From positions 4,820-68,819 of the forward strand of contig JBBDIZ010000029.1 in NCBI GenBank assembly GCA_040880145.1: a DNA stretch of 64,000 nucleotides, read 5' to 3'. The notes under the pieces were generated by a model that was not told the DNA's origin, searched no databases, and saw only the letters and a list, made by a program, of their open reading frames with translations. Positions within the stretch are counted from its first letter, which is position 1; each line of letters opens with the position of its first letter. The translations under genes and the position numbers were made by a program. The DNA comes from Simkaniaceae bacterium. Lineage in GTDB: Bacteria; Chlamydiota; Chlamydiia; Chlamydiales; JAJFMI01. This document shows positions 1-64,000 of this stretch, one piece after another.

Positions 1-39
1 AAAAATTAAAAAAGGGTAGAGGAGCGCGATTCCGCACTC

Positions 40-1845
40 ATGCATGACTTGATGGATATTGACTTTTCCGGTTGGACAACAAATAAGAAAGTGATGGAGT
101 GGGTTCAACAAGTCGCTGCGCTTTGTACTCCTGATAAGGTTCACCTTTGCGATGGTTCGGATGCTGAAAATGACTATCTTTCAAAGCTTCTTGTCGAGAA
201 AGGCGCTTTTGTTCCGTTAAAAAAAAGACCTCAAAGTTATTGGTGCCACTCTGATCCGGCTGATGTTGCCCGCGTCGAAGAGCGCACCTTCATCTGCAGT
301 AAAAAGAAAGAAGATGCAGGCCCGACTAATAATTGGTGCGATCCCGAAGAAATGAAAAAAACCTTGCGGCCTCTCTTTAAAGGATGCATGAAGGGCCGTA
401 CCCTGTATGTTCTCCCTTTTAGCATGGGCCCTGTTGGATCTTCTTACTCCATTATCGGAATCGAAATATCAGACTCTCCTTACGTAGTTGTGAATATGCG
501 CATCATGACTCGGATGGGAAAAGAGATCTTAGATTTATTAAATGAAAACAAGCCCTTTGTCCCTTGCCTTCATTCCGTTGGAATGCCCTTAGGCCCCGAT
601 CAAAAAGATGTCGCATGGCCCTGTAATAAAGAGCAAAAATACATCGTTCATTTTCCGGAAGAGAGACTCATTTGGTCTTATGGCAGCGGGTATGGTGGAA
701 ATTCCCTTTTGGGTAAAAAGTGTTTGGCTCTTCGCATTGCCTCTAAAATGGCAAAAGATGAGGGATGGATGGCTGAACATATGCTGATTGTAGCTATCAC
801 CAATCCTGAAGGCATAAAAAAGTATTTCACAGCGGCCTTCCCAAGCGCCTGTGGTAAAACGAATTTAGCGATGTTGACGGCAACGTTGCCGGGATGGAAA
901 GTCGAATGCGTAGGGGATGACATTGCCTGGATGCGCTTTGATGAAGAAGGCGTCTTGCGCGCCATTAACCCGGAAGCCGGCTTTTTTGGAGTCGCCCCCG
1001 GAACTTCATTTGATTCGAATCCCAATGCAATGAAAACAATCGAAAAAAATTCTATTTTCACCAATACGGCACTTACCGATGATGGAGATGTTTGGTGGGA
1101 AGGGATGACGGATAAGGCTCCTGATCACTTAACGGATTGGAAGGGAAATTCATGGACGCCCGGCTCAACGGAGAAGGCCTCGCACCCAAATGCTCGCTTT
1201 ACGACACCTGCAAAACAATGTCCTGTTATCGAACCTGCTTTTGAAGATCCAAAAGGTGTACCCATATCGGGAATTATTTTTGGAGGGCGCCGAGCCAAAA
1301 CGATACCGCTTGTCTTTGAAACGCTTAGCTGGGCGCATGGAACTCTTACCGGAGCGTCGCTTTCATCCGAGCGGACAGCCGCGGCTTCCGGAAAAGTGGG
1401 CGAGCTTCGACACGACCCCTTTGCAATGCTTCCCTTTTGTGGATACCATATGGGAGATTACTTCCAACATTGGCTCGATATGGAAAAAAAAGGTCATCAA
1501 ATGCCGAAAATTTTCTATGTCAATTGGTTTAGGAAATCAGATGATGGAAAATTTCTTTGGCCGGGTTTCGGAGAAAACTCTCGAGTCTTAAAATGGATGT
1601 TTGAGCGCATTTTAAATCAAGTTGATGCAGAGGAAACTCCGATTGGTTTTTTGCCTAAAAAAGAGGATATCGATCTTACAAACCTTTCGTTTGAGAAAGC
1701 AAAATTAGATGAGTTATTGCAAGTTGACCCCGCTCTTTGGAAAAAGGAGCTTTCAGAATTAAAAGAATATTTTCGATCCTTCGGCGACCGTTTCCCTAAA
1801 AAGCTCCAAGAAGAGCTCCAAAAGTTCTCTTCAAGGCTTTCATAA
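40..1845 (+). CDS. pckG: phosphoenolpyruvate carboxykinase (GTP)
   Basis: 601-aa ORF. GTP-PEPCK signatures [22 protein letters not shown] and P-loop [12 protein letters not shown]. Confidence 0.95.
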
Positions 1846-1871
1846 ATTGCTTTTATCTTTCAAAGTCGATC

Positions 1872-2294
1872 TTAAGAACAAATCTCTTCAGGTTTGAAAA
1901 AAAAGGCGATTTCAATTTTTGCATTTTCAAGGCTATCTGAACCGTGGACAGCATTGGCATCGATATTATCAGCAAAATCAAAGCGAATGGTACCGGGTGA
2001 TGCTTCCTTTGGATTTGTAGCTCCCATTACATCGCGATTTTTTTTAACAGCAGATTCGCCCTCTAATACAGAAATGAAAACAGGACCTGAGGTCATAAAG
2101 GCGACAAGTTCACCAAAGAAAGGGCGCGCTTTATGGATGGCATAAAATGCTTTGGCATCGTCTTCTGAAATTCGCATCATTTTGGTCGCGACAACTTTAA
2201 GATTTTGGCCTTCAAAACGGTCTAGAATCTTTCCGATTACATTTTTTTTAACTGCGTCAGGTTTGATAATGGATAGGGTTTGCTCTTTTATCAT
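1872..2294 (-). CDS. ndk: nucleoside diphosphate kinase
   Basis: 140 aa. [13 protein letters not shown]-terminus and NAVHGSDS active-site His motif. Confidence 0.95.
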
Positions 2295-2382
2295 ATTAGC
2301 TCCTTTGATTTAGGATGAAGAGTCTAACAACTTTCTCTTTATGATTCAATTATTCTTATTTTTAGTGTAAACTGGAGGTGTT

Positions 2383-3471
2383 ATGCGAGATCAAATTTTT
2401 AAAAAAATATTAGTATCAAAGCTTCGCCATCACGGGGATGTCCTTTTATCCGCTCCTCTTTTTTCTTTATTAAAAAAACGTTTTCCCGATGCTCAAATCG
2501 ACGCGCATATTTATAAGGAGACGCTTCCAATGCTTCAGGGGCATCCTGCGATTTCAAATTTTCTTTGCGTAGATAAAAATTGGAAAAAAAAAGGGGCCTT
2601 TTTTCGCTATTTTCAAGAGCTTAAGTTGCTTCGGCAAATTAAGAAAGGCGGATATGACCTCGCTCTCAACCTAACCGAGGGGGATCGAGGCGCGATGGCT
2701 TGCAAGGTGTCAGGGGCTCTTATTCGAGTGGGGTTTGATCCGGAAAAAAGCGGAATGAGGGGAAAACGGAAGTTTTACACTCACGTAGCGCGCATTTTGC
2801 ATGGTGAGCGCCATACCGTTGAGCGTCATTTTGATGTTCTTCGCGTGATTGGAATTTTTCCTGAAGCTAACGAGAGAGAGCTTTTTTTTCACATTCCAGA
2901 GAAAGCACGTTTGAAAGCCATGTCGTTATTAAGCGGGGCAGGAATTTATCCGGGTCGTTTTACGCTTATTCATCCGACGAGCCGATGGCTTTTCAAATGC
3001 TTACCCGCCTCCACCATGGCGGCCCTTATCTTGGAACTGGATAAGAGGGGGAAAAAGATCGTCATCACCTCAAGTCCATCGCCTGAAGAAAGAGAGATGG
3101 TTTCTCAAATCCTTCTCCGCGCTCCCAAAATGGATCTGCTTGATTTAAGTGGGAAGACCACACTCAAGGAGCTTGGCGCATTGATCGAAATGAGTGAGCA
3201 TTTGATTACGGTTGATTCACTTCCTCTCCATATTTCAAGTGCTTTCAAAAAACCTGTCTTGGCCATTTTTGGACCCACCTCAGAAAAGAGCTGGGCGCCT
3301 TGGCAGAACCCTTACGCCCGCGTTGTTACAAAACAGATGCCTTGCCGGCCTTGTTATATGCCGGGGTGTGGAGGAAGCGAAAAAAGTGATTGCTTGGAGA
3401 GTTTAGATGTTCAGGAGATACTCAGAGCTTTTGACTCGATCGATCAGAGTTTAAACTCATCTCCGAAATAA
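2383..3471 (+). CDS. glycosyltransferase family 9 (LPS heptosyltransferase-like)
   Basis: 362 aa. N-terminal KILVSKLRHHGDVLLSAPLF is typical of GT9. C-terminal TVDSLPLHISSAF...FGPT block also fits. Confidence 0.75.
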   Translation: MRDQIFKKILVSKLRHHGDVLLSAPLFSLLKKRFPDAQIDAHIYKETLPMLQGHPAISNFLCVDKNWKKKGAFFRYFQELKLLRQIKKGGYDLALNLTEGDRGAMACKVSGALIRVGFDPEKSGMRGKRKFYTHVARILHGERHTVERHFDVLRVIGIFPEANERELFFHIPEKARLKAMSLLSGAGIYPGRFTLIHPTSRWLFKCLPASTMAALILELDKRGKKIVITSSPSPEEREMVSQILLRAPKMDLLDLSGKTTLKELGALIEMSEHLITVDSLPLHISSAFKKPVLAIFGPTSEKSWAPWQNPYARVVTKQMPCRPCYMPGCGGSEKSDCLESLDVQEILRAFDSIDQSLNSSPK

Positions 3472-4163
3472 TGGGTGATCGCTTCAGGATTTTTTAAAAT
3501 CTCTTCCTTTGTTCCAGAGGTTAAAACTTTTTTATTTTGTATCAAATAGCTACGGTCAACGATAGAGAAAAGCTCACGCGCATTATGATCGGTGATTAAA
3601 ATGCTAATTTTCTTTTTCGTTAAATGGCGAATCATTCGCTTTAGGTCTTGGACGGTTAGGGGATCTACATTGGCAAAGGGTTCGTCTAGCAGGAGAAGTT
3701 CAGGATTAGTGACTAAAGAGCGGGTGATTTCCAGTCTTCGCCTTTCTCCTCCTGAAAGCGTGACGGCTAGGGATTTTGCTTTATCTTCCAAATGAAGCTC
3801 ATGCAGAAGCTCTTGAAGGCGCCTTTTTCTCAAAGACTTAGGTATAGAGAGCGTTTCCAAAATACAAAGAATGTTTTCCTCGACAGTTAAAGAGCGGAAA
3901 ATGGAGGGTTCTTGAGCGAGATAGCCCATTCCCATTTTGGCCCTTTTATGGATAGGTAATTTGGTGACATCCTGATCTTTAAAAAAAACCTGCCCCTTGT
4001 CCGGACGGATCAAACCAATCGTCATATAAAAAGCTGTGGTTTTCCCGGCGCCATTTGGACCAAGCAATCCGACAACCTCACCTGCTTTCACCTCAAAATT
4101 CAAGCCTTTGAGAATGGATTTACTCCCGTACGATTTTTCAAGGTTTTGAACTTTTAAGATCAT
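3444..4163 (-). CDS. lptB: LPS export ABC transporter ATP-binding protein
   Basis: 239 aa. Walker A GPNGAGKTT, signature LSGGERRRLEITR, Walker B LLLDEP. Sits downstream of an OstA-like gene. Confidence 0.9.
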   Translation of the reverse strand: MILKVQNLEKSYGSKSILKGLNFEVKAGEVVGLLGPNGAGKTTAFYMTIGLIRPDKGQVFFKDQDVTKLPIHKRAKMGMGYLAQEPSIFRSLTVEENILCILETLSIPKSLRKRRLQELLHELHLEDKAKSLAVTLSGGERRRLEITRSLVTNPELLLLDEPFANVDPLTVQDLKRMIRHLTKKKISILITDHNARELFSIVDRSYLIQNKKVLTSGTKEEILKNPEAITHYFGDEFKL

Positions 4164-5101
4164 AAAAATTTTTTTAATTTAATTTTTTCTTCATCTGTCA
4201 GTGTGATGTGTACAGCTCCTTGGCTGATAATGTAGCGCTGGCCATAGGAAATCTCAATTTCATCTTCTGCTCGAAGTTCAATCGATTTTTGATCGTTCCA
4301 AAAAAGCAAAGGGTCTTTAGGAGAGCCGAAGAGCGTTAAACTTTTTGTAAAGGGAGTATAATGGGCTCTTTTCGCACTTCCATATGCGATGTGTCCTTCG
4401 CGGTCTTTATAAATAATGGCGACTTCGTCTCTAAAATCAAAGGCTCTTAGCACAAAGCCATGAGGGGTATTCATTAAGGTGAGAGTCATGGAGTTGGCTC
4501 CAATTTCTAATTCTTCAGAAAGGTAGAGTATGGGGTCTTTTGATTCAATGATCAAAAAATTCTCGTCTAGCTTTAAGCCATTTTTTGCAATAAAAGTATG
4601 GGGGCCAAGTTTAAGGGTGGTTTCCCCTTTTGACTCGATGACATGAGAGAGTTGATGTTGATTTTGAATTGAAAGCGTTTCTAGACAATGCATCGTTCCA
4701 AAAATTTCATGAGTGACATGGATTTGACCTTCTAGTGTGAGTTTTTCATTTTTAGGGTCTAAAAAGGCTTGGTTTGCTCGATAGGAAAAAGGAAGAGAGT
4801 TTTTAGAAAAAAAAGCACCTCTTACATTATGAAGCATCAATCTTTCTTTGGTGAGTTCGATAAAACTTGATTGAGCTTCAAAAAGAGCGTGCTTAAAAAA
4901 GCACGGGGAGGTTTTTTCTTTAGCCACGATTTTAGAATCTTGTAAATACTCGACAAGATCGCTTTTCAGCTGCCATTCGCCCTCTTTTTCGATCACTACA
5001 TTCCCATTGAGATAAATCTTATTTTTTTCATACTCAGCTTCGTCTGACTTAATCAGGGTATCGCTCAATGTGAAAGCTAGCATCAGACTACAGATAAACA
5101 T
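4160..5101 (-). CDS. OstA/LptA-like periplasmic LPS transport protein
   Basis: 313 aa. OstA-like pattern IKSDEAEYEKNKIYLNGNVVIEKEGEWQLKSDLV. 4-nt overlap with the lptB start. Position matches the lptC-lptA-lptB order. Confidence 0.5.
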   Translation of the reverse strand: MFICSLMLAFTLSDTLIKSDEAEYEKNKIYLNGNVVIEKEGEWQLKSDLVEYLQDSKIVAKEKTSPCFFKHALFEAQSSFIELTKERLMLHNVRGAFFSKNSLPFSYRANQAFLDPKNEKLTLEGQIHVTHEIFGTMHCLETLSIQNQHQLSHVIESKGETTLKLGPHTFIAKNGLKLDENFLIIESKDPILYLSEELEIGANSMTLTLMNTPHGFVLRAFDFRDEVAIIYKDREGHIAYGSAKRAHYTPFTKSLTLFGSPKDPLLFWNDQKSIELRAEDEIEISYGQRYIISQGAVHITLTDEEKIKLKKFL

Positions 5102-5114
5102 GCTTGACCTTATT

Positions 5115-7024
<1,910 letters not shown>

Positions 7025-7034
7025 TAACGTTTAT

Positions 7035-7053
7035 TATACCGAAATTCACTTGA
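7035..7053 (-). repeat. degenerate copy of repeat family A (TATACCGAAATTCACTTGA)
   Basis: The 3' half (TTTCGGTATA on the minus strand) matches the family-A consensus and the 5' half diverges. Lies 10 nt upstream of the dapB ATG. Confidence 0.4.
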
Positions 7054-7092
7054 AAATCTATTCATTTATCGTTAACATGGCCAGCATCTTTT

Positions 7093-7166
7093 GGATTGGT
7101 AGCTCAGTTGGATAGAGCATCCGCCTTCTAAGCGGACGGTCGCAGGTTCGAGTCCTGCCCAATCCG
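7093..7166 (+). tRNA. tRNA-Arg (anticodon TCT)
   Basis: Hand-folded cloverleaf. Acceptor GGATTGG/CCAATCC, anticodon stem TCCGC/GCGGA with loop CTTCTAA, T-arm GCAGG-TTCGAGT-CCTGC. Confidence 0.9.
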
Positions 7167-7193
7167 AACTTTTAATATCTGAGGTTTTTTACT

Positions 7194-9809
7194 GTGGAAA
7201 AAAATTCCCTTCTCGGTGATCAAAAAATAACTTTATATCAATTTGAAAACCTCGATACGATTTTCAAGACATTTACAACGACAGAATTTTTAATCCTCAA
7301 TGAGCATTTAAAACGGAATACAGTGAGTCAAAGCCTCGCGGATTTGATCAAAAATGCCCCTGATCAGCGCTTCTTGCTTTCAGCTATCGTTTCGTTTATT
7401 TCTCGGCTTTATGAGGAGCGTGTTGTTAATTATTATTCTTTCACAAGTTTTGAGATTTGGCTGAATCAATTTTCAGATTACTCTGAAGAAGAGCATTATC
7501 AGATTCGTGCTAAAATTATGGGACGCTATGTGCCAAGGGATGAATATCAGTGTTTTTTCCCAATTGGGATGGGTAAGCAGTATAAGGGGACTCATTTTAT
7601 AACGGCCCACGCCTCTCCCGATCTCGATACAACCGTTGCCTCGTTTTGGGGCTTTGTCGATGCATTTGCTGCCCGTGTAGGTGAAGGACTCCATATCTGG
7701 AACCTGCCCGGCGGCCCTCCATCGAACCAAGCTGAGATCAAATTCCTTTTCCAAGATTACTTTGGCCAAAAGGTCTTCCACACTTACGCTAAAAAGCGGC
7801 AAAAATTGACCCTTTGCAGTTTTGACTTAATGTCTCAGAAGGATTTGATCCGCAAGACCCCGCAAGACCCTGTTTTGAGCTTGGATCATGAGCGAAATCG
7901 CAACGCGGTTGTGGTTTTTGATCCAGAGGGCTATTACTTAGGTGATTGGCGTTATTTTGATGTCGAGGGTGTCCGCCAGGTTGTTACGGCTTTAGAGAAT
8001 TGCCTTCGCTGGTTAGAAGGGGATATCCATGCTCGTTTGATCTCATTTTTTTCTACAGAGACGGTTTTAAAAAAAGATGTAAAGCCCTTTAATCAACTTC
8101 TCTTAATGGAGAAAATTTGTGAGTCTGAACCCGGCAAGGATTTAACTTTTCGCCAGCAGAAAGCGCTTCAGCTCTATTTGGAAAAAGTTCTAATGGTTGA
8201 AAGTGGTTTTGATACCACTTTCTTAGAATTCTCAACGGCAATGGAAGAGCAATCCATTGCGGATTTTATGCCCTTTAAAGAAGCGCTGACGCAGCTGGAC
8301 TCAGAAGAATTCTTTGACGAAAAGGGAATGATCCGGGAAAATCGCCCCAAGCTCTTTACTTATCTTAAGCGCATGATGAAGGCCCTCTCTTCCGCTTTTA
8401 GAAGTGTGAGGCTTTATGTTGAGCGGTTAGAGATCGCCCTTCAAATCAAAAGTAAGGTTTTTGGCTACGATCCAAAAACCTTGTCTTATCGAGCGGATAT
8501 CGAAGAGGTCAAAACAAAGATGGATGGGTATCCTTACCTAACCGTTATCTATCCGGATAAGTCCGGACGATCCATTCCTGTGGGAGTGATTCATGGACTC
8601 GATCTTCAAAAATCAACGCTCGGAACGGTGACTCTCAGAGATTTTTGTAACCGGGAAGAGACAAAAATCCCGCCTTTTCTCGATATCATCAGTGTTATCG
8701 ATCATCATAAGACGGCGCTGACAACAACGGCTCCTCCGATGGTCTTGATTGCGGATGCTCAAAGCTCGAATACCTTAGTGGCTTCTCTTTGTTTTGCGAT
8801 CAATGATCGGTATGCTCTTGGGGGGCAATCTGAGGAGAGTATTGAGGTTCAACTAAAAGAACTCGAAAAAGAGCCTTGGACGCCTCGAAAAAGCCGCTTA
8901 ATGCAGCGTCTTTTTCAAAAGAAAGCGATTTGCACGCATCAAAAGCCTTACTACGTTTCAAAAGAGAGGGAAGCCATTGAATATCGTCACTATCTCTTTG
9001 CTATCTTAGACGATACGGACCTTTTGACCAAGGTTACAAGTCGTGATATTGAATGTGTAGCTACCCTTCTTAATCGGTTGAAATCCTTAGCGCTCTCAAA
9101 AGAGATCGAGGTCATAGACTTTGACGATTTGCCAAGAGATCGTGAATTTTCAAGACACGCCGCTAAACAATTATTGCAAAATCGCGACCTCTATTCTCTC
9201 TATGACAAGGTCTATATAAAACGAGAGGCAGCGGTCAATGAAAACATCGAACTTTGTTTAAATGGCCAAGAGAATGATCTCTTCTCAGACACAAAAATTC
9301 AAAATAACTGCTGTCGAGTGGGTCAAATTAAGCTTTTTGTCAAAAACGTCTCCTTCCTGCAAGAACGCTCCGATAGGCTGAAAGAGATGTGGGTTGGGTT
9401 TTCGAATGACATGCATCATCATAAGAGAGAGATCGATCTCTACCTTCAGATGATTTCAACAATTTCAAGCGCAGAAGAACTGGTCTCAGGAAAAGAGATC
9501 AAACATGATCATCAAGATGAGCTTTGGATTTACATTACGGAAACCGATTTAGCGATCGAACATTTAAGGCTTTTTCTCAATGCATTTCAAAACTCGCCTC
9601 AGATTAAAGAGAATGAGATTCAGGTTTCTGTTTATGGAGAAAGAGCAAAATATATGGCTCATATCTTCCAAGATGCCTTTCGCAAGTGTCCATTAGAGAT
9701 CATTGAAAAGAAGGGGGGCGCAACCCATGCAGTCATTCGCTATAGTGCCGGTTCACTCAATTCACGAAAAGCGATGATTTCGCCCTACCTCCCAAAACTT
9801 ATAGGGTGA
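7194..9809 (+). CDS. large DHH/DHHA2-family phosphoesterase-like protein
   Basis: 871 aa with a GTG start. DHH motifs HASPDLDTTVAS, VIDHHK and a family-II-PPase-like AILDDTDLLTK. Long insertions between the motifs. Confidence 0.55.
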   Translation: MEKNSLLGDQKITLYQFENLDTIFKTFTTTEFLILNEHLKRNTVSQSLADLIKNAPDQRFLLSAIVSFISRLYEERVVNYYSFTSFEIWLNQFSDYSEEEHYQIRAKIMGRYVPRDEYQCFFPIGMGKQYKGTHFITAHASPDLDTTVASFWGFVDAFAARVGEGLHIWNLPGGPPSNQAEIKFLFQDYFGQKVFHTYAKKRQKLTLCSFDLMSQKDLIRKTPQDPVLSLDHERNRNAVVVFDPEGYYLGDWRYFDVEGVRQVVTALENCLRWLEGDIHARLISFFSTETVLKKDVKPFNQLLLMEKICESEPGKDLTFRQQKALQLYLEKVLMVESGFDTTFLEFSTAMEEQSIADFMPFKEALTQLDSEEFFDEKGMIRENRPKLFTYLKRMMKALSSAFRSVRLYVERLEIALQIKSKVFGYDPKTLSYRADIEEVKTKMDGYPYLTVIYPDKSGRSIPVGVIHGLDLQKSTLGTVTLRDFCNREETKIPPFLDIISVIDHHKTALTTTAPPMVLIADAQSSNTLVASLCFAINDRYALGGQSEESIEVQLKELEKEPWTPRKSRLMQRLFQKKAICTHQKPYYVSKEREAIEYRHYLFAILDDTDLLTKVTSRDIECVATLLNRLKSLALSKEIEVIDFDDLPRDREFSRHAAKQLLQNRDLYSLYDKVYIKREAAVNENIELCLNGQENDLFSDTKIQNNCCRVGQIKLFVKNVSFLQERSDRLKEMWVGFSNDMHHHKREIDLYLQMISTISSAEELVSGKEIKHDHQDELWIYITETDLAIEHLRLFLNAFQNSPQIKENEIQVSVYGERAKYMAHIFQDAFRKCPLEIIEKKGGATHAVIRYSAGSLNSRKAMISPYLPKLIG

Positions 9810-9816
9810 AGTTTCT

Positions 9817-10074
9817 CTAGCTCTCTTCGACTGGAGCGCTTTCATCTTCTAGGATTTCAAGATTGACACGAATTCCATTTCGGGAAGCAACAGACATCAA
9901 TAATGTTCGGATTGCATTGATAGTCTTTCCTTTTTTCCCGATGATTTTGCCAATATCTGATTTTTCCACGCTGAGTTCGATAATAAGCGTATGAGTGCCT
10001 CCGATCTCATTAATGCGAACCTTATCTGGATTATCGACCAAATTCTTAACGATGTATTCAACAAATTCTTTCAT
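9817..10074 (-). CDS. KH-domain RNA-binding protein (YlqC/UPF0109 family)
   Basis: 85 aa. IIGKKGKTINAIRTLL KH (GXXG) core. Confidence 0.85.
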   Translation of the reverse strand: MKEFVEYIVKNLVDNPDKVRINEIGGTHTLIIELSVEKSDIGKIIGKKGKTINAIRTLLMSVASRNGIRVNLEILEDESAPVEES

Positions 10075-10144
10075 TTTCGATTCCTCTTGACTAATGGAAA
10101 TTTTAGTATGCAGAAGTTAATCTACACAAAAAAGTAGAGAAAGT

Positions 10145-11062
10145 CTATAAAATTTTTAGTTTCGGTGATAGAATTTTTATCCAATGTCTTAAATCTGAAG
10201 GAATTGGAGCCGATAGTGAGAGAGCTTCCTTTGTAAAGGGGTGATTAAACTGAAGTTCAGAAGCGTGGAGAAGGGGGCGAATTGCATTGTATTTTTGCAC
10301 ACCATAAAGAGAGTCTCCAAGAAGAGGCGTATTTACAGCTTTTAAATGAACTCGAATTTGGTGAGTGCGGCCGGTGAGTAAGTTAACTTTAAGCAGAGAA
10401 AGCCCATTATGAAAGCCAAGGACTTCGATTTCAGTAAGAGCCTCTTTGCCATCCTCTCGAATGCACATCATTTTTCGATGAATTTTATGGCGCCCGATCG
10501 GGAGGTCAATTCTATTTTGACTGGGCCGCCCAATAGCGATGGCGAGATAATTTTTTTTGATTTCTCTTTTTTTAAAAAGCTCGGAGAGCTTGCGTTGCAT
10601 AAGCTCTGTCTTTGCAACTAAAATGATTCCCGAGGTCTCTTTATCTAATCGATGAACAATACCCGGTCTCAAGTTATTGTCGGGCAAACTGCCAAGATGG
10701 TGAAGGAGGGCATTGACCAATGTTCCCTGAAGATGTCCTTTAGCGGGATGGACAACCATGCCGACCGCTTTATTGACGGCAATTAAGTGCTCATCCTCAA
10801 ATAGAATTTCAAGAGGCAGGGGCTCAGGAAGTAAAGAAATGTTTTCAGTTTTAAAAAAAGAAACGGAAACAACATCTCCTTTTTGGACGAGAGAGCGTTT
10901 TTTAGGCTCTTTTCCATTGAGCAAAATCGCCTTTTTTTCGATCAGATTTTGAAAATAATTTCTTGAAAAATCTAAGAAAGTCTCTTGCAGCCATACGTCG
11001 AGACGAAGAGGCCCCTTTAAGACATCATGATTTTCAAAAGTTAAAAGATCCATAGGGAGCAA
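10145..11062 (-). CDS. rluD: RluA-family 23S rRNA pseudouridine synthase
   Basis: 305 aa. S4-like N-terminus and catalytic HRLDKETSGIILVAK. Confidence 0.85.
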   Translation of the reverse strand: MLPMDLLTFENHDVLKGPLRLDVWLQETFLDFSRNYFQNLIEKKAILLNGKEPKKRSLVQKGDVVSVSFFKTENISLLPEPLPLEILFEDEHLIAVNKAVGMVVHPAKGHLQGTLVNALLHHLGSLPDNNLRPGIVHRLDKETSGIILVAKTELMQRKLSELFKKREIKKNYLAIAIGRPSQNRIDLPIGRHKIHRKMMCIREDGKEALTEIEVLGFHNGLSLLKVNLLTGRTHQIRVHLKAVNTPLLGDSLYGVQKYNAIRPLLHASELQFNHPFTKEALSLSAPIPSDLRHWIKILSPKLKIL

Positions 11063-11080
11063 TCATAACATAAAAGGGTC

Positions 11081-11326
11081 TCAATTACCAGACCACATCT
11101 GCCGTTCTTGTTGAAACTCTCTCTTCCAATGAGCATTTTCCCGCTTGATTTCACTTGAAACCGATTTTTCGATATTTTTCATTAGCTGCTGCCACTCTTT
11201 TGCAGTAAAGGTCATGCCTAGCCAAACATGATCCCCGTCGCTACTTGGAGGGGGCGGCGCTGGAGGCGGCGGCGGCGGAGGCGGAGGAATTGGGGCCGTT
11301 CCACTTGAGCCAATTGATCCAGTCAT
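11081..11326 (-). CDS. small poly-proline protein, unknown function
   Basis: 81 aa. P9-A-P4 run (IPPPPPPPPPPAPPPPS) encoded by a GGC/GGA triplet tract at about 11255-11295, then a charged helical tail. Confidence 0.45.
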   Translation of the reverse strand: MTGSIGSSGTAPIPPPPPPPPPAPPPPSSDGDHVWLGMTFTAKEWQQLMKNIEKSVSSEIKRENAHWKREFQQERQMWSGN

Positions 11327-11396
11327 GTCAACTCCTTATTAAACTCTTTTATTGACACTTTATCAGAATTTCACTTTTGTGCTACCTTTTTTGATT

Positions 11397-11843
11397 ATGG
11401 AAGAAAATGCTTGTTACACTTACGCTTTAAAGCTGCTAAATTACAAATCTTTTTTCACAGAAGAGCTTGATAAAAAGCTGAAGTTAAAAAAGTTTTCCAA
11501 AAAAGAGAGGGAAGCCGCAATCCTTAAAATTCAAAGTTTTGGATATTTAGATGATGTGGAAAATGCAAAACGCTTTATTCAGGGACAATTTCGTAAGGAT
11601 TTTGGACCGAGGAGTATTGTTTATAAACTCAAACTCAAGACAGGTTTTTCATTTGAGACATGTGAGGATTGGGTTCAGCGCGAACTTTCCGATCAAGAAA
11701 TCTTGAATAAACTCACCCATATTATGGAAAAGAAGTTTCGCGCATTAGACCCTATAGTTGCTAAAGGGAAAGCCTACACCTACTTTGTTCAAAGAGGATT
11801 TTCGCATGATGTCGTTGCAGATTTTATTGAATCTCAGTTATAA
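11397..11843 (+). CDS. recX: recombination regulator RecX
   Basis: RecX-like three-repeat helical pattern (ALKLLNYKSFFTEELDKKL...QSFGYLDDVENAKRFI). I chose the ATG at 11397 over the track's TTG at 11352. Confidence 0.65.
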   Translation: MEENACYTYALKLLNYKSFFTEELDKKLKLKKFSKKEREAAILKIQSFGYLDDVENAKRFIQGQFRKDFGPRSIVYKLKLKTGFSFETCEDWVQRELSDQEILNKLTHIMEKKFRALDPIVAKGKAYTYFVQRGFSHDVVADFIESQL

Positions 11844-11872
11844 AAAACAGCTATAAAAATGTGATAGATGAC

Positions 11873-20608: not shown

Positions 20609-22931
20609 AATTTCATCTCTTCAGGATCGTCGTTTTAGCTTCCATTTAGACAAAGTGGGGGATGTTCCTTTTTCTCAAGCGGTTGACCGCCTCAAAAAGC
20701 AGAGTTTATCCGGCGGAATTTCTTATCTTGGAAAGAAACTCATTTGCGATCTTTTAGCCCCCTACCAAATTGAGCTAAAAGCCTTGATTGAAGGTCAAGA
20801 GATTCTCCTCTTTGCTTTTTTGGTCCGCGGAAAAAGGAAAATGCCCTTTGAAGAGGTTGCGGCTTTTTTCAATGCTCCCACATTTATTGTCATTCATTCT
20901 TCATTTCTATCTCTTGTCGAGACGGATCTCGATTACCGTATTTTGCGAAAGCTTGAAAAAGGTCCGGTTTTTCTCACACCTAAAGAATGGGAGGAGATTC
21001 AGGAAGATTTTGAAGGAGAGATCGTTATTCAGGGGGCTCTAGCAGAAGAAATGCCTTTTCCTTGCCTCTCTCTTGTGGATCGCATGGGTGTTTTTGCAAA
21101 CCTTAATTTTCGCTACAAAGATCAAAAGATGCGAAATGAAGCAGAAGAGGCTTCATTTGAAGCGGACCTTTTAGAAACAGGTTATAGAAAAAAAGAGAGA
21201 GGGAGTTCTCAATATTATTGCCCGGCCGATCAAGTGGCGAAAAGCTTAACATTTCTTTTGGAACTTGGGTGGAGAATTTTTGATGTCAATAAGGCTTCTA
21301 TTCTTCTTCAAAAAGCGATTGATTTAGAAGTGATTGATGATGGTTTTGACCTTCATTTGAAGGGGAAAGTGCGCTTTGAAGATTATGAATATGATTTAAA
21401 AGAGGTCGTGGGCGCTTTTAATCGGCGAGAGACTTTTATCACGCTTAAAGACAATCGGGTGGGTCTTCTCGATTATAGTCATAACCTTCCTCAAGAGCTC
21501 ACTGAAACAAATGATGGGGTCAAGCTAAAAAGAACTCGCCTTGGGGAGTTAATGGACTTAAGTAAAAGATTCTCCCTCGATCTCGATCTTTTTGCGCCTC
21601 TTCAAGAGACTCTTCCGTCTAAGCATTTTCAAGGTCGGCTCTACCCCTTTCAGCAGAGAGGAGTGGATTATTTACACTACCTTTATAAAAACAATTTTGG
21701 AGGGCTTTTAGCTGATGAGATGGGGCTTGGAAAGAGTGTCCAGGTATTGGCATTTTTTTCCAGACTGTTTCAAAACGGTCCCAAACTAATCGTTTGCCCC
21801 ACTTCTCTTATTACGAATTGGAAGAGAGAAGTGGAAAAGTTTTTACCTTCTGAAGAGGTGACGCTTTTTCATGGGAAGGAAAGGCCTTTTGACCTAAATG
21901 AGAAGAGCTTGATTCTAACAACTTTTGCTCTTTTAAGGCAGGAGAGAGGGCTCTTTGAATCGTTAGAATTCGATGTTGTTATTTTCGACGAAGCACAAAA
22001 TTTCAAAAACCCTGAAAGTCAGCTCTTTAAGACGGTTTCCTCTTTGAAGGCTCGTTGCCGGATTTCGCTTACAGGAACCCCAGTTGAAAATCGACCTCTC
22101 GATATTTGGAGTCAGTACCAAGTTCTCATGCCGGGTCTTCTCGGTAAAGCGAAGGATTTTCTGATCAAGCAAGAAAATTTAAGCACGAAGCGGCTCTTAA
22201 GTGATCGAATGGCTCCTTTTTTCCTTAGGCGTACAAAAGAAGAGGTCTTACCGGACCTTCCTGAGAAGATCGAGCAGACGATTTATGTTGAGATGTATGA
22301 TGAGCAAAGAGAGCTTTACGAAGAGATCTTGTCAAATGCTAAATGTGCAGAAAAACCTCTCGAGATTTTTGAAGCGATCCTGCGCCTTCGCCAGGTTTGC
22401 TCGGATCCCCGCCTCCTTGGAGAAAATGTACGAAGCGCAAAGCTCGATCTGATGCTCTCTGATTTAGCTTCAGAGATTGAAGGGGGGCGTAAAGTGATCA
22501 TTTTTAGTCTTTTCACTTCAATGCTCTCTTTGATAAAAAAAGAGATTTCCATTCCCTATCTTTATTTAGATGGAAAAACAAAAAATCGGCAAGGAGTCGT
22601 TGATCAATTTCAGGAAGATGAAAGCATCCCTCTCTTGCTCATGAGTTTAAAGGCAGGGGGTGTGGGGCTTAATTTGACACGCGCAGATACTTTATTTCTA
22701 TTCGATCCCTGGTGGAACGAAGCGATTGAGCAGCAGGCCATTGGTCGATCCCATAGATTAGGGCGCAAAGAGAGTGTTTTAGCCAAACGCTACATTACGG
22801 CCCTCAGCGTCGAGGAGAAGATCATGGCCTTAAAAGAGCACAAAAAGTCCCTCTGCAGCTCTTTACTGGATCTTAACGCTGAGGCCCATAACTTGACAAA
22901 AGAGGATCTCTTAACGCTTCTTAGCCCATAA
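20598..22931 (+). CDS. SNF2-family DNA-dependent ATPase/helicase
   Basis: 777 aa. LADEMGLGKSVQ, DEAQNFKN, LTGTPVENRPLDIWSQ, GGVGLNLTRADTLFLFDPWWNEAIEQQAIGRSHRLG. About 340 aa of N-terminal domain without a recognised motif. Probable TTG start overlapping the trhO stop. Confidence 0.9.
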   Translation: MTAEISSLQDRRFSFHLDKVGDVPFSQAVDRLKKQSLSGGISYLGKKLICDLLAPYQIELKALIEGQEILLFAFLVRGKRKMPFEEVAAFFNAPTFIVIHSSFLSLVETDLDYRILRKLEKGPVFLTPKEWEEIQEDFEGEIVIQGALAEEMPFPCLSLVDRMGVFANLNFRYKDQKMRNEAEEASFEADLLETGYRKKERGSSQYYCPADQVAKSLTFLLELGWRIFDVNKASILLQKAIDLEVIDDGFDLHLKGKVRFEDYEYDLKEVVGAFNRRETFITLKDNRVGLLDYSHNLPQELTETNDGVKLKRTRLGELMDLSKRFSLDLDLFAPLQETLPSKHFQGRLYPFQQRGVDYLHYLYKNNFGGLLADEMGLGKSVQVLAFFSRLFQNGPKLIVCPTSLITNWKREVEKFLPSEEVTLFHGKERPFDLNEKSLILTTFALLRQERGLFESLEFDVVIFDEAQNFKNPESQLFKTVSSLKARCRISLTGTPVENRPLDIWSQYQVLMPGLLGKAKDFLIKQENLSTKRLLSDRMAPFFLRRTKEEVLPDLPEKIEQTIYVEMYDEQRELYEEILSNAKCAEKPLEIFEAILRLRQVCSDPRLLGENVRSAKLDLMLSDLASEIEGGRKVIIFSLFTSMLSLIKKEISIPYLYLDGKTKNRQGVVDQFQEDESIPLLLMSLKAGGVGLNLTRADTLFLFDPWWNEAIEQQAIGRSHRLGRKESVLAKRYITALSVEEKIMALKEHKKSLCSSLLDLNAEAHNLTKEDLLTLLSP

Positions 22932-23121
22932 AAGGGGGGGGGGAATCGTCTTCAGGTTTCCTTTTATCCAGCATTTCTATTGCAGCTTCTCTTAGGGTCT
23001 TAAGACCCTCTTCAAAGCCAATTTCCTTGAGTAACTGATCTAAATGATTCCTCTCTGCTTGAAGTTGATCGCAGAGAGATTCAAGCTTTGCAATTTTACG
23101 TTCTAAATGATTTGTCGCCAT
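22921..23121 (-). CDS. small coiled-coil protein, unknown function
   Basis: 66 aa from the ATG at 23121, which is preceded by AAGGAGG. Heptad-like LERKIAKLESLCDQLQAERNHLDQLLKEI. The C-terminal SPPP is encoded by the C10 tract. Confidence 0.35.
   Translation of the reverse strand: MATNHLERKIAKLESLCDQLQAERNHLDQLLKEIGFEEGLKTLREAAIEMLDKRKPEDDSPPPFMG
22934..22943. repeat. homopolymer G10 (C10 on the minus strand)
   Basis: Counted directly. Starts 3 nt after the SNF2 stop and lies inside the last 7 codons of the small minus-strand ORF. Confidence 0.95.
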
Positions 23122-23181
23122 AAGACAACCTCCTTTCATTCTATCTAGATGCAAGAAAGGTACCAAAAAGTGAAAAATTGC

Positions 23182-23213
23182 AAAAAAAAAGGCTTCCCTA
23201 TAGAGGGGAAGCC
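23182..23213 (-). terminator. rho-independent terminator downstream of the MORN lipoprotein gene
   Basis: Minus strand: 8-bp stem GGCTTCCC/GGGAAGCC (23191-23198 with 23206-23213), a 7-nt loop, then a U9 run (A9 at 23182-23190 on the plus strand). Begins 18 nt after the stop at 23231. Confidence 0.8.
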
Positions 23214-23230
23214 CTAAAAGACAGAGAAAA

Positions 23231-24238
23231 TTATTGAGCGTGGCGGTAGGCGCGCTCATTCATGATGGCGATGGCGCGGTCGCGGTCTATAAGTTCATCA
23301 AATTTTGATTTTGTAACGCGTTCGTTAGCAAAATACCATTCTTTTTTGGTCATGCCATCTAGGTAAACGATGGAAAGGCCGTGGCGGAGACCGTCTGACC
23401 AATTACACTCTTCTACGAGTTTACTTCCATCGATATAGTAGCGTTCCACCCCATTTTTTCGGCCTTCTTTAAAGGAGAGCTCGAGATATTTTACTCCATT
23501 TTGAAAGTAGGAAGCGGGACCGCTGAGGTAGCCATTTTGGTACGTTTCAATAGAGACAGGCTCGCCTGTTGATCCAAAGACTCGTTTTTCTCCGTGAATG
23601 GTACCGCCGGCAAAGGGTATTGAAGAATGAAGGGTGCCATTTGGATGGAAAGATTCACGAAGAGCAATGTGTCCTTCGTCGATAATTTCTTTGCCCCAGA
23701 GCCAACCATCGCTATCTCGGATGATGCGTTCGCCATATCCTTTTGTAACTCTCGATTCGCTCTCGTTGTGGAGTGTAAAGTAATCACCTTCGATGAGCTC
23801 ATCATCGAGGTATTCTTCAATACAGCGAGGAGGGCCGCTTTTGTACCAGCAGGTTACTTTTACATGGTCAGGCCCAAAGAAAAGCTCCTCTTTTTCGGGA
23901 AGTCCTTTCACATCGTAGTTTACTTTTCGAACAAGAACGCCCCCTTCAAAGATATTGAGAGATTCTAAAGTTTCACTGTGAGGGTAGGTGTAGGTCGTGG
24001 AACCGTGTAAAATACCATCTTCATAAGTAGAAGTGATCGTAACCCCATTTCTCATCGTAGTGATTACCTGACCGGGGTAGTGATTGCCTTGCCACTCTTC
24101 TTGTGATACGTCATATCCATATTTGTGAATGAATCTTTGGGATACAACTTCTTGGCTGCGATCTTGTGCTGAATAATCATGGCAACCTGCTAAGCCCATA
24201 GCTAAAAGAGCCATGAGTTTATACGCTTTTTTCTTCAT
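23231..24238 (-). CDS. MORN-repeat (YwqK-like) lipoprotein
   Basis: Lipobox LAMGLAGC after MKKKAYKLMALLA. Repeated G-x-(H/L)-G...Y...G units, for example DGILHGSTTYTY and DGLRHGLSIVYLDG. Confidence 0.7.
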   Translation of the reverse strand: MKKKAYKLMALLAMGLAGCHDYSAQDRSQEVVSQRFIHKYGYDVSQEEWQGNHYPGQVITTMRNGVTITSTYEDGILHGSTTYTYPHSETLESLNIFEGGVLVRKVNYDVKGLPEKEELFFGPDHVKVTCWYKSGPPRCIEEYLDDELIEGDYFTLHNESESRVTKGYGERIIRDSDGWLWGKEIIDEGHIALRESFHPNGTLHSSIPFAGGTIHGEKRVFGSTGEPVSIETYQNGYLSGPASYFQNGVKYLELSFKEGRKNGVERYYIDGSKLVEECNWSDGLRHGLSIVYLDGMTKKEWYFANERVTKSKFDELIDRDRAIAIMNERAYRHAQ

Positions 24239-24310
24239 AGCGACCTCTATTTTTTTGTTCACTACCATGCCTGTATTTAATCTAATTTTCAACTGAAAAG
24301 TTTCTTGCGG

Positions 24311-24348
24311 CTATACCGAAACGACTTTTTGAAGTCGTTTCGGTATAG
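24311..24348. repeat. repeat family A, complete palindrome (perfect 17-bp stem, 4-nt loop)
   Basis: CTATACCGAAACGACTT-TTTG-AAGTCGTTTCGGTATAG. Begins 12 nt downstream of the pheT stop on the minus strand. Confidence 0.95.
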
Positions 24349-24360
24349 CATTGATTTTTG

Positions 24361-26736
24361 TTAAATTTCAAGTAAAGCAGTGACTTTGCTCTGAAGTTTG
24401 TTTTGCAGTTTTTCAACTGTTTCCGATTTGATTGTTTCATTTTCTTTTCGGTAATAAAAGCGTAAAGTAACGTTTTTTTCATTTTTAGAGAGCTTTTCGC
24501 CTTCATAGATTCCTATGAGCTCATAATTTGTGAGAAGGGGGGATTGGCAAGTTTTAATGGCATCATAAAGGGCGCTAAGAGGCAGCTCTTTTTTGAGGGT
24601 AAGGGTCCAGTCTCGAGACGTTCCGGGATAAAGGGGGAGAGGGGTCATTTGCTTGACGCCGGATTGAAGGCGAAGGAGCTCTTCTAACTCAACTTGGGCA
24701 AAGTAGATGGGAGTTTTGATTTCAGTATGCTTGGGATGGACTTGACCTGCGACTGCGACAAGGGTGTTATGAATATAAACTTCAGCCTGGATGTTAGGGT
24801 GAAAGCTGTCGAGGCGGGAGGGTCGAAAAGAGACCTTTTCCAAGTTCAGTGAAGTAAAAAGATTTTCGAGATGACCTTTTAGATCAAAGAAATCAACTGA
24901 ACAAGAGGGGTCTTGAAAGTGAAAAGGTTTCTTCATTCCGGTTAAGGATAGGGCAAGAACGTGAGGCTCTTCAATTTTACCATCGACTCTGAAATGGATT
25001 CTTCCCACTTCGAATGCAGCGATGTTGGAGGTTTGGTGATCAAAATTCAGCTGAATCGCTTGAAGGTGTCCAGGTAGAAGAGAGGTTCGAAGAATCGATT
25101 GATCGAGGCTGCTGGGGTGAAGAACTCGAAGAAGATGGGTCTCATCGAGATCTTTTTCAATGGCAAGAGAAGCCATCTTAGGGCTAATTAAATCGCATGT
25201 GAGAAATTCAGTAAGGCCGCTTTTAAGAAGTTCCGTTCGGATTTTTCTTTCGAATAAAAATAGAGGAGAGTGGGGGATGGTGGAAAGGTGAACTCTAGGA
25301 GAGCTTTTGGGTATGTGATTATAACCGTAGATCCGTGCGACCTCTTCAATGAGATCGATTTCAGCTGAGATATCATTTCGGAAAGTCGGAACCGTTACGG
25401 AAAGTTCATCATCGAGATGTTTTTTGACGCAAAAGGAAAGCCGCTTCAAGATTTCTGAGGTTTCATTTAAGCTTATGGAAATTCCAAGAAGTTTATTTAA
25501 ACGTTTTAGGCGTAAGTTTAATTTTTTGCCCTTTTGTTTTTTGATTCCCTTTTCAGCGGGCCCTCCTAGGGGTTTTGCTAAGGCGCATTCTATGAGTAAT
25601 TGCGAGGCGCGACTGAGAGCGAATGCACTCATATTAGAGTCGATGCCCTTCTCAAAACGAGCAGAGGACTCGGTTCGCAATTTCAATTTTTTCATGGAGG
25701 CTCGAACTTCTATGGGATGGAATGAGGCGGCCTCAAGAAGAATCGAGGTAGTTTTATCATTGACGGCACTTTTCCCGCCGCCCATGACCCCGGCAACTGC
25801 AATAGGCGTTTCACTTGAGAAAATAAGAAGCGTCTCTTTTGGAATTTCATATTCAATTCCGTCGAGAAGGGTCATATTCAGTTTTTTCGTATTTTTTTGG
25901 ATCTTTATCGACTGATTCTCAAGAGCATTGAGATCAAAAGCATGCATCGGTTGACCCAGTTCCAACATGACGTAATTTGTGATATCGACCACGTTGTTAA
26001 TCGGTCGAATATTGGAAGCTAAAAGTCTTTTTTCAAGCCACTCGGGAGAGGGACCGATCGCGATGTTTTCAAATGCTTGGGCGCGGTAGTAGGGAGAAGC
26101 GATTTCATCTTCAATCTCGATTGAAATGGGAGAGGGGGTCTTTGCGGACAAGGGGTTAACTTCTCGGATATGAAGAGGGAGGTTTAAAAGAGCAGAGAGC
26201 TCGCGCGCGATGCCCAAATAGCTCATGCAGTGGCCGAGATTCGGTGTCAATGAAATATCGAAAAGGGTGTCAGCTAAAACCTCTTTCAGTTCCATTCCGA
26301 TGGGCCTTCCCTCATCAAATTCCATGATCCCATCGACAGAAGAGGGAAGGCCAAGCTCTTCGGCTCCACAGAGCATGCCGAAGGATTCAACGCCGCGAAG
26401 TTTACATTTTTTTATGGTAAAAACTTTATTCTTATCATCTGTTAATTGGCTACCAACTTTAGCGAAAGCGGTTATAAGGCCTTTTCGGCAGTTTGGAGCG
26501 CCGCAGACAACCTGAAAGGTCTCTTTTTGATCACTCACTGTTGCAATGCAGAGTTTTTCGGCTTGGGGGTGTGGTTGCGTTTCGATGACCTTTGCAAAAA
26601 CAACGCCTTCAAAAGAAAAGGGTGTTTTTTCGATTTTGTCCACTTCAAGACCTGCCAAGGTCAACGCGTCAGCAATTTCTTCAGGGGAAAGGGATAAAGG
26701 TAAAAACTCTTTGAGCCAATTGAGAGATACTTTCAT
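24361..26736 (-). CDS. pheT: phenylalanine--tRNA ligase beta subunit
   Basis: 791 aa. MKVSLNWLKEF start, tRNA-binding domain, B3/4, B5 and a FDX-ACB-like C-terminus. Confidence 0.95.
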   Translation of the reverse strand: MKVSLNWLKEFLPLSLSPEEIADALTLAGLEVDKIEKTPFSFEGVVFAKVIETQPHPQAEKLCIATVSDQKETFQVVCGAPNCRKGLITAFAKVGSQLTDDKNKVFTIKKCKLRGVESFGMLCGAEELGLPSSVDGIMEFDEGRPIGMELKEVLADTLFDISLTPNLGHCMSYLGIARELSALLNLPLHIREVNPLSAKTPSPISIEIEDEIASPYYRAQAFENIAIGPSPEWLEKRLLASNIRPINNVVDITNYVMLELGQPMHAFDLNALENQSIKIQKNTKKLNMTLLDGIEYEIPKETLLIFSSETPIAVAGVMGGGKSAVNDKTTSILLEAASFHPIEVRASMKKLKLRTESSARFEKGIDSNMSAFALSRASQLLIECALAKPLGGPAEKGIKKQKGKKLNLRLKRLNKLLGISISLNETSEILKRLSFCVKKHLDDELSVTVPTFRNDISAEIDLIEEVARIYGYNHIPKSSPRVHLSTIPHSPLFLFERKIRTELLKSGLTEFLTCDLISPKMASLAIEKDLDETHLLRVLHPSSLDQSILRTSLLPGHLQAIQLNFDHQTSNIAAFEVGRIHFRVDGKIEEPHVLALSLTGMKKPFHFQDPSCSVDFFDLKGHLENLFTSLNLEKVSFRPSRLDSFHPNIQAEVYIHNTLVAVAGQVHPKHTEIKTPIYFAQVELEELLRLQSGVKQMTPLPLYPGTSRDWTLTLKKELPLSALYDAIKTCQSPLLTNYELIGIYEGEKLSKNEKNVTLRFYYRKENETIKSETVEKLQNKLQSKVTALLEI

Positions 26737-26841
26737 GTTGATCAGTATAACTCAAGAATGAAATTGAAAACAAGCCTTGGAAATCTTAACAAACTATTAA
26801 TTTGTTTTTTTGTTTTTTTCGCCCTATGATTCTGAAGTATC

Positions 26842-28041
26842 ATGGGTGAAGATTCATATTGGGTAAAAAAAATTCGGAAGCTCACACAAATATTGATTGT
26901 GAGCGGTTCTTTAAATGTTGCCTTTTTGGCTACGTTAATTTATTTTGCTCTTCCTAAAAAAGAAATTTTCATTAAATCGACATCTTATCGCACTCCGCCT
27001 TTGACGACAAGTCATCTTAAAGTGCTGCAAAATTATTTTGAGACAAGTTATGAAAGCCTTTTACAGGAGCTTGAAAATGAAGAGCAGATTTTTGATGGAT
27101 TTTCCTATCGAGATTTAGCCTTAAGCTGTTTGGTGAGTTTTCATGACTTTGATATTGAGCGCGCGCTTCCAGGGTTTCCTCTTCAAAAGCGGGAGATGGC
27201 TTATCTCAACAAATCGGGGGGTGAGCAGGTTGAGCTTACGCTCTTTCCAGGATTAAAAAAAGAGCATTTTGTTGCTATTTCTGACTTTGCTTCAAAAGAG
27301 AGATGGCCTCTTACAACAAAGGGGCTTTTTTTTGAATTGCAGTCTTTAAAACAACCCCCTTCCTCACTTGTCAGCTCGTTTCTATTAACGAAGGAGTTTC
27401 ATGCCATTGAAATTCTCTTTAATCATCTGCCTGCACCTGTTTCGAAAGAGATTCTGCTTTCTCTTTTATTGCAAGGAAGCTGGGATCGTTTGGCCTCCTT
27501 TGTCAAGCGGCACCAAGATCTCGATGCGCTTTCACCTCTTGAAAGACGCGAGTTTTTGCTCGATTACGCTGGGGGCGGCTCTACTTATGCCGCGACACTT
27601 TTAGTGGCAACAGATCGGGATTTTGTCCAACATGAACTCGATGATGAACGGCTTGTTTCAGTGATGTCAAATCTACAAATTCTAACGGAGGAGACAGAGA
27701 GCCTCGTCAAAGAGCTTCTCTATAGTTTGCGCTCAGACAAGGTGCGTACTTTAGCCGGGGTTAAGCTTTACGCCCTTTTAGGGGAGCGCCCTCCTGAGCC
27801 CTACGATCACTTTACAACTTTAAAGCGCTTTTTACCTGAATTTTTCGATGAGATCACCCCCCAAATGGTCAATGATCAGCCCTCTCACTCTTCAAAGCGT
27901 TATCGTATTAAGGAGGGAGACACCCTCTGGCACATTTCTCGAGATTACAAGGTCTCTGTCGATGAAATATTGAAAGCCAATAACCTCAAGTCGGCATACC
28001 TCCTCCCTGTTGGGAAAGAGCTCATAATACCCAATTCTTGA
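26842..28041 (+). CDS. membrane-anchored LysM-domain protein
   Basis: 399 aa. N-terminal TM segment. C-terminal LysM YRIKEGDTLWHISRDYKVSVDEILKANNLKSAYLLPVGKELIIP. The stop codon lies inside a family-A repeat. Confidence 0.75.
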   Translation: MGEDSYWVKKIRKLTQILIVSGSLNVAFLATLIYFALPKKEIFIKSTSYRTPPLTTSHLKVLQNYFETSYESLLQELENEEQIFDGFSYRDLALSCLVSFHDFDIERALPGFPLQKREMAYLNKSGGEQVELTLFPGLKKEHFVAISDFASKERWPLTTKGLFFELQSLKQPPSSLVSSFLLTKEFHAIEILFNHLPAPVSKEILLSLLLQGSWDRLASFVKRHQDLDALSPLERREFLLDYAGGGSTYAATLLVATDRDFVQHELDDERLVSVMSNLQILTEETESLVKELLYSLRSDKVRTLAGVKLYALLGERPPEPYDHFTTLKRFLPEFFDEITPQMVNDQPSHSSKRYRIKEGDTLWHISRDYKVSVDEILKANNLKSAYLLPVGKELIIPNS

Positions 28042-28056
28042 AGTTGTTTCGGTATA
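28038..28056 (+). repeat. repeat family A copy, perfect consensus
   Basis: TTGAAGTTGTTTCGGTATA. The upstream flank CCCAATTC is shared with the copy at 13931. Its TGA is the LysM gene stop. Confidence 0.95.
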
Positions 28057-28065
28057 AGTCAATTC

Positions 28066-28458
28066 TTACCAATTAGGAACGATAGAAAAATCAGGGCTTC
28101 TGCATCGCGGACATCGAAAAGTAAAAGCGCCTCCAGGCCATTCATATTTGCAATGATTACAGAGTAATTTAAAAAGTTTATTTTCTTTAATTGGTAGATA
28201 AAATCCATATAGATCAGAAAGTAAATAGGGAAGACGAATTGTATTTCCGTTTTCATTTGCAAGTGAAAATCCAGAGTCATTATCAATGAAATAGCTTTCA
28301 TCGAGGTAGAGTTTTTCGTGGAAATAGTTTATTATGACTTCTGGAGCTTTTTCAGAAATGAGTGCAATGGTTTTTTTTAGCTCAATGTCATCCAGACTAT
28401 TGCCATAAAAGCTTGTTGATAAAAATGTAAAGAATAGGATTACCCCGATTTTGTTCAT
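28066..28458 (-). CDS. secreted small protein with C-terminal zinc-ribbon (CxxC...CxxC)
   Basis: Signal-like MNKIGVILFFTFLSTSFYG. C-terminus CNHCKYEWPGGAFTFRCPRCRSPDF. Start ambiguous (28458 or 28524). Confidence 0.4.
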   Translation of the reverse strand: MNKIGVILFFTFLSTSFYGNSLDDIELKKTIALISEKAPEVIINYFHEKLYLDESYFIDNDSGFSLANENGNTIRLPYLLSDLYGFYLPIKENKLFKLLCNHCKYEWPGGAFTFRCPRCRSPDFSIVPNW

Positions 28459-28459
28459 A

Positions 28460-29359
28460 ATGTCGACCTTTGAAATTAATGGATCATTTAGAAATTGCTT
28501 TCTTATTATTTTTCTTGTTGTCATCGTAATGCAGTGTTCAGGACCGGAACATACGAAACAGTCGAATAATATTTCAAGGATATTAGATCCTATTGATTCA
28601 GATTGGCTTGAGAAGTTTTATCGAGATCTCTTTTTAGATGGACCGATGATCTACACGTTACTGGGATCAAAGCCGATGTCTTGCCATGAAATTATTGACG
28701 CAAACGAGGAAGAGTGGATTCGAGCACATGAAATGTTTTTCGATGCTGTTCCCGAATCAAAGAAAGAGAAAATTAGAAAAGAGTTTTTAGAAGAAATTCA
28801 GAATTATACATTGCATGAGCACTGGATTAAGTGGAAATGCATTCGCTCACGCTTTCCAAATCAGGAGTTTTTATTTAGAGAGATTCTAAGCGAGAGTCCC
28901 CATCTTTATTTTGTTTGTGTTGTCAATACGAAGCTTGTGATTAAAATGCTTCTTCAGCATTACGATCTTTTTCGTAAAGAGCTAGGGTTTGACTTCGACC
29001 CTCTTAGCGCAGCGCTTGAATTTGAAAAAGAGGATTCGATTTTTTGGAAGAAACTCTTTGCCAATCATTTTTTACAGGGGATTCTTTACGGATTTGGGTT
29101 AGAAAACGCTTATTTCTTCTCTCAAGAAAATCAGAGAAAGGGTGAAAAGTCGATCGAATCGGTTTTTAAGCGGCGTTCACTGCCGGTAAACGATGGAATC
29201 ATAGAAATTCCTCGCTTCGCTTCTTACCAAGTGGAAGAGGGGGAAGATCTTGTAATCGCTCGGTATCAAAAAGAACGAACTGAAATTCAAAAAAAGATAA
29301 TCGAGAACAATTGGGTCGAACTTATTTCGGCGCTTCTTTTAGACAAGAGAGCTTCTTAG
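28460..29359 (+). CDS. hypothetical exported protein
   Basis: About 299 aa. N-terminal hydrophobic segment FLIIFLVVIVMQC. No motif recognised. Its start is back-to-back with the divergent ORF. Confidence 0.45.
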   Translation: MSTFEINGSFRNCFLIIFLVVIVMQCSGPEHTKQSNNISRILDPIDSDWLEKFYRDLFLDGPMIYTLLGSKPMSCHEIIDANEEEWIRAHEMFFDAVPESKKEKIRKEFLEEIQNYTLHEHWIKWKCIRSRFPNQEFLFREILSESPHLYFVCVVNTKLVIKMLLQHYDLFRKELGFDFDPLSAALEFEKEDSIFWKKLFANHFLQGILYGFGLENAYFFSQENQRKGEKSIESVFKRRSLPVNDGIIEIPRFASYQVEEGEDLVIARYQKERTEIQKKIIENNWVELISALLLDKRAS

Positions 29360-29565
29360 TCAACCTCGTCAATTCCACCCGGATGCCAGGGGCCGCATTT
29401 GAGAATTCGGATGAGGGCGAGATAGAAACCTTTAAAAAACCCCTTTTTTCGAAAGGCTTCTTCGGAGTAACTCGAGCAGCTCGGGTAAAAACGACAGCGC
29501 TGGCCTAGAAGGGGGCTAATACAAAATTTGTATAGTTTGATTAAGCCGATCATGATCCATTTCAT
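29356..29565 (-). CDS. yidD: membrane protein insertion efficiency factor
   Basis: 69 aa. ISPLLGQRCRFYPSCSSYSEEAF...CGPWHPGGIDEV. Confidence 0.92.
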   Translation of the reverse strand: MKWIMIGLIKLYKFCISPLLGQRCRFYPSCSSYSEEAFRKKGFFKGFYLALIRILKCGPWHPGGIDEVD

Positions 29566-29624
29566 TTTTCTATTTTAACCCTATGACCTCTTTTTTCTTG
29601 ATCATTTTTTTTCTATTTTTATCG

Positions 29625-29643
29625 ATGAAGTTGTTTCGGTATA
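29625..29643 (+). repeat. repeat family A copy (ATGAAGTTGTTTCGGTATA), 1 mismatch
   Basis: Lies between yidD and structured element copy 1. Followed by TAAGTC, as is the copy at 28038. Confidence 0.9.
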
Positions 29644-29659
29644 TAAGTCGAACCTTCTT

Positions 29660-37876: not shown

Positions 37877-38675
37877 TAGAAAGAAAACAAGCGGAGATTA
37901 CGTGAATAGTGATCATTGGCATTATCGCAAGAAAGAAGAAGAATTTGGCTCTTTTAACTTAGAAGAGATGAGAAAAAAAATCGATGAAGGGGAGATCAAT
38001 GATGAGACTTTTGTTAGACATAGCCAAGACCCGGATTGGAAGCAGGTAAAAGAGATCAAAGAGCTCAATATCGAATTTCTCGATACGACACCACCGATTA
38101 CAAAGCCTGAGCTTGAAGAGCATAATTTAAAGTCAGAAGAGAGAGAGAAAAAGTGGACAAGACCCTTTATCCGTTTTTTTGCCCGTATGATGGACTATTC
38201 GCTTTTTTATCTTCTTTTGTGGTGCTTCGCTTATTTTTTCAATCAGCCTTTATTTCTACTTCACCCCCTTTTTTTTCTAACAATCATAACATTTATTTTT
38301 GTCTTTATCGAAGCGCTATTCTTCTCTATCATTGGAACCACGCCGGGAAAGTGGTTTTTGAAAACCACAGTTCGAAAAGAAAATGGGAAAAAACCGAGTT
38401 ATCGCGAGGCTCTTGCTCGAGCTTTAAGTGTTTGGGGGCTGGGGTTTGGCGGGGGTCTTCCCATCATTTGTATCATCACAGGAATCGTTGCGAATATCAA
38501 GCTTTCGAACACGGGGTTAACAACCTGGGATCGCCACTATCAGTTTAGCGTTACCCACAAGCGACTGGGATTTTTCCGGACCTTCTTGACTGTTTTGTAT
38601 TTTATTTTTTTTATAGCTCTACTCAACGGCGATCTCAATATTTGGAGCCGGCTAGCTATCGGAACCAGCCTGTAG
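37857..38675 (+). CDS. GYF-like N-terminal domain + RDD-family membrane protein
   Basis: WHYRKKEEEFGSFNLEEMRKKIDEGEINDETFVRHSQDPDWKQV is DUF4339/GYF_2-like. It is followed by RPFIRFFARMMDYSLFYLLLW and three TM helices (RDD). Confidence 0.55.
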   Translation: MIQRANSRKKTSGDYVNSDHWHYRKKEEEFGSFNLEEMRKKIDEGEINDETFVRHSQDPDWKQVKEIKELNIEFLDTTPPITKPELEEHNLKSEEREKKWTRPFIRFFARMMDYSLFYLLLWCFAYFFNQPLFLLHPLFFLTIITFIFVFIEALFFSIIGTTPGKWFLKTTVRKENGKKPSYREALARALSVWGLGFGGGLPIICIITGIVANIKLSNTGLTTWDRHYQFSVTHKRLGFFRTFLTVLYFIFFIALLNGDLNIWSRLAIGTSL

Positions 38676-38800
38676 AGATAGCAAAAACGATGAATGCTAA
38701 ACAGCATGCAGCCCACCTTTTTTTCTTTTTTCCATGCATTTTCAAATGACTTGAACATCTTAACTAACATGAACCCAATAAAAGGTGTTAAGATCATGAG

Positions 38801-38997
38801 GCCGGAGAGTCGGTTGACATCCTCCCAACTGCTAAAGCAAGTGGAATTCCCTATTCTTACGTTTAGGGTTCCTAATTCTCAGACCGTAGCTTTCGGTTCC
38901 ATTAGGAACGGGAAGTCTTACACAGTCTCCAAAGGCTTAACATCCCACGAGCCCCGTGGTAGACCTAAAAAGGTGAATGTAGTTTAACAGATTATGG
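38801..38997 (-). ncRNA. paralogous structured element, copy 2 (candidate ncRNA or cis-regulatory RNA; transcribed strand unknown)
   Basis: The reverse complement aligns with 29660-29848. Shared blocks AGGTCTACC, GGATGTTAAGCCTTTGGAGA, GAATTAGGAA, TAGGGA and TGTCAA, with covarying stems. Confidence 0.45.
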
Positions 38998-39038
38998 AAA
39001 AAACAAAAATACGAAACAAAAATTTAAGACGCTCTCAT

Positions 39039-39062
39039 CCCACCCCTAAAGAGGTGGGTTTT
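39039..39062 (+). terminator. terminator-like hairpin
   Basis: CCCACC-CCTAAAGA-GGTGGG followed by TTTT. Lies in a 530-bp non-coding gap about 145 nt upstream of the EamA gene. Confidence 0.35.
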
Positions 39063-39064
39063 CC

Positions 39065-39085
39065 CGCGGGCAGTCATAAAAAACC
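39065..39085 (+). repeat. repeat family B copy (CGCGGGCAGTCATAAAAAACC)
   Basis: Identical at 20 of 21 positions to the reverse complement of 44931-44951. Confidence 0.85.
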
Positions 39086-39206
39086 ATTTCCAATTTAATT
39101 CCATAGAAAAACCTAAGTGCCTAATATTTAGAATGATAATATTTATTCCTCGATCAGAATTTATCATTAATATTTAAATTCGTTTTGGAGTATAATACTT
39201 GAAGCG

Positions 39207-40079
39207 ATGGAAAAAAAAACCCTTTTTTATATCCTATTGGCTTTTTTAGGCTCTTCTTTTGTGGGGCTGGCTCCTCTATTTGTTCGCTGCAGCGGAATTG
39301 GGCCTGTAGGTGCGGGTTTTTACAGGATTTGTCTCTCGTTGCCTTTTCTCTTTCTTTGGATGAAAAGAGGAAAGAGAGTCGAGCTTTTAGGGAGGGATTG
39401 GGTCAAATTGGCTCTCTATGGGGGGCTTTTTGCGCTAGATCTATCTCTTTGGAATCTCTCCTTAAGCTATACATCGGTTGCAAACGCTTCGCTTTTTAAT
39501 AATTTTGCTGCCTTTGTGGTGCCTCTTTTACTTTTTATTTTTTATAAAGAGCTTCCAACAAGTCGTTATTTGCAAGGGGGAGTTTTAGCCTTATTGGGCT
39601 CTTTTTTGCTTATGAAAGGCTCTTTAAATTTTTCTATCTCCTCTTTGTTTGGCGACTCTTTAGCCCTTTTATCCGCGGTTGCTTATGGGGGCTATCTGAT
39701 TATCATTAAAGAGCTTCGCAGCAAGCTCTCTTCAGGGCATATTCTTTTTTTTGGGGGGATTTTTGCTCTTGCTGCTCTTTTTACAATCGCCATCGTAAAA
39801 GGAGAGAGCTTGAGGATTGCTACGACTCGAGAGTTTTTTCTTCTTTTTGCTTTTGCTCTATTTGCTCAGCTCTTGGGTCAAGGGTTGATCGCCTATTCTA
39901 TGGGAAGGCTCTCTTCAAAGGTTGTAGGGCTTGTTCTTTTGACTCAGCCAATAGTATCTACTCTGCTAGCTTATTTTCTTTTAGGAGAGAGCGTGGCTCT
40001 TTCGGCTCTTTTTGGAGGGGCTCTTATTTTGACGAGTCTTTTTTGGGCTCAGGAGAGGAAAGGTCTTGATACTGCTTGA
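39207..40079 (+). CDS. EamA/DMT-superfamily transporter
   Basis: 290 aa with 10 predicted TM helices in two EamA-like halves. Confidence 0.75.
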   Translation: MEKKTLFYILLAFLGSSFVGLAPLFVRCSGIGPVGAGFYRICLSLPFLFLWMKRGKRVELLGRDWVKLALYGGLFALDLSLWNLSLSYTSVANASLFNNFAAFVVPLLLFIFYKELPTSRYLQGGVLALLGSFLLMKGSLNFSISSLFGDSLALLSAVAYGGYLIIIKELRSKLSSGHILFFGGIFALAALFTIAIVKGESLRIATTREFFLLFAFALFAQLLGQGLIAYSMGRLSSKVVGLVLLTQPIVSTLLAYFLLGESVALSALFGGALILTSLFWAQERKGLDTA

Positions 40080-41271
40080 GTTTGTTGCGTAGTGTTCGGA
40101 CATGGATCCCTAAAGATTTAGCGGTCTTAGTACGATTATAATGATGATAGGTGAGTGTTTTTTCGATATACCACCTCTCAAGTTCGTAAAGCGTCAGAGA
40201 GCTCTTGAATAAAGAGGGAAAGGAGAGGGTCCTCTTGATTGGAAGGTGCTCGGGCAGGATCAAATGACTTTTATCGAGAACAACGACATGTTCAATGAGA
40301 TTTGACAGCTCTCGAATATTTCCGGGGAAGTCATATTCTAAAAGTTTATCTATCGCGCCGCAAGAGAGTTCTTTTTCATCTTTTTGATTTTTTAAGCAGG
40401 CTTTTTTTAAAAAGGCCTTCGCAAGAGGAATGATATCTTCTTTGCGCTCACGTAAGGGGGGAAGCTCTAAGGGGACAACATTTAGCCTATAGTAAAGATC
40501 TTCTCGGAACTCGCCGCCTGTGATCATCTTCTCTAAATTTCGATTCGATGTCGAGATCAGGCGGACATCGACTTTTTTTGTTTGGGTATTCCCAAGTCTT
40601 TCAAATTCACCCTCTTGAGCGGCCCTTAAAAGTTTTGCCTGAAGAGAGAGGGGGATTTCTGAAATCTCATCAAGGAGCAGGGTTCCTTTATCCGCAAGCT
40701 CAAATCGGCCCAATCTTCTCGAAATTGCTCCTGTAAAGGCGCCTTTTTCATGGCCAAAAAATTCCGCTTCAATCAAACTTTCAGGAATCGCAGCGCAGTT
40801 AACCTTTAAGTAGGGAGCTTTTTTGCGAGGAGAATTCTTATGAATGTAAGATGCAATCACTTCTTTACCGGTTCCTGACTCGCCGGTGATAAACACATTG
40901 GCATGGCTGTTTGCAATTTTTTTCGCATCTTGTAAAAAATTTTGCATCACTTTGCTTGTAGCGATAAGATCTGTTTGATGAGACTTTAATTCATCAATGG
41001 CATTGATAAGAGAGGTGTCCATTGTTTTTGCGAAGAGATCTAAAAGCAAAAGAAGAGCATGAGGCGCTTTTTGCTCAAAGGAGTGCATCGATCCATCATA
41101 ATGGGTTTTGTCGACTAAAATAAGGTCGACTTCATCTTTTTCAAGATATTTAAGGGCATCTGAAGTATCACTTAAGATGTGAACATCGATTTTTTGCTCT
41201 TTAAGGTGGGCAAGAAGAAGATGGGACCTCCTGTCAGGAGAGCTAATAATTAAGGCTTTAGGTGCAGACAT
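40024..41271 (-). CDS. sigma-54-dependent response regulator (NtrC/AtoC family, CtcC-like)
   Basis: Receiver-like N-terminus with DLILVD. AAA+ GESGTGKE, GAFTGA-type loop EAEFFGHEKGAFTGA, and C-terminal HTH NRTKTAKSLGIHVRTLRNKLKQY. Confidence 0.88.
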   Translation of the reverse strand: MSAPKALIISSPDRRSHLLLAHLKEQKIDVHILSDTSDALKYLEKDEVDLILVDKTHYDGSMHSFEQKAPHALLLLLDLFAKTMDTSLINAIDELKSHQTDLIATSKVMQNFLQDAKKIANSHANVFITGESGTGKEVIASYIHKNSPRKKAPYLKVNCAAIPESLIEAEFFGHEKGAFTGAISRRLGRFELADKGTLLLDEISEIPLSLQAKLLRAAQEGEFERLGNTQTKKVDVRLISTSNRNLEKMITGGEFREDLYYRLNVVPLELPPLRERKEDIIPLAKAFLKKACLKNQKDEKELSCGAIDKLLEYDFPGNIRELSNLIEHVVVLDKSHLILPEHLPIKRTLSFPSLFKSSLTLYELERWYIEKTLTYHHYNRTKTAKSLGIHVRTLRNKLKQYQDLSSPEPKKDSSK

Positions 41272-41310
41272 CGTTATTATTTTATTTTTATTTCTAATTA
41301 AAGGAATATA

Positions 41311-42129
41311 ATGAAACACCATTTTTTGCAATTAAACTATTTTATTATCTTTGGGTTATTTTTAATTAGTTGCCAAGGGTGGGAGCGCACTGAAAAAGAT
41401 CGCATCAAGAAGGTCAATGAGGTTTCAAGTCGAGTTTATCGCTATCATTTTGAGCGATATGCTGAGGAAACTCCTTTACTGCATCGAATACGTGAACGCT
41501 ATCCATTTGAAGAAAAGATGATTGGGCTCATCCCGAAAATTACCAAAGAACATTTTCGTTGCAGGGGAAGTAGCCATAACCCGATACAAATCAAAAAAAA
41601 TCAACAGGGAAACGCGTATTCTCTAGTTGACTGCGGTGGCATTGAGCAGCATAGCCTTCCTGTCGAGGAAAATAGCGAAAAGATTTACCCAATCTTGATC
41701 GATCTTTTAAATAATGTTCAAAAAGAGACGAATCGACGCGTCATTGTGACTTGTGGACATCGCTGCCCGATTCATAATGCCTATAGTGATCAACGAGGAA
41801 AAAATTTGAAGTCAAAGCATTTAATTGGTGCTGAAGTAGACTTCTACGTTCAAGGATATGAGGAATCTCCAAGGGAGATTATTGATATTCTTCTTGAATA
41901 TGATAAGGATCAAGAATACGGCTTGTTTTATTATGCTTTAATTGATGGAGTTGCCACTTGGCAAAATAAGGAAGTGAGATTTTCTCTTTTTCAGAAAAAT
42001 CAAGGCCGTGATTTTGATAATCGACATCCCTACTCTTATATTACCATTGAGCTTCTCTACGACCGAAGTGAAAACAAGCGTGTCTATTACACATGGCATC
42101 GTTCATTTAATGGATACTTGAGATGGTAG
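41311..42129 (+). CDS. peptidase M15A-like (YcbK/DUF882-type) zinc D,D-carboxypeptidase-family lipoprotein
   Basis: Lipobox LFLISCQG. VTCGHRCPIHNAYSDQRG...SKHLIGAEVDF matches the SGYR-x-N...H-x6-D pattern. Confidence 0.55.
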   Translation: MKHHFLQLNYFIIFGLFLISCQGWERTEKDRIKKVNEVSSRVYRYHFERYAEETPLLHRIRERYPFEEKMIGLIPKITKEHFRCRGSSHNPIQIKKNQQGNAYSLVDCGGIEQHSLPVEENSEKIYPILIDLLNNVQKETNRRVIVTCGHRCPIHNAYSDQRGKNLKSKHLIGAEVDFYVQGYEESPREIIDILLEYDKDQEYGLFYYALIDGVATWQNKEVRFSLFQKNQGRDFDNRHPYSYITIELLYDRSENKRVYYTWHRSFNGYLRW

Positions 42130-42757
42130 GAATATGGGTGTAGGGAAAGTTAATAGAAGCTTTGAGTTGAGGGTGATTGGGATCGCAGATCAGGATGGGT
42201 TTTATTTTTGCCAAATGAAGAGCGTTTAGGCCTTTTAGGGTATCTTCAAATCCAATGGTTTTGTTCGCTTCTATAGAAAAGGCTTCAAGCGCCTTTAGAT
42301 AGCCATCGGGATGAGGTTTAGGAGATTCATAATCCTCACGGGTAAACCAATAAGGAATTTTCTGAAGAGTGGGATTTTTTTTTACAATTTTGTCGATGGA
42401 GGATTTTAAAGAGTTTGTCACAACTCCAAATTTTTTTTTGTGATTTAAAAGTTCATTCAAAAAATCTTCAATCCCAGGCATTAAAGGAACAGAGACCTTT
42501 TGAAGAAGCGTCTCGTAGTGGCTGTTTTTTCTTTTTCGAATGCCTTCCCAATCTCTATTGAGAAGAGGGAATTCACGATATAGAGCTTCGCGGTGTTGAT
42601 CTCGATGAGCATAATTGCAGTAAAGATTGAAGTCCCAGCTTAGAGAATAACCCATTTTTTGAAGCGTGGACTTATAGGCTTCAAAATGGAGAGGTTCCGT
42701 GTTGACGAGCAGACCATCGAAGTCAAAAAGAAAGAGGTCATAATTTTGAAAAATCAT
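42107..42757 (-). CDS. HAD-superfamily hydrolase (beta-phosphoglucomutase-like subfamily IA)
   Basis: LFLFDFDGLLVNTEPLH motif I, VVTNS motif II and FEDTLKG motif III. Confidence 0.8.
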   Translation of the reverse strand: MIFQNYDLFLFDFDGLLVNTEPLHFEAYKSTLQKMGYSLSWDFNLYCNYAHRDQHREALYREFPLLNRDWEGIRKRKNSHYETLLQKVSVPLMPGIEDFLNELLNHKKKFGVVTNSLKSSIDKIVKKNPTLQKIPYWFTREDYESPKPHPDGYLKALEAFSIEANKTIGFEDTLKGLNALHLAKIKPILICDPNHPQLKASINFPYTHIPTISSIH

Positions 42758-42758
42758 A

Positions 42759-42842
42759 TACCGATGACTGGACTCGAACCAGCACCTGATTGCTCAGAGT
42801 AGATTTTGAGTCTACCGCGTCTACCAATTCCACCACATCGGC
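42759..42842 (-). tRNA. tRNA-Leu (anticodon CAA)
   Basis: 84 nt on the minus strand. Acceptor GCCGATG/CATCGGT, anticodon stem GTAGA/TCTAC with loop CTCAAAA, long variable arm, T-arm GCTGG-TTCGAGT-CCAGT. Confidence 0.85.
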
Positions 42843-42878
42843 AAAAGATAGCAATTTTACATAGAACCCCATTTGAAA

Positions 42879-43628
42879 TCAAGAGGAGTAGATCACTTTT
42901 TTGAGAAAAAGCCCCTGAGGAGAGGCGCTTTTCCCAGCGAGCTTCCGATCTTTACCGGTAAAAATGAGATCGAGGTTTTCAATCGATATTTTCCCTTTTG
43001 CGATATCAAGAAGCGTTCCGACAATATTGCGCACCATTTTGTACAGGAATCCATTTCCCTCAATCTCGATCATAAGCCCATCCGTATCTTCGATGATATC
43101 GAGTCTATAAATCGTTCGAATTGCATTTTTTCGTGGGTGTTTGATCGTCGATTCATTTGTAAAAGAGGTAAAGTCATGAGTGCCAATAAAACGTTTAGAG
43201 GCTTGCATAAAGAGTTCTTTATCAAAGCGTCCTCGAACATGATAGCTTGTTAGGCGCAGGAATGGGGGGCGAACGGGACTTGTAAAGAGGTGATAGGTGT
43301 AAATTTTTCTTTTTGCTGAAAAGCGAGCGTGAAAATCATCTGAAACGAGTTCTAAAGTGTGGATGCGGATACATTTTGGAAGAATACCGTTTAAAGAGTA
43401 TTGGACTTTTTTTTCCTCTAAAGGCTTTGGAGCATCAAAATGCGCAATTTGGGCATGAGCATGGACCCCTTGATCTGTTCGGCCCGATCCAATGACTTTT
43501 ACATCCGATCCAAGACAGGTCTTTAAAGCAGCCTCTATTGAGGCCTGAATAGTAGGAGTATTTGGTTGGATTTGCCATCCTCCATAAGAGGTTCCGTCGT
43601 ATGAAATGGTTAATTTATAGCGGGGCAT
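42879..43628 (-). CDS. truA: tRNA pseudouridine(38-40) synthase
   Basis: 249 aa. RYKLTISYDGTSYGGWQIQP and GSGRTDQGVHA. Confidence 0.93.
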   Translation of the reverse strand: MPRYKLTISYDGTSYGGWQIQPNTPTIQASIEAALKTCLGSDVKVIGSGRTDQGVHAHAQIAHFDAPKPLEEKKVQYSLNGILPKCIRIHTLELVSDDFHARFSAKRKIYTYHLFTSPVRPPFLRLTSYHVRGRFDKELFMQASKRFIGTHDFTSFTNESTIKHPRKNAIRTIYRLDIIEDTDGLMIEIEGNGFLYKMVRNIVGTLLDIAKGKISIENLDLIFTGKDRKLAGKSASPQGLFLKKVIYSS

Positions 43629-44287
43629 AATAAAAATTCAACCAGGTGAAGATCTTGAGGGGTTGTGATTTTAATATTGATGTTAAGGCTAAGTGTCAGT
43701 TTGACATTCCGGCCTAGAAGTTCGACTAAAGAAAGATCATCAGTAACGGTAAGGTTTTGCTCTTTTGCTTTTGAAAAGCCCTTTAATAGAAGATCTTTTG
43801 AAATCAGTTGGGGGGTATAAATTTCAAAAAGGTGATCTCGATCGAGGGTTTTGGTGACAATACCAAGAGCATCCCCTTTTTTGATTGTATTTTTCGAACG
43901 AGATGCGAGGGCCGCTGCTCGATATTTAAAGGCATCCCTCCTTAGATTTTCTAAGTCATCGAGGTGAATAAAAGGGCGCGCTGCATCGTGAATCAGAACA
44001 AAATCACTACTTATGTTTTGAATTCCATTGTAGACAGAATCTTGCCGCCTTTCACCGGGAGGAGCAAAACGGGCGCCTTCAAAGTGAAAGTGATATTTTT
44101 CTTTTGAGACAACGACAATATCATCAATCCAAGGGATGCCCTTGAAAAAGTCAAAAGAGTGCTTAGCAACAAGCTTCGGGCCAAGAGGATGAAACACTTT
44201 TGGAGTCGAAGACTTAAATCGTGTTCCGTTTCCTCCAGCAAGAAGAAGGGCAGTGATAGTTGGGTTGATGGCAGTCATAACTGCCAT
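43610..44287 (-). CDS. ispD: 2-C-methyl-D-erythritol 4-phosphate cytidylyltransferase
   Basis: 225 aa. LLAGGNGTRF and VLIHDAARPF. Confidence 0.9.
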   Translation of the reverse strand: MAVMTAINPTITALLLAGGNGTRFKSSTPKVFHPLGPKLVAKHSFDFFKGIPWIDDIVVVSKEKYHFHFEGARFAPPGERRQDSVYNGIQNISSDFVLIHDAARPFIHLDDLENLRRDAFKYRAAALASRSKNTIKKGDALGIVTKTLDRDHLFEIYTPQLISKDLLLKGFSKAKEQNLTVTDDLSLVELLGRNVKLTLSLNINIKITTPQDLHLVEFLLCPAIN

Positions 44288-44310
44288 CGATTATAAAGAA
44301 TAGAGCTCTT

Positions 44311-44571
44311 TTATGAAAGGTGGTTATTAATGAGTTTTGTCATTTCAAACATATTAACTGTTTTTTTACCGCCAAAAACTTTTTTTAGTTTTTCGTCTGC
44401 AATGATGTTACGACGGTTCTCCGGATCTTGACGGTCATGCTTTTTAATATAAGCCCAAATCTTCTTTGTCACTTCAGTTCTCGGCATAGGTCCTTTACCA
44501 ACAACAGCTGACAGATCATCGCTGAGCTTCATAGGCTGCATAAATTTGGAATTCGTTTTCTTAGTCGCCAT
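44311..44571 (-). CDS. SWIB/MDM2-domain protein
   Basis: 86 aa from the ATG at 44571 (AAGGAG upstream). KLSDDLSAVVGKGPMPRTEVTKKIWAYIKKHDRQDP...MFEMTKLINNHL. Confidence 0.9.
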   Translation of the reverse strand: MATKKTNSKFMQPMKLSDDLSAVVGKGPMPRTEVTKKIWAYIKKHDRQDPENRRNIIADEKLKKVFGGKKTVNMFEMTKLINNHLS

Positions 44572-44936
44572 ATTTTTTCTCCTTAGTTGATGACTAACCT
44601 TAGGTTTTTGTAGTCCCAAGGGAATTATAAGTCAAAGCAAAATGCAATGTTCCCCATTATACGTAAGTTGGCAGCAAAATGTCTAGTGCTCTACTGGATT
44701 GATTTTCAGGGGAATGCAAAAAAGTTAAGAATTGACGAAAAACACGTTAATAAATTATCAGTTTTTTAATTAAATTGGAGTGAATATGATCAAAGAGAGA
44801 TATGGGTTTAGCGGGCAAATAATAGCTGATAATTAACAATTTATAGAAGAAATTGAATCATTTTTTTCCTGTGTTAAACAAGGGGAGGTTGGGAGGCTTT
44901 ATCTCACATCAAAGTTTTCTGAAAATCTTGGATTTT

Positions 44937-44986
44937 TTATGACTGCCCGCGAAAAAACCCATGGTTTTAATCGTGGGCAGTCATAA
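44937..44986. repeat. repeat family B inverted pair forming a long hairpin
   Basis: TTATGACTGCCCGCGA (44937-44952) pairs with TCGTGGGCAGTCATAA (44971-44986): 16 bp including one G-U. The 18-nt spacer is itself palindromic (AAAACC-CAT-GGTTTT). Confidence 0.85.
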
Positions 44987-45021
44987 ATCTGTAGAAATTA
45001 AGTTGTATTTTAGGGCCTCAC

Positions 45022-47142
45022 ATGGCAACGTTATTTTCCATGAGCAAGCAATTAGCCCCTCTAAAAAAGCGATCTTTTTCGCGATTCGATACTGAAAAGC
45101 TAAAAAGCGCAATCTCAGCGTTAAAACAGAAAGAGAGCCTCGAAGAAAAGGAACAATTTTTTGATCCTCTTTTTTCAGAGTTTTTTCACGATCACCTGGC
45201 TCTGGCCTTTTGTATAAACCACCTGCCGATAAAAGCGCGGCTTTTGCTCAAATCCTTACTCTTGATCGATCAAAAGCATCTTCTTTCTACAAGTTCTTAT
45301 GAAGGAGACATTGAAGAAGCACTTATAAAGCTCGTTAAGCAGCTGGAGCCGATCGAAAAATTTTATGAAGACCAGGGGGGGGTGATCGGTTACCAAGTCA
45401 AAGTTTATGAAATGATACGGGACCGGAGTTCCTTTGAGGAAAAAGCTCATTATCATCCGCCTCCTTTTCAGGATATCTCTTTCTTAAATCCAAAAACAGA
45501 GGAGTTGATCAATGAAGGGCTTTTGCACATGCCGGAGCTTGCTGAAATTTATCCTGTTGGAGGTGCAGCAGATCGATTAGGACTCGTTGAGAAGGACTCT
45601 GGAGAAAACTTGCCTGCAGCCAGACTTGATTTTCTCGAATCTAATCTCTTAGAAAGGTTGATACGCGACTTAGTGGCGCGTGAATATCTTTATTATAAAA
45701 AATTTGGCAAGCAATTAATGACGCCTGTTGTTCTGATGACCTCAAAAGTTAAAGACGGCGATCATCATGTCCGAGAAATTTGTGAGAAAAATCATTGGTT
45801 TAATCGACCAAAAACAAGTTTCAAAATTTTTTGTCAGCCGCTTATCCCAACTTTTGATATCGAGGGGAAGTGGTGTTTAAAAGCCCCCTTTTCGCTTCTT
45901 TTAAAGCCCGGAGGCCATGGCGTTCTTTGGCGTTTAGCAGAACTTAAAGGCGTCTATCAATTTTTAAGCGATCAAGGACGAAAAAAGGCTTTAATCCGAC
46001 AAATAAACAATCCCATTGCAGGGGTTGATTATGGACTTTTAGCCTTTACAGGGTATGGATTTAAGCATAATCGCGTTTTTGGGTTTGCCTCATGTCCAAG
46101 ACGAGTTAGAGCCAATGAGGGAATGAATGTCACTTGCGAGAAAAAATTAGGGTCTGACTCAGAATTTGCCCTAACAAATGTAGAATATTGTGAATTTTCC
46201 TATCATGGAATCGAGGACAAACCTTTAGAGCAAGGGGGAGAGTTTTCGAAATTTCCTTCCAATACCAATATTCTTTTTGCAGATTTAGAGGCTCTAAAAA
46301 AAGCGCAAAAAAAGAATCCTTTTCCGGGAAGTATTCTGAACTTTCGATCGGATCAGATTTTTGATGGCCTGAAATATGTAGATGAAAAGGTTGCAAGAAT
46401 TGAAACAACCATGCAAAACATTGCCGATAGCTTTGTTTCAAGAAGTAAAAAAAAGTCCGATCTTCTCTCTTATCTAACTTTTAATCAAAGACGAAAAACC
46501 ATTTCAGTTACAAAGAGAAAAATGACAAAGAAAGATTTTTTTGAAACGCCTCAAAGCTGTCTTTATGATTTTTTACAAAATGGCTATGATCTACTTAAAG
46601 ACCATTGTGGTTTTATCCTCCCGCCAAGACAAAGCCAGGAAGATTTTATCGAAAACGGCCCCGATTTTCTCTTGAATTATCATCCGGCACTGGGTCCTCT
46701 CTACACCTCGATTGCAAAAAAAATAAGCAAGGGAGAGATTAAAAAAGGGAGTGAAATGGTTTTAGAAATAGCCGAACTATCCATGCAAAATTTTCAATTG
46801 GACGGAAGCTTTGTTGTTCTTTGCCGTTGCCCTCTTGGCCATCTCGATCAAGAGCAAAAGCTCCATTTTTCAGAGCGCGCCCCCCGATGCACTTTAAAAA
46901 ATGTGACCGTTAAGAACAAGGGATATAGCAAGCTTGAACAAAAAACACTACTGGACTCTCCTCATCCTCGAAAAGAGTCTTTAACCCTCATTCTCAATGA
47001 GAACAGCCATTTTATTGCAAGCGATCTTCACTTCACAGAACCTGCAATCATAGAGGTTCCCCCTAATACAATTGTAAGAGCCCTGAAAAAAAACGACAAA
47101 CTTAATTTTCAAACTACGAAGCTATCCAAAGTCCTTGGTTGA
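45022..47142 (+). CDS. UDPGP-family (UTP--sugar-1-phosphate uridylyltransferase-like) protein
   Basis: 706 aa. IYPVGGAADRLGL and LLLKPGGHGVLW resemble the nucleotide-binding loop and the P-x-GHG of the UDPGP family. The rest is unassigned. Confidence 0.45.
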   Translation: MATLFSMSKQLAPLKKRSFSRFDTEKLKSAISALKQKESLEEKEQFFDPLFSEFFHDHLALAFCINHLPIKARLLLKSLLLIDQKHLLSTSSYEGDIEEALIKLVKQLEPIEKFYEDQGGVIGYQVKVYEMIRDRSSFEEKAHYHPPPFQDISFLNPKTEELINEGLLHMPELAEIYPVGGAADRLGLVEKDSGENLPAARLDFLESNLLERLIRDLVAREYLYYKKFGKQLMTPVVLMTSKVKDGDHHVREICEKNHWFNRPKTSFKIFCQPLIPTFDIEGKWCLKAPFSLLLKPGGHGVLWRLAELKGVYQFLSDQGRKKALIRQINNPIAGVDYGLLAFTGYGFKHNRVFGFASCPRRVRANEGMNVTCEKKLGSDSEFALTNVEYCEFSYHGIEDKPLEQGGEFSKFPSNTNILFADLEALKKAQKKNPFPGSILNFRSDQIFDGLKYVDEKVARIETTMQNIADSFVSRSKKKSDLLSYLTFNQRRKTISVTKRKMTKKDFFETPQSCLYDFLQNGYDLLKDHCGFILPPRQSQEDFIENGPDFLLNYHPALGPLYTSIAKKISKGEIKKGSEMVLEIAELSMQNFQLDGSFVVLCRCPLGHLDQEQKLHFSERAPRCTLKNVTVKNKGYSKLEQKTLLDSPHPRKESLTLILNENSHFIASDLHFTEPAIIEVPPNTIVRALKKNDKLNFQTTKLSKVLG

Positions 47143-47449
47143 GGTTGGATTTTTCTTTGTGCATTATTGATGGCTTGTTATTTTTTTTATTATTATGAAC
47201 AAGTAGAGCATTTTTCTTCACTGGTACATTTGCTTTTGAAAAACACATCTGCTTTATGGCTGCATCTATAAGATATAGGATGGCAAAGAGAATAAGGAGA
47301 GCTAAAAAAAATAAAATGATTACGGTGGCAACAACGATGAGGACGGGCTGGGTTGATGCGGCATCAAACATAGGCGTTAAAAGCTCGCCTGCGGCCGGGC
47401 CTGCTTTGCTAAATAGATCTGAAATAGAATTGTTTAAACCTTCGAACAT
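47114..47449 (-). CDS. small single-pass membrane protein, unknown function
   Basis: 111 aa. One strong TM segment (VLIVVATVIILFFLALLILFAILYLI) and a basic C-terminus. Overlaps the previous gene's 3' end by 29 nt. Confidence 0.35.
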   Translation of the reverse strand: MFEGLNNSISDLFSKAGPAAGELLTPMFDAASTQPVLIVVATVIILFFLALLILFAILYLIDAAIKQMCFSKANVPVKKNALLVHNNKKNNKPSIMHKEKSNLNQGLWIAS

Positions 47450-47607
47450 TTGATCCCCCTAATTTTTTTTGCACATTGTATAGTATTTTATTTTTATGTA
47501 AAGAAAAAGATTGTTTTGCGTAAAGAATTATAAAGGACTTGCAAGATTGCATTTCCAGGCAGAGCAAGTTATACTCGTGAATTCTAAATTATATAGGGAG
47601 CTGAAAA

Positions 47608-48703
47608 ATGAATGAAGAGATTCGATCTAGTTTAAGTGATCTCGAAAAGAGGTTGGGTGATCTATGGAGGTTTCTTTGACCTGGATGTAAAGAGAGACAC
47701 TCTTCAAAAGCTCGAAAATGAGATGGAACAAGTCTCTTTTTGGGATGACAATCAGGCTGCACAAAAGACAATTACAATAGCTAATGAGCTAAAGGGATGG
47801 ATTGAGCCTTATGATGAACTCAATAAACGTTTTTTAAGCTTAGCAGAATTTTTTAAGGAACTCGATAAAGAGTCTGATCCCGAATTCTTCTCAGAGCTAG
47901 AGGTTGAGTTGAGCGCAATCGAGGAGGGGCTTTCAGACCTTGAGATAAAAAAAATGCTTTCCGGAGAACTCGATAATAAAAATTGTTATTTGAGCATTAA
48001 TTCTGGAGCCGGGGGTACGGAAGCTTGTGATTGGGCAGAGATGCTTGCGCGTATGTATGAGCGGTGGGCCCAAAGAAAAAAGTATAAAATTGAAGTGATC
48101 GATCGCGTTTCAGGAGACGTTGCGGGCATAAAGAGCGTGACTTATAAGTTCAATGGACCTTTTGCTTATGGCTATGCTAAAGCGGAAAAGGGGGTGCATC
48201 GCTTAGTTCGAATCTCCCCATTTGATAGTCAAGCTAGACGCCACACGAGTTTTGCTTCTGTGGATGTGAGCCCTGATATCGAAGATGATATCGAGATTGA
48301 GATCAAACCCGACGATGTCAGAATCGATACCTTTCGATCGTCTGGGGCTGGAGGACAGCATGTCAATGTCACCGATTCTGCAGTTCGCTTGACTCATATT
48401 CCGACAAATATTGTCGTAACGTGTCAAAAAGAGCGCTCTCAGCTTCAAAATAAGGAAACCTGTTTTCAAATGTTGAAATCAAAACTTTACGAGCAAAAGG
48501 TTTTAGAGCGGGAGGCCGCCCTTAAAAAAATGGAAGGGGAGAAAAAAGAGATTGCATGGGGATCGCAAATCCGCAATTATATCTTTCATCCTTATTCATT
48601 AGTGAAAGACACGCGAACCAAGTATGAGGAAGGGCATGTTCAGAAGGTAATGGATGGCGATCTTGACCCTTTTATTAATGCATACTTAAAGGAATTTGGA
48701 TAA
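47608..48703 (+). CDS. prfB: peptide chain release factor 2 (requires programmed +1 frameshift at 47674-47680)
   Basis: Frame-0 leader MNEEIRSSLSDLEKRLGDLWRFL ends at an in-frame TGA (47677-47679). The +1 frame continues DLDVKRD... and carries the SPF (RISPFDS) and GGQ (SGAGGQHVN) motifs. Confidence 0.95.
47666..47680 (+). promoter_or_regulatory. prfB programmed +1 frameshift site
   Basis: Internal SD-like GGAGG (47666-47670), a 3-nt spacer, then the slippery CTT TGA C. Confidence 0.9.
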
Positions 48704-49206
48704 TGGCATTTATCGAAGAAAAAGAGTTTGACATTCGCTACTCAAAGCTTCAAGACGAAGCAAAATTAAGTCAATGGCTTGAAGACCCGGCAACCCTTCG
48801 CTGGTTTCCTCAATCAAGCATGGAAGAGTTAGCGCCTATGGTGCGCAATTGGGTTGGGTTTTCTCGATTTCGAGCTTCTCTAACAGCTACTTACAAAGAG
48901 GAAGTTATTGGGATTGCGACCCTTTTTCTTATGCCTTATCGAAAGGTTGCTCATATGGCGATGCCTTATTTTGTCGTGGATCCAAAGTTTCGGAGAAAGC
49001 AAGTCGGGCACTCTTTGATTAAAAACATTAAACATCTAGCCAAAACGCGATTTAATTTAGAGTCTCTTTTTTTAGACCTCTATGAGGGATGTCCGGCGAT
49101 CGAATTTTTGCTCAAACAAGGTTTTACTATCGTAGCTGAGCAGGACAATTTTGTTCATCTCGATGGGAAAGAGTATAAACGCGCGATTATGGAGGTAAGG
49201 CTATGA
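48703..49206 (+). CDS. GNAT-family N-acetyltransferase
   Basis: 167 aa. Acetyl-CoA loop-like RRKQVGHSLIKNI. The start overlaps the prfB stop. Confidence 0.6.
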   Translation: MAFIEEKEFDIRYSKLQDEAKLSQWLEDPATLRWFPQSSMEELAPMVRNWVGFSRFRASLTATYKEEVIGIATLFLMPYRKVAHMAMPYFVVDPKFRRKQVGHSLIKNIKHLAKTRFNLESLFLDLYEGCPAIEFLLKQGFTIVAEQDNFVHLDGKEYKRAIMEVRL

Positions 49207-49703
49207 GTCAAGAGTTGACTTTTCGATTAACAAAAGAAGAGGATGCTCCGCTTTTAAAATCTTGGCTGCTCTCTCCGGGGGTCCTCAACTGGTTTCCTCT
49301 TGTAACCGATAGAGAGATTGATGATTCGATTCGTTTTTGGATGACCTTTCTTGATAAAAAATGTTCTATAACTACTTGTCTTGGAAACACACCTGTTGGG
49401 ATGAGCAATCTCTATCTTCAAAATTATGAAAAGGTCAAACATCAGACCCTTTTTGTTATTTGTGGAAACCCCGAATATTACAATCGTGGATATGGGGCAG
49501 CTCTTTTAAAATATATGATCCAACTTGCTGAAAAAGAGTTTGGTATTACGCTTTTACATCTCGAAGTGTATGAAGGCAATCCCGCCATTCGTCTTTATGA
49601 GCGCTTGGGTTTTGAAAAATATGGATGTCATAAGCGTTTTTTAAAGGATCAAAATGGCGCTTATCGTGATAAAATTTTAATGCAAAAAAAGTTAGGTTTA
49701 TAG
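49203..49703 (+). CDS. GNAT-family N-acetyltransferase (paralog)
   Basis: 166 aa. YNRGYGAALLKYMI and NPAIRLYERLGFEKYG. ATGA overlap with the upstream GNAT. Confidence 0.7.
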   Translation: MSQELTFRLTKEEDAPLLKSWLLSPGVLNWFPLVTDREIDDSIRFWMTFLDKKCSITTCLGNTPVGMSNLYLQNYEKVKHQTLFVICGNPEYYNRGYGAALLKYMIQLAEKEFGITLLHLEVYEGNPAIRLYERLGFEKYGCHKRFLKDQNGAYRDKILMQKKLGL

Positions 49704-49707
49704 ATTT

Positions 49708-50418
49708 ATGGCAGGGCATAGTAAGTGGGCAAATATCAAGCATAAGAAAGAGCGGGTAGATGCCAAAAAGGGAAAAATCTTTTCAAGGCTTGCAAAAGAG
49801 ATCATTTCAGCGGTTAAGCAAGGGGGCCCGGATCCTAAAAGTAATGCCAAACTTCGCTTAGTAGTTCAAAAAGCGAAGGCTGCAAATCTACCCAATGACC
49901 TCATCGATCGTAATGTTAAGAAGGCCTCTGAGAGCGATAGCAGCGATTACAGTGAAATGACCTATGAAATTTATGGGCATGGGGGCGTTGGTTTAATTAT
50001 TGAGGCCATGACAGATAATAAAAATCGAACGGCTTCTGAAATGCGCATTGCAACCAATAAGAGGGGAGGCTCTATCGCAACTCCCGGCGCTGTAGCCTTC
50101 AATTTTGATCGAAAAGGCGTTATCCAAGTCAATAAAGCAGATGCCCTAGAAGAGGCGCTATTTCTTCTTGTCACTGATGCGGGTGCTGAGGACTTTACTC
50201 AAGAAGACGATCTCTTCATTATTGTGACTCCACCAGATGCACTCTACCAGGTTAAAGAGGTCTTAGATGCAAAAGAGATCCCGTCTGAGGCGAGTTTAGA
50301 CTATTTGCCTAAAACGTATGTCGAAGTCGCGGAAGAGCTTCAAAATGCGAACTTAGCGCTTATTGAGTGGTTAGAAAATGTCGATGATGTCGATGCGGTT
50401 TACCACAACATGTCTTAA
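49708..50418 (+). CDS. yebC: YebC/PmpR-family transcriptional regulator
   Basis: 236 aa. MAGHSKWANIKHKK start. Confidence 0.93.
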   Translation: MAGHSKWANIKHKKERVDAKKGKIFSRLAKEIISAVKQGGPDPKSNAKLRLVVQKAKAANLPNDLIDRNVKKASESDSSDYSEMTYEIYGHGGVGLIIEAMTDNKNRTASEMRIATNKRGGSIATPGAVAFNFDRKGVIQVNKADALEEALFLLVTDAGAEDFTQEDDLFIIVTPPDALYQVKEVLDAKEIPSEASLDYLPKTYVEVAEELQNANLALIEWLENVDDVDAVYHNMS

Positions 50419-50447
50419 TAAGGAAATTGGATATCAAAAATTTTTCT

Positions 50448-51035
50448 TTATTTTGCTTTTAAAAATTTAATCAGTCGAATGGGTGCTAGCGAGAGCATTA
50501 ACAGACTAAAGAGTGTACTGAGTATAAAGAAATACTTGGGAAAAAGAATCATCGCTAAAAAGAAAACAAAAGCTTCGGCTCTTTCTATAATCCCCGGGGG
50601 TTGGTGTGAAGTTGAATTTTTTTCATTTTCTTTGAAAATTCCAACGATCAGCAATGAAGTCACACAAAGAAGAATGCTTCCCACCATCAATAGTGATGTT
50701 AGCGCGCGCGGAATTGGATCATAGAGAAATAAACCCATTACAACTGAAAGTTCTACAATGCGGTCGCTAAAAATATCAAAGAGAGCTCCTCGATTTGAAA
50801 TCATATTCAAATGGCGTGCAAGTGAGCCGTCCAAAGTGTCAAAGAAGCCGGAAATCAGGAGGGTTCCAATTGCCAAATAGGGGTAATTAAAAGCAATTAA
50901 GGGGAGCGTAATGATTCCAAAGATGAGCGCTGTAAGGGTGAGGGAGGCGGGTTTTCGTTTCTTGATAAAGGTGAGTCTTAATAAAGGCTCGATAATGAAG
51001 CGCTGATAGGGAGCAAGAAGGCTGCTAGCAAGCAT
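50448..51035 (-). CDS. CDP-alcohol phosphatidyltransferase family protein
   Basis: 195 aa. DTLDGSLAR-x8-G-x3-D-x3-D (FDTLDGSLARHLNMISNRGALFDIFSDRIVE). Confidence 0.85.
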   Translation of the reverse strand: MLASSLLAPYQRFIIEPLLRLTFIKKRKPASLTLTALIFGIITLPLIAFNYPYLAIGTLLISGFFDTLDGSLARHLNMISNRGALFDIFSDRIVELSVVMGLFLYDPIPRALTSLLMVGSILLCVTSLLIVGIFKENEKNSTSHQPPGIIERAEAFVFFLAMILFPKYFFILSTLFSLLMLSLAPIRLIKFLKAK

Positions 51036-51091
51036 GGGGTTTCCTTAAACTTGTGATCTTCATGGGGAATTGATATATTTAAATTATCGTT

Positions 51092-53683
51092 ATGAATCAA
51101 GAAAAAAAACGTCTTCTAGAAGATAAAAAAAAGAAAAAGCACTGGCGTCGTTTCGGTCCCTATTTAGCTGAACGTCAATGGGGAACGGTTCGAGAAGATT
51201 ATAGCTCTGATGGGAATGCATGGGACTATTTCACCTATGATGTCGCAAAATCACGAGCTTATCGTTGGGGTGAAGATGGAATTGGCGGTATTTCAGATAA
51301 TCACGGTCGGCTTAACTTTGCTTTCAGTTTCTTCAATGGTAATGACTCTCATATCAAAGAGCGGCTTTTTGGACTCTCCAATAGTCAAGGCAATCATGGG
51401 GAAGATATTAAAGAAGAATTCTTTCACCTCGATAATCTTCCAACGCATAGCTACATGCTTTATCTTTATAAATATCCAATAAAAGCCTTTCCCTACGAGG
51501 AACTGATACAAGAAAATCAAAAGCGCGGGCAAAATGAGCCTGAATTTGAACTCTATGACACGGGTGTTCTTGATGAGGGAAATTACTTCGATCTCTTTAT
51601 CGAATACGCAAAAATCACTCCAGATGACCTAGCCATTCGCTTAACTTGTGTCAACCGCTCTTTAAAGGCTGCTCCACTCCATGTGATTCCAACGATTTGG
51701 TATCGCAATACCTGGAGCTTTAAAGAAAATATTAGTCGACCTATCATAAGAGAGGGGGGAGACGATCGCGCTTTTATCGATCACTCGACGCTTGGGCGCT
51801 ATATGTTTTACTTCGAACCCTCAGGTAAGCTCCTTTTTTCAGAGAATGAGACAGGAAAAAAAGAGGAAATCAATCTTTTTTTTACAGAAAAAAAACCTCT
51901 TACTGCAAAAGAGGGGACAAAAGCCGCTTCGGCCTACTCTATAGAACTTGAGCCGGGTGAAGAGCGCATTTTTTATTTCCGCCTATCCGATCAACTTGAT
52001 TTAAAAAATCCCCTACATAACCTTAAAAAGATTTTTAATAAACGAAAAAAAGAGGCGGATGATTTTTATCAGGCACTTCAGCCAAAGCAGTTATCAACTG
52101 ATGGTCAAAGCCTGCAAAGACTTGCCTTTGCCGGTCTTTTGTGGAGTAAACAATTCTACTACTATGTCGTAGAAGATTGGCTCAAAGGAGATCCTTTAAA
52201 ACCTCCCCCTCCTGAGGGACATTGCAAAATAAGAAACTTCGATTGGCTCCATCTCTATAATGATGACGTTTTGTCTGTTCCGGATAAATGGGAGTATCCT
52301 GCCTTTTTTTCTTGGGATACAGCCTTCCATACGATTCCTCTTTCATTGGTCGATCCGGAATTCGCAAAGAAACAACTGATGCTGCTTACGAGGGAATGGT
52401 ATATGCATCCTTCTGGGCAACTGCCTGCCTATGAGTGGAATTTTGACGATGTCAACCCGCCGGTTCACGCGTGGGCCTGTTATCGAGTTTATAAAGTTGA
52501 AGAGAAAATGCAAGGCAAGGGCGATCTTCTTTTTTTAGAAAGTGTCTATCAAAAGCTTCTTATGAATTTTACATGGTGGGTGAACCGCAAAGATGCCGAT
52601 GGAAAAAATGTCTTTCAAGGAGGATTTTTAGGACTTGATAACATCAGCGTCTTCAATCGCTCAGAGCATCTTCCAAAGGAAAGCGCCCTTTATCAATCTG
52701 ATGCAACCAGTTGGATGGGGATGTATTGTTTGAATATGTTAACCATTGCTTTAGAGCTTGCCAAATACAACGCCTCTTATGAGGATATGGCAAGTAAATT
52801 CTATGAACATTTTCTCTATATTGCGGATGCGATTAATGACCCCTCCCATTCATCCGATTCACTGTGGGATGAGGAGGATGGCTTCTATTACGATCTACTC
52901 ATATCAAAAGAGGGAGAAAAGCAGCCTTTAAAGGTGCGCTCGCTCGTTGGCCTCATGCCACTGCTTGCTGTTGCAACTCTTAAACCCGAAGTTCTTGAAA
53001 GAGCAAGAGGCTTTAAAAAACGAATGGATTGGTTTATCGAGCATCGCCATGACTTATGTTCAAAAACTGCTTGTATGAAAACAAAAGGGGTGGATTCAAG
53101 ACGGATTTTAAGCCTTGTTAATCAAGAAAAACTCACTCGAATTTTAAAGTACCTGCTAGACGAAAATGAATTCTTAAGTCCTTATGGGATTCGCTCTATT
53201 TCCAAGTATCATCAAGATCACCCCTATGTACTCAAACTCAATGATCATGATCACCGCGTCGACTATGAACCTGCTGAATCCACACTCAAGCTCTTTGGAG
53301 GCAATTCTAACTGGAGAGGCCCTATCTGGTTCCCGATTAACTTTCTCATTATCGAAGCGCTTCAAAAATATCACCACTATTTTGGAGAGGGTTTAAGGGT
53401 CGAGTGCCCTGCAAATTCAGGAAATTTTCTCAATCTTTGGGAAGTGGCAGCTTTTATTGAAAAACGTCTTTTATCTATATTTCAGGAAGATGAGAGTGGA
53501 AAGCGTCCTGTATTTGGAAAAAATTCCCTTTATCAGACAGATCCCCACTTTCAATCCTATGTCCACTTTCATGAATATTTTCATGGCGATACGGGCTCTG
53601 GCCTCGGCGCCTCTCATCAAACCGGATGGACAGGGCTCATTGCCAAGCTCATCCAGCAGCTTGGAGAACACTCGAATGATTAA
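51092..53683 (+). CDS. GH63-like (MGH1-type) glycoside hydrolase, putative glucosidase
   Basis: 863 aa. N-terminal RFGPYLAERQWGTVREDYSSDGNAWDYF...AYRWGEDGIGGISD. C-terminal (alpha/alpha)6-like region with WEYPAFFSWDTAFH. Confidence 0.6.
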   Translation: MNQEKKRLLEDKKKKKHWRRFGPYLAERQWGTVREDYSSDGNAWDYFTYDVAKSRAYRWGEDGIGGISDNHGRLNFAFSFFNGNDSHIKERLFGLSNSQGNHGEDIKEEFFHLDNLPTHSYMLYLYKYPIKAFPYEELIQENQKRGQNEPEFELYDTGVLDEGNYFDLFIEYAKITPDDLAIRLTCVNRSLKAAPLHVIPTIWYRNTWSFKENISRPIIREGGDDRAFIDHSTLGRYMFYFEPSGKLLFSENETGKKEEINLFFTEKKPLTAKEGTKAASAYSIELEPGEERIFYFRLSDQLDLKNPLHNLKKIFNKRKKEADDFYQALQPKQLSTDGQSLQRLAFAGLLWSKQFYYYVVEDWLKGDPLKPPPPEGHCKIRNFDWLHLYNDDVLSVPDKWEYPAFFSWDTAFHTIPLSLVDPEFAKKQLMLLTREWYMHPSGQLPAYEWNFDDVNPPVHAWACYRVYKVEEKMQGKGDLLFLESVYQKLLMNFTWWVNRKDADGKNVFQGGFLGLDNISVFNRSEHLPKESALYQSDATSWMGMYCLNMLTIALELAKYNASYEDMASKFYEHFLYIADAINDPSHSSDSLWDEEDGFYYDLLISKEGEKQPLKVRSLVGLMPLLAVATLKPEVLERARGFKKRMDWFIEHRHDLCSKTACMKTKGVDSRRILSLVNQEKLTRILKYLLDENEFLSPYGIRSISKYHQDHPYVLKLNDHDHRVDYEPAESTLKLFGGNSNWRGPIWFPINFLIIEALQKYHHYFGEGLRVECPANSGNFLNLWEVAAFIEKRLLSIFQEDESGKRPVFGKNSLYQTDPHFQSYVHFHEYFHGDTGSGLGASHQTGWTGLIAKLIQQLGEHSND

Positions 53684-53728
53684 CAAGAATACAAAAACAT
53701 CAAAATCCTAAATTTTGGTAACTATTCA

Positions 53729-53748
53729 CCCCCCCCCCTTTTTTTTTT
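53729..53748. repeat. homopolymer pair C10T10
   Basis: Counted directly. Lies 45 nt after the GH63-like stop and 100 nt before the next ATG. Confidence 0.95.
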
Positions 53749-53847
53749 AAATCTAAAGGGGACATTTCTCTTTGTGGCCTACATAATTAATATTTCTCTT
53801 GAAAAAAAAATTAATATATCTTAATATATAAAGAATAAAAAAAGGAG

Positions 53848-54693
53848 ATGGGTTTTATGAGCAAAGTTTTTAGGCCTTTAGATTGTAATGAAAAATTTTT
53901 TCTCGGAGAGAGGTTTTATTGCACCCTAGATAATGAGAACAACCTAGAATATATGGAAGATACTCCTTTAAGTAAACTTCAAAAAAAAGAGTTGATAAAA
54001 ACTGTTGGATTACAAGATTACCGAACAAGAATTTTTTTGATTTTGATACCTACAATTCTACAGGATATTGAATATATAGTTGAAGAACACCTTAAGGAAT
54101 TTCTCGAATATTACATAAATTTTTGTAAGGATCGCAAAGACGAGGACAAGTCAAAGGCTGATCTCAGGGCTGCTTTATCTGACAACAGTTATAAACGCTG
54201 TAGCGAAATCCCTAATGCGGCAGCCTTTAATAATATTCCTTTCGTTGTTACTCATTTTAATATTACTTTTGACAAAAAAAATCAAAAATTACCATTTTCT
54301 AAGATACGTGTTTCCTCAGTAGTTGGAGCTGCAATTAATCAGCTGCCGGAGAATGCAGGGATGAACAGGCTTTACTCTTACAAGGAGGTATTTGATCACT
54401 TTGCCGGCTCGAAGGATTCTGATCTATTTAAAAATGCAAAAACAACAATGAAGAAAATCGAACAAATTGCTGAAGAGGCTACTATAACGGCAAATAATAA
54501 GTTTGAAGAGAGTATGGCACAAATAAAAGACGATTATAAGATTGAAGTCCTTGATGAGGAGCCACCGACTCTTAATGAGGAGCAACCGACTTGTTTTTTA
54601 AAAAATATTCTGAACTCTATTTATAATTTCTTTCTTATAATCTTTGGTGTAATCTATATTTTATGTGTTTGCTTCATTAATCCTCAGCCTTAG
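53848..54693 (+). CDS. hypothetical protein with C-terminal TM anchor
   Basis: 281 aa with low-GC coding sequence. Single C-terminal hydrophobic segment FFLIIFGVIYILCVCFI. No motif recognised. Confidence 0.4.
   Translation: MGFMSKVFRPLDCNEKFFLGERFYCTLDNENNLEYMEDTPLSKLQKKELIKTVGLQDYRTRIFLILIPTILQDIEYIVEEHLKEFLEYYINFCKDRKDEDKSKADLRAALSDNSYKRCSEIPNAAAFNNIPFVVTHFNITFDKKNQKLPFSKIRVSSVVGAAINQLPENAGMNRLYSYKEVFDHFAGSKDSDLFKNAKTTMKKIEQIAEEATITANNKFEESMAQIKDDYKIEVLDEEPPTLNEEQPTCFLKNILNSIYNFFLIIFGVIYILCVCFINPQP

Positions 54694-64000: not shown

Follow-up and report, generated by a model that had tools for sequence, protein, structure and literature searches.

The hairpin located just past pheT in the window (the whole stretch of Simkaniaceae DNA that was analysed, 64,000 nt in length) was found to be built from two ends of an interspersed repeat, referred to here as family A. 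This family is probably a small, non-coding, palindromic repeat of MITE/REP-like type, spread over several lineages of environmental Chlamydiae. The best reading of the hairpin is that of an ordinary repeat remnant, neither a regulatory signal specific to pheT nor an unusual terminator.

The palindrome between pheT and the MORN-type gene

The hairpin and its surroundings were characterized, in the order of transcription of the flanking genes, by the following features:

24361-26736, minus strand: pheT, phenylalanyl-tRNA synthetase beta chain, 791 aa, with all five PheT Pfam domains and a TAA stop
24310-24349, unstranded: pheT hairpin palindrome with 18-bp arms and a 4-nt centre (inverted-repeat search, folding, nhmmer match to the 165-bp family profile)
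23231-24238, minus strand: gene of a MORN-repeat-like lipoprotein, with the lipobox LAGC and a GAGG Shine-Dalgarno sequence before the ATG at 24238
23180-23215, minus strand: canonical intrinsic terminator, a 10-bp G+C-rich stem followed by T9 (terminator scan)

The sequence CTATACCGAAACGACTT-TTTG-AAGTCGTTTCGGTATAG at positions 24311-24348 was exactly as quoted in an earlier note on this DNA, and the stem was even 1 bp longer on each side (18 bp instead of 17). According to the inverted-repeat finder, 24310-24327 and 24332-24349 were paired at 18 of 18 positions and formed a perfect palindrome around the loop TTTG (24328-24331). The repeat element proper, TATACC...GGTATA, corresponded to the 36 bp from 24312 to 24347. 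The folding-energy check that the note had proposed was carried out. On the gene strand, the RNA centroid was the hairpin alone, at -28.9 kcal/mol; in a 101-nt RNA context, the value was -30.4 versus -12.4 ± 2.9 kcal/mol for shuffled sequences (z = -6.2), and none of the 200 shuffles equalled it. As DNA, the hairpin folded at -20 kcal/mol (z = -11.7). Moreover, the 17-nt arm was matched nine times in the window with up to three mismatches, versus 0.13 expected matches, and nine was reached in none of 100 shuffles. From the fold relative to shuffles and the number of arm copies relative to expectation, the hairpin is real and far beyond chance. The description of the hairpin as two family-A arms was also borne out.

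ORFs and the domain scan placed the hairpin between pheT and the MORN-type lipoprotein gene, on their strand, as had been noted. The pheT stop was separated by 12 nt (24349-24360) from the 17-bp stem, again as reported, and by 13 nt from the first base of the element; the MORN-type gene started 71 nt downstream of the palindrome. The product of this downstream gene begins with MKKKAYKLMALLAMGLAGC, a lipoprotein signal with the lipobox LAGC, and its MORN_2 match was sub-threshold (27.9 bits versus a cut-off of 29.6). Since no promoter-like site was listed by the scan for the minus-strand stretch from the hairpin to the MORN ATG, co-transcription of pheT and the MORN gene is the likeliest arrangement.

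On the sense strand, the stem was followed by CCGCAAGAAACUUUUCAG, which contains no U-tract. The pheT-MORN unit was closed 1.1 kb downstream of the hairpin by the canonical terminator, AGGGCTTCCCC-TCTAT-AGGGAAGCCT followed by T9, located 16 nt past the MORN stop. This structure, used for comparison in the earlier note (at 23182-23213), is a genuine terminator, lying directly after the MORN stop and carrying T9. We therefore agree with the note that the hairpin does not qualify as a textbook intrinsic terminator. The tail on the plus strand, ATTGATTTTTGTT, was listed as terminator-like in the lenient scan. The hairpin resembles a Rho-independent terminator in being a stable stem-loop directly past a stop codon; it differs in having 8 G-C pairs out of 18 and no U-run on the transcribed strand.

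As the top plus-strand entry in that lenient scan, the hairpin might be taken for a stand-alone palindrome outside any family, arisen by chance as an inverted repeat or serving pheT alone as a terminator. However, for both flanking genes the plus strand is the antisense strand, the arm matched eight other places in the window and hundreds elsewhere, and no shuffle reached the observed fold or copy number. We regard this explanation as refuted.

Family-A copies and the anatomy of the full element

The conserved unit around the nine window matches exceeded the arm and consisted of TATACCGAAAYRACTTCAAGAAT, followed by a variable, partly complementary tail. All copies in the window were intergenic or located at gene ends, and they occupied six loci in 64 kb. 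Besides the pheT hairpin, the copies were as follows, the mini copy and the solo end at 18446-18521 lying together in one spacer:

13861-13949, unstranded: 89-bp two-ended member between convergent genes (inverted-repeat search, family profile, folding)
18446-18475, minus strand: asymmetric mini copy of 30 bp with two ends, TATACCGAAATGACTTCAAAAATCGGTATA, in the spacer between the divergent rpsD and Fic genes (arm matches, folding)
18500-18521, minus strand: solo family-A end, TATACCGAAACAACTTCAAGAA, 24 nt from the mini copy and in the same orientation (arm matches)
28032-28056, minus strand: solo end that overlaps the LysM ORF at its 3' end (arm matches)
29626-29643, minus strand: solo end cut short at 18 nt and located about 200 nt upstream of a tRNA gene (arm matches)
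33456-33476, plus strand: solo end at the end of recO, of the ACGAC sub-type to which the hairpin arms also belong (arm matches)

Some of these copies contributed to coding sequences. The 89-bp member, whose arms of about 33 nt were 88% complementary, contained the TGA stop of the bactofilin-like ORF 12702-13868, which was made by a C-to-T change within TATACCGA. The LysM ORF (26842-28041) obtained two additional codons (N-S) and its TGA stop from the repeat end, the homologue ending in ...ELIIP, and the last codons and TAG stop of recO (33455-34024, minus strand) came from the repeat end at 33456.

Two further features of the window were observed that do not belong to family A. A 52-bp palindrome at 44936-44987, with 26-nt arms that were 85% complementary and had no spacer, is unrelated to the family and sits about 35 nt upstream of a UGP3-like/UDPGP ORF (45022-47142). 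In addition, two adjacent ORFs at 35158-37876 overlapped by about 140 nt, both with an MptE-like (6-hydroxymethylpterin diphosphokinase-like) domain.

Outside the window, the full element extended over about 165 bp from TATACCGAAAC to GTTTCGGTATA, formed a near-perfect palindrome and was present in more than 20 copies in one MAG. In the CRAIB_MAG59, "Acidobacteria" and RIFCSPLOWO2 MAGs, ends were arranged as inverted pairs 164-166 bp apart. Ten copies of about 165 bp, from three MAGs, could be aligned end to end from TATACCGAAAC to GTTTCGGTATA, with unrelated flanks. The termini TATACCGAAA.../...TTTCGGTATA did not vary among the aligned copies (10 of 10 and 15 of 15), and the boundaries were sharp. 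For one copy of about 165 bp, folding gave one long hairpin with -73.8 kcal/mol (z = -18.5).

Copies in CRAIB_MAG59 had the same differences between their left and right arms, such as ACAACTTC versus ACAATTTC and GAGC-GCGCCAAAG-TCCCGGGG versus GAGCTGCGCGAAAGCTCCCGCGG, and were found in both orientations. In one MAG (JANWJE01), 212 kb of retrieved loci contained 55 arms, which had left/right differences in common and occurred in both orientations. Copies within a MAG thus descend from a common template. Across MAGs, compensatory changes were observed at 23 of 70 predicted pairs, for example ACAAC/GTTGT, ATGAC/GTCAT and ACGAC/GTCGT in the ends, and the palindrome was kept over the whole 165 bp. 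Among metagenome copies of 162-177 bp, some exhibited quite different interiors behind the common first 25-30 nt, corresponding to sub-families.

Two-ended copies measured 177, 165, 138, 94, 89, 77, 71, 70, 63, 59, 49, 42 or 36 bp, and both termini were always kept. The sizes 138, 77, 70, 59, 49 and 42 bp came from metagenomes and 94, 89, 71, 63 and 36 bp from genome loci or the window. The 42-bp copy (L121:1189-1230), TATACCGAAACGACTTCAAAATTTTGAAGTCATTTCGGTATA, from an unrelated metagenome, exhibited the same centre-less, collapsed design as the pheT hairpin. Asymmetric mini copies of 30-36 bp were recurrent and combined one end of about 25 nt with the last 6-11 nt of the other. Two-ended copies from 30 to 177 bp were nearly all stem and had no coding capacity. 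Solo ends broke off at various points between nucleotides 18 and 35; they were as numerous as paired ends and equally well conserved.

Read on the minus strand, the pheT hairpin comprised nucleotides 1-20 of the end, TATACCGAAACGACTTCAAA, followed by the complement of nucleotides 1-16, so that in 24312-24347 one end was represented by its outermost 16 nt and the other by its outermost 20 nt, head to head. It had been suggested that this hairpin might be the full-length form of the family. That suggestion has to be given up: the full form is about 165 bp, and the 89-bp copy at 13861-13949 is an intermediate. In view of the graded two-ended series down to 36 bp, in which all copies have both termini, the sequences place the pheT hairpin as the shortest symmetric member of an apparent deletion series, and not as its parent form.

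In one locus of a Chlamydiales MAG (JBLFWS01; L082:4843-4890), two members abutted tail to tail with a common terminal TATA (...AAGTCGTTTCGGTATACACAAGCAACTTCAAGAAT...), and one copy appears to have been inserted at the end of the other.

Distribution across genomes and possible insertion

To describe the distribution of the family, we scanned 596 Gb of genome sequence, with one genome per species, for the 18-nt pattern TATACCGAAAYRACTTCA taken from the arm, which yielded at least 103 stretches. Among the matches listed, 63 of 103 stretches belonged to nine MAGs, labelled as Chlamydiae, Parachlamydiaceae, Parachlamydiales, Waddliaceae or Chlamydiales (seven MAGs) and as Acidobacteria (one MAG). 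The numbers of stretches, again among the matches listed, were 32 in Parachlamydiaceae CRAIB_MAG59, 11 in Chlamydiales 3300053785_128, 8 in "Acidobacteria" BOG_genome_mining.12, 7 in Chlamydiae RIFCSPLOWO2_12_FULL_49_12, 3 in each of two Waddliaceae MAGs, 2 in Parachlamydiales SW_7 and 1 in Chlamydiae BWOrgControl. The remaining listed stretches were mostly single matches with unrelated downstream sequence, which fits the approximately 70 chance matches estimated for the whole collection. A metagenome scan with a 19-nt version of the pattern yielded 66 stretches.

The Acidobacteria-labelled MAG (CAJCHM01; L029, L042, L048, L052, L084, L086, L088 and L094) contained bona fide members, some of them full copies of about 165 bp. 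A family-like end was also observed in one Verrucomicrobia-labelled MAG (L062 = JAFEGI01) and in one "uncultured bacterium" MAG (L098). Either these carriers with non-chlamydial labels are chlamydial bins that were mislabelled or contaminated, or the family has spread horizontally. In CRAIB_MAG59, many copies were located less than about 150 bp from the end of a contig or block (L015:105-127, L031:274, L049:4-26, L058:128 and 6913, L085:83, L096:97), and the repeat may break short-read assemblies.

The conserved 23-nt end of the repeat, TATACCGAAACAACTTCAAGAAT, was invariant across MAGs in its first 10 nt and nearly so in the next 13 or so. By comparison, the DNA identity between genes of the window and the few loci of other MAGs that overlapped them was only about 68-72%, so that conservation of the repeat end far exceeds that of the host genomes. 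Such conservation, together with the persistence of solo ends, might be expected if the 23-nt end were a recognition site bound by a conserved chlamydial protein, with the palindrome as a double site; its role would be that of an operator, a recombination site or a DNA-uptake-type signal. In Neisseria and Haemophilus, uptake sequences occur as paired inverted copies near gene ends, and family A resembles them in this respect. However, the spacing between ends varied from 4 to about 130 nt across copies, leaving no fixed dimer geometry, and for this reason the proposal of a protein-binding palindrome acting as an operator is disfavoured. Moreover, the ends always bounded a longer conserved unit with sharp edges, copies were almost excluded from coding sequences, and their neighbours (pheT, rpsD, recO, LysM, bactofilin-like, tRNA) had no functional theme. 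Conserved ends with differing interiors are also expected from a shared transposase. Overall, a host-factor recognition site seems very improbable, and we retain the reading of the family as a palindromic interspersed repeat.

Several searches were performed for traces of mobility. Pairs of inverted ends 400-4000 bp apart, as in an autonomous element, were absent from the approximately 850 kb of retrieved loci, a small sample, with both strict and relaxed patterns. Beside or inside 22 solo ends, we found no transposase-like ORF, only housekeeping-like or chance ORFs, and no transposase domain was detected in the 19 window proteins scanned. The 44 two-ended copies exhibited no direct repeat outside the invariant TATA, within which a TA duplication is inseparable unless an empty site is at hand; their -1 and +1 bases were complementary in 12 copies and identical in 8, which is the chance level. 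A BLAST search of joined flanks against all retrieved loci gave no empty site, the matches being only to the copy itself or to a repeat in the flank. As these searches revealed neither an autonomous element, nor a target-site duplication, nor an empty site in a close relative, we infer transposition from the anatomy of the copies.

The comparison with the homologous spacer of related genomes, recommended in the earlier note, was also carried out. A metagenome scan with PheT retrieved no relatives, and the nearest PheT in a protein search was only 52% identical. This nearest syntenic relative (L105) kept the order LysM-pheT-MORN, and the element was absent: its 293-bp pheT-MORN spacer had no family member, and no family match was found in the whole 8.4-kb locus. 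A second relative that was fetched was not syntenic. In L105, the pheT stop lay inside a small 6-bp hairpin, AGCCGT-AGAAAA-ACGGCT (L105:5360-5390); the 3' end of pheT is thus structured there too, by an unrelated sequence.

Other origins were considered and rejected. A CTAG target with TA duplication, as in IS630-like elements, had been prompted by the C...G flanks of five of the nine window arms; it was rejected for the family as a whole, in which the -1 base was mostly T and flank complementarity was at chance level. Insertion into the TA of a stop codon was not a general rule, since copies beside genuine genes were mostly 1-17 nt past an intact stop. A plasmid origin found no blastn match in PLSDB. 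The arrangement of the hairpin, with inner parts abutting and outer ends facing outward, is the opposite of that of an IS circle junction. Finally, an integron attC site was discarded, the termini not fitting the R'/R'' cores and the neighbours being housekeeping genes in mixed orientation.

The most likely event is the insertion of a family member into the short spacer between pheT and the MORN gene, presumably catalysed by a mobilising enzyme acting on family A. Long palindromes are prone to centre loss; the pheT copy would have lost the centre of a longer palindrome after insertion, or would already have been minimal when it inserted. It would persist in the spacer because it is harmless there, and its presence needs no function.

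Gene ends, known repeat families and significance

Among 59 placeable copies, 56 were located outside ORFs and 3 inside; gene calls were crude (longest ORFs), so this and the following position counts are indicative only. The distribution of copies over convergent, divergent and tandem spacers was 9:15:32, versus a background of 71:66:244. In tandem spacers, 15 copies were closer to the stop of the upstream gene and 16 to the start of the downstream gene. In the chlamydial loci L003-L104 and the window, ends facing the 3' end of a gene were within 15 nt of the stop codon in 22 of 42 cases, versus 85 of 912 (9%) random intergenic positions, whereas ends facing the 5' end of a gene exhibited no such closeness to start codons (4 of 57). 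Beside real genes, the gap was typically 1-17 nt, with an intact stop codon, and the pheT copy fits this pattern. A general preference of the family for gene 3' ends was not supported by spacer class or by tandem spacers, though a subset of copies is very near stops. The closeness to stop codons could reflect either insertion tolerance in a compact genome or selection for 3' structure.

These positions bear on the possibility that the hairpin is an exapted RNA element of the pheT 3' end, retained as a transcribed stem-loop like E. coli REP/BIME or Correia repeats. Such a stem-loop would shield the upstream mRNA from 3' exonucleases, offer a cleavage site to RNase III, or terminate transcription leakily and so uncouple the MORN gene from pheT. 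In favour of this possibility, the RNA stem is highly stable and stands 12 nt past the pheT stop, and no promoter-like site was listed between it and the MORN gene; the family lies close to stops and not to starts, and its palindrome is kept over its whole length by compensatory changes. In addition, RNase III cleavage at Correia ends has been reported (PMC10969869, PMC2649163). On the other hand, divergent (promoter) spacers contained copies as the background predicts (15 of 56 versus 17%), tandem spacers showed no preference between stop and start, and numerous solo ends that are unable to form a hairpin were equally well conserved. The sense strand, moreover, lacks a U-run in a genome that uses canonical terminators, the syntenic relative does not have the element, and closeness to stops is also explicable by tolerated insertion sites in a compact genome. 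We therefore consider exaptation, in any of these roles, unlikely. A stability or processing role of the RNA hairpin, as proposed in the earlier note, is plausible as a side-effect of repeat insertion, and the habit of lying near stop codons gives it some weight. The pheT-MORN transcript would fold an 18-bp perfect stem at the hairpin, which could slow the 3'-to-5' decay of pheT mRNA or attract RNase III; either effect might lower the expression of MORN relative to pheT.

In order to relate family A to known elements, we compared it with several classes of bacterial repeats. Rfam 15 gave no family at the gathering score or at E < 0.01, only tRNAs reaching the gathering score in the window; for the hairpin and a 165-bp copy, the best sub-threshold matches were miRNA-precursor or sRNA models, with 12-23 bits versus cut-offs of 50 to 440. 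Literature searches with the end sequence returned unrelated primers only, and when Chlamydiae were combined with palindromic or intergenic repeats, the only papers retrieved were one on CRISPR and one on an Orientia genome. Chlamydiae are also absent from a 2024 review of prokaryotic MITEs. Within the searchable literature, the repeat family is apparently undescribed.

The closest kind is the palindromic bacterial MITE, such as Correia/NEMIS and ERIC, the collapsed forms being REP-looking. Family A has the size (less than about 300-500 bp), the sharp terminal inverted repeats and the dispersed related copies of a MITE, and no coding sequence. Like Correia/NEMIS of Neisseria and ERIC/IRU of enterobacteria, it is small, non-coding and mostly intergenic, has inverted ends beginning with TATA and internally deleted size variants, and has no identified cognate transposase. 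Some accepted MITE families, including Correia and ERIC, likewise have no autonomous insertion sequence. Co-transcription with neighbouring genes as a long hairpin would be a further likeness. It differs from Correia and ERIC in its phylum (Chlamydiae) and in that the whole body, and not the ends only, is kept palindromic; a TA duplication, established for Correia, is in family A indistinguishable from the terminal TATA. To our knowledge, there is no sequence likeness between family A and Correia or ERIC beyond the TATA start. Correia ends are substrates of RNase III, and ERIC copies at gene 3' ends alter mRNA decay (PMC10969869, PMC2649163).

The collapsed 30-42-bp forms have the size and shape of REP/REPIN elements, which are mobilised by RAYT (Y1/HUH) transposases; moreover, inverted pairs make longer hairpins, singlets are common, and copies are extragenic and often just past stop codons. 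The two REP super-families are defined by a GTAG or CGTC head at one end of a palindrome of 20-40 bp (PMC3733652). The unit of family A, by contrast, ends with TATACC/GGTATA and has no GTAG or CGTC head, and its conserved 165-bp full form is longer than typical REPINs. The palindromic elements of Rickettsia and Wolbachia (RPE/WPE) are repeats of 100-150 bp. Family A is similar to them in being palindromic, in having obligate intracellular hosts and in that some copies supply codons, here the C-terminal codons or stops of LysM, RecO and the bactofilin-like ORF. RPEs, however, characteristically lie in frame inside ORFs, whereas the copies of family A rarely did (3 of 59), and their coding overlap was confined to the last few codons.

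The maintenance of the palindrome over its whole length by compensatory changes and the closeness to stop codons both exceed the prediction of a purely neutral transposon model. On this basis, and given the near-invariant 23-nt end in Simkaniaceae, Parachlamydiaceae and Waddliaceae MAGs and the compensatory 165-nt hairpin, family A might be a Chlamydiae-wide structured element under selection, with the pheT hairpin as its minimal functional module. It would then have a conserved host-encoded partner, such as a domesticated transposase, or undergo RNase III-type processing that yields small RNAs; alternatively, it would serve to form 3' ends or as an insulating signal in organisms where canonical terminators are few. 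We consider selection of this kind, whichever the partner, to be quite improbable.

Taken as a repeat remnant, the pheT hairpin removes from genome annotation the false lead of a pheT-specific signal. Rickettsia, Wolbachia, Coxiella and Neisseria are known to have interspersed palindromic repeats, and none such has been reported for Chlamydiae in the searchable literature. The family would explain contig breaks in MAG assemblies, several copies being at contig ends, and it is a candidate source of 3'-UTR structure and of altered protein C-termini in compact genomes. Its whole-length compensatory palindrome and its closeness to stop codons are two mildly unusual properties. A family common to Simkaniaceae-, Parachlamydiaceae- and Waddliaceae-labelled MAGs would mark past genetic exchange or long-term repeat activity among amoeba-associated chlamydiae.

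Follow-up and report, generated by a model that had tools for sequence, protein, structure and literature searches.

The gene-less gap upstream of the EamA/DMT transporter gene in the analysed window, which is a 64,000-nt stretch of a Simkaniaceae bacterium contig, very probably harbours a non-autonomous, PATE-like miniature insertion sequence belonging to the IS605/IS606 group of the IS200/IS605 family. The 262-bp element occupies positions 38814-39075, its top strand corresponds to the minus strand of the window, and it appears to have lost its protein genes and to have kept the scaffold of a guide RNA (omega RNA). In place of terminal inverted repeats it has subterminal hairpins that resemble each other and lie on one strand; its ends are homologous to those of tnpB elements, it contains no ORF, and its copies are dispersed. 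Its putative scaffold corresponds to the 3' end of tnpB, runs to the right end on the tnpB sense strand and has a fold supported by covariation (n = 6). The element would therefore represent a known kind of selfish element, and its reading as a riboswitch or transporter regulator was not supported.

The gap (38676-39206, 531 bp) separates a GYF/RDD-domain ORF on its left (37848-38675, plus strand) from the EamA gene (39207-40079, plus strand; Pfam PF00892, E = 1.3e-29), which begins 131 nt past the left end of the element and is a neighbour lying outside it. The EamA protein is identical to a database entry named 'DMT family transporter [Simkaniaceae bacterium]', and the nearest other EamA homologue, in a search aimed at an uninserted orthologous site, was 42% identical. 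A crude scan for stretches with no ORF of at least 100 aa bore out the claim of the earlier note that the gap is the largest part of the window free of any gene; the larger ORF-free stretches were 29360-29945, which holds yidD and a tRNA-Leu gene, and the window edge. The short ORFs overlapping the element gave no Pfam match and no similarity to TnpB in any frame, in agreement with the view that the short ORFs listed in the gap have no coding support. The only plus-strand promoter-like site of the gap (39167-39196, TTAATA-18-TATAAT, a consensus match only) lies downstream of the element, which would match the refuting condition of the earlier note, a start of EamA transcription beyond 39085. 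The EamA-bearing contig of a Logan assembly stops about 156 nt upstream of the ATG, within the left-end hairpin of the element, where a break would be expected as at a repeat.

The element in the gap is referred to as copy 2. An nhmmer search with a six-locus element profile detected it at 39082-38803 on the minus strand (E = 8e-59), and alignments A2 and A3 served to set its limits, along with the conserved GTCAA end and the TTAT flank. The structured element had been placed at 38801-38997 in the earlier note; the limits obtained here (38814-39075) differ and include the neighbouring hairpin and most of the repeat named 'family B'. All parts of copy 2 lie on the minus strand and are described in that reading, with related loci designated by their L numbers. 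Directly 5' of the left end is the top-strand sequence 5'-TTTAT (39076-39080), a candidate target or TAM motif. The terminal segment of the left end, GACTGCCCGCGGGAAAA (39059-39075), makes up most of the 'family-B' repeat and aligns with TGACGGCGTAA(A/T) in L002, L004, L006 and L011. It is followed by the subterminal hairpin CCCACCTCTTTAGGGGTGGG with a CTTTAG-type loop (39039-39058), which forms eight pairs on the minus strand (one of them U·G) and contains a C·A mismatch on the plus strand. L002, L004 and L006 carry a counterpart of this hairpin at the equivalent position, as do phage KKP_3916, upstream of tnpB, and the Helicobacter mini-IS605.

An AT-rich spacer of about 60 nt (38976-39038) leads from the left end to the scaffold and carries a TGTTAAACT motif about 20 nt upstream of the latter. 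By position, the spacer matches the segment of the Helicobacter mini-IS605 with TTGTAGTATAAT immediately before the 5' end of HPnc0580, and its TGTTAAA is partly conserved in alignment A2. The spacer may be the site of the RNA's promoter; no site on the RNA strand of either copy passed the consensus promoter scan. The omega-RNA-type scaffold (38814-38975, about 160 nt) includes a highly conserved core, GGUCUACC-hairpin-GGGAUGUUAAGCCUUUGGAGA, in which the hairpin CCACG-GGGCU-CGUGG (38945-38959) shows compensatory swaps among copies. The right end (38814-38845) consists of the imperfect hairpin CCACTTGCTTTAGCAGTTGGG (38825-38844) followed by AGGATGTCAA, with the terminal GTCAA ending at 38814, the last base of the element. 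The two end hairpins are alike and mostly share a conserved C·U irregularity. Both have the CTTTAG-type loop and both are on the minus strand, and the same arrangement is present in L002, L004, L006 and Helicobacter. The flank beyond the right end, CCGACTCTCCGGCCTCATGA (38794-38813), would by its position serve as the guide-equivalent segment, provided that the RNA is produced as an omega RNA.

The motif TTAT/TTTAT adjoins the left end in all seven loci compared, i.e., both window copies, L002, L003, L004, L006 and the phage locus L011, and 5'-TTAT is the published target of IS606 (PMC2993954). The relationship with the IS606/mini-IS606 elements of H. pylori, likened by a left end next to 5'-TTAT (PMC2993954), concerns target specificity only. 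The exact element ends and the putative role of TTAT as the target rest on comparison of loci. The empty-site junction for copy 2 would read, on the minus strand, ...GGTTTTTTAT joined to CCGACTCTCCGG....

The ends and the scaffold have homologues in phage elements that encode TnpB. The profile of six elements (nhmmer) matched the left end in Alicyclobacillus phage KKP_3916 (L011 3829-3727, E = 1.6e-6) and the scaffold with the right end in the same phage (L011 2629-2501, E about 1e-6), and between these two matches lies a gene with OrfB_IS605 and Cas12f1-like_TNB domains (Pfam). Similarly, this right-end hairpin and GTCAA recur at the end of gp83 of mycobacteriophage Llij, whose domains are HTH_OrfB_IS605, OrfB_IS605 and TNB. 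For a 37-nt stretch of the L004 right end, identities of 79-95% were found with the tnpB 3' ends of Llij and KKP_3916 as well as with a solo site in phage SG4. The L004-type right-end matches in phages are oriented antisense to the EamA direction, with the tnpB sense corresponding to the minus strand of the window. In both KKP_3916 and Llij, the homologue of the scaffold overlaps tnpB at its 3' end and extends as far as GTCAA, the tnpB stop codon in KKP_3916 being located 47 nt before the end of the element. In a gapped global alignment with the final 190 nt of the KKP_3916 element, copy 2 showed about 77% identity across about 150 aligned nt. The features shared with the phage elements comprise the left end (TTTAT followed by CAGTTGAGCCGTAAAACCCC-hairpin-GGGGATATAAGGCG), the penultimate hairpin, the right-end hairpin and the GTCAA terminus. 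The phage elements encode TnpB with the scaffold overlapping the coding 3' end, whereas the window element contains no ORF and the frame is not preserved. Since the scaffold overlaps the tnpB 3' end in the full-length relatives, the miniature element may have originated by an internal deletion, which joined the left end and the promoter region to the omega-RNA module.

The same order of modules, namely the target, a left-end hairpin with a CTTTAG loop, a promoter, HPnc0580 and a right-end hairpin, is present in the Helicobacter mini-IS605, which is about 270-290 bp in length, likewise lacks an ORF and has its RNA on the same strand. It aligns end to end with the longer relatives L002, L006 and L003, with the shared blocks GCCTTTGGAGA, GTGTGAGAC and GCGAAAACCAA. 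In comparison with it, the window copies are a short variant with about 55 internal nt missing, their right terminus reads GTCAA instead of TTCACA and their flank is TTAT/TTTAT instead of TTTAA(A). Mini-IS605 and mini-IS606 were defined as consisting of 100-150 bp from each of the full element's ends (PMC2993954). The miniIS605 contains HPnc0580 (PMC6531487), an sRNA whose identification is credited to the H. pylori transcriptome study of Sharma et al. 2010 (PMC8322730). Transcription of the scaffold RNA in the window element would be expected from this Helicobacter homologue only.

The Rfam scan of the whole window at gathering thresholds, and of the gap at E up to 10, gave noise besides a weak match to HPnc0580 (RF02269), found on the minus strand only (38885-38974, 16.9 bits). 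Against a gathering score of 37, L002 reached 32.6 bits and the Helicobacter locus L012 reached 124 bits; the RF02269 model spans just the first 105 nt of the Helicobacter RNA. As judged by whole-length alignment, the window element and L002 are homologues of HPnc0580, but they are not members of RF02269 by the Rfam criterion. Rfam also holds 'IS605-orfB' motifs, and this motif family was absent from all the scan results.

The consensus fold of six homologues on the minus strand comprised 28 pairs, 13 of which were compensatory, i.e., changed on both sides. Pairing cells amounted to 93.4% in the six-sequence alignment, with none of 500 shuffles as good and slid controls at 36-49%, in a test on n = 6 sequences with the structure predicted on that very alignment. 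In the core hairpin, two adjacent pairs are swapped in a compensatory manner between copy 2 (CCACG/CGTGG) and copy 1 (CCGTG/CACGG), and the corresponding sequences are CCGCG/CGCGG in L002 and GCGCA/TGCGC in Helicobacter. The consensus folding energy was -22.9 kcal/mol on the minus strand versus -15.7 on the plus strand, and the number of G·U pairs was 18 versus 5, respectively. Single-sequence folding of both strands of both copies gave z from -0.4 to -1.4, which was neither exceptional nor discriminating. RNAalifold run on a mixed alignment of long, short and Helicobacter elements recovered only the two end hairpins because the central region was misaligned, and the six-sequence alignment was used instead.

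Four independent lines, i.e., the tnpB orientation, the RF02269 match, the consensus fold with its covariation and the G·U pairs, place the RNA on the minus strand, antisense to EamA. In this predicted orientation, copy 2 is antisense to EamA and points away from it. The fallback reading of the earlier note, a free-standing RNA on the minus strand, was right about the strand and the RNA nature, and missed the putative omega-RNA module of a miniature IS605-family transposon.

The repeat might alternatively act at the DNA level only, as a PATE/REP-like palindrome whose hairpins serve as single-stranded DNA for the transposase or in genome architecture, with no functional RNA. IS200/IS605 ends do act as DNA hairpins (bioRxiv 10.1101/2023.03.14.532601), folding of the core and end hairpins would be possible on both strands, and further palindromic repeat families occur in the window. 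However, the strongest conservation and covariation are internal, in the core hairpin and a long-range helix (A3 columns 54-61 with 150-157), and not at the ends needed by the transposase. The internal helices also carry the strand-specific G·U pairs. Moreover, the internal parts correspond to the reported Helicobacter sRNA and to the region overlapping the tnpB 3' end, where omega RNAs are encoded (bioRxiv 10.1101/2023.03.14.532601). A purely DNA-level repeat is thus very unlikely.

The interpretation put forward in the earlier note was a plus-strand riboswitch or attenuator leader of EamA, possibly sensing SAM/SAH, in which a ligand would determine the choice between alternative stems and a terminator at 39039-39062. 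The plus-strand order is indeed a structured domain, a hairpin with TTTT and a gene, and in four genomic loci (EamA, yidD, ndk and malate synthase G) it is the same side of the element that is turned towards the downstream gene's 5' end. The proposed check of yidD likewise turned out positive, as copy 1 is located upstream of this gene in an orientation equivalent to that of copy 2 and EamA. However, these downstream genes are functionally unrelated, and two more copies are located among phage genes. No Rfam family, riboswitch or leader matched on the plus strand. The CCCACC/GGTGGG hairpin is present as described, at 39039-39058, but it failed the terminator scan because only four T residues follow it. 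The T-run is absent in relatives (L002 and L006); the hairpin is present there, and together with 'family B' the hairpin is homologous to the transposon left end upstream of tnpB and would function as the left-end hairpin. The stems regarded as mutually exclusive also did not hold, as the long-range GTTCCTAAT/ATTAGGAAC has no partner in copy 1, where the segment forms the local hairpin CAACAA-TAAT-TTGTTG. The local hairpin covaries, with GTTCC/GGAAC in copy 2 and GCTCC/GGAGC in L004. Finally, the G·U pairs point to the opposite strand, and so does the consensus folding energy. The resemblance to riboswitch leaders is therefore superficial and limited to the plus-strand order; the element has the wrong strand, no conserved gene association, no conserved terminator, switch or expression platform and no Rfam family. 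A regulatory leader of EamA is hardly credible on these data, and a miniature IS605/IS606-type element remains the preferred reading.

The element does recur in the window, as the earlier note had recognised. The 18-nt core CCAAAGGCTTAACATCCC occurs exactly twice, at 38929-38946 on the plus strand and 29724-29741 on the minus strand (chance expectation 0.04), the two copies align across about 200 nt and the covarying fold is common to six homologues. Copy 1 was detected at 29616-29839 on the plus strand by nhmmer with the six-locus profile (E = 3.5e-52) and delimited to 29623-29832 (plus strand, 210 bp). Its scaffold and right end are intact, whereas the left-end hairpin is absent, with TGAAGTTGTTTCGGTATA in its place; having lost this hairpin, copy 1 is probably immobile. 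Copy 1 and copy 2 are 75% identical, while copy 2 is 83% identical to L004 and copy 1 is 88% identical to the metagenomic L006. As indicated by these identities, copy 1 is an independent insertion of a sister lineage to copy 2.

The 'family-B' repeat was also confirmed, as 39060-39083 recurs with two mismatches at 44933-44956. The recurrence is part of a solo left-end-like palindrome (44933-44987, plus strand) reading TTTTTTAT and then GACTGCCCGCGAAAAAACCCA..., with no scaffold or right end, which matched profile positions 2-44 only (E = 1e-3, nhmmer). Other palindromic repeat families are also present in the window. The first pairwise alignment of the copies had hinted at a decayed tRNA in copy 2 (GACTTGAAC), where ARAGORN found nothing; this reading was dropped because the homology between the copies ends at the GTCAA right end.

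A tRNA-Leu(GAG) gene (29850-29935, plus strand; ARAGORN and Rfam) is located on the same strand as copy 1 and begins 17 nt after its right end. This raises the question of domestication, with copy 1 serving as the promoter or leader of tRNA-Leu(GAG), or with the RNA acting as a regulatory sRNA or as a guide for a nuclease-dead TnpB relative. No promoter was predicted for the tRNA, and the 17 nt between copy 1 and the mature tRNA 5' end leave no room for a separate one. In addition, copy 1 keeps an intact scaffold though its left-end hairpin is lost, and TnpB has been described as domesticated into RNA-guided transcription factors (bioRxiv 10.1101/2023.11.30.569447). On the other hand, no TnpB-like or TldR-like ORF was found in the window, and the closeness to the tRNA might be explained simply by insertion into an AT-rich intergenic site where it is tolerated. 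Domestication is accordingly given little credence.

A more elaborate scenario, in which the omega-RNA-only element is co-opted and not merely tolerated, is equally speculative and improbable. The scaffold and tRNA-Leu(GAG) would be made as one precursor from the internal promoter of the element, and the RNase P cut at the tRNA 5' end would free an RNA with a 17-nt tail of guide length. More generally, guide-only elements, which are present on phage-like contigs and have a 23-nt core that is identical across Chlamydiota and Gammaproteobacteria, might spread as parasites of TnpB proteins encoded elsewhere, or provide guides to a domesticated relative of TnpB within a reduced intracellular genome.

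A second Chlamydiae MAG, Endozoicomonas and two phage-like metagenomic contigs also carry relatives of the miniature element. The genes neighbouring the relatives are unrelated, namely yidD, ndk, malate synthase G and, in phage regions, those around RecT and terminase. A 23-nt core is identical in the Simkaniaceae bacterium, another Chlamydiae MAG, two metagenomic contigs and Endozoicomonas. Comparison of the window element with plasmids (blastn) and of the core pattern with viral contigs gave no match. Two metagenome pattern matches, L007 and L008, were chance hits in GC-rich coding DNA and were discarded. In a phmmer search with two phage TnpB queries against the six-frame ORFs of the window and of L002-L006, no TnpB was found in the window or beside the five mini copies.

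The latter result bears on whether the element, with the same IS605-group origin, is a dead relic that is not transcribed, mobilised or used, its structure having been conserved by selection in donor lineages before insertion. The lack of a TnpB-like ORF in the window or beside the mini copies is consistent with such a state, as are the loss of the left-end hairpin in copy 1, the solo left-end fragment at 44933-44987 and the RNA strand with no consensus promoter. Each copy is also closer to foreign elements than to its fellow, so the compensatory changes between the copies need not have arisen in this genome. However, copy 2 retains both hairpins, the terminal GTCAA and every scaffold helix. 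The 23-nt core identical across hosts argues for recent activity of the family, and the Helicobacter counterpart (Rfam RF02269) is listed as an sRNA of the H. pylori transcriptome study (PMC8322730). A dead relic is quite possible, though less likely than not.

If copy 2 functions like other members of the IS200/IS605 family, the Y1 transposase TnpA, provided in trans, would recognise both top-strand hairpins, as established for the family. TnpA would excise the element as single-stranded DNA and insert it 3' of a TTAT-type target. According to the family model, the scaffold would be transcribed along with 16-20 nt beyond the right end, as the guide of TnpB is the sequence just outside this end (bioRxiv 10.1101/2023.03.14.532601). 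The scaffold RNA would then guide TnpB, also acting in trans, to cut the empty site, and recombination would restore the element. The same concept of two ends and an omega RNA with no protein gene, served by TnpA and TnpB in trans, applies to PATE-like elements of Geobacillus. The gene-less PATEs of Geobacillus stearothermophilus (ISGst families) encode omega RNAs that are acted on in trans (bioRxiv 10.1101/2023.03.14.532601). They belong to another host phylum and sequence family, and their activity was tested experimentally.

These results remove a false lead, as the element is most likely neither a riboswitch of the transporter gene nor a SAM/SAH sensor. They also correct the anatomy of the gap, in which the 'structured element', the 'terminator' and most of 'family B' would form one 262-bp unit on the opposite strand. 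Repeats of this type break assemblies, and structure-based screens can mistake them for cis-regulatory RNAs. The family is modelled in Rfam by the first 105 nt of the Helicobacter version only (RF02269), as an orphan 'sRNA', and is unannotated elsewhere. Those who mine compact TnpB/omega-RNA pairs could find the short scaffold variant, of about 160 nt, and its TTTAT flank interesting once a cognate TnpB is found. Guide-RNA-only elements of the mini-IS605/606 type, known from Helicobacter and Geobacillus, very probably extend to environmental Chlamydiota (Simkaniaceae and another MAG), Endozoicomonas and phage-like contigs.

The non-coding gap described in the earlier note upstream of the EamA gene (38676-39206) was confirmed, with the GYF/RDD-domain ORF ending at 38675 and the EamA ORF starting at 39207. 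Its ranking as the largest gene-free stretch was upheld in a crude scan, in which ORFs of at least 100 aa were missing over a longer distance only at the right edge of the window and in the yidD and tRNA region (29360-29945). The two short ORFs within the gap were without Pfam support, and the structured element in it proved to be a true repeat. Its 18-nt core had exactly two occurrences in the window, inverted relative to each other, versus 0.04 expected by chance, and copy 1 (29623-29832, plus strand) and copy 2 (38814-39075, minus strand) were alignable across ~200 nt. The first pairwise alignment revealed two neighboring base pairs of the core hairpin that were compensatorily swapped (CCACG...CGTGG in copy 2 and CCGTG...CACGG in copy 1).

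No Rfam family matched the element at gathering thresholds and single-sequence folding of both strands was unremarkable. A homologue search with a degenerate core pattern identified relatives in a Chlamydiae MAG (L002, the same sequence as L005), Endozoicomonas sp. ALC020 (L003) and two metagenomic contigs (L004 and L006). Two other matches were discarded as chance. Every complete copy carried the same three modules, always arranged alike. On the plus strand of copy 2, module 1 comprised TTGAC(A/C), a CTAAAG-loop hairpin and ATTCCTAATTC, module 2 the highly conserved core followed by ~50 AT-rich nt, and module 3 a second, similar hairpin within GGCGGCTTATAT...TTACGCCGTCA. The CCCACC/GGTGGG hairpin and the "family-B" repeat were both present as previously described; the hairpin, which had been read as a plus-strand terminator, and most of family B were found to be module 3 of the repeated element.

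The neighbors were different at every locus, namely ndk and heptosyltransferase (L002), a LysR regulator and malate synthase G (L003), RecT, DnaC-like and HTH genes (L004), a large terminase subunit (L006), yidD and tRNA-Leu (copy 1) and RDD and EamA (copy 2), a diversity that speaks against a cis-regulator dedicated to a single gene type. Copy 2 was nearest to L004 (83% identity) and copy 1 to L006 (88%), versus 75% between copies 1 and 2, and hence the two are independent insertions of sister lineages in unrelated contexts and not a local duplication.

Module 1 of the L004 element, compared with phage genomes by blastn, showed 79-95% identity to phage DNA. The matches were located, antisense to the query, at the extreme 3' end of tnpB in mycobacteriophage Llij (gp83) and Alicyclobacillus phage KKP_3916, with OrfB_IS605 and Cas12f1-like TNB domains encoded by both genes; a solo match was also detected in phage SG4. 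On the tnpB sense strand module 1 reads GGAATCCCC-hairpin-GGGGAG..GTCAA, which, together with its position at the tnpB 3' end, identifies it as the transposon right end. A profile of the six elements detected in KKP_3916 a left end 5' of tnpB (L011 3829-3727, E = 1.6e-6) and the scaffold with the right end at the tnpB 3' end (L011 2629-2501, E about 1e-6). This left end (TTTAT, then CAGTTGAGCCGTAAAACCCC-hairpin-GGGGATATAAGGCG) is, by sequence, plainly the same as that of the mini-element. Global alignment with gaps gave ~77% identity between the last 190 nt of the KKP_3916 element and copy 2 over ~150 positions, and the tnpB stop codon was located 47 nt before the element end. As both ends and the scaffold are homologous to those of a tnpB-bearing element, the window element is, judging from these alignments, a remnant left after deletion of the tnpB body, made up of both transposon ends, the stretch immediately internal to the left one and the RNA module overlapping the tnpB 3' end.

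Isolated ends were also observed. The solo right-end-type hairpin of SG4 (TTGACCTCCTCCCCACGGCTAAAGCCGGGGGATTC; L010 2503-2537, also in Enby and Lorde) was 94.6% identical to the L004 right end across 37 nt and was intergenic, between gp43 and the repressor gene, without tnpB nearby; between phages of actinobacteria and elements associated with Chlamydiota, conservation of the right-end sequence is striking. The phage-like contig L004 carried a second, isolated end hairpin (CCTCCCCATGGCTAAAGCCAGAGGATTCC, 5325-5355) ~400 nt from its complete mini-element. Antisense to gp83 of Llij (L009 2947-3538), a match to RF02743 scored 74.2 bits, just at the gathering score. This family (Sernc389), described as an "antisense sRNA" of Saccharopolyspora, seems to correspond to a tnpB coding region read on its reverse strand.

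Against RF02269 (HPnc0580, an sRNA of Helicobacter pylori), the L002 element scored 32.6 bits (gathering score 37), the matching strand being the reverse of the one favored in the earlier note. The window element scored 16.9 bits and, being below the Rfam threshold, is a homologue and no member of that narrowly built family. In Helicobacter plasmid mini-IS605 copies the order was TTTAA(A)C, a CTTTAG-loop left-end hairpin, TTGTAGTATAAT, HPnc0580 and a right-end hairpin, and their alignment with L002, L006 and L003, the long-type elements, extended over the entire length. Among known elements, the Helicobacter mini-IS605 carrying HPnc0580 is the nearest relative. The candidate target motif of the window element is the same as that of IS606, and its concept is shared with the Geobacillus PATEs, gene-less mini-elements with transposon ends that carry only an omega RNA (the TnpB guide RNA).

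Four concordant lines placed the copy 2 RNA on the minus strand: the tnpB orientation in full-length relatives, the RF02269 matches, the consensus fold (-22.9 kcal/mol with 13 compensatory pairs versus -15.7 kcal/mol with 7 on the plus strand) and the G·U pairs in predicted helices, counted as G·U versus A·C (18 on the minus and 5 on the plus strand). In the alignment of six sequences, from which the tested fold was itself predicted, 93.4% of cells were paired and 13/28 pairs had both sides changed, values equaled by none of 500 shuffles, with slid controls at 36-49%. Of the two mutually exclusive stems proposed earlier, GGAA-CCCT/AGGG-TTCC is real, being the penultimate scaffold hairpin, which covaries in the phage elements, and GTTCCTAAT/ATTAGGAAC was not conserved, because copy 1 has just a local hairpin there.

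The reading as a riboswitch or attenuator leader of EamA was not sustained. The RNA is directed away from EamA, the left-end hairpin did not qualify as a terminator and nothing linked the element to this gene. The sole plus-strand promoter-like site (39167-39196), a consensus match only, was located between the element and the EamA ATG. As the earlier note had asked, copy 1 is oriented towards yidD as copy 2 is towards EamA, and the left end faced a gene 5' end at four genomic loci (EamA, yidD, ndk and malate synthase G). This arrangement was not significant (n = 4), and an AT-rich target motif would favor promoter regions anyway. An independent assembly with an identical EamA gene (Logan contig SRR27977663_110902) ended ~156 nt 5' of the ATG (~39051), within the left-end hairpin, consistent with a repeat breaking assembly. 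A sigma-54 activator ORF (40024-41331, minus strand) was convergent with EamA, their 3' ends overlapping by 56 nt (40024-40079).

Copy 2 is 262 bp long and without genes inside. Along the minus strand, the flanking TTTAT (39076-39080 in plus-strand coordinates) was followed by the left-end terminal segment (39075-39059), left-end hairpin (39058-39039), AT-rich spacer (39038-38976) and scaffold (38975-38814), the latter encompassing the core hairpin (38945-38959), the right-end hairpin (38844-38825) and the terminal GTCAA with its last base at 38814. The 20 nt outside the right end (38813-38794) would be the guide of an omega RNA. TTAT or TTTAT flanked 7/7 left ends examined. Copy 1 (210 bp) had an intact scaffold and right end, with TGAAGTTGTTTCGGTATA, an arm belonging to a different family of palindromic repeats in the window, in place of the left-end hairpin. 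A profile search revealed no third copy in the window, only a solo left-end-like palindrome (44933-44987) in a 402-bp gene-free stretch (44620-45021). Its first 24 nt corresponded, with 2 mismatches, to the left-end terminus of copy 2 plus the TTTTTTAT flank; lacking scaffold and right end, it could represent either the relic of a left end or a palindromic derivative of minimal size. Long palindromes of a separate family, sharing the arm TATACCGAAAC(A/G)ACTTCAAGAA, were found at 13858-13952 (95 nt, -43.5 kcal/mol), 18445-18521, 24313-24350 (a near-perfect hairpin), 28026-28056 and, within copy 1, 29625-29645. Members of this family may represent REP-like elements or, alternatively, the termini of a further PATE family.

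The tRNA-Leu(GAG) gene starts 17 nt past the right end of copy 1 on the same strand (29833-29935 including the spacer). Since no promoter-like site was found on this strand in 29350-29960, the tRNA may depend on transcription out of copy 1. That copy 1 was exapted as its promoter and leader, such that RNase P processing would leave a tail of 17 nt, seems a very improbable extension.

In the known systems, TnpA works on top-strand hairpins, excising the element and placing it on the 3' side of the target motif. The omega RNA, composed of the scaffold and the flank outside the right end, directs TnpB cleavage to the site that the element has left; PATEs without genes "often encode omega RNAs", which need use in trans (bioRxiv 10.1101/2023.03.14.532601). 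By analogy, TTTAT would be the TAM or target, and the spacer, judged by its position relative to the Helicobacter transcript, would carry the RNA promoter; no site in the spacer passed a consensus promoter scan. TnpA and TnpB would exist, or have existed, elsewhere in the genome of the host, a Simkaniaceae MAG without a close sequenced relative, and no TnpB was found within the 64-kb window. That the copies are now fossil and no longer active is a serious possibility, which we place somewhat below even. The mini-element type itself is already known; new are its hosts, environmental Chlamydiota and Endozoicomonas together with phage-like contigs, the short scaffold variant and a 23-nt core that is identical across phyla.
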